DNA from: Candidatus Poribacteria bacterium
GTDB lineage: Bacteria; Poribacteria; WGA-4E; PCPOR2b
Direction: 5' to 3'
Assembly (NCBI GenBank): GCA_965208675.1
Contig: OZ242351.1
Span: 192,001 to 256,000 of the forward strand
Length of the DNA stretch: 64,000 nt
Shown: in pieces, positions 1 to 64,000 of the stretch
Numbering within the stretch: the first letter of the stretch is position 1
Layout of the letters: each line of letters opens with the position of its first letter
Translations under genes and position numbers: made by a program
The notes under the pieces: generated by a model
Told to the model about the DNA's origin: nothing
Seen by the model: the letters and a program-made list of their open reading frames with translations, nothing else
Databases searched by the model: none

Positions 1-1811
1 GTTGATTTGTGGGCATATACAATGGTTGCCACACCGTCGTGTTTTAAAACACGGTAGATTTCCTGAAAGGATTGCTTAAGTTTCTCCTCAAAAAAACACT
101 TCGCCGCGCTTTTTCCACCTTTTCGATATGGAGCAGACACTATTTCATTTGATTTAGGCGTTAACGGTGTTGAAAATAATTCTGGATACAAATTCCCTAC
201 CGTCCTTTTTAGCCAGACGTAAAAAAAATCGGACAAGCTAGCATACCCAATATTGTCGTAATACGGCGGATCTGTGAATGCAGCATCGAAGAAATTATCA
301 GGATAAGGAAGATTTGTAGCAGAGGACTGAGTGATTGTAGCCATGGCCGATGAACAAGAGTTGCCAATGTCTAATGGTTCTCTTATAGTTTCTATTGAGT
401 TAATCCAACTCGTGCTTATTTTCCCTAAGCAATTTACCTCAAAGTAATCGAAAACCATTGGTATTGCATTTCTACCACTAAACACATGTATGTTTTGTTC
501 CGATCCAACCTTCCATCTACAAAAGGATGTTGAAAACGAGGTTAATCTGTCTACTGCTAACGACAAATAACTCACCACTACTTTCGTATATTCCTCATGG
601 TATCCTTCGGTCACCATCTTTTGGCACACTATCTTGACTTTTTCAGCGAGAGTAATCAATGTAAGCTTCTGCCTTGAATTGAATAGTTGGCCCCATTCAT
701 TAAAGCCGTAACCCCTTCCTGCGACTGTGTCGGGGTTACTGGTGTTCATTTGCTCATTTGGCACTGAATCCAATCCCCATTCAGACGTCAACTGCTGCCG
801 TTTATCTGTAAGGAACGCCTTGGCGGATTCAAACACCGAAAGATCAAGATCCGTAACCACGCGATAAAGCTTTCCGGTTGTGCCCGGCTTGTGTGTTACA
901 ACGGCGATCATTCGTTCTCCCGCTTTCCCATCCTTAAACAACTGTCGTGTCAACTTCGCTTCTACGGTACCACGGCAGACAGGACACACCACCACAGCAC
1001 GTGAAACGGTGCCTTTAATCGGGTCAAAATTGTGGGGCACCGGTTCGTAACCATCGCCCACAATCTTGAAGTTTAATTCCTCATTGTCACTCAAAGGATA
1101 GAGTGAAACCTTCTTTTTGGGCTTATTCGCTAACCAGAAATGCCCCATTAGCGGAATTTCCGCCCCACACGACGGATTTTGACATGGAATCGTCCTCGCC
1201 CAGATCCACCCGACTGGGATTGAACCGTCGTTATCTTCTGGATAAAATCGCCCCAGTTCTCTTTTCGCCTCCGCAAGCACCCACGTACCCCATTTCTTGA
1301 CATCTTGGAACAAAGAATTTTGGGCTGGCTCGTTAAAATTAAGTTCTTCAGAGGCGCTTTTTATTGATCGTCCGAACTTCTGCGGGTATTGCAGCGTGCA
1401 CTTCTGAATCAGAACCGCAACAGGGTTGAGGTCGTTGGAATAGGTTTCACAGCCAAGCCGAAGCGCCTCCAGTGGAATTGCCCCGCCACCTCCAAAGGGA
1501 TCGAGAACTTTTGGAGGAACGCCTCCGTTGGCTTCGAGAATTTCTCTTCGTGCCGTTTCAATTATATTAGAGTTTAGTGAGTTTTCCCACTTTGAGAGAT
1601 CACTGATAAAATTCCGTTTCCTGTTCCAATCCTCGGTGTCTTTGGGCGGCGGAGTCAAGGCGGCGTAAGCGGTAGCGCGTGATGCGGCAAGTGGTCGCCG
1701 TGCCCACCAGAGATGGAGCTTTGAGATATGTCCGTATGGTGGAATCTTTTCATTAGCAGATTGCTCGCTGACTTCTTTGACGGGGAAACTCTCTTCAATG
1801 AAACGTTTCAT
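1..1811 (-). CDS. DUF1156-family adenine-specific DNA methyltransferase (3' end outside window)
   Basis: Manual translation from ATG at 1811: MKRFIEESFPVKEVS...HLWWARRPLAASRA (DUF1156 signature), LDPFGGGGAIP (SAM-binding), CQNPSC/CPVC zinc motifs, FTDPPYYDN (N6-adenine catalytic motif). Missing from the ORF track because it runs off the edge. Confidence 0.9.
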   Translation of the reverse strand, partial: MKRFIEESFPVKEVSEQSANEKIPPYGHISKLHLWWARRPLAASRATAYAALTPPPKDTEDWNRKRNFISDLSKWENSLNSNIIETARREILEANGGVPPKVLDPFGGGGAIPLEALRLGCETYSNDLNPVAVLIQKCTLQYPQKFGRSIKSASEELNFNEPAQNSLFQDVKKWGTWVLAEAKRELGRFYPEDNDGSIPVGWIWARTIPCQNPSCGAEIPLMGHFWLANKPKKKVSLYPLSDNEELNFKIVGDGYEPVPHNFDPIKGTVSRAVVVCPVCRGTVEAKLTRQLFKDGKAGERMIAVVTHKPGTTGKLYRVVTDLDLSVFESAKAFLTDKRQQLTSEWGLDSVPNEQMNTSNPDTVAGRGYGFNEWGQLFNSRQKLTLITLAEKVKIVCQKMVTEGYHEEYTKVVVSYLSLAVDRLTSFSTSFCRWKVGSEQNIHVFSGRNAIPMVFDYFEVNCLGKISTSWINSIETIREPLDIGNSCSSAMATITQSSATNLPYPDNFFDAAFTDPPYYDNIGYASLSDFFYVWLKRTVGNLYPELFSTPLTPKSNEIVSAPYRKGGKSAAKCFFEEKLKQSFQEIYRVLKHDGVATIVYAHKS

Positions 1812-2032
1812 TCCAGTTCCTCTTGTCCCATTTTTCGATTCTTAGCTAGTTTACGTAGCGCAGACTCGACCCTCCATTCTGACGCCTTTTCCTGAAGTTC
1901 AACCGAGGTATACTCACTTCGAAACTCTCCCAAGCCACCAATCCAACTTAATTTTGGCTTCTTTTGTCGCCGAAACTCCTCTTCAGTTGAGTAGGAATCT
2001 TGATTGCATTTATCAAAGACGTTAGATTTCAT
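1808..2032 (-). CDS. Small DUF2281-like protein (putative antitoxin-like)
   Basis: KPKLSWIGGLGEFRSEYTSVELQEKASEW resembles the DUF2281 C-terminal motif. Its TGA overlaps the methyltransferase ATG (ATGA). Start 2032 (MKSNVF) preferred over the ORF-track start 2131. Confidence 0.55.
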   Translation of the reverse strand: MKSNVFDKCNQDSYSTEEEFRRQKKPKLSWIGGLGEFRSEYTSVELQEKASEWRVESALRKLAKNRKMGQEELE

Positions 2033-2195
2033 AATGTGTATCCCGCCGCTTTTTGGTTCGTAGTAGCGCAATTCATTGCGCATTGGGTTAAGTGAAAAGT
2101 TGTCCTGCAATATACGGGCAAAGTATCGCATGCATTCGAGTCAGCGCGTTGTTTCTATACCGGCACGCGATCCACGACGTAATTTTAGGTGCATC

Positions 2196-4220
2196 TTAAG
2201 AAGCCCCGGTTTTTCCTTCGCCGAAAGCACTGCGAATCTCTTTGAAGAGCTTAATGGCTTTACACCGCGTTTCATCAGGCAACGCACTGGCATCGTTCAT
2301 ACCGCTAAGCTTTTTTTGCAATCGCTTTGCGATTGGTCCCTTGTTGATTTTAATATCTCTTTCGTTCATGAAACGCTCAACTCTTTTCCAGAGTATGTCA
2401 TTACCCTGTAACGTAATCTCTTCTACACCAGCGTTTGCAAGTTGTTTGCTGTAAGCATCTTTAACAATCTCCACAAAAAAATATTCAGGGAAAAGATCTT
2501 CAATCGCAAAATCACCACAGGCACTTACAGCATCGCCTAGTAGAATAACTTCGGTTTGATTCTTTTTATATCTCTCAAGCCACTGTTTAACGAGTTTATC
2601 CCGAGCACGTCTTCCCTCATCGTCAGAGTCAAACAAGGCAACCACGTTAAGATTCTGCCCAATCATAAAGGTCGTAATATGGACGGCGGGCGAGGCGCCA
2701 CCCCCCGCTGTAATAAGGACATCCTTTGGTAGAGCTTCCTCCCCATGTTGTTGGAGTAAGTTTGATAGCTCCGTGAGGATCCAGTAATCATCAACCCCCT
2801 CTACAACAAGATTGCGTTCGGCGACGAGAAAACTGTGTGAGGCATCCATTCCTAACGCCGCCTGAAGCACCAGTTTTGCTTCTGGTGGACTTTCCGTAAA
2901 GTTAGTTGTCACTACAATACCATTATCTGTTTCTGTCAATATTCGGATGCGGGCTGGGCAGTTGAGATCGATCATGAAGGGGAGATGTGTCGTATAGAGA
3001 AGCGTATTCCCCTTTGCATAGTGTTCAAGACGACGCAGTAGGTCTTTTTGAGCATCAGGATGAAGATGAAGCCCTGGTTCGTCCAGAAGAACGACACAGC
3101 CTTCAAACGTTCCTCCACTCTCATGCATAAACATGAGATCGAAGGAAAAAAACCACTGAAATCCTTTCGATCTTTCCTCTAGCCGAATGAGCGCTGGATC
3201 ATGATCGTCCTTTACGAAAGTGAAGAAACGCTGACCATCGGCACGGTATTCAACTTCATAGCGACGCTGACGAAGTCGATTCGAGATTTCACTCGTTAGC
3301 GTTGCGGCACCATCATCAAGATCTAATTGCCGTTGCTCAATTTGTTCCTCATTACCCTGCCCTAACTGAATCAGCTCGTCCAGGTCAAGAATAGATAAGC
3401 CAAGGATTGTTAAGAATGTGTTATCTGCGTCTGTGAGATGATTTTGGTCTTGTCGAGATTTAATCTCATCGAGCTGCGCGGTACCGCTGAAGGTCCTATA
3501 GTCGGACATATAGATAAAGGTGGGTAAATTATCGGTAATGTAATCGGCTGCTTCTAATCGGACAGAGGGTATTTGTTCAAGCGCAGGAACAACATTTTCA
3601 AGGCTAGAAAGGTACTGGTTCAAAAAATATTCCTCGATTTGCAGTGGTGGATCCGAAGGTGATAGCGAATCCTGCAACAACGCAGCGTGCTTTTCAGCTA
3701 TTTCACTCAACTCTACGAATTGCCCTTTAACAGCAAGGTGACACAATTCTTTTAGGCATTCCTCCGCGATTTCTTTGAAGCGGCCACCAAAGTCGTTTTC
3801 AATCTTGGGCACGCTTTCAAGAGCGTTATTGACGGATTTTGGGTCGAGTTCATGTAAGAAAATTCCCTCCGGGAAGTCTACCTCCAATTCCCCTGCATAA
3901 TTCCGTGAAACTTCCACAATATCTGGAAAGTTTTCCCGATTCGTAATTTGGGCGAGATAAGATTTCTCTTGGTCTGAAAGTCGAAAGCTTGCCCGACAGA
4001 CTTCTTGTTCTTCACTCCGCTCTCTTCGATGAGCACGAGGCCATTCCCTGTCCATCTGGTATTGATCCGGGCTGTAAGGGTTGAGTTTATGAAGTGCCTT
4101 CAGAAGGGAAGTCTTGCCCGACTCATTCTTACCGACTAGCACCGTTAGGGGATTCACGTCAACCCAGCCAGAATCACGAATTCCTTTGTACATTTTTACA
4201 CGAAAGGCAATTAGGTCCAT
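2196..4220 (-). CDS. OLD-family ATP-dependent nuclease (ABC ATPase + TOPRIM)
   Basis: Walker A GKNESGKTS, signature ERSKG, Walker B/D-loop LLDEPGLHLHP, H-loop YTTH, TOPRIM VVEGVDD and ALFDSDDEG, late IEDLF. Confidence 0.88.
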   Translation of the reverse strand: MDLIAFRVKMYKGIRDSGWVDVNPLTVLVGKNESGKTSLLKALHKLNPYSPDQYQMDREWPRAHRRERSEEQEVCRASFRLSDQEKSYLAQITNRENFPDIVEVSRNYAGELEVDFPEGIFLHELDPKSVNNALESVPKIENDFGGRFKEIAEECLKELCHLAVKGQFVELSEIAEKHAALLQDSLSPSDPPLQIEEYFLNQYLSSLENVVPALEQIPSVRLEAADYITDNLPTFIYMSDYRTFSGTAQLDEIKSRQDQNHLTDADNTFLTILGLSILDLDELIQLGQGNEEQIEQRQLDLDDGAATLTSEISNRLRQRRYEVEYRADGQRFFTFVKDDHDPALIRLEERSKGFQWFFSFDLMFMHESGGTFEGCVVLLDEPGLHLHPDAQKDLLRRLEHYAKGNTLLYTTHLPFMIDLNCPARIRILTETDNGIVVTTNFTESPPEAKLVLQAALGMDASHSFLVAERNLVVEGVDDYWILTELSNLLQQHGEEALPKDVLITAGGGASPAVHITTFMIGQNLNVVALFDSDDEGRRARDKLVKQWLERYKKNQTEVILLGDAVSACGDFAIEDLFPEYFFVEIVKDAYSKQLANAGVEEITLQGNDILWKRVERFMNERDIKINKGPIAKRLQKKLSGMNDASALPDETRCKAIKLFKEIRSAFGEGKTGAS

Positions 4221-4277
4221 AGGAAAATCTCAACTCTCCCAGATTCGTTATATTTTGTCGATATATCCTCTACACCG

Positions 4278-7200
4278 TCAGCGCAAATGGATTTCCTCAT
4301 TGCATTTTACCCCTTTTTTCTGAATTTCATCCAGAGAGATCAGATGCCGAACCACTTCAATCTGCTCTTCAGGGTGCGTCTCCTCGGCTGGGTTCTGGAT
4401 TGTGTACAGGACAGGCTGCGTTCTTGCGTTGAGTACGGCGTAAAGGAAATAGTCCGATTTGAACTGCTTGGCTTTGAACCACTCATTTTGCGTCAAAGAC
4501 ACGGCGCCAAGCCCGGCTCGCGCTTTGACTTCGATATACCGTTTCACCCCTCCCTTATCTGTTGAGCGGACATCGAAACCCAGGTTATCGGAGGAAACGT
4601 CTTCGGGCGTGCGTCCATATTGCCGTTCGTACCCCATCGCCACCTCCATGCCGATGCGCTCAATTTCCGGATCGCTTTTCATGGCTGAAGTTTCAGTTGG
4701 CGCGGGAATTACCCGGATCGCACCGAGGTAATTGGGCGTACTCTGGGTCAGGTTGCCTTCTTGGGCAGTGGTTAGTTCTAACGTTTTGAGGCTATCTTCG
4801 TAATCCTGCTTCTTTTCCTCCTTGTTGCGCACGAGGCGATCGACATTTTCACCCTTCTCGCGGCGCTCATAGAGCGAAATCAAATCGCTGTCCAGTTGGA
4901 GGATGAGGTAGTTAAGCGACTTGAGTCCATACTTCTCTTTAATCGCCGCCTGCCGTTTCCGTTCAACTGTAAGTTCGTCCTTATAAGCCCGAAGCACAGG
5001 TATTATATCAGGCATGACTATGGCTTTCAAGCCATCAGTGTCTTCCGATGCGACTTGCTGTGAACTTTCCGCTAGGTCCCAGATAACTGTGGGGTCAATA
5101 GGTTCGACCATTTTTGTATCGGTGCTCACATAGAAAGCAAACAGCCGCGCCCCTGCAACCTGCCCCTTGCCGTCGCGAATCTCGCCCTCATAGAACAGGA
5201 TGACGCCGTCCCAACTCCCGTCGGGGTCCTCAAAAACCGCCCCTTGTGTCAGGTTGTCCGTGAGGTTTTCATCCACCCAACCGAGCACGGCTTCAAACAC
5301 TGGATGACCAAAGGAGATGAACTCCGCGTCCGGGTTTCTGAACGCGAGTTCTTTTTCGAAAGTGGCTTTCGGATAAGATTTCATTATCCCGCCGTGTTTC
5401 CGCTTGAAGGCATCTTTTTCGGCAATCCTGCGAATCGGCACCGGAATCCTTTCAATTGCTAGAAATCCATCGCGTCGGTCTCGCAGCCTTCCGTTGAACG
5501 GCGCGACGGCTTTTCGGAAAAAGGCTTCCGTATATTCAGGAATCAGACGCCTTTCCCGTGCGCGTTCCGCCATCTCTCCGAGTCGAGTGTAGTCGATGTA
5601 ACGCGTGGCAAGGCTTTCGCCCAAGTTTTCTTTGACTTCGGCAATGTAATTTTCATTTACTTCAATGTTAATTTCTGCGAGAATCTCTTCGGTGCTCTTT
5701 GCGTTGGCTGCCGCCTCTAGCATTAGGTGATTGAGATTCACGTCGTATAACACTTCGTTCAACACGTCGAACACTTTGTCGCTTCCCAGGGCGTTTTTGA
5801 TCTCGTCAATCTTCTGAAAAAGCGCCGTCATCACCTCGCCTTCTCGCGTGTCCTTGGCGACGAGGTTATAGACGAATACCTCGCGCGTCTGGCCGTAGCG
5901 GTGGATTCGCCCCATGCGTTGTTCCAGGCGGTTGGGATTCCACGGCAGATCGTAGTTAATCATCAGGTGGCAGAACTGAAGATTGATGCCTTCACCAGCA
6001 GCTTCCGTGGCAATCATAATCTGGCTTTGGTTTTTGAATTCGCTCTCCGCCTCAATCCGCTCTTCGAGTCTCAATCCGCCGTGAATCACCGTGACGGTAT
6101 ATCCCCAACCCTCCATTTTGCGCTGAAGGTATGCCAAAGTATCCCTCGATTCGGTGAAGATGAGGATTTTTTCCCCGCGGAAACGATCCTCCAAATCGTC
6201 CAGCGTCCGCTTTAACTCTCCAAGTTTGAGTTCGCTTTCGTCATCAATTATCGTCCTCGCCAAATCAGCCAAGGTTTCAAGCGTTTCAATTTCGCGTTCC
6301 AGTTCCTCTCGATTTTCGGCGACAGAAAGCGTCTCCCAAATCTCCTCCTCCTTCCACCGTTCCTCCTCGCTCAAATCGTCGATGGTCTCAAAATCGTGGA
6401 CGTATTCCGTTCGTTTTCTTTCGACGGCGCCTTCCAACAATTCGCAGAGGCGCACTCGCCGCCGCTTCAGCGAAGTAAGCAGTGCATAGGTGCTTGACGC
6501 GAGTCGGCGCTGCAGGATAACGAGCGCAAACGCCACGTTGTTCCGTTTGTCCTTAGTCAGCGCCTTATTATATTGGCTATGAACATACTTGGAAAGCGCG
6601 TTGTAGAGTTCCATTTCGTGCGGAGAATCAACGCCGAGGTTGAAAGGAAGCGTCGTGACGTGCCGGGGCAAAAACAGCGGTTTACCCTCAAAATCCTTCA
6701 AATCTTCTTTCACCCGGCGGATAAAGAGCGGATTGTCCCCCGCCGTGACGGATTCACGTAAATCTTGACTGGTGGCGAAGAAGCCCGGTTCAAGCAGATC
6801 CAGGAACAATCGAAAATTCTCAGGGTCGCCCTTGTGCGGCGTAGCGGTGAGGAAGAGGAGATGGGTTGCTGATTTTGATAGCATCTCGCCCAGCCGATAA
6901 CGACTCGTCTTGTCGAGTTTATCGCCGTACTGGTACGCCGCCATCTTGTGCGCCTCATCTACAATAACCAGATCGAAGGGGGCTGACGCAATTGCGGGCA
7001 TGACATCGTCGCGTTTGGCAAAATCAATGGAGGTGATAATCTGGGACTCGCGGCTCCACGGATTTTCACCGGGTACCGAATCGAGAACGGCGCGATCCAT
7101 AATACGGAAACTCTCTTCAAACCGCTCCTTCAATTCCCTTCGCCACTGGTCTTTGAGATGCCCTGGCGCGACAATCAGTGTCCGGGAAATCAGATGACGG

Positions 7201-7625
7201 AGTTTTAACTCCTTGATAATAAGCCCCGCCATAATCGTCTTGCCGGCGCCCGGGTCGTCGGCAATCAGGAACCGGATGCGCGGCAGCTTGAGCACATGAC
7301 CGTAGACTGCCTCCACCTGATGTGGCAGCGGATCCACCTTAGAGGCGCTGACCGCGAAAAGCGAATCGTAGAGCGCTGCATTGCGGTAACGCCGCGCTTC
7401 AAGGCTGAGGAACACGTCCCGCGCCTTTGCCTTGAAGTCGAGCGAGACTTTCCCAACCTGCAACTCGTTCACTTCGTCGCGGGTGAGCATGGCGTCAATA
7501 TGATCTCGCGAATTGACGGTTGAGCCAACCAATCGGATGTATTCCCCAATCTCTTCCACGAGATCGATTTTCACCGGCTCGGGCCAATGATGGGATTCTA
7601 TGATGTCTCCGCTTTTAATGTTCAT
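4278..7625 (-). CDS. SNF2-family helicase with C-terminal DUF3883 PD-(D/E)xK nuclease
   Basis: LIADDPGAGKT, VDEAHK, LTATP, ATEAAGEGINLQ, PWNPNRLEQRMGRIHRYGQ; C-terminal GFDVRS...YIEVKAR. Confidence 0.93.
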   Translation of the reverse strand: MNIKSGDIIESHHWPEPVKIDLVEEIGEYIRLVGSTVNSRDHIDAMLTRDEVNELQVGKVSLDFKAKARDVFLSLEARRYRNAALYDSLFAVSASKVDPLPHQVEAVYGHVLKLPRIRFLIADDPGAGKTIMAGLIIKELKLRHLISRTLIVAPGHLKDQWRRELKERFEESFRIMDRAVLDSVPGENPWSRESQIITSIDFAKRDDVMPAIASAPFDLVIVDEAHKMAAYQYGDKLDKTSRYRLGEMLSKSATHLLFLTATPHKGDPENFRLFLDLLEPGFFATSQDLRESVTAGDNPLFIRRVKEDLKDFEGKPLFLPRHVTTLPFNLGVDSPHEMELYNALSKYVHSQYNKALTKDKRNNVAFALVILQRRLASSTYALLTSLKRRRVRLCELLEGAVERKRTEYVHDFETIDDLSEEERWKEEEIWETLSVAENREELEREIETLETLADLARTIIDDESELKLGELKRTLDDLEDRFRGEKILIFTESRDTLAYLQRKMEGWGYTVTVIHGGLRLEERIEAESEFKNQSQIMIATEAAGEGINLQFCHLMINYDLPWNPNRLEQRMGRIHRYGQTREVFVYNLVAKDTREGEVMTALFQKIDEIKNALGSDKVFDVLNEVLYDVNLNHLMLEAAANAKSTEEILAEINIEVNENYIAEVKENLGESLATRYIDYTRLGEMAERARERRLIPEYTEAFFRKAVAPFNGRLRDRRDGFLAIERIPVPIRRIAEKDAFKRKHGGIMKSYPKATFEKELAFRNPDAEFISFGHPVFEAVLGWVDENLTDNLTQGAVFEDPDGSWDGVILFYEGEIRDGKGQVAGARLFAFYVSTDTKMVEPIDPTVIWDLAESSQQVASEDTDGLKAIVMPDIIPVLRAYKDELTVERKRQAAIKEKYGLKSLNYLILQLDSDLISLYERREKGENVDRLVRNKEEKKQDYEDSLKTLELTTAQEGNLTQSTPNYLGAIRVIPAPTETSAMKSDPEIERIGMEVAMGYERQYGRTPEDVSSDNLGFDVRSTDKGGVKRYIEVKARAGLGAVSLTQNEWFKAKQFKSDYFLYAVLNARTQPVLYTIQNPAEETHPEEQIEVVRHLISLDEIQKKGVKCNEEIHLR

Positions 7626-7678
7626 GGAAAATGGTTACCTCATTTGATACTATTGAAATCATCAGGTGTATCGCTTCC

Positions 7679-7764
7679 GCCTAACCACACGCGTAAACGG
7701 TGACACTGAACGACCAAAACCGCGATCGGTCTTTAATTTGGATCTCAACTGAGTACTGTTGGGT
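7679..7764. other. Degenerate attC-like recombination site
   Basis: On the minus strand, 7 nt after the upstream gene's stop: ACCCAAC (RYYYAAC) ... GTTAGGC (GTTRRRY), 86 bp, with a central GACC..GGTC inverted repeat. L boxes pair poorly. Confidence 0.3.
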
Positions 7765-7771
7765 TTGGCGT

Positions 7772-8932
7772 CTATGACAAATAAAAATATATCTGATCAA
7801 GGGCTAAAAGCGCCTGTAATGCTTTGACTGATGTATAATCTTCCTCGGCTGCAGCACCATGTGCAACGCTGTGCCTTGATACGTCAACCATACCCGTTTC
7901 AAGATTGAATTGTGTAAAAACGCTGCCGTTGAGATAATTCAAAAACATTCCGGGAAAGAGTAGCGACTGGCTGTCGCTCGCGACTCGCTGTTGTCCAACG
8001 TCCGTCAGATGGAGTATCAATTCTTTCAGCTTTACCCCATCGCCCTTTCCTGTGTCCTTAAAATACGCATAACGCATGACTCCTTCAATTTCGGTATAAA
8101 GGGTCTTAATGCAGTTTATAAAACCGCTTTCAGTCCCTTGCTGAAAAGCATCAATACCTGCTTGCAGCAGATGTTGCTTTTCCTGAAAAATGCAATTTTC
8201 CCACCACTTTTCAGTCATTCTTCTCACGCGTGATTCATCGAATGAATCAAGCAGTGCCCCTACCGTATCATCGTAAGTGAATTTCTCATTCTCATAGGTG
8301 CCGGCTAATGTTTTGTAGTCGTTTCCTAGAATTTCAATGAAGGGAAACCACCCATCTTTTAGCATTTCTTCAAATTGCGTTTCTGATTCTAGGCTTTGAT
8401 ACACATACTGAAAACTTAAGGTCCTATAAAGCCTCCCTAGGTTAACCTGCATTGACGCAATATCAAATCCGTTAGCAGGGCCTAGTAAGTTAAAATACAG
8501 TCCGAATTTCCAGCCGACTTTTAAGCAACAGATAACGCTGTCGTGTTCTTGTATTGCTACACCCGGAAACCTCACCTGTCGAATATCTGCAATATCGCTT
8601 TCTGTGACAACTGTTCCCGATTCTATACTGCGCTTGGATAGCATCTCTATCTCCATGGGAAAATCATTGATATAAATATGTGCGCTCAAATCAGGGTGAA
8701 TTAGTATCAGAAAACTATGGATATCATTGACGTTTAATAGGCGTTCTTTACCATCAAGGTGAAACCTAAGACCATTCAAATAGGTGCTTGATAGCTGCTC
8801 TATAAATCTGTAAAAATTTGCATCGTCGGACGTGAGACTGGCAGACGCCAATGCGTAGAAATAGTGTTCTTTAGGGACGTTGCAAACCGTAAACCCGGTT
8901 AGACTTTTGACCTTGTCAACGATTAGTCGCAT
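7772..8932 (-). CDS. Hypothetical protein with C-terminal HEPN-like RxxxxH motif
   Basis: 386 aa ORF, GGAGG RBS, AT-richer than neighbours; IEGVMR helix and SRHSVAHG followed by a terminal helix. Confidence 0.65.
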   Translation of the reverse strand: MRLIVDKVKSLTGFTVCNVPKEHYFYALASASLTSDDANFYRFIEQLSSTYLNGLRFHLDGKERLLNVNDIHSFLILIHPDLSAHIYINDFPMEIEMLSKRSIESGTVVTESDIADIRQVRFPGVAIQEHDSVICCLKVGWKFGLYFNLLGPANGFDIASMQVNLGRLYRTLSFQYVYQSLESETQFEEMLKDGWFPFIEILGNDYKTLAGTYENEKFTYDDTVGALLDSFDESRVRRMTEKWWENCIFQEKQHLLQAGIDAFQQGTESGFINCIKTLYTEIEGVMRYAYFKDTGKGDGVKLKELILHLTDVGQQRVASDSQSLLFPGMFLNYLNGSVFTQFNLETGMVDVSRHSVAHGAAAEEDYTSVKALQALLALDQIYFYLS

Positions 8933-9075
8933 GACTTTTTATTTGCCTCCTATTCAATAAATATCTGTTTCACTTCCTTGCCAATCAATCTTTTAAGCCC
9001 GTGTTCCTTAGCTGTTCCGTTGGCGGGAAAGAGGCGACATCACCTGAGGATTCACTCTTACCTACCCCAAAATAC

Positions 9076-9105
9076 AAAAAAAGCCCCGCTTGATGACGAG
9101 GCTTT
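9076..9105 (-). terminator. Rho-independent terminator after rpmA
   Basis: Minus strand AAAGCCTCG-tcatcaag-CGGGGCTTT followed by a T tract. Confidence 0.8.
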
Positions 9106-9135
9106 GAGTTTGGATAATCCGATTGGAATATGCGG

Positions 9136-9402
9136 TTAGAAATCTGGGCGTTCTGCGTAGACGCTGACTTTTCTGCGGTATTTGTCCTTCCGCTCAAACC
9201 AGACGTAGCCGTCAATCTTTGAGAAGAGCGTATAGTCGCTCCCAAGCCCGACGTTCGTGCCCGGATGAAGGTGCGTCCCACGCTGCCGAACGAGGATGCT
9301 TCCTGCTGTCACGTGGTTTCCAGCGAAACGCTTCACGCCAAGTCGTTTGCCGCAGCTATCCCGCCCATTACTTGTACTTCCGCCGCCTTTTTTATGCGCC
9401 AT
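9136..9402 (-). CDS. rpmA: 50S ribosomal protein L27
   Basis: [34 protein letters not shown]. Confidence 0.98.
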
Positions 9403-9745
9403 TTTCTGCTGCCTCCTCGGGGCTATGTTCTTGTTGAATTTCAGTGATTCGTAATCGAGTCAATCTCTGCCGGTGTCCGAGCTTACGTTTGTAGCCTTTT
9501 CGTCTCTTTGATTTGAAAACAACAATCTTCTTCGCTTTTCCCTGCTCAACAACCTCTCCAATTACGGCGGCTTTTTCCAAATAAGGCTCCCCAACCTGCA
9601 GATCGCCTTCGCCGTCTCCAATCGCTAATACTTCCGGGAACGTAACAATTTCGCCTACGGGAACTTCAACCTTTTCAACATCAATCAGTGTCCCCACTTC
9701 AACGCGATGCTGTTTTCCACCGGCGGCAAATACAGCGTACATCAC
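9392..9745 (-). CDS. rplU: 50S ribosomal protein L21
   Basis: [14 protein letters not shown]...[16 protein letters not shown]; precedes and overlaps rpmA. Confidence 0.97.
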
Positions 9746-9816
9746 TTTCTCCTTTAAAACGAACAGTTATGAATGCGAGCCTACATTATCGGAAATACCG
9801 GTAGGCACGATCAAAA

Positions 9817-9846
9817 AGTATATCAGACCACTTCTTCTTCTGTCAA
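9817..9846 (-). promoter_or_regulatory. Sigma70-type promoter of rplU-rpmA
   Basis: TTGACA-18 nt-TATACT on the minus strand. Confidence 0.65.
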
Positions 9847-9849
9847 TAC

Positions 9850-11409
9850 TTAATCTACATAGATTTCACGATTTGTGTCTTGGGCGAATATCCGATAGTC
9901 TTCAAGGTGCATGTCGGGATCTCCCTTAAACCGAATGGTCAGTTTCATTGATTCTTCAAGTTGGCGAACCTTGCCGGCTTTCTCATTGAGAAGATGTGAC
10001 ACGATCATCTCGTTCGCCACGATTTCCAACCTTCTTTTTCGTGATTTCTGATGGGCTTTTTTAACGGTTCGGAGTAAGCCGATGGTAACCGTGTCCACCG
10101 AAAACACAGTGCCGTGTCCTTCGCAGTAGGGGCACGGCTCAGTGAGCAGCGTTGGCAGACTCGGTTTGGTTCTCTGCCGGGTCATTTCGACCAGGCCGAT
10201 TTCAGAAAAGTGGAGGATATTCGTTCGGGCACGGTCCTTTTTCAATGCCTGCTGCAACAGCTTGTACACCATCTTTCGGTGTTCGGACTGGTCCATATCA
10301 ATAAAATCGATAACGATAATCCCGCCAATATCTCTCAATCGGATTTGCCGAACCACCTCCTCAACGGCTTCAAGGTTTGCGCTCAGAATGGTATCATCCG
10401 GATCGCCTTTGCCGACGAATTTTCCCGTATTGACATCAACGGAAAACATCGCCTCCGTTTTTTGGATGACGATATGTCCGCCGCATTTTAGCCAGATCTT
10501 TTCGGTTAATGCCTTCTTAAGCTCTTTTTCAATGCCGTAGGATTCAAAGATAGGGCTGGGTTTGTCGTAGAGTTTGACGCGTGATCGAAGTTCCGGTAGT
10601 GCGGAGGATAGGTAATTGAGGGTTTCTCGGTATTTTTCTTTGGAATCAATGAAAATTTGGCTGACCTCGTTCGTCAAATAGTCACGGATCATTCGAGCGG
10701 TAAAACCGAGATCCTGATGCACCAAGTGGGGCGCGGACATTTTTTCGGACCGTTCGCAGATTCCCTTCCATTGATTAATCAAGTATCGAATTTCCGTCGC
10801 AAGTTCCTCTTCCGAAGCCCCTTCAGCCGCTGTGCGAATAATAAATCCACCTTCAACATCGGAACGCAGCGATTGCGCGATGTCTTTGAGGCGCTGCCGC
10901 TCTTCCGCGGATTCAATCCGCCGTGAAACGCCGATGCTCGACGAAGTGGATAAGTAAACAATGAATCTGCCCGGCAGGGTAACACAAGCGGTGACACGCG
11001 GCCCTTTTGTTCCAATGGGTTCTTTTACGACCTGGACGAGGATTTCTTGGTTCTTGCGAAGAAGATTGCTTATCGAATAAAAACTCCCCCTGCCGCCTCT
11101 TGGCGAATCTTTAGCGTTTGCGGCAAGACTCTCCTTCGTCGTATCCTTTTCTATGTCCTCTGCCTCGAAATCGTAATGAATATCCGAGGCATGGAGGAAG
11201 GCATGCCGATCCAATCCGATATCGACGAAGGCAATTTGCATACCGGGGAGTACGTTTTCAACGCGCCCCTTATAGACATTGCCGAGAGACTGCTCATCAT
11301 CCTTGCGTTCAATTTCAATCTCGCTAAGAACACGATCTTCTACGATAGCGCATCTGGACTCATATTCATCGTCAGAGATTAAAATCTCTTTTTGCATTGT
11401 CGCCTCCAT
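9850..11409 (-). CDS. rng: Ribonuclease E/G family protein
   Basis: GNVYKGRV..LPGMQIAFVDIG (S1), VDVNTGKF, RLRDIGGIIVIDFIDM, CPYCEG zinc link. Confidence 0.93.
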   Translation of the reverse strand: MEATMQKEILISDDEYESRCAIVEDRVLSEIEIERKDDEQSLGNVYKGRVENVLPGMQIAFVDIGLDRHAFLHASDIHYDFEAEDIEKDTTKESLAANAKDSPRGGRGSFYSISNLLRKNQEILVQVVKEPIGTKGPRVTACVTLPGRFIVYLSTSSSIGVSRRIESAEERQRLKDIAQSLRSDVEGGFIIRTAAEGASEEELATEIRYLINQWKGICERSEKMSAPHLVHQDLGFTARMIRDYLTNEVSQIFIDSKEKYRETLNYLSSALPELRSRVKLYDKPSPIFESYGIEKELKKALTEKIWLKCGGHIVIQKTEAMFSVDVNTGKFVGKGDPDDTILSANLEAVEEVVRQIRLRDIGGIIVIDFIDMDQSEHRKMVYKLLQQALKKDRARTNILHFSEIGLVEMTRQRTKPSLPTLLTEPCPYCEGHGTVFSVDTVTIGLLRTVKKAHQKSRKRRLEIVANEMIVSHLLNEKAGKVRQLEESMKLTIRFKGDPDMHLEDYRIFAQDTNREIYVD

Positions 11410-12021
11410 TCTTAAGTCGCTAATGCGTTGTCAGTTATCTCTCGCGGCGCTGCCGTGACAACTGCTACTGTGCACGACGGCGCAAAAGCGGGTGAAGCTA
11501 CCGGCTTTTATGTTCAATTTGACAATGCACTAGGAGGTTTTAAAGTAACAAAATTATGGAGGCAACGGGCCTAACATCAAGTTTAGAATTTGTTCAAGAA
11601 TTATCTTCCTATTAAAGATATATGAACGCACACGTCGGCACTGGTTTTCGATGTGGAGCGGAATCTTCGATTCAGGCACATTCTTTGCCTTGGATTACCA
11701 TGCGCGACCATGTGCTGTAAAATTCTCTTCATACAATCATGTCTTATTATCTTAAGTCAATATCCCGCTTGTATAACTCCCGATCTGACACTGCTTCTGA
11801 ATGTCAGAAAACCGAACGTCGGTAAGGGTTGAGGATGTATTTGCTAAACCAACTTGTTCAAACACTAATCAAATACATCGCACATTCAGAATCCGTACCT
11901 GGATTCAATGATGTAAAACCCATGTGTCGGGATTTTGATACAACGGTGACATTGATTTATTTCATTGAATGAAAGGTTGTCGGCCGCTTTTATCCGCGTG
12001 ACAACACTCGCTCAAAACCCA

Positions 12022-13596
12022 TTAAGTTCCTTTGCGCGGCGTCATTGTGATTACCGGAATGATTAACTCGCTAGGTGAAATCCCGCCGTGCTGGAAGCCG
12101 CCGCGAAACTGTCGCGTATATTCATGATACTGATTTGGATAGACAAAATAGTAATCTTCCTTCGTTATAATATAGTTTTTACTTGAACCCTCAGCGGGTA
12201 ACCTATATTCATTCGGATGCGCGATGTGTATAGCTTGATCTCTATTGCACCCGAGGTTCGTACCGACTTTGAAACGAAGGCTTGTGGACGTTTCGCGATT
12301 TCCAAGCGCTTTAGTAGGTCTATTGCAAAGAACGGAACCGTGGTCAGAGGTTAGGACGACGGTGGCGTTTCGGGTTGCAATAATCTTCAAGACCTCAAAG
12401 AGCGCGGAATGGGCGAACCATGATTTTGCCAGTGAACGAAAGGCAGATTCATCCGGTGCTATTTGCTGAAGTACATTTGACTGTGAACGTTGATGGGTTA
12501 ATATATCAATGAAGTTAACGACCAGAGCAGATAAACTGATTTGGTCGAAAGACGAAACTTGACGTAAAAACTCGTTGCCTCCCTTGGCGTCAAATATCTT
12601 GAAATACCTAATTCCTGGTTTAAGGTTCAGCCCGGCTCTTTGAAGCTTTTGTTGAAGGAGCTGTTTTTCATACCGATTCGTACTGGTTTCGTCTTCTGAG
12701 TTTTCCTGCCAATATTGCGGGAATTTCTTTGCAATCTCTTGAGGAAATAAACCGCTAAATAGTGCATTGCGAGAGTAGAGCGTTGCACTAGGCAAGATTG
12801 AGAAGTAAAAATCCCGATTGGTATAAAAATAGGGCCGAATCAGCGGCTCAATCGCCATCCAATGGTCGAGCCTGAGACAATCAACAACAATAAAATAGGT
12901 GGGTCGTTTTCCGCGTAGATGTGGGATGACAAAATTATCTAACACATCCACAGATAAAATTGGCGAGTTTTCCCCTTTTAACCAGCGGGTATAGTCTCGC
13001 GAAACATAGTCCGAAAATGAAGCATTACACTCCTTTTTTAGCTCTACGTGAGTTTCTTCAAGGCCTGTTTGTCCCAATTGATCGAATTCGAGATCCCATT
13101 CGACCAATTTCAGATAAATTTCAATCCACTTGCGCCAATCCGGGGCGGTCTCTTTTGTGTGTCGAATCTGATCGAAATCGTGCGTGTAGTTGCGGGGTAC
13201 TTGTCCTTCTGCAATCTTTGTCTGGTCTAGAACACGTTTCAAGGTAAGAGCGACCTGCGCTGCCCCGATTGGTTTCACCAGAAAATCGCTAATCCGTTTC
13301 CCCAACGCCTCATTAACTACCTGATCATCATGGCATTGTGTTAGCATTACCACGGGCAAGGTCGGGTCAATCGCGCGGATGCGGTCCAATGCTGCTAAGC
13401 CGTCCTGCCCAGGCATCATCTGGTCAAGTAAAACCACATCATACCGCTGATTATTGAGCAGTGAAATTGCATCGTCCCCGTTGGACACAGAGGTGACATC
13501 ATAAGACTTTTCATTCAGAAAAAGGATGTGGGGTTTCAGGGCATCAATTTCATCATCAACCCATAAAATTTTGTGAGCGATATTTTGCATTAACAA
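12022..13596 (-). CDS. Response regulator with receiver and PglZ/alkaline-phosphatase-fold domain (PorX-like)
   Basis: ILWVDDEID..LLDQMMPG receiver; VVDCLRLD, SILPSATLYSRNALFSG, TSDHG, FQHGGIS phosphodiesterase motifs. Confidence 0.9.
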   Translation of the reverse strand: MLMQNIAHKILWVDDEIDALKPHILFLNEKSYDVTSVSNGDDAISLLNNQRYDVVLLDQMMPGQDGLAALDRIRAIDPTLPVVMLTQCHDDQVVNEALGKRISDFLVKPIGAAQVALTLKRVLDQTKIAEGQVPRNYTHDFDQIRHTKETAPDWRKWIEIYLKLVEWDLEFDQLGQTGLEETHVELKKECNASFSDYVSRDYTRWLKGENSPILSVDVLDNFVIPHLRGKRPTYFIVVDCLRLDHWMAIEPLIRPYFYTNRDFYFSILPSATLYSRNALFSGLFPQEIAKKFPQYWQENSEDETSTNRYEKQLLQQKLQRAGLNLKPGIRYFKIFDAKGGNEFLRQVSSFDQISLSALVVNFIDILTHQRSQSNVLQQIAPDESAFRSLAKSWFAHSALFEVLKIIATRNATVVLTSDHGSVLCNRPTKALGNRETSTSLRFKVGTNLGCNRDQAIHIAHPNEYRLPAEGSSKNYIITKEDYYFVYPNQYHEYTRQFRGGFQHGGISPSELIIPVITMTPRKGT

Positions 13597-13642
13597 CTCA
13601 CCCCTTTTTCCCTTTTATCCTTCAAATTTAGGGAAGCCTCAA

Positions 13643-15157
13643 CTAGATTTCTTCTCGTTTCTCGCCGGATATTGTCCCGATTGGCAGTACAATTTCGAAC
13701 GTTGTTCCATCAGGCCCGGTGTCGACTAACCGGATTTTCCCATGATGGTGCGTCTCGACAATACGCTTGACAAGCGTTAATCCAAGCCCCCAACCGTGTT
13801 TCTTGGTTGTTACGCCGGGGTGAAAAATTTTTCGGCGGTCTTTCCGCACAATCCCCTTGCCGTTGTCCGTGTATCGAATAATGATGCGACGGTTCTTCTC
13901 ATCAAATCTCGGATCGATTTCGATTAAACCGCTCGGTTTGTCGAGGGCGTCGAGCGAATTGCGAATCAGGTTCTCAAAAACCCATTGCATAAGTTCTGCA
14001 TTGGCGAAGACGTATGGAAGTTCACTAGCCGCGACCCTGATGTCAACCGATTTGTTGCGATTGGGCAAGCGTTTTTGATAATAGGAAACGACATCGCCAA
14101 TCACTTCGTTGACGTTGACCTCCGTTTTTTGCGGTTCCGATCCAATCTTCCCAAAACGTGCCGTGATTTTCTGCAATCGGACGATGTCGTTATGCACATT
14201 TTCATAGATGCCGTTAACGGTAGCGTCGTCCTTTTCCCGATTTCGACTGGTCAACAACTCCAACCATCCCATCAACGAGGATATTGGCGTTCCCAGTTGA
14301 TGTGCGGTTTCCTTGGTGAGACCGCCCCAGAGCGCCGCCTGTTCACTAAATCTTATACGCCGATAGGTCAGAAATCCAACACCCAAGAATGTTGCAAACA
14401 CAGTTATTAAGACTATCGGCATAATCATAATGCCAAGATAACGCGTCGATTCGTAATAAAAATAACCCTTACGCAAGTCAGGTGTGGTCTGCAGCGGCAC
14501 CTCGCGTCCCAACACTTTGGAGCTCTGCACCAGTTTTTCAGCCCGTGCCAACTGTTCCGGTGTAGCATGCTTGGCAGTAATTAAGTCGCCGCCCCAGATT
14601 CGCCACATCTGCGGTTTCCGGTTCAAATCCGTCACGACAAAGGGAACCTGTTCTATCGCTGTCACATCGGCGTCGCCATGAAAAAAATAGGCAGAAAGTT
14701 CGCGATTTTCTAAGCTGTATTGAATGGACACCGGTCCATTCTTCCTCTCCATCCGGTCCAATGCGTCTTTGAGTTTGACTTGCTCGACGGGGGATAACGC
14801 AATTGACGGCTCGGTGTTGACTTTTTGGTCGATTGCTTCATCAACGCCCTTGGCAATCACAACTTCCCCGTTATCTGCATCTGTAATGATGAACGATAGA
14901 CGGCTTACCGTCAATAACTGCTTAACTATTTGCGTCAATCCATCTTGAAGTTCTCTGTCCTTCACCTCGGGTAATGTCGCCGCAAGGTGTGCCAACGGTC
15001 CGACCTGTTCATTCAACGCTCGATCTAGCTGGAGAATCTGTCTGGTATAATACACGAAGGCGAGCGACAGAATGAGTAGCCCAACGATAAAGTACGCTAA
15101 CAGGAATCTCGTCGTGGCGTACCCAGTCGGCACAATCCTTTTGCGCTTGAACAGCAT
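13643..15157 (-). CDS. Membrane sensor histidine kinase
   Basis: Two TM segments, ETAHQLGTPISSL H-box, ENLIRNS, DNGKGI, GWGLGL. Confidence 0.92.
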   Translation of the reverse strand: MLFKRKRIVPTGYATTRFLLAYFIVGLLILSLAFVYYTRQILQLDRALNEQVGPLAHLAATLPEVKDRELQDGLTQIVKQLLTVSRLSFIITDADNGEVVIAKGVDEAIDQKVNTEPSIALSPVEQVKLKDALDRMERKNGPVSIQYSLENRELSAYFFHGDADVTAIEQVPFVVTDLNRKPQMWRIWGGDLITAKHATPEQLARAEKLVQSSKVLGREVPLQTTPDLRKGYFYYESTRYLGIMIMPIVLITVFATFLGVGFLTYRRIRFSEQAALWGGLTKETAHQLGTPISSLMGWLELLTSRNREKDDATVNGIYENVHNDIVRLQKITARFGKIGSEPQKTEVNVNEVIGDVVSYYQKRLPNRNKSVDIRVAASELPYVFANAELMQWVFENLIRNSLDALDKPSGLIEIDPRFDEKNRRIIIRYTDNGKGIVRKDRRKIFHPGVTTKKHGWGLGLTLVKRIVETHHHGKIRLVDTGPDGTTFEIVLPIGTISGEKREEI

Positions 15158-15195
15158 TAGTCTTCCTCTATCCGACGAACAGAAAATCCCACATT

Positions 15196-15224
15196 ATTCT
15201 ATCAGAAAACCGGTTTTAAGTCAA
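15196..15224 (-). promoter_or_regulatory. Sigma70-type promoter of the kinase/regulator operon
   Basis: TTGACT-17 nt-TAGAAT on the minus strand, ~40 nt upstream of the start. Confidence 0.65.
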
Positions 15225-15486
15225 GAATTGTTTAGTCGGAATAGCGAGTGGAATCATGCCGTGATTTTGATTTGACAGACGCAACGGTGTGGTTAGGCGG
15301 CATCGGTACATGCACTCACCCGAACGAATTGTGAGCGCGATAGTGTTCGCAAGTTTGGGGATTAGCATACAGTTTCCTGACGCCAAGATTGAGCGGACGC
15401 GTGGATTTCTTTTCCGATGCGAATTCAATTCCTAACTATGAATTATTGACGCAATTAATCCCTGTACGGTTTATCAATTTTTGGTC

Positions 15487-17076
15487 TCAAGGCATTTCGA
15501 ACGTTCGGCGTAGAATGCTTTGGTGGCCGAGGTCATTTTCGAGATGGTAGATAACCGTATGAGTACCGGCAGTAGCGTTGATGTGGCTAACATTGATTGT
15601 TGGGCTGAGTGTGATAACCTCAGCGTCGTCACCGGAGACTGTCTCTTGGTGAGAATATGGGCCAGAGCATCTTTCTCCGAGGGGATTAAGGATTTTCCAC
15701 GAGACCTTAATCCATTTTGGGCGCGGATTGAGTTTGATATAAACCACTAATTCATCCGCGAGCGAGTTCTCATTGAAGCCGAGTACACCAAATTCAGAGA
15801 GCATTTTGGCTGTCATAGTTATCGGCGGAACGTATTCCAAGTAGCCCTTGCCGGGAATTGCTCGCCAGACCCCCTGCGTGCCCCAAGCAATCTGTTTAAC
15901 AGGCAAATAGTCCAGGCCGAGGACGTTCACACGTATGCGTTCGCGCTGCAACGTTTCGATGACAAAATCTAGGCTATACTCGGACTTGCCATCGTAATCT
16001 GCATCATGGAATGCAGCGTCACTCGCGAATACGAAGAACCGTTGCCTTCCCGTACGGAATTTTATCCTGTCCACCGCTGTCATTAACGCGTCTAAACCGG
16101 ATTCGAGGAGATCACCCCCGCCCTCAAATTCAATCTCGTGAAGCCAAGTTTTAAACTTACTGCGTTCGGCCGTAACACCGCGTGCATTTGGTTTTTCTTC
16201 CGCGGCATCGGAAAAAGTGACGAGGCCAACCGCTGCGTTGTGTCCCGTTCGCGCTAAATGATCCAGAAATTCATCGGTATAAGCCCGAATTCCACGAACA
16301 TTGTCTTTCATGCTCCCCGTCTTGTCGACGATAAATACGATATCAACTTCGGGTGTGGTTGCGGCCTCCGCAATGTCTAGTGCGAGATCGGTCATCAGCT
16401 TGATGTAATTTCCTTGCGGTCGCGATGCCCCGCCGCTGCCGTAGCTGCCGTAAGAGTTTCCTACAGGTGCACCGCGCAGGACTGCGCCGCGCGTGTGCCA
16501 ATACCGCATATCGGCTGGACTAACCTCAAGAGAATTTGCTTTCAAACCCCTTCCCGACTCACTTAGGCTGATATTTTCGTTTTCGGTTGGAGCGGTAACA
16601 TCATCCGAACGCGTCGGTTGTAATGGCACAACTGCGGCAGCAATTGGTTGAGGTATCGGATACGCAGAATTTGGCAAGCGGGAATGAGGATTCAGTCTAA
16701 TCTGGTTAGATTTTGTTGACCGTTCCCCAATTTTGGAAGTTGTCTCCCGGTGCGCTGGGTTGTCGAATGAGGGTTCAACCTGCCATTCTGCATCAGAAGT
16801 GGGCGTTGGCTTGGGCGGATCAAACTTCTTTGCCTCTTCCGTGGGCTTAGCAGGAGGCGGCGGCTTTTGAGGCTTACTAGGACGGTCTTCTATACGGGGT
16901 AAATACGAGATATCAATCGCAATCTCATCATGAACGGGTCGAGTCTGATAACGTTCATGCCAAAGCCGGGATAAGATAAGCAGGATAAGGAGGTGAACCA
17001 TGAGCGAGTACATTAGAAAGGAGTAAGAATGTCTGCGCGGCTGCACGGTATCACCTGCTTTGAGAATGGAAGGCAC
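15487..17076 (-). CDS. Membrane-anchored vWA domain protein with Pro-rich linker
   Basis: N-terminal hydrophobic helix, KPQKPPPPAKP linker, MIDAS-like DIVFIVDKTGSM, GGGD..ESGLDAL, FASDA. Confidence 0.8.
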   Translation of the reverse strand: MPSILKAGDTVQPRRHSYSFLMYSLMVHLLILLILSRLWHERYQTRPVHDEIAIDISYLPRIEDRPSKPQKPPPPAKPTEEAKKFDPPKPTPTSDAEWQVEPSFDNPAHRETTSKIGERSTKSNQIRLNPHSRLPNSAYPIPQPIAAAVVPLQPTRSDDVTAPTENENISLSESGRGLKANSLEVSPADMRYWHTRGAVLRGAPVGNSYGSYGSGGASRPQGNYIKLMTDLALDIAEAATTPEVDIVFIVDKTGSMKDNVRGIRAYTDEFLDHLARTGHNAAVGLVTFSDAAEEKPNARGVTAERSKFKTWLHEIEFEGGGDLLESGLDALMTAVDRIKFRTGRQRFFVFASDAAFHDADYDGKSEYSLDFVIETLQRERIRVNVLGLDYLPVKQIAWGTQGVWRAIPGKGYLEYVPPITMTAKMLSEFGVLGFNENSLADELVVYIKLNPRPKWIKVSWKILNPLGERCSGPYSHQETVSGDDAEVITLSPTINVSHINATAGTHTVIYHLENDLGHQSILRRTFEMP

Positions 17077-17190
17077 ATGGGAGGTAAGATAGGGTCATGG
17101 CCTCTACAAATTTCTCCGCCAATCGTCGATCTCCATCTGTATTATCAGGCGGCAAACCCCAATTCATGGCGAGTTAGTTTGAAAATTCTG

Positions 17191-18957
17191 TCATTGGCTG
17201 ACAAGTCGTTGGAATTCGAGATTGTTGCGAATTCCGTCTAACGCCCTATCAGTCTTTGCCGTTTCTTGATAGGATTTATCACGCGAAAATGCAGTTTCAA
17301 ATGCATCCAGCGCCTTTTCGAGGTTATCGGTTTTTACGTACGTGAGACCCAAGTGATAATGGGCAGACGCCAAATAACCACCTAACTCCACAGCCTGTTC
17401 CAAGGCGGCAGCCGCTTCCGTATACTCGCCGCGTTTGTAGAGCACCCATCCAAGTGTGTCGTGAAATGTCGCGTTATTTGGTTCGTTCAGTAAGGTTTTC
17501 CTTGCGATGGATTCCGCTTTCTCCAAATGTACACCTGCATCCGCGAATGACCAAGCTAACGAGTCGAGACTAGCGATTGCGTACTCACGTACGTGGGCGT
17601 CAGGGTCACTTTCCGCCAATCGTTCAAGTCCCGGAAGTGCTCGAATGTCTCCGAGATCGCCAAGCGCGAATGCAGCGCTGCGGCGGACATTTTCTGCCTC
17701 CGAATTGAGCGCCGCAATGAGCGGCTTTACTGCTTGCCTGCTGCCAACGCGGCCTAAAGCAATCACGGCAGTACTGCGAATGAAATCCTTTTCGTCTTTT
17801 AGCATCGCAATTAACGGTTGCACTGCGCGTTTGTCTTCAAGTGCGCCCAAAGCAACGACAGCACTCACACGAACCGAACTATTTTCGTCCTGGAGGGCAT
17901 CAATGAGCGGCGCCACTGCCCGTTGCTCGCCAAGCCGTCCCAATATGCTCGCTATTTCAGCACGGATAGGATTATTTTCAACTTCGAAAAGTGTAAGCAA
18001 TGGCTCCACCGCTGCGGGACCAAGCTTCTCCAACGCTGAAGCCGCAGTGGCGCGCACCAGAAGATTTTCGTTGTTCAGGACCGGAATCAACAGCGCGATC
18101 GCCGGTTCACCGAGCGCTACCAGTGCCTCCGCAGCTTTGTCGCGGATTGAAGGCTCATCGTTAAGTGCGGCAACCAAGGGAATTCCTGCTCGCATATCGC
18201 CAAGCTGCCCTAAAACAGAAGTTGCAGCCTCACGAACCAACGGGCTCTCATCTTTTAACGCCTCAATTAGCGGCTCGACAGCGCGTTTATCGCCAAGTTG
18301 CCCAAGTGCTAAGGCAGCAAATGGGCGGGTATAGCTGTCCTGATTGATGACAGTCAGCAGCGGCCCCACTGCTTGTTTATCGCCAAGATGCCCTAACGCA
18401 ACCGCAGCCGAAAGGCGGACATCGTTCTTTTTATCCTTAAGCGCCGCGATTAACGGTTCTGTGGCGCGTGCGTCCCTAAGTTGGCCCAACGCGAAGGCTG
18501 TGCTGCTGCGTACTCTACTGTTTTTGTCTTTCAGTACATCAATCAGCGGTTCAACGACTCGTCTGTCGCCAAGTTGCCCAAGTGCAATGGCAGCACTTTC
18601 GCGGACATTACGCCTCTCTTTCTTGTCCTCAAGAGTAGCTAGCAACGGCTCGACTGCCTGTTTGTCGCCAAGATGACCCAACGCAACCGCAGCACTCTCG
18701 CGGACATCACGCTTCTCGCTTTTGTCATTGAGGCGATCCAACAGTGGAACTACTGCTCGCGAATCCCCAAGCCTACCCAATGCTTCCGATGCTTCTATAC
18801 GAGCACTCTTATCTGCGCTCGTCAGTTGTCGGGAATACTTAGCGAATTCATCCAGTTTTTCCTCGGCCGATGCAGGTTGAATAAATCCAAGTGTCATCGT
18901 GACAATGAGGATAAAAACAGAAATCGACTTGTAGTTTTTCATGTTATTATATGCCAC
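17191..18957 (-). CDS. Secreted HEAT (PBS-lyase/E-Z type) repeat protein with C-terminal TPR
   Basis: Signal peptide (..QPASA), many VRxxAAxALGxLGDxRAVEPL repeats, DTLGWVLYKRG and AHYHLG TPRs. Confidence 0.9.
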   Translation of the reverse strand: MAYNNMKNYKSISVFILIVTMTLGFIQPASAEEKLDEFAKYSRQLTSADKSARIEASEALGRLGDSRAVVPLLDRLNDKSEKRDVRESAAVALGHLGDKQAVEPLLATLEDKKERRNVRESAAIALGQLGDRRVVEPLIDVLKDKNSRVRSSTAFALGQLRDARATEPLIAALKDKKNDVRLSAAVALGHLGDKQAVGPLLTVINQDSYTRPFAALALGQLGDKRAVEPLIEALKDESPLVREAATSVLGQLGDMRAGIPLVAALNDEPSIRDKAAEALVALGEPAIALLIPVLNNENLLVRATAASALEKLGPAAVEPLLTLFEVENNPIRAEIASILGRLGEQRAVAPLIDALQDENSSVRVSAVVALGALEDKRAVQPLIAMLKDEKDFIRSTAVIALGRVGSRQAVKPLIAALNSEAENVRRSAAFALGDLGDIRALPGLERLAESDPDAHVREYAIASLDSLAWSFADAGVHLEKAESIARKTLLNEPNNATFHDTLGWVLYKRGEYTEAAAALEQAVELGGYLASAHYHLGLTYVKTDNLEKALDAFETAFSRDKSYQETAKTDRALDGIRNNLEFQRLVSQ

Positions 18958-18963
18958 CCTTCC

Positions 18964-21741
18964 TCACTTTTCCAACACCTTCAAGTGTTCAACTCGTTCA
19001 AGGTATGTATCGTCCAACTCAAAAGCAGTGTCGAATTCTTCCTGCGCTTTCGCTTGCTGATTGTTCTTAAGGTATGCCAATCCCAAATGATAATGCGCCG
19101 AGGCTGATCCGAATCGTCCTTGGATTGCTTTTTCGTAGGCGGAAATCGATTCCGTAAACTTGCCCTGCTTGTAGAGCACCCAACCGAGAGTTTCATAAGA
19201 GGTTGGGGCATCGACGCGAAGCGCTATCGCTTTCTTCACAAGCGACTCTGCTTCATCCAATCTGTTACCCGCGTTGGCTAAAGACCACGCGCGAATATTC
19301 TGTAAACTAGCTGTCGCAGAATTGCAGATTTGTTCGTCTGCATCTCTCTTTTTCAGTTTTTCCAATTCAAGTACCGCCCGTTCATCTCGAAGTTGCCCCA
19401 ATGATTTCGCAGCAATACGGCGTACCCTCCTGCTTTCATCTCTGAGTGCAGCAATCAGCGGCGCAACCGCGCGCCCATCTCCCATACGCCCTAAAACAGT
19501 ACCTGCCATACAGCGCATCGCCTCATCATCGCTCTTTAACGCATCTGACAACAATCCCATCCCCCGTTTGTCCCCAAGCTGTCCCAACCCGATTGCGGCC
19601 ATTACCCGTATTTCATCATCTTTGAGCGCATTAAGCAGCGGCTCAACTGCCCGCTTATCACCTAAATGCGCTAACCCAGCCGCGGCCATTACCCGTACTT
19701 CATCATCTTTGAGCGCATTGAGTAGCGGTTCAACCGCCCGCTCGTCACCTAGCTGTCCAAGCGTAATGGCAGCATTTTTGCGAATGTAACTGTAGCTCTC
19801 TCCTGTGTCGCTATTGTAGTAACTGTTTTTGTTTCGAAGAACCGCAATCAGAGGTTGCACCGCTCGATTGTCATCAAGTTGGCCTAAGGTAGAAACAAGC
19901 ATATTTCTGAAATTGCCTTCTTCCGAATTGCGCACCTGGCCGCTATTCAAGACGCTGATGAGCGGCGTTGTTGCCCGTTTGTCCCCAAGCACTCCCAACG
20001 CAACGGCGGCATTCCAACGGACTTGCCAATTCTCATCATTAAGTGCCGCAACTAACGGTTTCATCGCGCGTGGTACGCCAAGATACCCTAATGCAAAAGT
20101 AGCTTCAAGGCGGACTTGCGAATCCTCGTCTTTAAGCACATCAACGAGTGATTGAACCGATCGCATGTCTCCTAGGCGGCCCAACGCATAAGCAGCGCCG
20201 CGGCGGACGATTTTATCCTGTTTTTTGTCTTTTAACACGGCAATCAGTGGCTTTGCCGCCGGTCTGCCGCACTGCCCTAAAGCACGGGCAGCATGCCAAC
20301 AAAACCCCCATTCTGTATATTTGAGCGCGGCAATCAGCGGTTCTATCGCGCGCTTATCACCAAGCCGGCCTAACGCTTTGGCAGCTTCAAAGCGAACTGC
20401 CCAATCTTGATTTTCGAGCGCGGCAATCAATGAATCTACCGCACGCCCATCCCCAAGCTGACCTAACGCTTTTGCGGCCTGTTGACGCACCTTCGCATCC
20501 CCGTCCTGAAGCGAAACGAGGAGAGGTTCAACCGCCCGCCTGTCCCCAAGTGTACCAAGGGCGTGTGCGGCGTTCGCGCGGCCGCCCCAATTCTTATCTT
20601 GAAGTGCAACAATCAACTCATCTACCGCTCGATTATCATTTAGCTGTTCCAACGCAGCTACAGCGCTGTTACGTATGGAACCCTGTTCGTCCTTCAGGGC
20701 GGCGATTAGGATATCAACCGCTCGCCTATCTCCAAGTTGTCCTAACGCGGCTAGGGCATTATTGCGGACAACACTATCACTATCGCTGGAAAGCGCTATG
20801 AGCGGTTCTACTGCTCGCGGGTCTCCAATCCGACCCAAAATTCGCGCCGCGTCGGCGCGGGCAGAACTTTTACCGCTCTTCAGTATAGATAGTAACGGAA
20901 TTACTGCTGGTTCACCCAGCCGCACTAGCGTCGAGACCGCAGCGGCGTGAACCAATACATCCGCCTCATTGAGGGCAGCTATCAGCGGCGCAACCGCGGG
21001 TTCGCCATGCTGCTCCAATGCGGCTGCGGCTCTTTCACGGACAGAACTTTCATTGTCACGAAAAGCGGCGATTAGCGGTAATACTGCTCGTGTGTTGTCA
21101 AGTTTTCCAAGCACCGATGCCGCGGCGTCGCGCACAAATGGGGTTCCATCTCTGAGCGCCTCAATCAGCGGTTCAACGGCCCGCTTATCGCCAAGCTGTC
21201 CCAACGCAAGAGCAGCAAAGGGGCGGGAAGGGTCATTTTCCTCAATGATTGCAATCAACGCCTCGCATGCCCGCGCATCGCCGAGATGGCCCAACGCAAT
21301 AGCAGCACTATTCCGCACGGCGCGCTGGTCATCTTTCAACGCCGCAATTAAGGGTTCCATCGCTTGTGGTTCGCCAAGCTGTCCCAACGCAAATGCAGCG
21401 CTGCTCCGTACACTGTCACCCGTAACTTTCAGCACCGCTATCAGCGGTTCCACTGCCCGTTTGTCACCCAAATTACCCAAGGCAATGGCGGCTCTCTCAC
21501 GGACAGTACAATCTTCCTCGTGGTCCTGAAGAACAGCCATTAGCGGGATAACCGCCCGCACATCGCCAAATAGTCCCAATTTCTCGGCAGCCTCATTGCG
21601 GAGAAGTTTATCCTCTCCTTCTAACTGCTTGATGTACACTGCTACTTCATCTTTGTGGTTATGGCTGTCGCATCCGCATAACGCTGCAAAACCAATCGCA
21701 ATGAAGACAGACGTCGTCCGGTGTATTCGCATTTCCTTCAT
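18964..21741 (-). CDS. HEAT-repeat lipoprotein with C-terminal TPR (paralog of the neighbour)
   Basis: Likely start MKEMRIH (21741) or MRIH (21732) with lipobox-like LCGC; >20 HEAT repeats; ETLGWVLYKQG TPR. The ORF-track start at 21969 overlaps the GTPase. Confidence 0.88.
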   Translation of the reverse strand: MKEMRIHRTTSVFIAIGFAALCGCDSHNHKDEVAVYIKQLEGEDKLLRNEAAEKLGLFGDVRAVIPLMAVLQDHEEDCTVRERAAIALGNLGDKRAVEPLIAVLKVTGDSVRSSAAFALGQLGEPQAMEPLIAALKDDQRAVRNSAAIALGHLGDARACEALIAIIEENDPSRPFAALALGQLGDKRAVEPLIEALRDGTPFVRDAAASVLGKLDNTRAVLPLIAAFRDNESSVRERAAAALEQHGEPAVAPLIAALNEADVLVHAAAVSTLVRLGEPAVIPLLSILKSGKSSARADAARILGRIGDPRAVEPLIALSSDSDSVVRNNALAALGQLGDRRAVDILIAALKDEQGSIRNSAVAALEQLNDNRAVDELIVALQDKNWGGRANAAHALGTLGDRRAVEPLLVSLQDGDAKVRQQAAKALGQLGDGRAVDSLIAALENQDWAVRFEAAKALGRLGDKRAIEPLIAALKYTEWGFCWHAARALGQCGRPAAKPLIAVLKDKKQDKIVRRGAAYALGRLGDMRSVQSLVDVLKDEDSQVRLEATFALGYLGVPRAMKPLVAALNDENWQVRWNAAVALGVLGDKRATTPLISVLNSGQVRNSEEGNFRNMLVSTLGQLDDNRAVQPLIAVLRNKNSYYNSDTGESYSYIRKNAAITLGQLGDERAVEPLLNALKDDEVRVMAAAGLAHLGDKRAVEPLLNALKDDEIRVMAAIGLGQLGDKRGMGLLSDALKSDDEAMRCMAGTVLGRMGDGRAVAPLIAALRDESRRVRRIAAKSLGQLRDERAVLELEKLKKRDADEQICNSATASLQNIRAWSLANAGNRLDEAESLVKKAIALRVDAPTSYETLGWVLYKQGKFTESISAYEKAIQGRFGSASAHYHLGLAYLKNNQQAKAQEEFDTAFELDDTYLERVEHLKVLEK
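19595..19768 (-). repeat. Near-identical 87-bp tandem duplication inside the HEAT gene
   Basis: gcggccattacccgta(t/c)ttcatcatctttgagcgcatt... at 19595 and 19682, encoding RAVEPLLNALKDDE(V/I)RVMAA twice. Confidence 0.75.
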
Positions 21742-21823
21742 TTTTCTACGTGTCAGCCAGTATAAATGGCGGAAATAACGTTGGAACCACATGCGTTCTC
21801 GATTTACACGTTCGGTAGTTGAT

Positions 21824-22855
21824 TTAATGCATATGAAATTCCAAAACATCTCCATCGTGGACAATGTCATTACGGCTAACCGTCTGTCCGTCATGCCAGT
21901 TGACTCCCCAGATTCGCGCGTACTTGAAGTTCTCCGCAAAGTCTTTGTGCAGCGACATGGCAGCTTCAATTACAGTGCCATTAATAGGAAGCACAATTGG
22001 ATCCTCGGGGTCAACTGGTTTTCCCGGGGATTTGGTGTAAACGCGTAAAATCTCCATTTGTTCATACATTGCTTTCTGCAACACATCAATACCTTCGCCC
22101 GTTATCGCAGAAAGCGGAAAGATTGGAAAATCGTCGGTGTAAAACTCGCGCAGAATCTCCAAGCGATCGGATGCATCTTCATTGTCCATCTGGTTCGCAG
22201 CGATTAATGCGCGTTTAGTAAATTTGGCGGCGAAGGCGCCCATACTGTTGACATCATTGATGGATACCTCCTCGTTGTCCTGCGGGCTAGGGTAGATTTG
22301 ACCGGCAATTTGAATATTTGCTTCCATCAATACAGACTTTACACTTTCAATCTGATCGAGTACATCATCGCTTGCAAGGCTTAGCACTAGCAACAAAAGA
22401 TCGGCATTTCTTACGATGTCAAACACCCAAGGTTGCACGAAATCTTCCGTGATTGGCGGCAGGTCAATCAGTTGAAACTGAATATTTTCATACTTTAGCA
22501 TTCCGACGGCTGGTTCAAACGTCGTATGGGGAGATGGTGAAACAACCGGATTAGCGTTTGTGAACCTAGCGACGATCTGTGACTTCCCAACGTTTGAGGC
22601 GCCGATCAGGGCAATTTGGCCTGCTCCGTGTTTTGGAACATGATAACTGTGTCCTTTCTTTGCCTGTTTTTTTCCTTCCCCCTTTTTAACCTTTGTAATT
22701 CGCCGACGGAGATCTACACGAACCTTCTCTGTACCCTTGTGTTTCGGAGTAATGCGCAGCATCTCCTCTAACAGTGGGAGTCGTTCATCATCAGTCCTTG
22801 CTGCCTCAAGTTGGTGCTTGAGTTTGTAGTATTCGGGAGGAAGGTTTGCTGGCAT
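21824..22855 (-). CDS. DRG/OBG-family GTPase with C-terminal TGS domain
   Basis: MPANLPPEY, PKHKGTEK, GASNVGKS, PHTT, DLPP, LSA; TGS RVYTK...LHKDF..ARIWG..DGDVLEFH. Confidence 0.88.
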   Translation of the reverse strand: MPANLPPEYYKLKHQLEAARTDDERLPLLEEMLRITPKHKGTEKVRVDLRRRITKVKKGEGKKQAKKGHSYHVPKHGAGQIALIGASNVGKSQIVARFTNANPVVSPSPHTTFEPAVGMLKYENIQFQLIDLPPITEDFVQPWVFDIVRNADLLLLVLSLASDDVLDQIESVKSVLMEANIQIAGQIYPSPQDNEEVSINDVNSMGAFAAKFTKRALIAANQMDNEDASDRLEILREFYTDDFPIFPLSAITGEGIDVLQKAMYEQMEILRVYTKSPGKPVDPEDPIVLPINGTVIEAAMSLHKDFAENFKYARIWGVNWHDGQTVSRNDIVHDGDVLEFHMH

Positions 22856-22993
22856 TTTACCGGTAAATTTCAGTTCGATGAGAGCATAGAAAAAAACTTA
22901 TCAACATCGCCGCTATCGTATCCTACGGTCGGCGAATGACCGTCAACTTGCGATTAGGGTCAAGAAACAAGAAGAATCATCTGTCACTAGTAA

Positions 22994-23857
22994 TTATGAC
23001 TTTCGACCCGGTGCGTAACGCGGTGGAATTGGCTGAATAATTTCACGCTGCTCATCATTTAAGCTAGCCATTAAAGCCTCGCTGGGCACGTAATTGAAGC
23101 GGCACCGCAATAATCTTGAGGAATAGCGGTACAGCACGATCCGCCGATAGCCCGGATTGGTTCTGGCGGCAGATCCGTGCGTGAGCGCATCGGCAAACAT
23201 CAGCACATCCCCGGTTTCAAGATAGATTTCCTTCATACCCACCTGCGCGCCGGCAGTAACATCGCTTCGGTAACCTTCCTGCAGTAGCATGGGATGTTTC
23301 ATAGCCGATTTGTGGCTTCCTGGGATAATGGTTGTCGCCCCATCGCCGGGGCCAACGTCCTGCAACGCAATGATAACATCAATCTGGCCGACCATCCATT
23401 CGCCCGTGTTTTCTTGTCGGAAAGTCAAATAGCAGAGCGGAATCGCGCCGCCGCCATGAATGCCGATATACCCGCCCTGCCCCCTTATATTGAGCAGATT
23501 TTCATGGAGGGAGAGGCCGTTTGTCGGGTTAATAAAGCGGCGGCAGTGATCAATCCAAACAGGATAATTAATTAACCTCCGAAAAACTGGTCCTCCCTCA
23601 ATGATATTCTGGAAGTTGCATCCATCTGCGCCGCTGTAGGTGTGTGTTTCAACATCGCCAATCCAGTTGCCAGAATCTTCGTCGGTTTTGCGGCATTTGC
23701 CATCGACAAAATTCCAATGGTCATCAACCCACAGGTTCATCTCCTCAAGGTCTTGTTTCTGTACCGCCTTTTTCACGACGATGTATCCGTTCAGATCAAA
23801 AAGATAATCAATCAGATATTCGTCCGTTTCGTCGGCGTCAACCCAATCACGTGACAT
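22994..23857 (-). CDS. Phytanoyl-CoA dioxygenase (PhyH) family Fe(II)/2OG enzyme
   Basis: YLFDLNGY, GPGDGATTIIPGSHKS, GDVLMF..LTHGS, RRIVLYRY. Confidence 0.85.
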   Translation of the reverse strand: MSRDWVDADETDEYLIDYLFDLNGYIVVKKAVQKQDLEEMNLWVDDHWNFVDGKCRKTDEDSGNWIGDVETHTYSGADGCNFQNIIEGGPVFRRLINYPVWIDHCRRFINPTNGLSLHENLLNIRGQGGYIGIHGGGAIPLCYLTFRQENTGEWMVGQIDVIIALQDVGPGDGATTIIPGSHKSAMKHPMLLQEGYRSDVTAGAQVGMKEIYLETGDVLMFADALTHGSAARTNPGYRRIVLYRYSSRLLRCRFNYVPSEALMASLNDEQREIIQPIPPRYAPGRKS

Positions 23858-24047
23858 AACCGGTCTCCTTCTGTTCCCGATTTCCTGAGCTGTGTTGTAT
23901 CAAAACAGGGGTCTTCATATACCGGTCAACCATCTACAGAGCAACTCCCTTCGACTCAACCGGTTAACTTCCCGGTCTCCTGTTTAACGTGCATCTAACG
24001 TAACCGATTTAGTGTTTTTCCCTCACGCTCGGTGCTTCGGGACAGAC

Positions 24048-24103
24048 TTGCAAATGTTATGTTTTTGTTGTATTATCCTAGCAAAATTCCAATTTTGAGT
24101 CAA
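24048..24103. promoter_or_regulatory. Overlapping divergent sigma70-type promoters (lhr / phyH)
   Basis: Plus TTGCAA-17-TATTAT (24048-24076); minus TTGACT-17-TAGGAT (24103-24075). Confidence 0.5.
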
Positions 24104-24351
24104 CAGAAATTCAATCCAGCTTTCGTTGATTTATGATAAGTCCTAGCGCATCCAAATTTGACGATATCGCACGATTCAAAACGCCATCGGATTCCAGCCT
24201 AGCGTTTTCTGCAAATTCTAGATTTATAAAGCCGTTCCATACATCGAAAAATGATAAGTAACTTTTACATCTGACCGCATCACGCATCGTCTCTAATCTT
24301 GACGATGATGTCTAGTCAATCGTTTAATGGCGCCAACGTAAGAGCAGCAAA

Positions 24352-27300
24352 ATGAGCATGCCAATTCACTCTAGATTTCACCCCCTAGTTGCAAAATGGT
24401 TTACCCGAAAAATTGGTGAACCCACCGACGTACAAGCACAGGCTTGGCCGAAGATAGCTGATGGTGATCACGTGTTGATTACTGCGCCGACAGGGAGTGG
24501 AAAGACTTTGACGGCGTTTTTGTGGTCAATTAATCAGTTAGTGACGGGATCGTTGCCCATTGGACACACAAGCGTCCTCTATGTTTCGCCGCTCAAAGCA
24601 CTCAACAATGACATTCGGCGTAACCTACTTGAACCGCTTCGTGGTTTGAGACAGGTCTTTGAAGCGTCGGGACAACCATTCCCCAATATCCGCGTATTAA
24701 CCCGCAGCGGAGACACGCCTCAGTCGGATCGGCGCCGTATGCAGCGCCACCCGCCCGAGATTCTTATAACCACCCCTGAAAGCCTGAATCTTTTGCTCAG
24801 TTCGAATAGCGGCCGGTCTGTTCTAACGAAGATTGCGGCGGTAATTCTTGACGAGATTCACGCCGTAGTCGGTACAAAGCGCGGGACACATCTGATTACC
24901 GCTGTAGACCGATTGGTGCGTCTTTCCGGGGAATTTCAACGAATCGCACTGTCCGCTACAATCCGGCCCATGGAAACTGTCGCTGAGTTTGTAGGCGGAT
25001 ATACCACTGATGGAAACGTGCATGACCCGCAGTATTCAGCGAGGATTGTTTCGACGGTGCGCTCAAATGCCAACAAAGATTACGATGTACAGGTACGATT
25101 CCCGCAAGAAGCAGCGGAAGACCCGAATCGCGAGTCGTTTTGGGACCCGCTCATTTATGCTTTTAAGGAAATTATCGTCCGGAACCGTTCAACCCTACTC
25201 TTCGCCAACAGCAGGAGGCTGTGCGAGCGGTTGACGTTGAAGATTAACGCCGACGAAGAGCAACCTATCGCATACGCACACCACGGTTCCTTGTCTCGCG
25301 AAATCCGGGAAACGGTTGAGGCAAAACTCAAAGCGGGTGAATTGAAAGCCATTATCGCAACAAGTTCACTGGAGATGGGCATAGACATTGGCGCGCTGGA
25401 TGAAGTTGTGCTTATCCAATCCCCATTCTCAATATCGTCGGCGATTCAGCGAATCGGCCGTGCAGGCCATCAGGTTGGCGAGGTGAGTCGCGCCACGGTG
25501 TTCCCGACTCATTCGCGCGACTTTCTTGATGCCGCGGTCCTATCCGAAGCCATTAATACTCACGCAATTGAAGCCGTTAAACCTGTCAAATGTCCCCTTG
25601 ATGTGTTATCACAGATTGTCATTTCAATGGCGGCAATGGAGACCTGGGACATTGATGAGCTGTATATGCAACTGAGAACGAGTTACCCATACCGATTCCT
25701 CGGCCGCGAGCAGTTTGACCAAGTGCTGAATATGTTGGCAGGGCGGTACGCCGATAGCCGCATCCGTGAACTCAAACCGCGTGTGTCGATTGACCGGCTT
25801 GATAATACAGTTTCATCCAGAAAGGGAGCCATACAAGCGGTTTATATGTACGGCGGGACGATTCCTGACCGCGGGAATTTTCATATGCGCCACCTTGAGA
25901 CTAACGCCCGAATCGGCGAACTAGACGAAGAGTTCGTTTGGGAAAACGGAGAGGGAAGCGTATTCACGCTAGGTACACAATCGTGGAGAGTTGAGCGTGT
26001 AAGCCACAGCGACGTATTTGTCCTGCCAAATAAATCTCACCGGAAGGAAACGCCATTTTGGCGGGCCGAAGACCATGGGCGCGACTTCCACTATTCGGAA
26101 CGTGTCGGCCTTTTTCTCGAAACCGCCAATGACCGGCTGGACGACCCTGGCTTTGCTGAAAACCTGCAACGCGAAAATTGCATGGACGAAACAGCGGCAA
26201 TACAACTGATCGACTTTTTAAAAAGGCAAAAGGGTGCAACGGGATGCGACCTGCCGCATCGACATCATGTCTTGGTCGAAAACGTCCCAACCGGTTACGA
26301 TGGAGGCCCGGGAAATCAAGTCGTAATCCACACCTTCTGGGGTGCCAAAGTTAATCGGCCATTTGGTCTGACGCTTTCGTCCGCATGGGCAAGCCGATTC
26401 GGTTATCAACTAGAAATCCATGCTACTGACGATTGCATTGTGTTAATGCTGCCGGAGGATCTGCCCGCGGAGGATCTGATGTCGATGGTAACAAGTGCCG
26501 CGCTTCAACCCCTCCTTCGAAAACAGCTCGAAGGATCAGGTTATTTTAGCGCTAGGTTTCGGGAGTGCGCCGGGAGGTCATTACTGTTGACGTCCGGCAA
26601 GATGAACCAACGGATTCCCCTCTGGTTGAGCCGCTTACGGTCACAGAAATTAATGACAGCCGTGATGAAATACGAGGATTTCCCCATACTGCTGGAGACG
26701 TGGCGTACCTGCCTACAAGACGAGTTTGATTTGGACAGCCTTCAGCAGGTGCTCACAGAGCTTGAATCAGGTGCTATTTCTTGGACAGCGGTAAATACAC
26801 GCTACGCCAGCCCGATGGCGCAAAATGCTTCTTGGCGCCAGATAAACGAGTATATGTATATGGTCGATTATGCAAAATCGAACCACACTTCAATGCTTCG
26901 GAATGATCTCCTTCGCGATGTCGTGTTTATGCCGAGTTTACGCCCGACGGTCACGCAAGTGCTAGTTCAAGAGTTTGAACACAAACGCCAGCGGTTGAGT
27001 CCGGGGTACTCGCCGCAGACTGCACGCGACTTGGTTGATTGGGTAAAGGAACGGCTCATCATTACTGAGTTGGAGTGGGAATCGCTCCTAAACGCAATCC
27101 ATAACGACCACCGCCTCGATTTAGGCGAACTTCTCCGCTCCGTTGGCGATAAACTTGTGCGGGTAAAACTCCCTCAATCCTCCAATTGGTCAATTGTTGC
27201 CGTCGAAACGATGCCTCGAATCCGCAGATTATTCAACGATAAAGAGGCGATTGATGTTGAACCATTCAACCAATCAACGGGTATTCCCCAAGAACAGTTG

Positions 27301-28902
27301 TTCTCACATGACCAATGTGGTGAACAGGACGACCCGATTGACATGCAAGCCCTTACCTTGGTGTTGGAAGAATGGTTGCAGTTCTATGGTCCGAAAACCG
27401 CCGAATTCATTCAAGATTCGCTCGGTATAGAAAGCGGACGATTGCAGTTAATGCTCGAAGACCTCGTTGATTCGCAAAGGATTGTCATCGGGCAACTCGT
27501 AGCAGATACCAACGATCAAACTGTCTGCGACAGTGAAAACTTCGAGATTCTTCTGCGCCTGACACGCCGAGACGCCATTCCGACGTTCGAACCGCTTGAT
27601 TTTGAATGGTTACCCGTCCTTCTTGCCGAGGGCCAAGGGCTCACATCTCCTGAAGACGATGAAGAAGGCCTGTTCGCTAGCATCGAACAGTTGGCTTGTT
27701 ATCCGCTGCAAGCGGGACTCTGGGAATCGGATATTCTACCTGCCCGACTCTACCCGTATTCTACATCGTGGCTCGATACTATCATGATGGAAGGCGGCCT
27801 CCGGTGGGTCGGCATGGAAAACCGACGTGTAGTTTTCTGCTTTGATTCGGATCGAGACCTTATGCAAGAGAAAAACAGCGACGGCGGCAGTGAGTCGTCG
27901 GACGCTGAGAGTGAAATCAGGGAAGAGACGGACGCGCCGATGCAGCGCATGAAAATGCTCCACGCAGAAGATATTGACAATCTGTTTCCTGATGAAACCG
28001 GTCGTTACGATTTTGCTTCCATGTTACGAACGTCATCGCTTAGTGCGAGCCAATTGACAGAGCAGATATGGAATTTAGTTTGGGCGGGTCTGGTAACCAA
28101 CGACACATTTATGTCACTGCGAAAAGGCGTACAGAGCAAGTTCAAGCACCCGGAAGTTGGCGTGTCCAAAGAACGCAGCAGGCATCGTCGTTTAAGCCGC
28201 CGCACCGATTTTGGCAGATGGAAGAGTTCAAGTTCCTACATCGGTAATTGGTACCGGCTGCCGTCACTAAATCTTTCCGACGACCTAATTGAGGCGGAAG
28301 AGCTAAAGAAAGATCGCGCGAGATTGTTGCTAAACCGGTACGGAATTGTGTTTCGGGAGTTGTTGCAGAGAGAACTGCCTACGTTCCGTTGGACGGATAT
28401 CTTTCGATCTTTGCGTATCATGGAGCTGTCCGGCGAGGTTCTGGCTGGTTGTTTCTTCCATGGAATCCCCGGCCCCCAGTTTATCTCACATCAGGCGTTT
28501 CGGAGGTTAAACCGGCATCTCCCGATAGATAAAATTTTCTGGATAAATGCCGCGGATCCGGCGTCCTTGTGCGGCCTTCAACTCGATGCCGTCAAAGGAA
28601 AAATGCCGAAGCGAGTTCCTAGCACTCATTTGGTCTTTCGTGGACGCAAAATTGTGATGATTTCAGAGCGCAATGGCAAAACGCTTAAGTTTAATGTGCC
28701 GCACGACGACCGGCAAATACAGTTGTATCTCGGAGCCCTGCATCATCTGCTCAGGCGCGAATTTCAACCAATTCCCCGAATCACAATCGAGATTATCAAC
28801 GGCGAGGACGCGGCGCGGAGTCCATACGCTGATGTGTTGCGGACCGCTTTTGAGGTGACAATTGATTACAAGCATCTTATTCTCTATCGCAAATCGGTTT
28901 GA
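24352..28902 (+). CDS. lhr: Lhr-family DEAD/DEAH ATP-dependent helicase (long form)
   Basis: APTGSGKT, SPLKALNND, ITTPESL, LDEIH, HHGSLS, QRIGRAGH, GTIPDRG, LLNRYG, AADPA. Confidence 0.92.
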   Translation: MSMPIHSRFHPLVAKWFTRKIGEPTDVQAQAWPKIADGDHVLITAPTGSGKTLTAFLWSINQLVTGSLPIGHTSVLYVSPLKALNNDIRRNLLEPLRGLRQVFEASGQPFPNIRVLTRSGDTPQSDRRRMQRHPPEILITTPESLNLLLSSNSGRSVLTKIAAVILDEIHAVVGTKRGTHLITAVDRLVRLSGEFQRIALSATIRPMETVAEFVGGYTTDGNVHDPQYSARIVSTVRSNANKDYDVQVRFPQEAAEDPNRESFWDPLIYAFKEIIVRNRSTLLFANSRRLCERLTLKINADEEQPIAYAHHGSLSREIRETVEAKLKAGELKAIIATSSLEMGIDIGALDEVVLIQSPFSISSAIQRIGRAGHQVGEVSRATVFPTHSRDFLDAAVLSEAINTHAIEAVKPVKCPLDVLSQIVISMAAMETWDIDELYMQLRTSYPYRFLGREQFDQVLNMLAGRYADSRIRELKPRVSIDRLDNTVSSRKGAIQAVYMYGGTIPDRGNFHMRHLETNARIGELDEEFVWENGEGSVFTLGTQSWRVERVSHSDVFVLPNKSHRKETPFWRAEDHGRDFHYSERVGLFLETANDRLDDPGFAENLQRENCMDETAAIQLIDFLKRQKGATGCDLPHRHHVLVENVPTGYDGGPGNQVVIHTFWGAKVNRPFGLTLSSAWASRFGYQLEIHATDDCIVLMLPEDLPAEDLMSMVTSAALQPLLRKQLEGSGYFSARFRECAGRSLLLTSGKMNQRIPLWLSRLRSQKLMTAVMKYEDFPILLETWRTCLQDEFDLDSLQQVLTELESGAISWTAVNTRYASPMAQNASWRQINEYMYMVDYAKSNHTSMLRNDLLRDVVFMPSLRPTVTQVLVQEFEHKRQRLSPGYSPQTARDLVDWVKERLIITELEWESLLNAIHNDHRLDLGELLRSVGDKLVRVKLPQSSNWSIVAVETMPRIRRLFNDKEAIDVEPFNQSTGIPQEQLFSHDQCGEQDDPIDMQALTLVLEEWLQFYGPKTAEFIQDSLGIESGRLQLMLEDLVDSQRIVIGQLVADTNDQTVCDSENFEILLRLTRRDAIPTFEPLDFEWLPVLLAEGQGLTSPEDDEEGLFASIEQLACYPLQAGLWESDILPARLYPYSTSWLDTIMMEGGLRWVGMENRRVVFCFDSDRDLMQEKNSDGGSESSDAESEIREETDAPMQRMKMLHAEDIDNLFPDETGRYDFASMLRTSSLSASQLTEQIWNLVWAGLVTNDTFMSLRKGVQSKFKHPEVGVSKERSRHRRLSRRTDFGRWKSSSSYIGNWYRLPSLNLSDDLIEAEELKKDRARLLLNRYGIVFRELLQRELPTFRWTDIFRSLRIMELSGEVLAGCFFHGIPGPQFISHQAFRRLNRHLPIDKIFWINAADPASLCGLQLDAVKGKMPKRVPSTHLVFRGRKIVMISERNGKTLKFNVPHDDRQIQLYLGALHHLLRREFQPIPRITIEIINGEDAARSPYADVLRTAFEVTIDYKHLILYRKSV

Positions 28903-29068
28903 ATACAAATTAACAAATGCGCCACTATGGGAAAATGAAAAAGGCTTTCTCAATGTCATTTCAGATTCGACTGCGCCAGTAGCACTACCATTGAGTAAAA
29001 AATCTACCGTATTCCACAGCAAATTGTGGGGATGCGAAAAACCCGTTGTGTCCTCGAAAAGCTATCCT

Positions 29069-30106
29069 ATGCCAGTGAAAAAATTTATGATTATGATTGC
29101 GATTGTATTGAACATTATGGTAAACGGTGTTGTGTCTGCTCAGGATGCTGGCGGGAGATTGGTCTTTGCCATCCGCAATCCATTCTTGCATCAAGATGGA
29201 TTCCGGGCAGCAACGGGAACGTTGGAGAAAGGCAGAAGTACGACAAAATGGTGGGAGTTCCATGAGTATAATGTTTGCACCATGGATCCAGCCGGAACCG
29301 ATTTTCGCCAACTCACAGACGATGGGGTTTCGCGCAGGCCGCGATGGTCACCGGACAGACAGCGAATCGCTTACATCTCTGGAGTTGATGGTGCTGAATC
29401 GCTATGTGTGATGGCGGACGACGGCACAGAGAAAAATCGGCTCGCCAAGGAAAAACATCGCATTCACGATTTTTGGTGGGCTCCGTCAAGTGATGCCATT
29501 CTTGTTGCGCTGGAAATTGAGCAAGCAAGGAACCAATTGGAAAACTGGGTCGTGACGATTGATGGAAAATCTACAAAGCGGTGGCGAACCAGCCGATGGG
29601 CAGAGGGATGGCGGCACTGGAATGTAAACGGCGCCAAAGTCAATGAACCGAGAAACAGATTGATGGATGCGCTGCCGGAAGGGACGAAATGGCCGGTGTG
29701 GTCGCCGGATCGGAAGTGGATTGCGTTTACGACAAACGATCGCTTCCTGGCGTTGGCGGAACCAGACATTGTCGGTGCGACAGGCTCATGGTTTCTCCAA
29801 CGCGACGAACCGCCGTGTCAAGGGATTGAGGAGTGGTCGCCGGATGGAAAGCAGATTCTCTTTTATACAGCGGGAAAAATCTGCGTCGCCGCGGTAGAGA
29901 ACGGCCGTTTCACGAAATACCGGAATCTTAGCCTTTACAGCGGGTGGGACGCGGCATGGAGTCCGGATGGTAGTCAAATTGCATTCGTTGGACACGATTC
30001 GGCCGGACGCGACACTAGCGAAATCTTCCTATTAGATGTTGAGACAGGAAATATGCGTCAGATTACTTCAAGCACCCACGGTTATTTGGATTTGCATTGG
30101 CGGTAA
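29069..30106 (+). CDS. Secreted TolB-like/PD40 beta-propeller protein
   Basis: Signal peptide after MPVKKF; repeats PRWSPD, PVWSPD, EEWSPD, AAWSPD. The ORF-track start 28862 overlaps lhr. Confidence 0.8.
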   Translation: MPVKKFMIMIAIVLNIMVNGVVSAQDAGGRLVFAIRNPFLHQDGFRAATGTLEKGRSTTKWWEFHEYNVCTMDPAGTDFRQLTDDGVSRRPRWSPDRQRIAYISGVDGAESLCVMADDGTEKNRLAKEKHRIHDFWWAPSSDAILVALEIEQARNQLENWVVTIDGKSTKRWRTSRWAEGWRHWNVNGAKVNEPRNRLMDALPEGTKWPVWSPDRKWIAFTTNDRFLALAEPDIVGATGSWFLQRDEPPCQGIEEWSPDGKQILFYTAGKICVAAVENGRFTKYRNLSLYSGWDAAWSPDGSQIAFVGHDSAGRDTSEIFLLDVETGNMRQITSSTHGYLDLHWR

Positions 30107-30206
30107 TGGTACCAAAAATTACCGATGCTTTTCCGATTCCCTACCGGATTTCGTGCAAGCTTCATTGACTTGCAGCCACAGGCGCGGTACAAAGAGTTAA
30201 ATTCAG

Positions 30207-32066
30207 CTAATTGTCATCGTCGCGCTCACTGAGTAACTCACCTCGCGCAAGGCGTTCGGCATTCTCCGTTGACCAAAGGATGTTCTTCATCAACTTCTGT
30301 GCAGTAATGTACCGGGTTGCAGCCAAAATGTGTATTCGCTTTTCCTCCGGATCGCCTGACAGGTCGAAGTGTCTCAAGGCGGCTTCAAGCACCTGGAACA
30401 TGTGAAGCTCTGCATCTTCACGAAGCAAGATGTGGCAGAGCGCCTGCCTAAGATTTTTGATGTCGTGTCCCTCCTCAAGGTACTGATTCACTAAAATCTC
30501 CGCTTCATAGACCTTCTGGAAATCCGCCATTTCTTGAAGGCGGTCCAACATCTGTTTGGAGGAATCATAGGTTTCGTCAAGTCGCTGTCCGGGTTTTGGT
30601 ACGCGTGCGGCGGGCATATTTAGCCAACGGAGATAGGTTAGGAACACCACACCGTGAAAGATTCCGCGTAATAGCTCTGCGCTCGGTGCGTAATGGAATG
30701 CGCAATAAAGGGCATGGGCGTACGAGTAGATGTTTGCCACATCGTGCCAATCCCCTTCATTTTTTAAGTGAAACTGCACAATGCGAATTGCAGACGCATA
30801 AGTCATCGCACGGCAGATGTCGTCCGGACTGACGCCTGCACGGAGTTTCTCTTCAACCGCCGCAACAATCGGTCTGAAATCTTCACCAAGTAGGACCTGC
30901 GAAAATTCGGATACATCAAGCGATGCCTCGTTTGCGGCATTTTCTTCCCATATATCGTGAATTCGAGAGAAGACCGAATCCAGCACGGAAATAGAATCAG
31001 CCCAGCGCGACGTTTCCTCATGCCGAGTTCGGCTGACCAAATCGACGATTATCGGGCGTAATATTTCATGAGCCCCTTCCCACTCGACGTAATCCAATGC
31101 CTCAAACATCTTATTCGCGAAATCGAGTGCGTGGCCGTTGCCGGTGAAGTAGAAGTCGGTCGCCGCAGTAAAGACGAAATCAGCGATGACTGACTTTGTG
31201 TATCCGCGGTCGTTGAGCGTCAACAAAATACGTTCCGCCGCGCCGCGGTGCCGTTTTTCTACAAAATAGCGGAACCACCGTTTGAGTGTTGTAAGGTCAT
31301 GCTCTTCGGATGTGCGCGGAAAAGGTGCGCGGTATGGGCGTGAACTCCCTGTTGTTCTTCGGCTAACCTGAGCGAGGCCATGCACCAGAAACAAATTGTG
31401 GTCTTTGGGGTCAACTTCGTTCCACAGGTTGCCCGCAAGTGTGAGAATCGTAACACCGGACGACCAACCTTCGCTGCTTTTGTGCGCACCGTAGTAAAGT
31501 CCTTGTTGAATTATTTCCCGCGGTGATGCTCCTGCGCCTTGTATAGCGGTGACCGCTTTCGCAATGAAAAAGGAGCTCTGGTCTTTGAGCCCTCGCTCCA
31601 GCGCACGCTTGCCGCGTTCAATAGCGCGGCGTTTGGCGGCTTCCTTCTCCCCGTGGGCAACGCCAACGTAGAGATAACCGTCATCACGAGACTCGACAGG
31701 GAATGCCTTTAAATCATCGCCGAACGCTTGAAAACAGCCGCCCGATTTGAGGTCGAATTCCCAGTGATGCCAATGGCAGATTAACACACCATCTCGGAGG
31801 CTGCCCTTGGACATCGGATAACCCATATGCGGACAGCGATTATCAACCGCGTAAAATTTACCCTCAAATTTGAAGATGGCGAGGTGAGTGCCGTTGACAT
31901 GAAACGGTTTGCCTTCAAGCTCTGCAAAGTCATCAGCACGGCACAGTTGGTGGTAGACGAGATTGGCTCCCTCCACATATTCAACAGGAGGGGTCTCGAC
32001 GTGGACTGAACCCATTACCTGCTCTTGCGGAATTGATGTTGTACCGCTCACGTTGAGTACCTCCAT
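30207..32066 (-). CDS. Rieske [2Fe-2S] domain protein with long helical C-terminus
   Basis: NRCPHMG...CHWHHWEFDL Rieske ligands; start may be GTG at 32051 behind GGAGGT. Confidence 0.85.
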   Translation of the reverse strand: MEVLNVSGTTSIPQEQVMGSVHVETPPVEYVEGANLVYHQLCRADDFAELEGKPFHVNGTHLAIFKFEGKFYAVDNRCPHMGYPMSKGSLRDGVLICHWHHWEFDLKSGGCFQAFGDDLKAFPVESRDDGYLYVGVAHGEKEAAKRRAIERGKRALERGLKDQSSFFIAKAVTAIQGAGASPREIIQQGLYYGAHKSSEGWSSGVTILTLAGNLWNEVDPKDHNLFLVHGLAQVSRRTTGSSRPYRAPFPRTSEEHDLTTLKRWFRYFVEKRHRGAAERILLTLNDRGYTKSVIADFVFTAATDFYFTGNGHALDFANKMFEALDYVEWEGAHEILRPIIVDLVSRTRHEETSRWADSISVLDSVFSRIHDIWEENAANEASLDVSEFSQVLLGEDFRPIVAAVEEKLRAGVSPDDICRAMTYASAIRIVQFHLKNEGDWHDVANIYSYAHALYCAFHYAPSAELLRGIFHGVVFLTYLRWLNMPAARVPKPGQRLDETYDSSKQMLDRLQEMADFQKVYEAEILVNQYLEEGHDIKNLRQALCHILLREDAELHMFQVLEAALRHFDLSGDPEEKRIHILAATRYITAQKLMKNILWSTENAERLARGELLSERDDDN

Positions 32067-32069
32067 GCT

Positions 32070-32114
32070 TTGTAACGTGATTCAAAATTGTACGTTTTGA
32101 ATCATCGGTTGCAA
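32070..32114. promoter_or_regulatory. Inverted repeat upstream of the Rieske gene (operator or hairpin)
   Basis: TGATTCAAAA-ttgtacg-TTTTGAATCA, flanked by TTGTAAC/GTTGCAA. Confidence 0.45.
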
Positions 32115-32679
32115 TGTCCCACATTTGCCTTGATTGCGAACTGTTTCGATACATCGCCGGCCCCTCGTTTTACTGCAAATGGGTGCCAACCGATTTACCC
32201 ATCCCGATAAAGTCCCCCCAGCGCCAAATCCGCCGCAAAGATTTCTCCAACTAGCGGTGCATTGTAGTTGGAAAACAATGCCCGATTCGCATCATTTCAG
32301 GCGGATATTGCCTGAAACGGGGATACGGAAAAGTGTGCCCCGAAATTTAGTTCCAACATCTTGGAGATCGGGGTCTGTGGTGCAATGGTTATTTTGTCTA
32401 AAGGTGCGCAGGTGTCATTATTGGATTTCAAATTAGCTCCGGGGCAAACATCAACGATAATTGTAAATTAATCCCAGCCAAATGTCCAGTGTATTGCGGA
32501 CAGAGATTAGAATAAAATGTTGGCCCCTGATTGGTATATTTTTGGGATGACAAACGAAGGACGTTTTGATAAAATCTGCCAACGCAACGCGTACAAGTAT
32601 TCGCAGGAAAAACGGGCAAAATATGGGCTGGACGCCAACGATTGACTCCAAAATCTTAGGGCTTGGTGAGAGGTCGTAG

Positions 32680-32928
32680 ATGAATCAGAAGCTGTTTCGA
32701 CTTGTCGATCTTGAACATGACCAAGAGATTGGAATAATCACTGAAAATCAGGTTCAATTCTTGATTGAGAATCTTGAGGAGGGAGGTATTGAGGACCAAG
32801 ACTATTACATTGATGAAGAAACATACGACTTTCTTGCCGAGAACGGATGCGAAGAAGAATTGCTAGAAATGCTCGCCGAAACCCTCGAGGGCAGAGATGA
32901 AATCGACATTCGATACGAATTGATGTAA
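32680..32928 (+). CDS. Small acidic conserved hypothetical protein
   Basis: 82 aa, GAGG RBS, QVQFLIENLEE..EDQDYYID motif. Confidence 0.75.
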   Translation: MNQKLFRLVDLEHDQEIGIITENQVQFLIENLEEGGIEDQDYYIDEETYDFLAENGCEEELLEMLAETLEGRDEIDIRYELM

Positions 32929-32931
32929 TTT

Positions 32932-33080
32932 GGACTTACGCACTTCAGATTAAAGTTACCAGACTCATAAGGTGTCGAAGGGCATTGTCAACGCTATACC
33001 CGCCGTAGGCGGGGCATCTTGCCCTGCATTCGTGATGAAGCATCGAATTACGACACCTCATCCTTCAACTGTGTAAGTCC
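32932..33080. mobile_element. MITE-like element (~150 bp)
   Basis: Terminal inverted repeats GGACTTACGCACTT / AACTGTGTAAGTCC; non-coding; contains a GTAG-type REP-like hairpin at ~33005. Confidence 0.6.
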
Positions 33081-33238
33081 TGATAATGAAATTTACGAAT
33101 CATTATGTCCAAATCATTATGTTGGATACAACTTTTTGTCTTGAAGCAACATTTGAAGTCCTTTGCTGCCTGCATTTCACACTCCGCTCAATCGGCAAGG
33201 ATATAGTCGCAGAAACGACAAAACCGTGGAATTTTTTC

Positions 33239-33267
33239 TTGCGTTTTTAGCATAATGATGTTAAAAT
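33239..33267 (+). promoter_or_regulatory. tRNA promoter
   Basis: TTGCGT-17-TAAAAT with extended TG, 15 nt before the tRNA. Confidence 0.55.
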
Positions 33268-33282
33268 TAACCTTGTTCAAGT

Positions 33283-33358
<76 letters not shown>

Positions 33359-33423
33359 TTTTTTTGCCCGCCTCATGCTCTGCACATTTGTGCCAATGGC
33401 ATTATTTTGCGTTTTCCCCGCCG

Positions 33424-33900
33424 CTATTGTTTGACACTGTCTCTTTTCTTGTCTTTTGGCGAGGTTGTCCCTAAGCGGCGGGGCGTTAATCCGTTTTCTA
33501 ACACCCCCAAGATTGTCAAGTGCAATTGCGCACGATACGGCAATTCTTCGATGAGTTTATCTTCCGTAGATTTTATCTTCGCCTCTTCGTCTAAACGGCT
33601 TTGACGTAGTTTTTTCAACGTCTCCCCAATTTCGTCTTCGGATACGGCTAAATCCTTGGCAAGTCGATTTAGTAGGCGTAGGTTTTCGACAGCCTTAATG
33701 CGTTTTTGGCGTTTAAGTTCCCAAAGCGCTTTTATCTTCTTCGTTTGGTCAGTTGATACCCCGAGCTCTGCCAAGGTAATCCCTCTGCTTTCGTTCGTTT
33801 CCTCTGCCATTTGCGCCCATGCCCACATGCCAACCAGTACGGTGCAGGCAATGATTGATATGAGCAAACTCACGAAGAAGCGTGTATGGTCTCTTAGCAT
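33424..33900 (-). CDS. Exported helical protein, Spy/CpxP-like
   Basis: Signal peptide from MLRDH (GGAGG RBS), LAELGVSTDQTKKIK and coiled-coil body. Confidence 0.6.
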   Translation of the reverse strand: MLRDHTRFFVSLLISIIACTVLVGMWAWAQMAEETNESRGITLAELGVSTDQTKKIKALWELKRQKRIKAVENLRLLNRLAKDLAVSEDEIGETLKKLRQSRLDEEAKIKSTEDKLIEELPYRAQLHLTILGVLENGLTPRRLGTTSPKDKKRDSVKQ

Positions 33901-34170
33901 ATTGCACCTCCAGTTAGTCGTCATAACCGAAGAATCCCTTTAACCTTGATGTGCGCCATCGTTGATTCAGCGTGCTTTCAACCTGTCCCCTAAACCGTTG
34001 CAGCCATGCGCTGGCAACTCATGCATTGTAAGAAGCATACCACAGTTGTCCTGAACCGTCAAGCGGCGAGAAGTGTAGTGCCGGATAAACATTGCATCGC
34101 AAAAGTCGATATGAGATAATGTTAGCCTACTGAAGGTTCAATTGTATCCCAAGTCAATAAGGAGACGGAT

Positions 34171-34449
34171 GTGTTGGAAACGATTCGCGAATTAGTCATT
34201 TTACTTCAAACTGGAATTGAGGACTACGAAGGACAGTTAAAGACACTACAGGAAGAGCGGTTGAAATATATTCGCCTATCCCAATCAAACGGATTTGGCA
34301 CAGATGAAAACTCCTCAAACGAATCTTGGCTGCTCCATCTAAAACAGCTTGAGGATTCACTGGAACTCCGCGTTAATGCACTCAAACAGGCCATCAAAGA
34401 AATCGCAGATGATATTACGTCAACGGAAAATAAAAATACGGATGCCTAA
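34171..34449 (+). CDS. Hypothetical coiled-coil protein
   Basis: AAGGAG RBS, GTG start, heptad pattern; TTGCAT-17-GATAAT upstream. Confidence 0.7.
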   Translation: MLETIRELVILLQTGIEDYEGQLKTLQEERLKYIRLSQSNGFGTDENSSNESWLLHLKQLEDSLELRVNALKQAIKEIADDITSTENKNTDA

Positions 34450-34535
34450 CAGGTATGCCGTGAGCAAAGGATTATCGCAGCTAATGATGCCTGAAAGCAT
34501 TCCAACACATTTCAACTACCGCAGCGTGAAACCGA

Positions 34536-35224
34536 ATGGTGGATTTTAGGATGAACGCTGAACCACGTTATAACGACACATATTACAAATTCACCCAGGT
34601 CGAATCACGGATAATAAATCTGAGAGCAGGCACTGAAATTAATCTGAAAGATGTTGACCCTCCGCTCGATTGGAATCAGGTCTTTGGCAATGGCAATCCC
34701 GTCGAAATCGAAATTGGGTGCGGCAAGGGGCGATTTCTGGGCAAATCCGCAAAGCGGCATCCAGACATTAATTATGTCGGCGTAGAGAGAGCCCCAAAAT
34801 ATGTTCAACGAACAAAGGCACACCTCTTGAAACAAAACGTCACAGGGGCGCTTCTTGTGTGGAGCGACGCGTCATATTTTATAAATCGTTTTGTTGCGCG
34901 GGGCTCAGTCAAGACCTATCATGTCTACTTTCCCGACCCTGGCCGAAAAAACGTCAGCACAAACGCCGAATCTTTAACAACAAACATTTCATTAAAGGCT
35001 TAGTCCGGACCCTCGATTCAAAAGTAGGTTGCATCCAACTCGCTACTGATATTCCGGAATGTTATTCTGAGATCTGTCTAAGATTAAACCAGTTCCCGTC
35101 TTTAGTGTCTGTGCCATTTGACGCAGTAAGAGCCGACCGCATTCGAACGTGTTTTGAGATTAAGTACCTTGCGGAAGGTCGGAAAATCTATCGAGCAGCG
35201 TACCGCAGGCGGAATCTCAATTAA
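34536..35224 (+). pseudogene. trmB: tRNA (guanine-N7)-methyltransferase, frameshifted
   Basis: EIGCGKGRFL and HVYFPDP in one frame; PWPKKRQHKRR..ATD..TCFEIKY in another. One base is missing at ~34937-34940. Confidence 0.85.
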
Positions 35225-35313
35225 AAGTTAGCAGGTCAGCCGCACACGGAATAGCGGTATTCGGAATACCGAACTTCAAGCGATTGTTTCCGATAGCACC
35301 GCGAAAGTCGAAT

Positions 35314-36475
35314 ATGAGCAACTGGACGATATGGCGAGAACAGTTTCCCGTAACGAAAAAGTATATCTACCTCAACCACGCCGGAGTGTCGCCGTTATCA
35401 CTGCGCGTGCGCCAGGCAATGCACGATTTCTTGGACGACTCTGTCGATAACGGCGCCGTCAATGTGGCTAACTGGACCGCGGCAGCAGAATCCTGCCGAC
35501 GTGCCGCCGCTCAGCTAATCAATGCCGATGCCAGCGAAATTGCGTTCATGAAAAACACGACGCAAGGACTCATCATCGCCGCAAACGGGATAGATTGGCG
35601 GCAAGGCGATAATGTCGTGACCGCATCCGTAGAATTTCCCGCTAATGTTTACCCTTGGTGGAACTTGAAAGCGCGTTACGGCGTAGAGACGCGCATGGTG
35701 CAGGAAAAGCACGGGCAGATTTTTATTGAGGACATTGAGGCGGCAATTGATGCACGCACGCGCGTTGTCACAATCAGTCATATTGAGTTTGCGTCGGGGT
35801 TTCGGAACGACATTGCGGCAATTGGTGAAATTTGCCGAAGGAAAGACATCTGGTTTGTCGTGGATGCGATTCAGAGCCTTGGTGCGATTGATTTAGACGT
35901 GAGGGCTTGTAATATCGATATTCTGGCGGCTGATGGGCACAAATGGTTGCTCGCTCCCGAAGGCGCGGCGATTTTCTATTGCGCCAAGGAGAAACAGGAT
36001 AGATTAATTAACACCAATGTCGGCTGGGCGGGCGTGGTAAACCCTAGGGATTTTCTAAATTATGATATCACGCCGAAACCGGATGCCACTCGGTTTGAAG
36101 AGGGATCTTACAATACCGTTGGATTATACGGACTCTGCGCCGCGATTGAACTGTTGTTGGAGGTTGGCATTGCAAGCATTGAAGCGCGTGTATTGAATCT
36201 GACGAAACGGTTAATCGACGGACTCCAATCTAAGGCGTATAGAGTCATTACGCCAAGACTTGAATCCAAACGATCCGGAATCGTCGCTTTTGAAAGCGGA
36301 ACATATTCAACAACTGAGCTTTATAACCGCCTTCAGCGTGAAAACGTGAACTGAGCTTTATAACCGCCTTCAGCGTGAAAACGTGATTGTTGCTGAACGC
36401 CGCGGCGTACGTGTTTCCCCGCATTTCTATAACTCCGAAGCGGAAATTGACCGTGTGCTGGAGTTGTTACCGTGA
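35314..36475 (+). pseudogene. Class V PLP-dependent aminotransferase/cysteine desulfurase-like, truncated by a 37-bp duplication
   Basis: YLNHAGVSP, VDAIQSLG, DGHKWLLAPEG, RFEEGS. The ORF stops at 36354 and the C-terminus (RVSPHFYN..LLP*) lies out of frame to 36475. Confidence 0.85.
36312..36385 (+). repeat. Perfect 37-bp tandem duplication
   Basis: aactgagctttataaccgccttcagcgtgaaaacgtg at 36312 and 36349. Confidence 0.95.
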
Positions 36476-36635
36476 GAGATTCGCTCGAATCAGAATCCTG
36501 CGCGTTGTGAATAAGGGAAGGGGGCAGTAACTAAGTTATTTTATTGGAAACTCGGTTTCTTTATAAGCTCCGTGGCTATCGCCGCCTCACTAACTCCAAA
36601 ATTAAAAACCACTTAAACGATAAAGGAGTTTTTAA

Positions 36636-37073
36636 ATGATTAAAATAAAGATATTAGCCGTGTTACTAATCGCTTGGATTTCAGTTTCCTTTTTGGGATG
36701 CGGTGATAGTGATGACGGGCTTATTGATCCGGTTGGTCCCGGCGATGAGCACGGGTTGATGTACGACGATCCGGCACAGGCTGGCAGGCCCGTTCCTTCA
36801 TTCTCGAACGACATTCTGCCGATCCTCACTCAGCGGTGTGCACTGTCCGGGTGCCACGTTGCTGGCGGACAGCACGGTGTCGATCTCAGGACGTATGAAA
36901 CCCTTAAAAAAGGAGGAGAACACGGCGCAATCATAATTGCCGGCAATGCGGGTGAAAGCGAATTAGTCGATGAGATTGTTGAGGGCAACATGCCGTTAGG
37001 CGGGCCGCGGCTGAAAACCGCTCAAATCCAACTCATTATTGACTGGGTCAACTCGGGCGCAAAGAACGATTGA
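36636..37073 (+). CDS. Lipoprotein with planctomycete-type cytochrome c domain
   Basis: Lipobox FLGC, SFSNDILPIL, CALSGCH, GGEHG..IIAG..S.L, MPLGG, IIDWV. Confidence 0.8.
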   Translation: MIKIKILAVLLIAWISVSFLGCGDSDDGLIDPVGPGDEHGLMYDDPAQAGRPVPSFSNDILPILTQRCALSGCHVAGGQHGVDLRTYETLKKGGEHGAIIIAGNAGESELVDEIVEGNMPLGGPRLKTAQIQLIIDWVNSGAKND

Positions 37074-37110
37074 ATCCGAAGCGCTTCCGAGTTCGTTATT
37101 ACGAGTGCGT

Positions 37111-37185
37111 ACTCATTCCGCTCCCTACCAAGGAGGGGAGACAAAACTCATTCCCCTCCTTACCAAGGAGGGGTTAGGGGAGGTT
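37111..37185. repeat. Tandem palindromic REP-like units
   Basis: 28-bp imperfect direct repeats at 37111 and 37146 with palindrome CCCCTCCTT-ACC-AAGGAGGGG, then TTAGGGGAGG. Confidence 0.7.
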
Positions 37186-37242
37186 AACCGAAATACCACC
37201 GTTTGCCTAAACGCCATATTTTCAAAAAGAGAACATCAAACC

Positions 37243-38043
37243 ATGAACGACGCCGAAAAATATCTCTTTGACCTTAACGGTTATCTCGTCGTCGAGGGCG
37301 TGCTTCCACCCGACGAAGTCGCCCGCGCCAACGAAGCCATTGACCGTCATTGGCATCAGAATAAAATTCGTGCTCGCGAGGAAACCTTGGACGGCGGCTC
37401 AACGTCGCTCCGAGGAGATCAGGGACGCGGAGAACTGGGCAATATGCTCGATTGGGAAGAGCCGTGGTGCAACCCTTTCCGAGAAATGTTGGCGCATCCA
37501 CGGATTGTCCCTTATCTTCATCAACTCCTCGGCAAAGGTTTTCGGATGGATCATCCGATGATTCTTTTGTCAATGGAAAAAGGAGCGGAAGGCTTTCTGT
37601 TTCACGGGTCTTCAGGTCCCGGCTTTGATCCAAACCAATATTACATCGTCCGCGATGGCAAGATGCATAACGGGCTTACGGTTGTGGCATTTCAACTCAT
37701 GGATGTGAATCCGGGTGACGGGGGGTTGATTGTCATCCCCGGTAGCCACAAGAGCAACTTCCCGTGCCCCGAAGAGATACGCCGCTACCAAAACTTTCAA
37801 GAACACGTTCGGCAGGTTGTCTGCAAAGCCGGAGATGTGGTTATTTTCACTGAAGCGGTCACGCACGGGACGCTGCCTTGGACTTCAGATCGTCCGCGTC
37901 GGTCGATATTGATGCGGTACACCACCGGAAACATGGCGTATGTTCCCGCATACCCCATCCCTGAATGGGCAAATGAGCGGGAGCGAACCGTGATGGAACC
38001 GCCGTACCATACGCGCCTAAACCGCCCAGTGTTGGACGAATAG
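37243..38043 (+). CDS. Phytanoyl-CoA dioxygenase (PhyH) family Fe(II)/2OG enzyme
   Basis: MNDAEKYLFDLNGY, PGDGGLIVIPGSHKSN, GDVVIFTEAVTHGT, RRSILMRY. Confidence 0.88.
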   Translation: MNDAEKYLFDLNGYLVVEGVLPPDEVARANEAIDRHWHQNKIRAREETLDGGSTSLRGDQGRGELGNMLDWEEPWCNPFREMLAHPRIVPYLHQLLGKGFRMDHPMILLSMEKGAEGFLFHGSSGPGFDPNQYYIVRDGKMHNGLTVVAFQLMDVNPGDGGLIVIPGSHKSNFPCPEEIRRYQNFQEHVRQVVCKAGDVVIFTEAVTHGTLPWTSDRPRRSILMRYTTGNMAYVPAYPIPEWANERERTVMEPPYHTRLNRPVLDE

Positions 38044-38176
38044 AACTAAGAGATCGACATTTCGCGAAATATTTCTGTCTAACAGTTGGGTGTATTGGCA
38101 TTTTGGTGTTGCCAATTCAAAAAAGCGGCCGTGTAAATTGCCAAAAACCTAGTTGGGTGAGACGCGCGGCCTATAA

Positions 38177-38235
38177 GCGCAACCACGAGAATTGCCCCTA
38201 CAAGGACGATGTGGGGGCAGGTCTTGTGTCTGCCT
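38177..38235. repeat. Pair of GTAG/GTGG-headed REP-like palindromes
   Basis: Minus GTAGGGGCAATTCTCGTGGTTGCGC and plus GTGGGGGCAGGTCTTGTGTCTGCCT between convergent genes. Confidence 0.6.
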
Positions 38236-38259
38236 AAAAAATTTTGCCGGTGGTAAAAG

Positions 38260-39132
38260 CTAATCATCGTCGATATTCATCGAAAACCGCGCCCAAACCG
38301 GGCGGCGGTCGCTCACCGCTTGTGATGCGGCCAGGTCCTTATTCGCCCAATCCTTTTCATCGAACTTATCAATCCCGCATTCGCCTGTGTACTCCGAGGT
38401 ATGCCCGCTCTGGAAAAAGATGTTGTCGAAAAGGCTGGTATCTTCGATATGAGATGTTAACGGTAAGTCAAACAGATTGATCATCGAGGGAATTGACTCG
38501 AGCCGCGCAAAGGCCCGGCTGTCGTCCGGATTGCGGTTGAAGTCTCCGAGAAGAATTACGTCATTTTCGTTTGCGTCCGCATGTTGAACCTGCCGGTAAA
38601 CATCCGCAAGGCTTTGTATTTCTCGTTGCCTCTCCTCCACCTTCCCCCAAACCACCCGCACTACAATTGCCGTGAAATCGAAACTGCCCGCACGAAACGT
38701 AGCGAAGTACGGATCGCGGATAAAGTCTTCCTCACCGTCCGCACCATCGTCATACAACTGCCCCGGCGCGGAAACTGTAACGAATTGCGGGTCATAAAGG
38801 AACGCAAACCGCTCGGTCATGTGACGCCCTACCGCGGGGCTGATGAGATACTCGTATCTTCGTCCCATCTCCTCCAACTGCGTAACGGTACGCTTCAACA
38901 CCTGTTCATCGCGTAACTCCACCAGCGCCGCAATGTCATAGCCGATAAGCACGTCTGCAATAAGCTTCACGTCGGCGGCATCCCGGCTTTTATCGCTAAA
39001 GACGCGGATGTTCCACGCTGCCACATCAACCGTGTGCTTCTCAACCTGCTTTTCGCAACCCAAACTCGACACTGCCATCGTCGCGCCAAGAAGAATAATG
39101 TGAATCCAGCCGCATCGGAAAAACTTTAACAT
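38260..39132 (-). CDS. Endonuclease/exonuclease/phosphatase (DNase I-like) lipoprotein, catalytic His absent
   Basis: Lipobox SLGC, AAWNIR, LVELRD, ERFAFLYD, RDPY, LGDFN, FDNIF, VSDRRPV. Confidence 0.85.
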   Translation of the reverse strand: MLKFFRCGWIHIILLGATMAVSSLGCEKQVEKHTVDVAAWNIRVFSDKSRDAADVKLIADVLIGYDIAALVELRDEQVLKRTVTQLEEMGRRYEYLISPAVGRHMTERFAFLYDPQFVTVSAPGQLYDDGADGEEDFIRDPYFATFRAGSFDFTAIVVRVVWGKVEERQREIQSLADVYRQVQHADANENDVILLGDFNRNPDDSRAFARLESIPSMINLFDLPLTSHIEDTSLFDNIFFQSGHTSEYTGECGIDKFDEKDWANKDLAASQAVSDRRPVWARFSMNIDDD

Positions 39133-39604
39133 TGCTATAATATTCCCTAAACTATGTGATATAATTGCGAGCGGTTTAGCTTTCGCTCAATAAGAGTGCG
39201 CACCGCCGATTGCATATCTTATACATGGTCAAATAACGAATGTCAAGGACTTATTTCGGGGATATTTTCAGGCATCTGAGGTTGAAATCACCGGCGTCTT
39301 TTGTAATTATTGCGGACACGCGCAACGCTTCGCGCATACGTTCCGGCGGCGAAGAAATTGACTAAAAACCAAGTTTTTTCTTCAAAACTCGGTTTCTTAA
39401 CGCAACGGTTTTAACGGCGAAATTCCATTGAGATTTGATGCGTCTTGTGCTACCATAAGATGTCATTCCCGCAAACTCCAGTTCGGCAATGGGGAGGAGG
39501 TGTGGAGTGTATCCCTCATTAATAGAGTGAAGGTGTGTGGATGGAGAAAATTAATCAACCTTAACTTATGCAACATCACCTTAGAAACCATTAGGAGTAA
39601 CATC

Positions 39605-42316
39605 ATGTCCAAGTCTATGCACAATCTGTGGAATACGCTTCGTTCATTTGAATGCGGTGGGGTGCAACGCCAATACTACTCGATTTCAACGTTAGAGGAA
39701 CAAGGGGTTGGTCCAATTTCTCGGTTGCCCGTGAGTCTGCGGATTGTGCTTGAATCGCTGTTGAGAAATTATGATAACCGGCAGATAACAGAACAAGATG
39801 TCGAAAACCTGGCAAATTGGGACGCGAAAACGCCTAAACCTGTCGAAATCCCCTTTAAACCTGCGCGCGTCATAGCTCAAGATTTCACGGGCGTACCGCT
39901 TCTCGTTGATCTCGCCGCGATGCGATCGGCTGTCGATGAACTCAACGGCAATCCGCAAATTATCGAACCGGTCATTCCGGTCGATTTGGTGATAGATCAT
40001 TCTGTGCAGGTCGATGCTTACCGCTCTGAAAACGCCCTGCTAATCAATACCAGAATCGAATTTGAACGGAACAAAGAGCGGTACGAATTTCTTAAGTGGG
40101 GGCAGGGCGCATTTAACAGTTTCAAGATAGTTCCGCCGTCAATCGGCATCGTGCATCAGGTGAATCTGGAATATCTGGCGAGGCTCGTCGTAGATAGCCG
40201 CCTTAACGGAAGTGGCGTGGCTTACCCGGACACCTTGGTAGGAACTGATTCCCACACAACCATGATCAACGGTTTGGGAATCGTCGGTTGGGGGGTCGGC
40301 GGTATTGAAGCCGAAGCCGCCATGTTAGGTCAGCCGGTATACATCTTAACGCCGGAGGTGGTCGGGGTAAACTTGAGCGGCTCGCTGCATGATGGCGTCA
40401 CGGCGACGGACCTTGTCTTAACGGTCACACAGAGGTTGCGTGAGACCAAAGTTGTCGGTAAGTTCGTCGAATTCTTCGGTGAAGGCGTCGAAGCCCTCTC
40501 TCTGCCGGATCGTGCGACCATCTCAAACATGTGTCCCGAATACGGCGCCACAATCGGCTTTTTCCCCCCTGACGCCGAAACGATGCGTTACCTCAACCAA
40601 ACCGGCAGAGACGAATCACAGGTTGCGCTGGTGGAGGAGTATCTCAAACGGCAGCAGTTGTTGGGTATCCCCAAGACCGGAGATATAGATTATTCTTCCG
40701 TTTTGACCATCGAACTCGATGCGATTGAACCGAGCATTTCGGGGCCCAAGCGGCCGCAGGATCGCATTGTTATCTCAAAAGTCAAAGACACCTTCGCCAA
40801 TCTCTTGAAGCAGCCGATTACGGATGGCGGCTACGGACTTTCTGAATCCGACTTTCCTCGGCGCCGAAGCGAACCTACTCAAGGCGAGCAAATAACGCAC
40901 GGGTCCGTCGTCATTGCCGCCATCACTAGTTGCACCAACACTAGCAATCCGTCCGTGATGATTGGAGCCGGACTACTGGCGAAGAAAGCCGTCGAGCACG
41001 GTCTCCGCGTTCCCGATTATGTCAAAACCAGCTTGGCGCCCGGTTCGCGGGTTGTCACGGAGTATCTAAGCCAAACCGGATTGCTCGGTTATCTTGAAAA
41101 GTTGGGGTTTGGGCTAGTCGGATACGGCTGCACCACTTGCATCGGTAACAGCGGCCCTTTAGATGAAACTGTCCAACGCAGAATTGACGAGGATAACTTA
41201 GTTACCGCCAGCGTTCTCAGCGGCAACCGCAATTTTGAAGCGCGCGTCCACCGAGATGTCAAAGCCAACTTTTTAATGTCGCCGCCGCTTGTAGTCGCTT
41301 ACGCGCTGGCTGGCACCATTGATATTGACCTTAATGGCGAACCGTTGGGATATTCTGATGCGGGTGCGCCCGTATACCTCGCCGATGTCTGGCCCGCGAG
41401 CCGCGAGATTGCCGAATTGGTGAGCCAGTCGGTTGATCCAGCCTCGTTTAAACGTCTCTACGCAAAGATTGACGACCAAAGCCCGGAATGGGACAGGTTA
41501 GAACCGCCCGAAGGCGGAATTTATCGTTGGAGCGAGGCAAGTACATACATTCAGAAACCGCCGTTTTTTGAGAATTTTAAATTGCAGCCCGAATCCATTA
41601 CCGATATTAGGGGCGCGCGAGTCCTCGCACTGCTTGGCGATTCGGTGACGACCGACCACATCTCTCCGGCTGGCGCAATTGGTGCCGATAGCCCGGCTGG
41701 AAAATACCTGGTGAGTCGTAACATCCCGGTCAAAGACTTCAACACATACGGGGCGCGGCGCGGAAACGACCGCGTAATGACGCGCGGCACGTTTGCGAAC
41801 AATCGCGTCAAGAACTTGATGCTGCCCGGCGTCGAAGGCGGTTATACGCTTAAATTTCCCTCTAAAGAAAAATCTTCAATCTTTGACGCCGCGCAATATT
41901 ATGCCGAGCAAGGCACGCCGCTCGTCGTGTTTGCGGGCGCAGAGTACGGCTCCGGAAGTTCTCGGGATTGGGCGGCTAAAGGTGTTGCGCTGTTAGGCGT
42001 CCGTGCTGTCGTCGCCGAGAGTTTTGAGCGGATCCATCGGAGCAACCTGATTGGTATGGGGGTGCTGCCGTTACAGTTTCAGGGCGGCGAGAGCATTCAG
42101 TCTCTTAACCTAGCCGGAAGTGAAATCATCAATATCACCGGTATTGAAACCAATCTTAAACCCGGACAGACAGTCAACATGGCATATATTGACGACTCTG
42201 GCGCGCAGCGCCAGACACAATTGCTAGTTCGGATAGATACCCCGGTCGAAGTCGAATATTACCGGCACGGCGGAATCCTCAATTACGTCTTGAGAAATCT
42301 AATGGCATCAGAATAA
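39605..42316 (+). CDS. acnA: Aconitate hydratase A
   Basis: [61 protein letters not shown]; AGGAG RBS before ATG 39605. Confidence 0.97.
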
Positions 42317-42370
42317 ACCGCGGAACGCCTAGCATCAACGAAAAAAAATCGAGTTTATGATGAGAGGACT

Positions 42371-42504
42371 TAAAACCTGTTTGAAAAGTCCGAATCCGTC
42401 TTCGAGGGAGGGTATTTTAAGGAAAATTCCTTGAAAATCCAATGATTTGGACCCTGTATGACCAAAAAAATGACTTTGCCATCTACTTTTCAAATAGGTT
42501 CTTA
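42371..42504. mobile_element. MITE-like element (~135 bp)
   Basis: Imperfect TIRs TAAAACCTGTTTGAAAAGT / ACTTTTCAAATAGGTTCTTA; a third end-like motif TTCAAACAGGCTCTT at ~42626. Confidence 0.55.
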
Positions 42505-42508
42505 AGCC

Positions 42509-42589
42509 AAAGCCCCAGAGGGGCGATAGGTGTATAGAAATGACTATTCGCCATACATCTAAAGCCCCAGCGGGGCGACAGATTATAGC
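42509..42589 (+). repeat. Two direct REP-like units
   Basis: AAAGCCCCAGAGGGGCGATAGG.. (42509) and AAAGCCCCAGCGGGGCGACAGA.. (42561). Confidence 0.7.
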
Positions 42590-42836
42590 AACTCAAACGC
42601 CCAAGAATGGCTTTGCCGCCTATTATTCAAACAGGCTCTTGCGCAGTTCGGTTTGTATTAGCGCAATTCATTGTGCGTTAGCAGATACGTTACTATCCTG
42701 CACGTCGCCGGGCACGCTGTTTTGTGTAGAGACGGGCAAAAAAAGAGGACTCCTATCGCAGTCGCTATTCGCTCCCTTAATTCCTCTACGAACCATTGGC
42801 TGTTCACCCGCGTAAATCCAAATGGAGTAGACTAGA

Positions 42837-43211
42837 ATGCCGTTCTGCCCGCAATGCAACGCTGAATATCTTGAAAATGTTTCGATATGTGCGGACTGTC
42901 AGGTCGCGCTAGTCCCTGAGCGCCAATCCGAAGACACCGTTGAATACATCAGTTGGGAGGTTGTCCACCAAGTCCCCAATGAAGTAGTTGGAAACATCAT
43001 CAAGGGCGTGTTGGAGTCGGCGGGTTTCGATGTCCTGTTGCGGTCGTATGAAGTCGTCGCGCACGGCGGACTTAGCCCAAAACCTCAATGGGGCGATATT
43101 CTCGTTCGGAGTGACGATGTGGAACGTGCGGAAGCCATTGTCAATTCGTACATTTCCTCTTTGTCGGAAGATGACGCCGAGAGTCGCGAATCTGAACTCG
43201 AAAACGTGTGA
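42837..43211 (+). CDS. Zinc-ribbon + DUF2007-like putative signal-transducing protein
   Basis: MPFCPQC..EY..CADC..LV; IIKGVLESAGF..ILVRSDDVERAEAIV. Confidence 0.75.
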   Translation: MPFCPQCNAEYLENVSICADCQVALVPERQSEDTVEYISWEVVHQVPNEVVGNIIKGVLESAGFDVLLRSYEVVAHGGLSPKPQWGDILVRSDDVERAEAIVNSYISSLSEDDAESRESELENV

Positions 43212-43235
43212 ACTTAATGCGGAGGAATTGCTTTA

Positions 43236-44606
43236 ATGATTTACATACGCTTGATTTGCGCCGTATGCCTTTTTATTGGTGTAAATTTCAACGCTTTTGC
43301 CGATTATCGAGTCGAGCCGGGGGACACACTCCAAATCGTTGTCATCGGTCAAGCTGATTACTCTCAGACGGTAAAAGTCAGAGCAGACGGGATGATAAGC
43401 TACGTTGACGGCGATCTGCCGGTTTCCGGCAAGACGCCGGAGGAGGTTCGGCTGCAAATCTTGGAACACCTGCGTCAACAGAAGCAGCTTTTGAGTCCGA
43501 ATATCATGGTTTCACCGCTGCCCGCGGAAGACGAGATTTTTGTCGGCGGCGCTGTTAACGTGCCAAACCGTTACCCGCTTCGGCTGCAGGATGAAATTGG
43601 GTTGGACCACGCCATCGCAATGGCGGGTGGCGCGGACGCTAAAGCCGATCTCACCCGCGTCCAAATATATCGCCAGGATGGCACCGTCGAAGAATATGAT
43701 CGTTCTCCGGGCGCCGAATATGAACACATTCTTGTGAGCGGAGGCGATTTGGTGCGCGTGGTGGCGCAAGGCGTCGTTGATGTGCAGGGACAGGTCAACA
43801 AACCCGGAAGAATCCTGATTCAGGATGGCATCCAAATTGGCGACGCACTCGCCCGTGCGGGCGGACCTGATAATAGGGCGGATCTGTCCAAATTAGTGAT
43901 TGTCAGACGCGGAAGCGAGCCAATCGAAGTGAACCGCGCTGAACCGTTTTGGCGGAGTGCCGAGGAAACCGGCGGTAAGAATCTTCTGGTAGACGGTGAC
44001 ACGCTATATGTACCGCCGCTCGGCGTGGTCGAAGTGCAGGGTCAAGTCAACGTCCCGGGCAGTAGAATAGCGATGCGCGACCGAATTCGGGTTGCCGATG
44101 CCATCGCGCGGGCGGGAGGCGCAGATGATAGAGCCGACCTGTCCGAATTAGTTATCACCAGAGCAGATGGCGAACGGATTGAAGTCAGCATCCCAGATCG
44201 ATTTTGGGAAGAGCCGAGTGGTGGCGAAACGGAGCACTATCTGTATGATGGAGATTCACTGTATGTTCCCAACGCCTATGAGGTCGAAACCATCTATGTG
44301 CTCGGTTATGTACGCAATCCCGGCGCCTACAAGATTCGCGATCCGATTACACCGGCGCAAGCCATCGCTCACGCTGGCGGAGAAGAGGCGGAGGCGAATC
44401 TCGGAGATATAGAAATCATTCGAAAAGACGGAAACGTCGAAAAAATCAATCTTAAAGAACATAAGAAACGGATGCAAGAAACCAAGATTTTACTGTATCC
44501 AGGCGACTCCATGCGGGTCAATAAGGGGTTTCAGATTAACTGGGGATTGGTCCTGAATTTCCTCTCCGTCACAACGGTTACAATCGGCCTCATTGTCAGC
44601 AACTAA
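43236..44606 (+). CDS. Polysaccharide export (Wza-like) protein with multiple SLBB domains
   Basis: Signal peptide, YRVEPGDTLQI..VRADGMIS, repeated V.VQGQV..PG / AIARAGG / DGD.LYVP, C-terminal hydrophobic helix. Confidence 0.88.
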   Translation: MIYIRLICAVCLFIGVNFNAFADYRVEPGDTLQIVVIGQADYSQTVKVRADGMISYVDGDLPVSGKTPEEVRLQILEHLRQQKQLLSPNIMVSPLPAEDEIFVGGAVNVPNRYPLRLQDEIGLDHAIAMAGGADAKADLTRVQIYRQDGTVEEYDRSPGAEYEHILVSGGDLVRVVAQGVVDVQGQVNKPGRILIQDGIQIGDALARAGGPDNRADLSKLVIVRRGSEPIEVNRAEPFWRSAEETGGKNLLVDGDTLYVPPLGVVEVQGQVNVPGSRIAMRDRIRVADAIARAGGADDRADLSELVITRADGERIEVSIPDRFWEEPSGGETEHYLYDGDSLYVPNAYEVETIYVLGYVRNPGAYKIRDPITPAQAIAHAGGEEAEANLGDIEIIRKDGNVEKINLKEHKKRMQETKILLYPGDSMRVNKGFQINWGLVLNFLSVTTVTIGLIVSN

Positions 44607-44705
44607 TCTCCGCGTTCACATAATCGACTGGTTTTGGTCGGTATAGTTTGATGTCAATCGAAACAATGCATCTCTCCTAGGAAATTTCTGGTTGCACTGT
44701 AGTAG

Positions 44706-47700
44706 GTGGAGAAACCTATGCCATCGGAATGGGATAAACTGCGTTCTTGGAATGCAACACAATGGGCTGCGTTTGAAGAACTTATTTGTCAGTTGGCTCG
44801 GTACGAACATTCACCGTCAATTGGCGAGTTTGTTCGGAAAGGCACACCTGACGCAGGCGTTGAGTGTTTCTGGAAATTCACGTCAGGTGAGGAGCATGGA
44901 TGGCAGGCGAAGTTTTTCAAATCGCAACCGTCTTCATCGCAGTGGGTACAAATTGATTCTTCAGTAAAACGCGCTCTTGAAAAACATCCCGAACTGCAGC
45001 AATATACAATCTGTATGGCGTTTGATCCTCCCCATTCCGGGTGTAAAGACACCACTTCATTCGGCGACAAATGGAAGGCACGCGTAGCCAAATGGGAAAG
45101 TTGGGCTACTGAGAAAGGTATGTGTGTCAAATTCTGCCGCTGGGGAACTAGCGAGATATTCGAAAGACTATCACGCGACGAGCATCGTGGTAGACACTTT
45201 TTCTGGTTTAATGAGGAGTTATTTACCTCCACGTGGTTTGAGCGACGACTGAACGAGGTTATTGCCGCTGTCGGTCCTCGCTATTCGCCCAAACTGAATG
45301 TGCGGCTTCCACTCTCGGATTTGTTTGAAGGCCTTTCGCGGTCCCCTGTTTTTTTCAAACGTTTTCAGGAAGTCTACGGAGACATCGGCAAAGAACGCGC
45401 AAAGGGTTTCTTGACGTCAATTGAAAAATTTGCTCCACAAAAAGCGGAGTGCTTCTATGAGCAACTAGAGCAGCTTGTTCAAACGGCCAAGAACTATGAC
45501 AAGACAGGGATTGACCCCATTGATTGGTCATTGATGAAGGGTCAGACAAGGGAAGCGCTCAAGTGCATTTCTGAAATTGTCTGCCTCCTCAGAGAGAAGT
45601 TTTACGATAGCGAGTCGTGCGAAACAGGCGAGAATACACAAAAGGTTTCTAAAGAGGTGCATCTTGACTACACGCTTCATGCTCTGTGGCGCATCGAAGA
45701 AAAACTGAAGGATTTTGAAGATTTTGTCAATTCAGATGTCGTACAACTAACGAGCCAACCAGCACTGCTTCTAGTCGGTGCCGCAGGCACTGGAAAAACA
45801 CATATGTTCAGTGATGCTGCGAAACAGCACGTTCAAACTGGCGCGCCGGCAATCTTACTGCTCGGAATTGAATTCACCAAGGAAGAACCATGGAATCAGA
45901 TTCGGCAGATGCTCGATCTCACATGTACAACACAGACATTCCTTGGTGCATTAGAGACCGCCGCCCAATCTGCTGGGAGGCGAGCAATCATATTTATTGA
46001 CGCCCTCAACGAAGTAGAGGATGCCAGTAAATGGCAAACTTGGCTGCCTTCTATGTTGAAGTGTCTTGAGCGTCATCCGTGGATAGCAATCGCTGTAAGC
46101 GTGCGTACGTCCTTTGAGAATCAAATCATTCCAGACCATTTGGTGCCCGATGAGTTCCTCCGGTGTACCCATCAAGGGTTTGATGGTAGGGAATACGAAG
46201 CCGCTAAAGAGTTTTTTGACTTCTACAAACTCCAGATGCCTCCCACACCGCTTCTTACCCCCGAATATCGGAACCCCTTGTTTCTTCGTTGTTTATGCGA
46301 AGGTTTAAAGAACAGAAACGTGCCGACGATTCCCACAGGAATCCATGGAATTTCATCGGTATTTGACTTTTTCCTTGATTCTGTGGACGAGAAACTAGCG
46401 AAACCTGAGTTTCTAGATTACGATCCCGAGTCTCGTCTTGTTCTCCAAGCTATACGTCAACTAGCTACGAGAATGTCACAATCAACTGGGCATACAATTT
46501 CGCGTACAGAAGCAATAGAGATTTGTGAAAAAATTTATCCCCACGATGGCTTCAATAAGTCTCTCTTTCGCCACCTCCTGTCGGAGAATGTTCTTTTCGA
46601 GACTAACTCATATCACGACACCGGTAACCATGGAGCAAAAGTTGTGACCTTTTCTTACCAACGTCTGGCAGATCACCTGATTATGCAGGAGCTCCTTGGC
46701 GAACACGTAAACTCAACAATTCCGGCGGAAGCATTCAAATGCGAGCCGCTGGGCAGTTACTTCAAAGACGAAATGTCCTGTCGGCGTAATTCGGGATTGG
46801 TGGAGGCATTGGCAATTCAGGGACCAGAGACTCTCAAGCAAGAAATCTTCGACCTAATCCCTGAACTCAAGGAATCATTTCCTGTGTGTGAAGCATTCAT
46901 AGAAAGTCTAATTTGGCGCGCCCCAAGTACCATTCAAGCGGACAAATGTATTCAATATATCAAGGCTCATATAACGCCTCAAGCGGACCTTAATCGAAAG
47001 TTTCTCAATGCAATCCTGACAATTGCACCCTACCCGCAACATCCCTTCAACGCGGATTTTCTGCACGGCAATCTGATGAAATTGGAAATGCCAGAGCGTG
47101 ATGCCCGATGGTCAATTCCTGTGTTTCATGAATACGGAGAAAATGGCGCTGTTGATCGCCTTATCGACTGGGTTTGGTCTGATACCGACAAGACTTCTAT
47201 CTCTGATGAGTCCGTTCGCCTCTTGGGAACGGCACTGGTCTGGTTTCTTACAACATCTCATCGTTTCTTGAGAGACCGTACAACAAAAGCTCTAGTATCT
47301 TTATTCGGCGACCGTATTCATGTTCTGTGTCAAGTGATTTCAAATTTCGTTAAAGTGAACGATTTATATGTTTTGGAACGTCTTTACTCCGTAGCCTACG
47401 GCTGTGCTTTACGAAGTTGTGACTCAAACGCAAAAACCTCTTTATCACAACTCATATATGATTTGGTTTTCAGAGATGGTAATCCCCCGTGCCATATCCT
47501 GCTACGGGATTATGCACGAGGTGTGGTTGAAGTGGCGCTGCGCGATGGGTTGAATCTGGTTGGTGTTGAACCGCACAGAATTAGACCTCCATACAAAAGC
47601 GAATGGCCGTTGCAGATTCCTTCAGAGGAGGATGTTCAGGAATACGGAAAATTGCGCGAGGAGATGTGTGATGAACCACGGACATTTCGATTGATTTACA

Positions 47701-49286
47701 ACTCAGTCATGGAGGATGGTGACTTCGCTCGCTACATAATTGGTAATCAAATCCCGTGGTCGAAGCGTCGGCTCGGTGAGAATCACGCGCCGTCGCGTAA
47801 GGAGCGGTTTGATGCCTTTGTAGCGTCGCTGACCGACCATCAGAAGAGTGTATGGCATTCTTATATTGAGATAAGGGAAGGACCACGGTTTGGTAGCCTG
47901 GAAGACACCGGATTTGGTGACGTTTCGGAAGAATCCTTGCAACATGATTTTGACTCGACTGTGAAAGTCAGTCAAGTAGAGTGCAGGTTTCGCAGAACTT
48001 TGGGAAAGAAAAAGAAACGTGTGTTTTTGGAATTAGTATTGCCATACCTAGATGCTCCACGGGCTGAGAGAGACGAGCTCGCCTTTCCTAGTAGGATTGC
48101 CCAACTCTGGATTCTTAAGCGGGTGTCCGAACTGGGTTGGACCGAGGAGCGATTCAGCAGGTTTGACCGGGATGCAATCGCCTATTTCAATCGGGGAGCT
48201 GCGAAACCAGAGCGAATAGGCAAGAAATACCAGTGGATTGCATATCATGAGTTTCTTGCCCATTTGGCGGATAATCTCGAATTTCGAGACGATTATTGGT
48301 CTGAGGAACCGGGTGTATATGATGGCCCTTGGCAGTTATGGCTTCGTGACATTGACCCCTCCTCATTGCTGAAGACTACATGCCAGGAGCAAAGCCCAAA
48401 CGGATGGTGGACACCCGTTGGATTTGAGTCATGCACCGACGAACCGGACGCAATTCAGTGGCGAAGAAGTGTCGATCTGTTGCCCGAAATCGGGAAGCTT
48501 CCAATTGTACGCGATCCTGCTACTGGTCAAGAGTGGTTTGTGTTGGAGTGTTTGTATAATTGGGAAGAGCCCATTCCGCCTGAAACCGACAAATATAGCA
48601 TCAGTCAACGGTATATCTGGTACATACTCAAAAGTTACTTGGTAAAGACAGATGACGAAGATCGTTTCTGCGACTGGGCAAATGCCCAGTGTTTCACTGA
48701 ACGTAGCATGCCGGAATCACGCGCACGGCGGCAAGTATTTTTGGGTGAATTTTTCTGGGCGCCGTCATTTGAGTATTTCAACAGAGACTACGGCGCAGGC
48801 AAGGGTTGGACGAAGGGCGATTGGCTCTCCCTTCCATGCAATGTGCTTGTCACATCAGACGAGTGTTTTCAAGGGGGAGACTATGACTGTTCGTTTGAAG
48901 ATGCGACTTCTGTTTATCTACCGGCAAAGTGGATTGCTGACAGAATGCAGCTTTCTTGGCGAGGTGTGGAGTGCCGCTATTTCGACCAAACCGGGCATTT
49001 AATAGCACAAGACCCATCTATAAAAACGGCGGGTCCTAAAGCCTTTTTGATGGACAAAGACTTTACGACTACGTTTCTGAACAACGAAGGATATCGGCTA
49101 GTTTGGACACTTATCGGCGAAAAGGATATTCGAAGTAGTTGGGATAGAGACGAGGATAAGTCTGGATGGATGGTATTAAACGGATGCATGAGAATGAGAG
49201 ATGGGCAAATTTCAGGCCAAGCTACGGCGTTCTGGCAAACTCTAGAATCTGATTTGATGAAAATTGAAGTGATAGAAATTCGATAA
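44706..49286 (+). CDS. Avs2-like (AVAST) STAND NTPase with N-terminal PD-(D/E)xK nuclease
   Basis: AFEELICQLA..PDAGVE..WQAKFF; Walker A GAAGTGKTH; Walker B IFIDALNE; NPLFL; RDRTTKAL, DLYVLERL, ERIGKKYQWIA, RDIDPS; 1526 aa. Confidence 0.8.
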   Translation: MEKPMPSEWDKLRSWNATQWAAFEELICQLARYEHSPSIGEFVRKGTPDAGVECFWKFTSGEEHGWQAKFFKSQPSSSQWVQIDSSVKRALEKHPELQQYTICMAFDPPHSGCKDTTSFGDKWKARVAKWESWATEKGMCVKFCRWGTSEIFERLSRDEHRGRHFFWFNEELFTSTWFERRLNEVIAAVGPRYSPKLNVRLPLSDLFEGLSRSPVFFKRFQEVYGDIGKERAKGFLTSIEKFAPQKAECFYEQLEQLVQTAKNYDKTGIDPIDWSLMKGQTREALKCISEIVCLLREKFYDSESCETGENTQKVSKEVHLDYTLHALWRIEEKLKDFEDFVNSDVVQLTSQPALLLVGAAGTGKTHMFSDAAKQHVQTGAPAILLLGIEFTKEEPWNQIRQMLDLTCTTQTFLGALETAAQSAGRRAIIFIDALNEVEDASKWQTWLPSMLKCLERHPWIAIAVSVRTSFENQIIPDHLVPDEFLRCTHQGFDGREYEAAKEFFDFYKLQMPPTPLLTPEYRNPLFLRCLCEGLKNRNVPTIPTGIHGISSVFDFFLDSVDEKLAKPEFLDYDPESRLVLQAIRQLATRMSQSTGHTISRTEAIEICEKIYPHDGFNKSLFRHLLSENVLFETNSYHDTGNHGAKVVTFSYQRLADHLIMQELLGEHVNSTIPAEAFKCEPLGSYFKDEMSCRRNSGLVEALAIQGPETLKQEIFDLIPELKESFPVCEAFIESLIWRAPSTIQADKCIQYIKAHITPQADLNRKFLNAILTIAPYPQHPFNADFLHGNLMKLEMPERDARWSIPVFHEYGENGAVDRLIDWVWSDTDKTSISDESVRLLGTALVWFLTTSHRFLRDRTTKALVSLFGDRIHVLCQVISNFVKVNDLYVLERLYSVAYGCALRSCDSNAKTSLSQLIYDLVFRDGNPPCHILLRDYARGVVEVALRDGLNLVGVEPHRIRPPYKSEWPLQIPSEEDVQEYGKLREEMCDEPRTFRLIYNSVMEDGDFARYIIGNQIPWSKRRLGENHAPSRKERFDAFVASLTDHQKSVWHSYIEIREGPRFGSLEDTGFGDVSEESLQHDFDSTVKVSQVECRFRRTLGKKKKRVFLELVLPYLDAPRAERDELAFPSRIAQLWILKRVSELGWTEERFSRFDRDAIAYFNRGAAKPERIGKKYQWIAYHEFLAHLADNLEFRDDYWSEEPGVYDGPWQLWLRDIDPSSLLKTTCQEQSPNGWWTPVGFESCTDEPDAIQWRRSVDLLPEIGKLPIVRDPATGQEWFVLECLYNWEEPIPPETDKYSISQRYIWYILKSYLVKTDDEDRFCDWANAQCFTERSMPESRARRQVFLGEFFWAPSFEYFNRDYGAGKGWTKGDWLSLPCNVLVTSDECFQGGDYDCSFEDATSVYLPAKWIADRMQLSWRGVECRYFDQTGHLIAQDPSIKTAGPKAFLMDKDFTTTFLNNEGYRLVWTLIGEKDIRSSWDRDEDKSGWMVLNGCMRMRDGQISGQATAFWQTLESDLMKIEVIEIR

Positions 49287-49422
49287 AGAGCAACATAAAT
49301 AATTGAGAACGCAGTAACTTTAGCCATGTCGCCTGGATAGAGCGATTCTAGAAAAAACAAAGTCAAAAATCATATTTGACCGGGAAAACTTAACTTGAAA
49401 TAATTTACACTGGGGATGAACT

Positions 49423-49650
49423 ATGCCAAGCAAGACCGCGAAACGGAACATTGAGAACTACCAGCATAAAGGCAAAAAGCAGGTCAACAACTCTCCTGTT
49501 GGTTTAGTTACCCCTGACACGGATAAAGGCGCGGGCAAGAAGACCCGCGACTACAATCCACACCTTGATTCAACGCTCATTTTGACGAGTATGGCTGAAC
49601 GCACATCGTTTGAGGCACCGACGTTTCGCTTCAGGTGCACGAGCAAAGTC
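49423..49650 (+). pseudogene. Relic N-terminus of a type III-like site-specific DNA methyltransferase
   Basis: IENYQHKGK..NNSPVGLVTPDTD..YNPHLD..AERTSFEAPT, then VSLQVHE in a shifted frame; rest of the gene absent. Confidence 0.65.
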
Positions 49651-49827
49651 GCGCCCTCAGGAACACCTGGGTTGTTGGCATCCAATCCTACCGTACTCAT
49701 ATTCGAAATTGGCTGTTGCTTGCGCGTGAAATCTAGGACGAATACGGTAGTCGATTTGTTCAAATCGGTGGTGAGAATTACACCGATTCGGCATGGTATT
49801 TGATGATATTCTCGGTGCAGAGAATCG

Positions 49828-50268
49828 GATGGCGTATGGATTGAATTGCGCATCCCCCATCGATTTTGGGAAGAACCGAGTGAAGGCGAAACGGAGCACT
49901 ATCTTTACGACGGAGATGTACTGTATGTCCCGAACGCCTATGAGATCGAACCCATCTACGTGCTCGGATATGTACGTAATCCCGGTCGGTACAAAATTCG
50001 CGATCCGATCACACCGGCGCAAGCCATCGCGCTCGCAGGCGCAGAAGAGGCGGAGGCGAATCTCGGAAATATAGAAATCATTCGAAAAGAAGGAAGCGTC
50101 GAAAAAATCAATCTTAAAGAACACAAGAACCACATGAGAGAAACCGAGATTTTACTGCACCCCGGCGACTCCATGCGGGTCAATAAAGGGTTTCAGATTA
50201 ACTGGGGATTGGTCCTGAATTTTCTCTCGGTCACAACGGTTACGATCGGCCTCATCGTCAGCAACTAA
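49828..50268 (+). repeat. Diverged duplicate of the 3' end of the SLBB/Wza gene (copy 1 at ~44167-44606)
   Basis: 16 substitutions over 138 aligned aa; last 35 aa identical with synonymous DNA differences; no signal peptide or N-terminal domain. Confidence 0.92.
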
Positions 50269-50438
50269 TTTCGGTTTTCGCACATATTTCTAGCCAGTTT
50301 TCAAATATCCTGAACGGAAGCATCTTTGATACCATAATCAAAGTCTCGATTCGGTTGGTTGCGCCAACCCATTCGAACCGGCGGCTTAAATCTTGACTTC
50401 AACGGATGTTTGATAATGTGATGATGGAGACATTCTAG

Positions 50439-52463
50439 TTGGAACACTTCGAAGCAATCGAAAAACGCCTTTGGACTAGTGCGGATACCCTGCGTGCAAA
50501 CTCTAACTTTGCGAGTAATGAATACTTCCTTCCTGTAATGGGTCTCATCTTCCTTCGGCATGCATACAGCCGTTTCCTCAAGGTTAAGGACGAAATTGAA
50601 TCAACACTGCCAAAGCGAAAGGGAAAAACCCGCCCGCTCACTAAGGAAGACTTCTCACAGAAAAGGTCAATCTTTTTGCGCCCGGAAGCACAGTTTGACC
50701 ATCTCGTCGCCTTACCTGACAGCTATGATCGCGCTCAAGCAATCATCAGCGCCATGGATGGGATTGAAAGTGATTATGAATCCCTGCGCGGCGCCTTGCC
50801 GAAGACAGAATATCAAGAACTTGACAACGATGTTCTCGGTCAAATTCTTCGAATTTTCAACGATCCCGCTCTAAATCACGCCAATGGCGATGTTTTCGGG
50901 CGTATCTACGAGTATTTCCTTACCCAGTTTGCGGACCAGAGAGCACACGACGATGGGGAGTTTTTCACGCCAGCGTCACTAGTCCAAATAATTGTCAATT
51001 ACATTGAACCGGACGATGGTACGGTGCTCGACCCGGCGTGTGGATCGGGTGGCATGTTCGTGCAGAGTGCGCACTTCATCGAAAGTATGCACTGGAACCC
51101 GACAGAACGCGTTACGTTCTACGGTATGGAAAAGAACGCGACGACAATTCGACTCGCAAACATGAACCTCGCCGTGCACGGTTTGGAAGGAAACATAAAG
51201 AAAGCAATCACCTACTTCGATGATCCCCACGAACTGTTTGGGAAGTGCGACTTCGTGATGGCTAATCCTCCGTTCAATGTCGATGAAGTCGACGCAGAGA
51301 AAGTGAAAAGCGATCCTCGCCTCCCTTACGGTCTCCCTGGAGTGAACAAACAAGGTAAGGTCTCAAACGGCAACTATCTCTGGATCTCTTATTTTGATAG
51401 CTACTTGAACGAAAACGGGCGCGCGGGGTTCGTCATGTCCTCACAAGCGTCATCGGCGGGGCGTGAAGAGGCAAAGGTCCGGAAGAAATTAATTGAGTCG
51501 GACCATGTGGATGTCATGATGGCAATCCGTTCCAATTTCTTTTACACGCGCACGGTGCCATGCGAGCTCTGGTTTCTTGATAAGGCAAAGCCCGAGGAAC
51601 GGCGTGGCAAGGTGTTAATGATTGATGCGCGTGCCGTCTACCATCAGGTGACACGAAAAATTTACGATTTCACAACGGAACAACAGAAGAATCTCTCGGC
51701 AATTGTCTGGCTCTACCGGAGCGAAACAAACCGCTTCATAACTCTAGTTGCTGAATACCTTGGACGTATGATTGATTCGACGGAAGATGCACTTGGGGCA
51801 CTGAACATCTTTACGGCAGAACTTTCCAAGACAGTTGAGACGTTTGCAGACTGCGACCTAGACGTCAATTTAGCTAAGCGTACTGAGGAATTCAAGACTG
51901 CAGAGACAGCCTTTGTCGAAGATGTGTACAATTTCGAGGTTATGGCGAAAGAGATTTCCGACACTTGCAAATCACCGGAATCTGAAAATGGCCATTTGAA
52001 AGCCCTTGCGGAATCTGCAGAGCCGGTAGTTAATTGCGCCTCCGTTCTGGCTTCCAATGTCATTCAGCTTTATAAACTTCTGTCTTACCTCGTAATTGCG
52101 ACACAAAACGGACGCCGAGGTTGGCTCAAATCGCTTGATAAGATTCATAACGATACAGTCGAGAATCTTAGAATACCTGAATATTTTTGGCGGCAAGCAC
52201 GCTGGCTACAAGATCGATTTCCAGATGCAGAGATTTGAGATGTTGAGGGCCTTGTAAAGATTGTCGACCTAAAGGAGTTGGAAGAAAACGACTGGAGTTT
52301 AACACCGGGGCGATATGTTGGAGTTGCGCCGGAGGCGGACGACGACGATTTCGACTTTGACGTAACGATTCGAGAAATTCATCTCGGGCTTGAAGCACTC
52401 AACAAAAAGGCGGTTGACCGAGCGGCTAAGATTTCAAGTAATTTTGAGGATTTGAGGATTTGA
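50439..52463 (+). pseudogene. hsdM: Type I R-M methyltransferase subunit with in-frame TGA at 52236-52238
   Basis: GEFFTP, DPACGSGGMF, MANPPFN; after the TGA the same frame continues DVEGLVKIV..NDWSLTPGRYVGV to 52463. Confidence 0.88.
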
Positions 52464-52762
52464 GGGCGGGAGTTGGGCAAAGATCTCAACCGATTCGATT
52501 GTCGCGCTTTTGCCGAGAATGCAAAAATCCATTTTTAGCAGCAAATCGAGCATATACCGAATATCCTCTCATCGTTCCCAAACGCTTTCAGTGGAGGTGT
52601 TTGTTGGGTCGACTAGTATATCGATTTAATGGCGTTTTGGACGAACTAGCTAAAACACTACGACAGATGCGAACTGATGAACTGAATGCTGTAAATCTTG
52701 ATTCAGACAGGAATTGACGGAATGTCAAAGAATGCAGTGATTTTCCTAAAGGAATCCAGTTT

Positions 52763-53980
52763 ATGCCTGGTGCAAAGCAAACCTTACTTGACATTTGTAA
52801 ACTGATTGTTGATTGTGAACACAAGACTGCGCCAACTCAGGACACCGGCTATCCTTCGATCAGAACGCCAAATATTGGCAGAGGACGCCTATTACTTGAT
52901 GGGGTTAATCGTGTTTCAGAAGAAACCTATCGTGAATGGTCCAAACGTGCCATACCTCAAGCCGCGGATTTGATATTGGCTCGCGAAGCTCCCATTGGTA
53001 ATGTGGCAATTATCCCTAAAAATCTTAAAGTCTGCCTTGGTCAAAGAACTGTACTCATTAGACCAAATAAGAATAAGGTTTGTCCAATGTTTCTAGTATA
53101 TTTCATGCTTGGGAATGAGATTCAATCACGACTGTTGGGCCCTTCAACTGGAGCGACAGTCAGCCATCTAAACATGAGAGATATTAGAAATCTAGAAATC
53201 CCTAAACTCCCCTCACTCCGCATTCAACGTAAAATCGCCGACATTCTTTCTGGGTACGACGATTTAATCGAAATCAACCAGCAACGGGTTGCTTTGCTGG
53301 AACGGGCCGGGCGAGAGATTTACCGCGAGTGGTTTGTTCGTTTGCGATTCCCCGGTTATGAACGGGCAAAGATTGTCGATGGTGTTCCTGAAGGTTGGGA
53401 ACGTGTCCATCTAAGTAGGCTAGTATCGACTCAATATGGTTACACGGCGTCTGCTAACGAGAAATCTGTTGGTCCAAAATTTCTTCGCGGGACGGACATT
53501 AACAAGCGCTCCTACATAGATTGGGAGGCGGTGCCTTATTGTCCGGAAGATAACCTCAACTTCGAGAATTATGCCCTTAGACAGGGCGATTTACTTGTGA
53601 TTAGGATGGCGGACCCTGGGAAAGTCGCAATCGTCGAAAAGGAGATTAGAGCAATATTTGCATCCTATCTTGTCCGGTTATCGGTTCGAAAAGACGCGTT
53701 GATTGACCCATTGTACCTGTTCTATGTGTTAGCAGGGGCGGAGTATCAAGCGTTTATGCAAGCCGCAAGCACAGGATCAACACGGAAGAGCGCTAGTGCA
53801 AAACTCCTTACAAATTTCAATGTCCTTCGACCGCCAAAAAGTATTCAAGACTGCTTTGTGGATAAGATTCGCCCGATGCGGGAAATGATCGGGATGCTTC
53901 TTGACCAAAATTCAATGGCGGAGACAGCACGCGACCTAATGTTGCCACGCTTGATGTCTGGTCAGTTGATAGTGTGCTGA
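52763..53980 (+). CDS. hsdS: Type I R-M specificity subunit
   Basis: Two TRDs separated by PSLRIQRKIADILSGYDDLIE..REWFV..VPEGWE; C-terminal RDLMLPRLMSG. Confidence 0.93.
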   Translation: MPGAKQTLLDICKLIVDCEHKTAPTQDTGYPSIRTPNIGRGRLLLDGVNRVSEETYREWSKRAIPQAADLILAREAPIGNVAIIPKNLKVCLGQRTVLIRPNKNKVCPMFLVYFMLGNEIQSRLLGPSTGATVSHLNMRDIRNLEIPKLPSLRIQRKIADILSGYDDLIEINQQRVALLERAGREIYREWFVRLRFPGYERAKIVDGVPEGWERVHLSRLVSTQYGYTASANEKSVGPKFLRGTDINKRSYIDWEAVPYCPEDNLNFENYALRQGDLLVIRMADPGKVAIVEKEIRAIFASYLVRLSVRKDALIDPLYLFYVLAGAEYQAFMQAASTGSTRKSASAKLLTNFNVLRPPKSIQDCFVDKIRPMREMIGMLLDQNSMAETARDLMLPRLMSGQLIVC

Positions 53981-54087
53981 CACTTCACGAAGTGAGCCTC
54001 CCCATGTGCAGCTCTACGAACGTTGGACTCAAAAGGGATTGATTTAAGCGTAAAAGCAGAAGGCGCAGCCGATTACAACCGTCCGAA

Positions 54088-57000
54088 ATGGGAGGTATAG
54101 TCAACCCCCCAAATTTTTTTATGCCCATGAACATTTCATCTTCCTATACGGAAGACAACCTCGTTCAACTGCCTACTGCCGACTATTTGGAAGACGAGTT
54201 CGGTTGGGAATCAGTCTATGCTTACAACACCGAGACCTTTGGTCCGGAAGGGACGCTTGGACGCGTGGACGAGACCGAAGTCGTTTTGACTCGTTATCTC
54301 CGGAAAGCGCTCGAAACTTTCAATCCCAATCTTCCGTCCGAAGCGTACCAAAATGCTATTCGCGAAATCATCGAAGTAAGCTCGGCAGAGTCAACTTTGC
54401 AGACTAACCATGAAAAATACAATCTCCTACGTAACGGCGTGAAAGTGTCTTATCGGGATTCACGCAATAACATACAAACTCGGACATTGCGAGTCTTTGA
54501 TTTCGACGACGCAGAGAATAATCACTTCCTCGCTGTGCGGGAGTTGTGGATTATGGGTCCGCTGTATCGCCGCCGCGCCGATATTGTCGGTTTCGTCAAT
54601 GGGGTCCCATTGCTGTTCATGGAACTCAAAAACGTCTACCGCAACATCCGCCGTGCGTATGACGAAAACCTCGCAGACTATAAAGATACCATAGCCCACA
54701 TCTTTCATCACAACGCCTTCGTCGTTTTGGGCAATGGTGTCGACGCACGGATTGGCAGTTTCTCGGCATCGTTTGAGCTATTCCGTGAATGGAAACGTCT
54801 TGATGAAGACGACCCCGGCGTCGTAAATATGGAGACGCTTCTCAAGGGCGTTTGCACTAAATCTAACTTCCTTGATCTTTTCGAGAATTTCATTCTATTT
54901 GATGATAGCGGGGGCGAACAAATCAAGGTTGTTGCTCAGAATCAACAATATCTAGGCGTCAATCGTGCCATCGGTTCACTTGAGGACCGACTTGGAATTG
55001 GTGGAAAACTTGGTGTCTTTTGGCGCACGCAAGGCGCTGGAAAGTCCTATTCAATGGTGTTCTTTAGTCGGAAAGTGCACCGAAAACTCGGCGGTAACTT
55101 CACGTTTTTAGTGCTGTGTGACCGCGACGATCTAGACACCCAGATTTACCGAACCTATGCCGGTTGTAGGCTAGTTGGTGAAAACGAGGAAATAAGGCCA
55201 AAAACTGGTAAACACCTGAAGCGATTACTTGGCGAACATAAAGCTTACGTGTTCTCGCTCATCCAGAAATTCAACCAAGATGTTCTGCCCGGCGAACCGT
55301 ACTCTGACCGGAAGGACATCATCGTCATCGTCGACGAGGCTCACCGTACACAATACGGCAGCTTGGCGGTGAACTTACGCAACGCACTCCCGAACGCCCT
55401 TTACATTGCATTCACCGGCACTCCGCTAATGAAGGATAACGAGATAACTCGTCAGGTCTTCGGCGACTACATTTCCCGATACGGGTTCCAACGGGCGGTC
55501 GAGGATGGCGCAACGGTGCCGCTCTACTACGACGCCCGCGGCGAAAAATTATGCGTCGCAACGGACGACCTTAATGAGAAGATTGCCGAAAAATTGGAGG
55601 AACTTGAACTTTCTGATGTTGATGTTGAACAGCGCCTAGAACAGGAACTCAAACGCGAATACCATCTTATCACTGCCCCTGAGAGGCTTGACGCCATAGC
55701 GAAGGATTTTGTAAAGCATTATTGCGCGGCGTGGGGCAGCGGTAAGGCCATGTTCATTACGATTGATAAAATCACCGCTGTGAAGATGCACGCGTTAATC
55801 ACAAAATATTGGCAGGAACGTATTGCCGAACTGGAAACCGCGGTTTCTGATTCGACCTACGATCACGAAGACTCTTCGCTGAATGACCAGTGTGACTGGA
55901 TGAAAGCGACACAGATTGCTGTCGTTATTAGCGAGGCACAGGGAGAAGTCCAAACGTTCCGAAAGTGGGACATTGACATAATTAAGCACCGAAAGCGGAT
56001 TAAGGACGGCTTTGAAACGCCGGACGGTCAGCGAATTGATGTTGAATCCGCTTTCAAGAAGGACAACCATCCTTTTCGAGTCGCTATTGTTTGCGCCATG
56101 TGGCTCACCGGTTTTGACGTCAAGAGTCTTACGACGCTCTATCTCGACAAACCGCTAAAAGCACACACGCTAATGCAAGCCATCGCACGGGCAAATCGTG
56201 TGCATGTAGGAAAAAATAACGGTCTCATTGTGGACTATTGCGGCATTTTGAAAAACCTCCGCAGTGCACTGGCGACATTCGCGGGACACACCGGATCTAA
56301 AGACTATGAGGAGTCCGTCCTACCTGCAAAACCTCACGAAGACTTGCTTGAGGAACTTCGCGAAGCTATTGAAATGGTACGCGCTTTCCTAGCTGAGAAA
56401 GGATTCCGACTCGAGGATATCATTGAGAAAGTCGGTTTTGAGCGAAATGCAGCAATAATCGCTGCCAAGGAAATAATCAACGAAACTGACGAAACTAGGA
56501 AACATTTCGAAATTATGGCGCGCGAAGTGTTTCGAAAGTTCAAAGCCTGTATAACCTTGCCGGGAATAAACAACTTTCGAAGTGACTATGATGCGATTAA
56601 CATCGTGTACAAGAGTCTTGCAGACGATCGTGACAAAGCTGACATCGCGCACATCATACAGGAACTACATGGGATCATTGGTGAAAACATCGAAGTCACC
56701 GAGTCCGAAGATTTAGCAGAAGGTTATAAAATTTATGATATTTCAGCCATTGATTTTGAGTTACTACGCCGGGAATTCGCGGATAGTCCGACAAAGAACA
56801 CTTTGGTGCAGAATCTGAAAGTTGCTATAGAGAAACGGCTCGCAGTAATGGTGGCGCAGAACCCTCTTAGGACAGATTTTCAAGAGCATTATGAAACACT
56901 CGTCGCGGAATACAACAAAGAAAAAGATCGTGTGACAATCGAACAGACTTTTGAGGCGTTGCTAAAACTGGTCGCAGATTTGGACGAGGAGCAGAAACGT

Positions 57001-57330
57001 GCAATCCGTGTGGGGCTTGACGAAGAGACGCTTGCGCTATTCGATTTACTGAAGAAGGAGAATCTGACGCCCAATGAAATTAAACGCATTAAGGTAGTAG
57101 CCATTGACCTTCACGCAAAACTCAACGCAGAAATAGAACGTATCCGGGACTGGGAAAGTAAATTCGCAACACGAGACGCGATGAAGCAAACCATCTATGA
57201 CTTTCTCTACAGAGATGAGACGGGACTACCTGAATCCTATTCTAACGCCGAGATTTCACAGAAGTCAGAGGTAGTATATCTACATCTTTTGCACCAATGT
57301 CAACACACGGCAGCGCTTTCTGCAAGATGA
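54088..57330 (+). CDS. hsdR: Type I R-M restriction subunit
   Basis: RADIVGFVNGVPLLFMELK nuclease, TQGAGKS, VDEAHR, FTGTP, MWLTGFD, MQAIARANR; start may be slightly downstream. Confidence 0.94.
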   Translation: MGGIVNPPNFFMPMNISSSYTEDNLVQLPTADYLEDEFGWESVYAYNTETFGPEGTLGRVDETEVVLTRYLRKALETFNPNLPSEAYQNAIREIIEVSSAESTLQTNHEKYNLLRNGVKVSYRDSRNNIQTRTLRVFDFDDAENNHFLAVRELWIMGPLYRRRADIVGFVNGVPLLFMELKNVYRNIRRAYDENLADYKDTIAHIFHHNAFVVLGNGVDARIGSFSASFELFREWKRLDEDDPGVVNMETLLKGVCTKSNFLDLFENFILFDDSGGEQIKVVAQNQQYLGVNRAIGSLEDRLGIGGKLGVFWRTQGAGKSYSMVFFSRKVHRKLGGNFTFLVLCDRDDLDTQIYRTYAGCRLVGENEEIRPKTGKHLKRLLGEHKAYVFSLIQKFNQDVLPGEPYSDRKDIIVIVDEAHRTQYGSLAVNLRNALPNALYIAFTGTPLMKDNEITRQVFGDYISRYGFQRAVEDGATVPLYYDARGEKLCVATDDLNEKIAEKLEELELSDVDVEQRLEQELKREYHLITAPERLDAIAKDFVKHYCAAWGSGKAMFITIDKITAVKMHALITKYWQERIAELETAVSDSTYDHEDSSLNDQCDWMKATQIAVVISEAQGEVQTFRKWDIDIIKHRKRIKDGFETPDGQRIDVESAFKKDNHPFRVAIVCAMWLTGFDVKSLTTLYLDKPLKAHTLMQAIARANRVHVGKNNGLIVDYCGILKNLRSALATFAGHTGSKDYEESVLPAKPHEDLLEELREAIEMVRAFLAEKGFRLEDIIEKVGFERNAAIIAAKEIINETDETRKHFEIMAREVFRKFKACITLPGINNFRSDYDAINIVYKSLADDRDKADIAHIIQELHGIIGENIEVTESEDLAEGYKIYDISAIDFELLRREFADSPTKNTLVQNLKVAIEKRLAVMVAQNPLRTDFQEHYETLVAEYNKEKDRVTIEQTFEALLKLVADLDEEQKRAIRVGLDEETLALFDLLKKENLTPNEIKRIKVVAIDLHAKLNAEIERIRDWESKFATRDAMKQTIYDFLYRDETGLPESYSNAEISQKSEVVYLHLLHQCQHTAALSAR

Positions 57331-57452
57331 AAGCCCATACACCAAACTAACGGCGTCATCTTCCAATTAGATTCCTTTGGGTAGCATTCTCCGACGCTGC
57401 TGAATAGAAAGATGATTATGTATTTGGTCAATACGATTAATTTAGAGATAAC

Positions 57453-59204
57453 ATGACCCAACATACCCACGATATTAGTGTTACCAGAATAGAAGCGGAT
57501 GACTTCGCCCGTCGCTGGTCGTTGCGTAAACAAAAGCTAATGTGGTTTCTCGGAGCAGGCGCATCGGCCTCTGCCGGCGTTCCTACAGCCATTGACATGG
57601 TGTGGGATTTCAAGCAGGAATTGTACGTTAGTCAGCAGAAGGTTTCACGTCAAGCTGTAGCCGACCTTTCAAATCCATCAGTGCGTAGGATACTGCAGTC
57701 CCACATCAAATCCATGGAAAACATGCCCGAGTCCGGAGCTACGGATGAGTATGCAGCGCTCTTTGAAAAGGTGTATCCATCGGAAGCCGATCGTAGTACC
57801 TATATCAAAGCCTTCATAGATGGAGCAAAACCATCATACGGACACTTGGCGCTGGCTACCCTGATGCGTGAAAGGCTTATCCGCCTTGTGTGGACGACAA
57901 ACTTCGATCGTCTCTTGGAGGATGCCTGTGCTAGGATCTATGAAACTACAGGTTCATTAACTACCGTGGACCTAGATTCACCCCACAAAGCAAAGCAAGT
58001 TATTGATGATGAGCAGTGGCCAATTGAAATCAAACTTCATGGCGATTTCCATTCGCGACGCCTTAAGAACACACCGAATGAACTTCGTCAGCAGGACACA
58101 CATCTGCGAAAAATGCTCGTTGATTCATGCCAGCGATATGGACTTGTCGTAGTTGGTTTTAGCGGTCGTGATGATTCAGTTATGGATGCTCTCGATGAAG
58201 CCGTGAAACTTTCAGGCTCCTATCCGCATGGATTATTCTGGTTGCATCGTGGGGAAACGCCGCCACCCCGTGTATGTGAACTGTTAAGTCAAGCGCACAA
58301 AAATGGGATTGAAGCGGGGATGGTGCAAATCGAGAACTTCGATGAAATACTGCGCGATTTAGTCCGACTTTTAGAGGACATTGATACCATTAAACTGGAT
58401 GAGTTTGCTACGGAACAACGATGGTGGACCGGTGCGCCCCGTCCCGTTGGCAAAAAAGCGTGGCCAATTGTGCGGCTCAATGGGTTACGTGTTACAGAAG
58501 TACCGAGTGTATGCAGGCGCATAGTATGTGAGATTGGCGGGATTTCAGACGTGCGGGCGGCTGTCGAAAAGGCTGGCGCTAACGTAATCGCTACTCGTAC
58601 CCATGCGGGCGTCCTAGCTTTCGGTGTAGACAGTGAGGTCTGTACGACTTTCGATGCCTTCGGCATCACTGAATTCGATCTTTATACACTCGAAACCAAG
58701 CGGCAGAGATTTGACTCCATTGAACGAGGTCTTCTTCGAGAAGCATTGACCGCTGCGATTGTTCGCCAAGGTAGATTGGAGGTTGTAGGTCGCCGACGCG
58801 GCACCGATTTGTTGGCACCCGCCAATCCGGGAGCGGACATATGGCGACGATTGATAAAGCTAGTGGGAGCTATCGCAGGTAGGGTTCACAACTGTCCAGA
58901 GCTACAATGGAGAGAAGGCATCAGCATTCGTCTTGATTGGGCAAACGATAATCTGTGGCTTTTAATTGAACCGCGTGTTGTGTTCGATGGGATGGCACAA
59001 GAACACAAGATTGCCGCGGCGGCCTTTGCTCGCGCACGTACTGTAAAACGCTATAACAAGAAACTCAACGACCTTATCGACTTTTGGGCACAATGCGTGC
59101 TAGACCATGGAGACAAACTCCGAGCGCTCGACATCGGTGACGGAGTCGATGCTGTCTATCGTCTTTCACGACACACCGCCTTTTCATGGAGATCAAATGC
59201 ATGA
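57453..59204 (+). CDS. SIR2-APAZ NADase effector of a short Argonaute system
   Basis: FLGAGASASAGVPTA, WTTNFD, IKLHGDF, VVGFSGRD; C-terminal PIVRLNGL..RTVKRYNKKLNDLIDFW APAZ-like region. Confidence 0.9.
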   Translation: MTQHTHDISVTRIEADDFARRWSLRKQKLMWFLGAGASASAGVPTAIDMVWDFKQELYVSQQKVSRQAVADLSNPSVRRILQSHIKSMENMPESGATDEYAALFEKVYPSEADRSTYIKAFIDGAKPSYGHLALATLMRERLIRLVWTTNFDRLLEDACARIYETTGSLTTVDLDSPHKAKQVIDDEQWPIEIKLHGDFHSRRLKNTPNELRQQDTHLRKMLVDSCQRYGLVVVGFSGRDDSVMDALDEAVKLSGSYPHGLFWLHRGETPPPRVCELLSQAHKNGIEAGMVQIENFDEILRDLVRLLEDIDTIKLDEFATEQRWWTGAPRPVGKKAWPIVRLNGLRVTEVPSVCRRIVCEIGGISDVRAAVEKAGANVIATRTHAGVLAFGVDSEVCTTFDAFGITEFDLYTLETKRQRFDSIERGLLREALTAAIVRQGRLEVVGRRRGTDLLAPANPGADIWRRLIKLVGAIAGRVHNCPELQWREGISIRLDWANDNLWLLIEPRVVFDGMAQEHKIAAAAFARARTVKRYNKKLNDLIDFWAQCVLDHGDKLRALDIGDGVDAVYRLSRHTAFSWRSNA

Positions 59205-60634
59205 ACAGTCAAAGCGAAATCGCAATGCATTTTTATTTTCCGGAACCAAAACTCGCATTTCACCCGGACCGCACCGCGGATTCCGGTCTTCACCCGTTGC
59301 GCGGATTGTTGCAGTTTAGTCCTTATTCCACCGATTGGGTGCCCGACCCGGTACGAGTGGCTACGGTTGTACCTTTCGGCGACAGTGACCGCCTTTTCAA
59401 ATTTATGAAGCGACTTCACACCCCGTATAAACCAAACGAGCGTTCAGATTACCTTCCTGAATGGCCCGGTTTTCACAGAGTGTTTGGACTGCATCTACGC
59501 GCGGCAAATAGCCATTGCCACATTACGCTTGATGCCAACCTTCAAACTGACTTTGATAAATCGCGCAACCCGCACTCAGTATTGACCGAACACCTTGTAC
59601 GTGCCATACAGCGTTTACAAGCACACCGGAATGAGTTTGATGTCATTGTTATTTACATCCCCGAACGATGGGCTCCCGGCTATACCGGCGGCGTATCCGA
59701 TGAAGACTTCGATCTTCACGATCACCTGAAGGCAACGACTGCGACGCTCGGGTTACCAATTCAACTAATAAAGGAGGACGGCGCGGTCAATTATCACTGT
59801 CAAGCAAGTGTAATGTGGCATCTCGGTTTGGCACTGTACGTAAAAGCCGGTGGGGTCCCATGGAAATTGGCGGAGTTCGATCCCGAGATGGCCTACATAG
59901 GTATTTCATATGCGGTTCGTCCTGTAGAGTCCGATAAACCGCGGTTCGTCACATGCTGCAGTCAGGTGTTTGATGCCGAGGGGTCAGGTCTAGAGTTTGT
60001 CGCTTACGACGCCCGTGAAGTTGAAATTCAACAAGACAACCCTTTCCTGTCACGCAACGAGATGTTTCGCGTAATGACTCGTTCACTTGACCTTTATCGT
60101 CGTCGCCACGCCGGAAACTCGCCGCGTCGAGTAATGGTACATAAGAACTCACAGTTTAAACGTGCAGAAATCGAAGGGGCTATGGAAGCGTTTCATCTAT
60201 GCGAATCAGTTGACCTCGTGCAAGTCGTTGAAGGTGTGAATTGGAGAGGCGTACGCATTGATCGGGCTAACGATAGTTCCCAAAAGGGATTTCCTGCGCC
60301 GTATCCCGTTTTCCGAGGCACACTGATTCCCCTTGGACCACGGGATGCGTTACTATGGACTCATGGCGACGTACGCAATATTAGCCGAAAAGGTTCCTAT
60401 TTCAAGGGCGCAAGTGGCACTCCTTATCCATTAAAACTTGTTCGACATGCAGGCCATGGTTCTTGGGACGACACAGCGCGCGCAGTTTTGGGACTATCCA
60501 AAATGAACTGGAACAACGATTCACTCTACGACTCGTTGCCAGTTACCATGCGCTATGCAAAAGTACTCGCCCGCGTGGTAAAGCGAATGCCAAGTCTCAG
60601 GCGGACACCGTATCAATTCCGATTCTTCATGTAA
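59201..60634 (+). CDS. Short prokaryotic Argonaute (MID-PIWI, non-catalytic)
   Basis: EPKLAF, HPLRGL, DLHDHLKA, LYVKAGGVPW, AYIGISY, CCSQVFD, VHKN, RGT, LSKMNWN, LPVT, FRFFM; ATG overlaps the SIR2 TGA. Confidence 0.92.
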   Translation: MNSQSEIAMHFYFPEPKLAFHPDRTADSGLHPLRGLLQFSPYSTDWVPDPVRVATVVPFGDSDRLFKFMKRLHTPYKPNERSDYLPEWPGFHRVFGLHLRAANSHCHITLDANLQTDFDKSRNPHSVLTEHLVRAIQRLQAHRNEFDVIVIYIPERWAPGYTGGVSDEDFDLHDHLKATTATLGLPIQLIKEDGAVNYHCQASVMWHLGLALYVKAGGVPWKLAEFDPEMAYIGISYAVRPVESDKPRFVTCCSQVFDAEGSGLEFVAYDAREVEIQQDNPFLSRNEMFRVMTRSLDLYRRRHAGNSPRRVMVHKNSQFKRAEIEGAMEAFHLCESVDLVQVVEGVNWRGVRIDRANDSSQKGFPAPYPVFRGTLIPLGPRDALLWTHGDVRNISRKGSYFKGASGTPYPLKLVRHAGHGSWDDTARAVLGLSKMNWNNDSLYDSLPVTMRYAKVLARVVKRMPSLRRTPYQFRFFM

Positions 60635-60873
60635 GATTTTGTGTTGGCGATGGTAAAGGTTTCGATCGTAAAGACGTACAGATGTTACGGCTAAATTAGA
60701 CCTTTGAGACCATCGCATACCGTTTGAATTTCCTTCGCGAATCTGGTAAAATCGGATCATACACCATTCAGTGACGAGATAGTACCGAGAACGGATTCAA
60801 GTGCAGTAATGGCATTGAGTAGATTAAACTTAGTAGTTGTTGCATCAACATTGGTTAAGAATGTAAGGGCGGA

Positions 60874-63135
60874 ATGGTTATGCACGGGACAGCGCAAAAA
60901 AACCCTCGATTTTCAGATAAACAATTCGCAATAACACTCTCGGCAATTTTCTTGGTTGCCGGTGCAGTCGTCGCATGGAATCATGAGATGTGGCGGGATG
61001 AGATGCAAGCCTGGTTGATTGCGCGGGATGCGCCGTCCGTGTTTGAGCTTTTCAATATTCTAAAAAGATATGAAGGGCATCCCAGCGTATGGCACCTCGG
61101 GCTTTATGTGCTCCAGTTCTTCACCAGCTCGCCGATAATTATGCAGCCCTACCATCTGCTGATCGCCGCAACGACAATCTTTGTGTTTGCGAGGTACTCA
61201 CCCTTCACGCGCCTGCAAAAGACACTCTTCGCGTTCGGCTATTTTCCCTTCTATGAGTACGCCATCATCTGTAGAAATTACGCAATCGGCATATTGCTGC
61301 TGTGTCTCTTCTGCACACTCTTCACCCGCTGGAAGAAAAAATTTCCGCTTGTCGCCTTAATTCTTTTTGTGCTCGCGCACACGAGCGTTCACGCCCTGAT
61401 CATCGTCATATCCATCGCGCTGCTCTTATTCTTGGAATTACTCGTTAACTCGGACCGTCCGAATCGATTGCACATCGGCATCGGCTTTGCATTGATTCTT
61501 ACTGGAATTATCACCGCCATCTACCAGATCGCGCCTGCAGCGGACCAAGGCACGCGCCCCGGATGGACGACCAATTTCGACTTGCATCACCTGCAGAACA
61601 CCGTAAATTTAATTCCAAGGGCTTTTTTCGCTATACCCCGCTCTATGATGCATTTTTGGAACACCAATTTTTTAGATCCAATCCCTTCATCGGCGCAGGT
61701 AAAACTTGTCCTGACGGCGCTCACCCTGCTTTACGTCACTATTTTGTTGCTCCGAAAGCCGACGGTGCTGATGATGTATCTTTGCGGGACGACCGGACTG
61801 TTGGCGTTCTTTTATGCCAAATATTTCGGCTCGGTGCGGCATCACGGCTTCCTTTTTATGCTGTTCATCGCTGCCGTATGGATATCGCATTATAGCTACG
61901 AATCCAAAAGGCTGCCGAGTGCATTGAAGACGACCAGTTGGGGGTTGGCGAAGGCGTTCAATATTATATTCGTGTGCATCCTCATCGTTCATTGCGTTGG
62001 CGGCGTTACTGCAGCCAGGCTTGAGTTAATCTATCCCTTCTCCAACGGCAAGGCTGTCGCCGAATTCATCATAGATGAAGAGCTGGATGACATGTTAATC
62101 GCGGGCGTCGCTCCGGACGATCTGACACTGGAAGTTCTCGGATATCTGGAGAAGGACGAGTTTTACTATCCCCGCAGCGAGCGGTTTGGTTCTTTTGGCG
62201 TCTGGGACATGGCATGGCGGAACGGGAGAAGCCTGCAAATCGGCGATGTGTTGCGAAGAGTTCAGCAGTTAGCGGATGAAAGGAGAGAGGATATCTTACT
62301 CGTCTCGGCGCGTCCGTTGCCCGAAGACATGCAGCGCAGTATTCCGAAAGTTGCGGCGCCCGTGGATATTGGTAGAGCTGAAGCATCCCACTATTTCGTA
62401 GGAGCCATAGATGAAGTCTTCATCGCACAACGGGTGCTCTCACAGGAGGAAATCGACGCCCACTATAACGGGGGTATAGCCGCCATTGGAGCGGCAAAAC
62501 CGGAGGTCATTCTGGCGATGCCATTTGAAGAAGGCGAGGGGGCAGTAACCAAAGACCACTCGCCGCACGGCAATCGCGGCGCACTGCATGGAGGTGCGAA
62601 CTGGAGCAAAGGCAAGTTTGGCGGCGCACTCACCTTGGATGGGACCGCTTGGGTGGAAATCGGAAACAACCCGCAGCTAGAGTTAAATCACACAGATTTT
62701 ACGATTGCGCTGTGGGCGTACTTTGCGTCGAATGGCGTGCACGGACTAATCGGAAAGTCTGAAGGCCCCGGTGAACGGAATAAATGGTGGCTCATGAACC
62801 GGCCTTCGGCGTCGCCGGGCGGCGAGATTTCGTTTCACCTCAATTGGCCCCACAGGACGGGACTCTGGATTGGAACACCCCGGCGTGGCGAGATTAACCG
62901 ATGGCATCAGATTGTGCTCGTCAAGAGCGGTAACAAGTACAACTTCTATGTCGATGGTCAACTGATTGCCGCTGTTCCGGACCCCTTGGTACATATGCCG
63001 CCTCCGGGATATAAACTCACGCAAATCAAACGGTTCGCCCCAGCGGTAATCGGCGGTGAGGTGCCGCAATACTGCGTGTACCGATTGTCGTTACCCGCTA
63101 GACCAGAGAATCAAAAGGTAGGCGAGGGCGAATAA
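60874..63135 (+). CDS. Multi-pass membrane protein (GT-C-like) with inserted LamG-like domain
   Basis: HEMWRDEMQAW, YEGHP, YEYAIICRNY, many hydrophobic segments; C-terminal LamG motifs (FEEGEG, GKFGGAL..DG, FTIALW, WHQIV, YVDG, IDEV). Confidence 0.8.
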   Translation: MVMHGTAQKNPRFSDKQFAITLSAIFLVAGAVVAWNHEMWRDEMQAWLIARDAPSVFELFNILKRYEGHPSVWHLGLYVLQFFTSSPIIMQPYHLLIAATTIFVFARYSPFTRLQKTLFAFGYFPFYEYAIICRNYAIGILLLCLFCTLFTRWKKKFPLVALILFVLAHTSVHALIIVISIALLLFLELLVNSDRPNRLHIGIGFALILTGIITAIYQIAPAADQGTRPGWTTNFDLHHLQNTVNLIPRAFFAIPRSMMHFWNTNFLDPIPSSAQVKLVLTALTLLYVTILLLRKPTVLMMYLCGTTGLLAFFYAKYFGSVRHHGFLFMLFIAAVWISHYSYESKRLPSALKTTSWGLAKAFNIIFVCILIVHCVGGVTAARLELIYPFSNGKAVAEFIIDEELDDMLIAGVAPDDLTLEVLGYLEKDEFYYPRSERFGSFGVWDMAWRNGRSLQIGDVLRRVQQLADERREDILLVSARPLPEDMQRSIPKVAAPVDIGRAEASHYFVGAIDEVFIAQRVLSQEEIDAHYNGGIAAIGAAKPEVILAMPFEEGEGAVTKDHSPHGNRGALHGGANWSKGKFGGALTLDGTAWVEIGNNPQLELNHTDFTIALWAYFASNGVHGLIGKSEGPGERNKWWLMNRPSASPGGEISFHLNWPHRTGLWIGTPRRGEINRWHQIVLVKSGNKYNFYVDGQLIAAVPDPLVHMPPPGYKLTQIKRFAPAVIGGEVPQYCVYRLSLPARPENQKVGEGE

Positions 63136-63158
63136 TTGAATCGGAAGAAGGGAGTTTC

Positions 63159-63228
63159 GGTAGGTGCGGTTTCCGACTGCACCGACGGACTGGGTACATA
63201 GTGTTCGGTTGGGAAACTGCACCAACCG
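63159..63228. repeat. Inverted pair of GTAG-type REP-like palindromes
   Basis: GTAGGTGCGGTTTCCGACTGCACC and inverted TCGGTTGGGAAACTGCACCAACC between convergent genes. Confidence 0.6.
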
Positions 63229-63301
63229 CAGCGCGCAAAAAATTGTGGGATTTACTAGAGGGAATATTTGAATTGGCGGGGAGAACGTTGGCGGGTGTCG
63301 T

Positions 63302-63589
63302 TTACTTTCGGAATCGAATCTCGCCGTGAACTTCGACGGAGTCCACGATTGCCATGATGACCGCGTCAACCGGTTTGTCTTGGGTGGTGTTTGTCTGACG
63401 CGCAGAGCTGCCGGCAGCGGTAAGAACCGTTTCGCCGATGCCAGCGCCAACCGCATCAACAGCTACAGTATACCGGCTGAGTAAATTGCCGTCAAGATTC
63501 GACTCTTGGACAATCAATAACTTGCTGCCGACTAATTTCTCATCTTTTCGCGTCGCAACCACCGTACCCACGACTTTGCCGAGCGTCAT
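63302..63589 (-). CDS. Bacterial microcompartment vertex protein, EutN/CcmL family
   Basis: LGKVVGTVVATRK..KLLIVQ..AVDAVGAGIGE..GSSAR..PVDAVIMAIVD. Confidence 0.93.
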   Translation of the reverse strand: MTLGKVVGTVVATRKDEKLVGSKLLIVQESNLDGNLLSRYTVAVDAVGAGIGETVLTAAGSSARQTNTTQDKPVDAVIMAIVDSVEVHGEIRFRK

Positions 63590-63836
63590 CCGAAAGATTC
63601 CTTTACCGCTAGTTGATACCGTCCGCAGATTTTTAAGGCAATTTTACTTGAGTATGTTAAACTCATTTAGCCCAAAAGTCAAGTTTTATTATCGCTTTGC
63701 TATTTGCTATATAACCCAATTTCCGCTGCGCAATTTGCATCCCACTTGCTGCCAAAAGTGGGTTGCGGTTAACGCTTGAAAACATAGGTTTACGTATAAT
63801 TTCGCACCAAAAAACTTTACGTCAATAGGAGTCCTT

Positions 63837-64000
63837 ATGCAAAAAATTTTAGGCGTCATTTGTGGAATGTTAATATTTTTGATTGCACTGACAAGTTGGG
63901 GCGATGTTCACGGTAAATTCAAAGTGGCGTTGCTCACACCGGGATCCATCAGCGACGCCGGGTGGAATGCGCTCGCGTACGACGGCCTCAAATTAATTGA
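63837..64000 (+). CDS. BMP-family (basic membrane protein) substrate-binding protein, partial
   Basis: AGGAG RBS; MQKILGVICG..FKVALLTPGSISDAGWNALAYDGL. Confidence 0.75.
   Translation, partial: MQKILGVICGMLIFLIALTSWGDVHGKFKVALLTPGSISDAGWNALAYDGLKLI

Follow-up and report, generated by a model that had tools for sequence, protein, structure and literature searches.

Class 1 OLD proteins are defined by gene context, i.e., by a stand-alone gene in variable neighborhoods and with no dedicated partner, in the accounts of the class that we follow (PMC10568477; PMC12796447). In the OLD protein of Thermus scotoductus (Ts OLD), a four-helix dimerization domain is inserted in the ATPase, and roles have been assigned to mutagenized metal-ligand residues including E377, D381, D431 and D433 (PMC7049728). 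A review from 2023 listed broad phage defense by stand-alone OLD proteins as a question (PMC10568477). Since then, anti-phage activity or phenotypes have been reported for OLD proteins that act solo, i.e., Vc OLD of Vibrio cholerae (PMC12392090) and YbjD of E. coli, and Vc OLD, a bacterial Class 1 protein, is reported to nick DNA and to block phage replication (PMC12392090).

Related modules have also been described inside larger defense loci. BREX and DUF499-centered systems are reported to contain TOPRIM-linked OLD-ABC modules (PMC12839542), and genes were reported to be embedded in 62.7% of 1,485 Hma systems (10.1101/2024.01.29.577857). Hma, for helicase, methylase and ATPase, is also named the Type-1 DUF499-centered BREX-related system. 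According to the same preprint, HEC-04, a fusion of ATPase and TOPRIM, is by itself sufficient to protect E. coli, and it loses this activity upon mutation of Walker A or the TOPRIM metal site; no protection was seen in Payne's assays with HEC-01, in which the ATPase and the TOPRIM protein are separate (10.1101/2024.01.29.577857). Both the embedding of OLD-type ATPase-TOPRIM proteins in Hma, BREX and restriction-modification (RM) loci and the idea of a "backup effector" have been published before (Payne 2024 preprint; NAR 2026).

Here, we describe an OLD gene that lies within an Hma system of a Candidatus Poribacteria bacterium. Because a guest gene inside Hma is a published pattern, this gene is a further example of it. 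We argue that it probably encodes a real, autonomous defense nuclease.

Results

The OLD gene is embedded in an Hma system

The window, i.e., the whole stretch of 64,000 nucleotides analyzed here, contains the OLD gene close to its start (Table 1), at C1:194196-196220 on the contig. HmaA matches PADLOC model PDLC00659 with an E value of 2.1e-201 over residues 3-1091 of 1,115 and has the Pfam families Helicase_C, SNF2-rel_dom, ResIII and NOV_C. hmaB extends past the window start to G000:C1:191133, and the HmaC model matches two adjoining ORFs there (6.8e-94 and 2e-26). hmaA is the first gene of the system, and HmaA, HmaB and HmaC are encoded together on one strand and in the published order. 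With HmaA and HmaB as neighbors and HmaC just beyond the window, the OLD gene is thus embedded in an Hma system. The first-pass annotation had placed the gene in a helicase-methylase operon; a helicase and a methylase do flank it, but the known three-gene Hma system had gone unrecognized.

Table 1. Features of the OLD gene and of the surrounding Hma locus. Positions are those of the window unless a contig is given.
Feature	Position	Strand	Description or evidence
OLD gene	2196..4220	(-)	Open ORF, 674 aa; single-chain ABC ATPase and TOPRIM nuclease
Walker A (P-loop), residues 30-37	4110..4133	(-)	GKNESGKT, with K36; G30, N32, G35 and K36 invariant, n=60
Helical insert in ATPase fold, about residues 120-313	3282..3863	(-)	Mostly helical; secondary structure of AlphaFold model
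ABC signature R350-Q355, Walker B D380/E381, H-loop H412	2985..3173	(-)	Columns invariant or at least 90% conserved
TOPRIM core (E474, D478, D531-S-D533, E574-D575), then C-terminal helical domain	2226..2816	(-)	Alignment to Ts OLD and domain model
hmaA	4278..7625	(-)	SNF2-type helicase with C-terminal NOV_C (PD-(D/E)xK-like) nuclease domain; PADLOC PDLC00659
hmaB, first 603 of 892 aa	3..1811	(-)	DUF1156 DNA methylase; PADLOC PDLC00661 1.1e-107, Pfam DUF1156
hmaC	G000:C1:187112-189645, just outside the window	same as hmaA and hmaB	DUF499 ATPase; PADLOC PDLC00662
107-aa ORF in 384-base spacer between OLD gene and hmaB	1808..2131	(-)	No Pfam family; chance-level PADLOC match

The OLD gene is single copy, with one full match in the whole genome. 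Its GC content is 0.454 and its GC3 0.425 in a genome with a GC content of 0.492, compared to 0.523 and 0.613 for hmaA, 0.477 and 0.496 for hmaB, and a GC3 of 0.57-0.62 for hmaC. The gene is therefore AT-richer than the helicase gene, as had been noted from the sequence. It shares its orientation with hmaA and hmaB, starts 57 bases after the hmaA stop codon, and is probably co-transcribed with the Hma system. A promoter scan gave 17 promoter-like sites (shuffles: mean 10.2, sd 2.7), and a terminator scan gave 11 terminator-like sites (shuffles: 11.0), i.e., no excess; in these scans, no promoter- or terminator-like site set the OLD gene apart as its own transcription unit.

The shared strand and tight spacing would also suit an OLD protein that is an integral fourth subunit, the nuclease effector, of this Hma subtype rather than a guest, and the whole cassette hmaA-OLD-hmaB-MNT-hmaC recurs in L007, from a genome of Ca. 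Poribacteria, with proteins that are 59-76% identical to those here. We nevertheless consider such a subunit highly improbable. HmaA has its own NOV_C nuclease domain, and its nickase activity is reported to be essential (PMC11232893). The composition of the OLD gene is unlike that of hmaA and hmaC. The genome holds three Hma loci, and the other two lack this gene, the second having Menshen and PDC-M71 between hmaA and hmaB. Finally, in a screen of 80 related loci with up to 10 kb on each side, only three had Hma parts on both sides, and these used two different slots: hmaA/hmaB in L007, hmaB/hmaC in L016, and hmaA/hmaB together with other guest genes in L027.

A one-base shift in front of four consecutive C splits hmaC in the assembly. 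Decay of the Hma system was considered as an explanation and was dropped because contigs of runs X1 and X7 have one extra C at the split (it is absent in X5 and X6) and because the frame, with a placeholder base at this position, is open for 844 aa. The split is likely an assembly error. In the sponge metagenome runs X5-X7, hmaB and the OLD gene are covered at far lower depth than hmaA and hmaC. Single contigs of X6 and X7 bridge the OLD gene (L103 7111 or 7015 to 9407); their short sides are 41 and 36 letters long, with unknown letters between. These signals are too weak to posit a variant that lacks the gene.

The 107-aa ORF in the spacer was rejected as a partner gene. It belongs to no family, has no tblastn match in the 80 related loci and no Atlas match, and a REP-like palindromic element at 2059-2083 lies on its opposite strand. 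Neither L007 nor L012 has a conserved spacer, and in both of them the same palindromic element is present with its orientation reversed. The spacer is also where contigs of run X1 break off. The 107-aa ORF is probably not a gene.

The ATPase and TOPRIM halves are conserved

Across an alignment of 60 family members, comprising homologs at 26-76% identity, G30, N32, G35, K36, S351, G353, D380, E381 and H412 are invariant. S351 and G353 belong to the signature sequence RSKGFQ, and D380 and E381 to the Walker B sequence LLDEPGLHLHP; the stretch from the signature to the H-loop aligns to Ts OLD from residue 274 onward. Pfam assigns AAA_15 and AAA_21 to the ORF, and the ATPase part superposes on the heads of PtuA, SMC and Rad50 with Z scores of 17-19. 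The invariance of the Walker A, signature, Walker B and H-loop residues among the 60 proteins bears out the earlier reading of the ATPase motifs as complete. The long helical insert seen in that reading is likewise present in the full-length AlphaFold model (pLDDT 86.3), with mostly helical structure at about residues 127-313. We infer that this insert is the counterpart of the dimerization insert of Ts OLD, but longer.

In the TOPRIM half, the same alignment shows at least 90% conservation at E474, D478, D531 and D533 and no variation at E574. By profile alignment, the first four correspond to E377, D381, D431 and D433 of Ts OLD. The motifs had been described as complete, and this description holds in that the metal-binding residues are kept and align to those of Ts OLD; the Pfam TOPRIM models are silent, with no TOPRIM family found on the OLD ORF at E≤0.01, and the assignment comes from profile and structure comparisons.

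The models have about 100 residues of helices after E574. For the domain model of the C-terminal region (pLDDT 90.5), all five best Foldseek matches and the four best VIA rows are C-terminal regions of OLD proteins. The best matches are Class 2 structures, i.e., residues 391-594 of 6nk8_B (Z 11.3, rmsd 3.3, 164 aligned) and 6njw (Z 11.2), compared to a Z of 8.3 with 138 aligned residues for Ts OLD. Because the helical domain after the TOPRIM core is absent from Ts OLD, the C-terminal region is closer to the Class 2 structures. K627 in this helical domain is nearly invariant and, judged from spacing only, may be the counterpart of Bp K562.

The OLD protein belongs to Class 1 by gene context

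The class was assigned from HMM, profile-to-PDB and fold comparisons. Among solved proteins, the sequence profile ranks Ts OLD first (6p74, 3e-20), followed by PtuA (3e-11) and GajA (1e-3). 6p74 is also the best Foldseek match of the whole model (E 4e-13) and the sole top VIA row to cover both domains (model residues 2-668, Z 18.4, 352 aligned, rmsd 15.5). Together with the conserved motifs, the first rank of 6p74 by both profile and Foldseek confirms the first-pass view of an OLD-type single-chain ATPase-TOPRIM protein.

Several lines of evidence bear on the class. First, the contexts of the 80 related loci vary; after clustering of 404 neighbor ORFs, no family was found in more than eight loci, and thus no conserved partner emerged. 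By gene context, the OLD protein is Class 1. The absence of helices after the TOPRIM core, a trait of Ts OLD that lies outside the class definition, is not shared by the OLD gene product. Second, Pfam searches of 20 nearby ORFs (10 in the window and 10 in the adjoining stretch) gave neither a UvrD-type family, as in Class 2 (Gabija), nor a reverse-transcriptase family, as in Class 3 (retron effectors, which also have a retron non-coding RNA beside them). The earlier statement that no GajB or reverse-transcriptase partner is nearby thus stands. Third, for Class 4 (PARIS), the AriA model PDLC02979 matches at 1.4e-17 but over the ATPase only, the AriAB model PDLC02981 matches at 4e-12 with its best stretch limited to residues 374-417, and solved AriA matches by profile at 2.5e-7 over residues 362-414. 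Fourth, HEC-04 was tried and rejected as an assignment: its PADLOC model PDLC04149 (494 positions) gave 18 weak matches in the genome at E≤1, none of them at C1:194196-196220, and it is not among the best 25 of 120 PADLOC matches. The best PADLOC matches on the OLD protein are partial, at about 1e-17, and its family lacks a dedicated model in PADLOC, NCBIfam and Pfam. The OLD protein is not HEC-04, GajA or PARIS.

Relatives are widespread and recur in defense operons

The family is large, with 769 cluster representatives at E≤1e-30 in a search of 1.84 billion representatives. Relatives are present on 97 plasmid records, and in the plasmid records inspected they are labeled only as "AAA family ATPase". 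A quick tree of the family has near-identical proteins in different phyla and relatives scattered patchily across many phyla, and the Hma-embedded members fall in at least three separate places, needing at least three changes. Some relatives are broken, with 14 stops in L013, nine in L015, and one each in L012 and L028. We show here that this family has spread by gene transfer. The OLD gene itself looks independently acquired, as the first-pass annotation had proposed, based on its low GC3, the different Hma slots, the occurrence in Type I RM operons and the at least three places in the tree.

These observations also bear on whether the protein could be a housekeeping or domesticated OLD ATPase without a role in defense. 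Some OLD proteins are reported in cell-cycle or chromatin roles, e.g., archaeal Cran1 (PMC12796447). Patchy distribution, near-identical proteins in unrelated phyla, relatives on plasmids, broken copies, location in defense operons and atypical composition all argue against such a role, which we regard as hardly plausible for this gene.

Beyond the three Hma loci, Type I RM parts are present on both sides in 7 of the 80 loci, Hma or Type I parts on one side only in 13, and neither in 57. When only the 45 loci that extend 5 kb or more to each side are counted, the corresponding numbers are 3 for Hma, 6 for Type I on both sides, 8 for one side and 28 for none. The gene is preceded by hsdM and hsdS and followed by hsdR in L022, L059, L070 and L073; L024 matches these four in its sides, and in L071 the upstream gene is hsdS and the downstream one hsdR. 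Type IIG, Type III or C5 methylases adjoin the gene in L008, L009, L054 and L055. A PADLOC defense protein (E≤1e-10) lies within two genes in 14 of 30 loci and in none of the other 16. Given these 16 loci, and the 57 of 80 without an Hma or Type I part, the association with defense genes is frequent but not universal. One recurrent neighbor received the PADLOC labels "Aga_SIR2" and "pAgo"; these labels were rejected, because Pfam identifies Schlafen AlbA_2 and HATPase_c_4 (with a deaminase N-terminus in L022). This Schlafen-type neighbor adjoins the OLD gene in 9 of the 80 loci and, therefore, is not a general partner.

Discussion

Altogether, we favor, with a probability of about 0.78, a model whereby the product of the OLD gene is an OLD-family nuclease, of Class 1 as judged from context, that acts autonomously against phages, and whereby the gene has inserted into the Hma system as a guest. 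By analogy to characterized OLD proteins, we infer the role in defense, the DNA substrate and the oligomerization. In this model, the OLD protein would probably form dimers or higher oligomers via its helical insert, and the ABC heads, by binding and hydrolyzing ATP, would gate the C-terminal TOPRIM domain. This domain would hold two metal ions, with E474, D531 and D533, and D478 and E574, as predicted ligands, and would nick or degrade DNA during infection. The functional outcome would be that replication of the phage genome is blocked or that the infected cell is killed. Alternatively, the substrate could be tRNA, as reported for AriB, the TOPRIM nuclease of PARIS (PMC12409363).

In another model, the OLD protein would be a guard or backup effector whose function is coupled to the restriction system around it, in the way that PrrC is coupled to EcoprrI. 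It would be latent while Hma or Type I RM is intact, and a phage anti-restriction protein would activate it by disabling the host system or mimicking its substrate. Relatives have Hma or Type I RM on both sides in 10 of the 80 loci and on one side in 13 more, several occupy the hsdS/hsdR slot (L022, L059, L070, L073, L024 and L071) and others lie beside methylases (L008, L009, L054 and L055); here, the gene has the orientation of hmaA and hmaB and follows hmaA by just 57 bases. Precedents are described in PrrC with Stp and PARIS with Ocr (10.1101/2024.01.29.577857), and a "backup effector layer" has been proposed (PMC12839542). We nonetheless judge such coupling to be unlikely. The 57 of 80 loci without an Hma or Type I part include 28 of the 45 that extend 5 kb or more to each side, and because the host system varies by locus (Hma, Type I and others), a single specific protein-protein guard interface is unlikely. 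Moreover, other Hma-embedded candidates are reported to work without Hma in E. coli (10.1101/2024.01.29.577857), and an insertion hotspot, or "genomic sink", can by itself explain embedding (10.1101/2024.01.29.577857; PMC11232893). The trigger suggested in the first-pass annotation, inhibition of the surrounding system, is for this class an already published hypothesis, as set out in two sources (10.1101/2024.01.29.577857; PMC12839542).

A more specific version can be formulated, in which the clade of 670-aa OLD proteins would be specialized in guarding methylation-based restriction. Like a PrrC with a TOPRIM domain, it would reside in the hsdS/hsdR slot and between Hma genes, would be silenced by the intact complex, and would fire on DNA or tRNA once a phage anti-restriction protein disables the complex. 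We hold this version to be doubtful. If it were true, the mixed build of the protein, with Class 1-like sequence, a Class 2-like C-terminus and an extra-long insert, would be an adaptation for sensing. Because the clade recurs in Hma and Type I RM operons, it is a convenient test case for whether guests are independent passengers or backups. For the window, the outcome is mostly one of annotation: an OLD nuclease is embedded in one of the three Hma loci of the genome.

Compared to the autonomous nuclease that we favor, the described Class 1 proteins, i.e., phage P2 Old, Ts OLD (6p74) and Vc OLD, are likewise single-chain ABC ATPases with a helical insert and, at the C-terminus, a TOPRIM domain, encoded by stand-alone genes in variable neighborhoods without a helicase or reverse-transcriptase partner. 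Differences are also evident. Ts OLD has 528 residues rather than 674 and a shorter insert, lacks the helical domain after the TOPRIM core that is present here (PMC7049728), and is only about 14-20% identical to the OLD protein in structural alignments. While Class 1 genes were described as not proximal to other defense genes in the 2023 review (PMC10568477), the OLD family described here is often embedded in defense operons. GajA, of Class 2, also combines an ABC ATPase and a TOPRIM domain in one chain, and the Class 2 C-terminal structures 6nk8, 6njv, 6njw and 6njx are those most like the TOPRIM and helical domains of the OLD protein. Gabija differs in that the UvrD/PcrA/Rep-like neighbor GajB is missing here and in that the GajA models match partially, at 5e-15, and the solved chains at 1e-3.

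PARIS and PrrC couple an ABC-type ATPase to a nuclease, as does the OLD protein; the AriA and AriAB models match just its ATPase core. PrrC has an anticodon-nuclease domain rather than a TOPRIM domain, and in the prr locus it occupies the slot between hsdS and hsdR. OLD relatives sit between hsdS and hsdR, and PrrC is reported as embedded between Type I RM genes; PARIS and PrrC are both described as precedents for activation by anti-restriction proteins (10.1101/2024.01.29.577857). HEC-04 is the same fusion of ABC ATPase and TOPRIM and is likewise reported as Hma-embedded, but it belongs to another family, is shorter, and has its catalytic residues at K62, E319, D375 and D377 compared to K36, E474, D531 and D533 here (10.1101/2024.01.29.577857). 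With respect to Hma itself, the OLD gene is not a core component; it is a guest between hmaA and hmaB, and guest genes are reported in 62.7-66.5% of Hma loci (10.1101/2024.01.29.577857; PMC11232893).

The OLD gene is intact and carries conserved ATPase and TOPRIM motifs

The open frame between hmaA and hmaB, present as one copy in the host genome, is a real and intact gene for a 674-residue ATPase-TOPRIM protein. Its product matches the OLD-type ATPase families AAA_15 (residues 1 to 417, 5e-16) and AAA_21 in Pfam. Two alignments were built, one of 32 close database homologues (59 to 76% identity) and one of 60 sequences, including 46 proteins from related genomic loci at 26 to 67% identity. 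In the latter, the invariant positions are G30, N32, G35 and K36 of Walker A, S351 and G353 of the signature, L378 to H387 of Walker B (with D380 and E381), H412 and E574; conservation is at least 90% at E474, D478, D531, D533, D575 and K627. By far the best match of the 60-sequence profile among solved structures is 6p74, the Class 1 OLD nuclease of Thermus scotoductus (Ts OLD; 3e-20), with E474, D478, D531 and D533 paired with Ts E377, D381, D431 and D433; PtuA-type ATPases rank second at 3e-11, matching through the ATPase core only, and GajA reaches 1e-3. The conserved motifs and the Ts OLD match with its paired residues confirm the first-pass annotation, which had described complete ABC ATPase and TOPRIM motifs, and its remark that the gene is AT-richer than the helicase gene is borne out by GC3 values of 0.425 versus 0.613.

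The full-length AlphaFold model (60-row alignment, pLDDT 86.3, pTM 0.68) predicts an ABC head, a mostly helical insert in that head at approximately residues 127 to 313, and a four-stranded alpha/beta TOPRIM core from approximately residue 469, behind which comes a helical stretch of ∼100 residues. In Foldseek, the top hit of this model is 6p74 (4e-13). By VIA, PtuA chains reach a Z score of 19, limited to residues 1 to 460 of the model, and 6p74 reaches 18.4 with 352 aligned residues over 2 to 668, the high rmsd of 15.5 arising because the domains are posed differently. The separately folded C-terminal domain (residues 440 to 674; 47 rows, pLDDT 90.5) best matches the C-terminal regions of Class 2 OLD proteins, i.e., 6njx, 6njv, 6nk8 and 6njw in Foldseek (3-6e-4) and, by VIA, 6nk8_B (Z 11.3, rmsd 3.3, 164 aligned, chain residues 391 to 594) and 6njw (Z 11.2), followed by Ts OLD (Z 8.3, 138 aligned) and GajA (Z 8.1). 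Class 2 proteins have a C-terminal helical domain that Ts OLD reportedly lacks (PMC7049728); the product of the OLD gene has one. E574 and K627 are 53 residues apart, compared to 54 between Bp E508 and Bp K562 (PMC7049728), and K627 may be the counterpart of Bp K562.

The surrounding operon is a three-gene Hma system

Features of the Hma locus and of related loci in the host genome (plain numbers, window; C1, host contig G000:C1; L103, extended stretch of the same locus)
Feature	Coordinates	Position	Description
OLD gene	2196-4220 (-)	between hmaA and hmaB	674 aa
hmaA	4278-7625	upstream of OLD gene	PADLOC 2.1e-201; SNF2 helicase and NOV_C domains
hmaB	3-1811, runs off window	downstream of OLD gene	DUF1156 methylase; 1.1e-107
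IS200/Y1-transposase-like ORF	C1:190370-190999	after hmaB, beyond window start	209 aa
97-aa ORF		after IS200/Y1-transposase-like ORF, beyond window start	
PDC-S09		after 97-aa ORF, beyond window start	minimal nucleotidyltransferase
hmaC		after PDC-S09, beyond window start	DUF499 ATPase
hmaC frameshift	C1:~188514 (L103:1614)	just before run of four C	one base
REP-like element	2059-2083	spacer after OLD gene	GGTTCGTAGTAG arm and short hairpin
Contig junction (X6, X7)	L103 7015-9407 (window ~2015-4407)	spacer to hmaA end	skips OLD gene
386-aa ORF	7772-8932 (-)	directly upstream of hmaA	low GC (0.42)
Hma island flanks	9392-9745 and C1:183632-185032		one side: gene for ribosomal protein L21, RNase E/G; other side: obg, glutamate-5-kinase-like gene (AA_kinase and PUA domains)
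Receiver-PglZ fusion and histidine kinase	12022-15157 (-)	next to each other	fusion 524 aa; kinase 504 aa
Second Hma locus	C1:2016299-~2034600		
Third Hma locus	C1:3201761-~3212500		

Because HmaA and HmaB flank the OLD gene and HmaC follows beyond the window, what was first seen as a helicase-methylase operon is the three-gene Hma system outlined by Payne et al. 2021 (PMC8565338) and renamed the Type-1 DUF499-centred BREX-related system in a 2026 paper (PMC12839542). In the assembly, hmaC is broken by a one-base shift. Apart from one extra C at this site, contigs from public sequencing run X1 show no difference over 1,897 bases, and contigs from sponge metagenome run X7 agree with them; contigs from runs X5 and X6 have no extra C. 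A placeholder base gives an open frame of 844 residues. Thus, the Hma system is probably intact, and the split in hmaC probably stems from a homopolymer error in the assembly.

The genes rplU, rpmA and obg adjoin in many bacteria; the Hma island may, therefore, have split this conserved cluster. The 386-aa ORF may be a further island gene; Pfam, PADLOC and NCBIfam gave no family for it, and its Atlas matches are all "hypothetical protein" clusters (best score, 0.98). Farther along, PglZ, a domain otherwise known from BREX, occurs in a fusion protein with a response-regulator receiver domain.

The spacer between the OLD gene and hmaB contains a REP-like element with a conserved arm, which lies near the IS200/Y1-transposase-like ORF and is found in the opposite orientation in the related Poribacteria loci L007 (about 12055 to 12085) and L012; its 16-mers occur four times in the host genome. 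A 107-aa ORF overlying this palindrome was not counted as a gene, having no family, no Atlas match and no homologue in the 80 related loci. Single contigs from X6 and X7 join the spacer to the hmaA end and skip the OLD gene, but their matching sides are short, at 36 to 41 letters, and the sequence between them consists of undefined letters.

Two further Hma loci are present in the host genome. The second holds a complete Menshen system (NsnA, NsnB, NsnC) and PDC-M71A/B between hmaA and hmaB, and the third has a hypothetical 286-aa gene in the same slot.

Relatives are widespread and found in varied contexts

The family is large: of 8,000 candidates scored in a word-indexed search, 3,400 proteins passed E≤0.001, an exhaustive search of 1.84 billion representatives gave 769 at E≤1e-30, and a species-genome collection held 506 confirmed relatives in 600 matched stretches. 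The nearest relatives are from Candidatus Poribacteria genomes (63 to 68%); others are from Nitrospirota, Verrucomicrobiota, Planctomycetota, Myxococcota, Pseudomonadota, Bacillota, Chloroflexota and more. Proteins of different phyla are near neighbours on a maximum-likelihood tree of 47 rows from a quick search, and Hma-embedded members require at least three changes of state.

The best 80 loci of the species-genome relatives were screened by tblastn with Hma and Type I restriction-modification (RM) proteins; 45 of them have at least 5 kb on each side. Hma parts lie on both sides in 3/80 loci (L007, L016, L027; 3/45 in the subset) and Type I RM parts in 7/80 (L019, L022, L024, L059, L070, L071, L073; 6/45). 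Parts of either system are on one side only in 13/80 (8/45), and 57/80 (28/45) have neither. The insertion slot also varies, being hmaA/hmaB in the host genome and L007 and hmaB/hmaC in L016. A PADLOC scan of 110 neighbouring proteins, two genes per side at 30 loci, detected defence proteins at 14 of these loci but not at the other 16, and clustering of 404 neighbour ORFs yielded no family common to more than eight loci.

These contexts bear on the suggestion in the first-pass annotation that the trigger may be inhibition of the surrounding system. Such a trigger is possible and has already been proposed: Payne et al. 2024 (10.1101/2024.01.29.577857) discuss it with PrrC/EcoprrI and PARIS/Ocr as precedents. 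That relatives recur at the hsdS/hsdR location would fit a guard of the host restriction system; however, the many loci without any Hma or Type I RM system and the variety of host systems argue for autonomy, and we consider a guard function unlikely. By contrast, independent acquisition, also proposed at first, is supported by a GC3 far below that of hmaA, the differing slots and the changes on the tree. We suggest that the product is most likely a horizontally mobile, stand-alone OLD nuclease, and that its gene most likely landed at a site between Hma genes that is known as an insertion hotspot and is now carried along with the cassette, as L007 has the same layout with proteins 59 to 76% identical.

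The commonest neighbour is a Schlafen AlbA_2 plus HATPase_c_4 protein (410 to 572 aa), which lies within ∼10 kb in 9/80 loci (L022, L027, L054, L055, L059, L064, L070, L071, L073), usually immediately downstream of the OLD-like gene; most of these loci are in Type I RM operons, and the L022 version has a deaminase N-terminus instead. The Schlafen-type protein is itself a known guest in such systems (PMC12839542).

Relatives at ∼28 to 30% identity are found on 97 plasmid records and two phage records. On the Enterobacter and Vibrio plasmids NC_016515.1 (L101 6505-6990) and NZ_AP025485.1 (L102 6480-6989), which carry ∼29%-identity relatives, a hypothetical gene of ∼165 aa stops 10 to 12 bases short of the ATPase gene; its products on the two plasmids share 56% identity, and the arrangement may be a two-gene variant of the OLD-like family. 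Matched stretches with 14 stops (L013), nine (L015) and one each (L012, L028) could reflect decay or errors in metagenome-assembled genomes.

Comparison with known OLD systems

Class 1 is defined by context (PMC10568477 and PMC12796447): the gene stands alone, in neighbourhoods that vary, and by this definition the OLD gene product is Class 1. Class 2 is placed within Class 1 in PMC12796447, which fits the mixed structural features described here. By analogy with Ts OLD (PMC7049728), the protein would form ATP-controlled oligomers in which the TOPRIM site cuts DNA by two-metal catalysis and, as outlined for Vibrio cholerae OLD (PMC12392090), might nick DNA and block phage replication. A tRNA substrate, cleaved as by the PARIS nuclease, is less likely. 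The 2026 BREX paper describes TOPRIM-linked OLD-ABC modules, present in at least 1,242 taxa, as a backup effector layer (PMC12839542). Altogether, the OLD gene follows a published pattern and is an unremarkable example of it, from a clade that is uncharacterised yet widespread and that combines Class 1 and Class 2 features in a somewhat unusual way.
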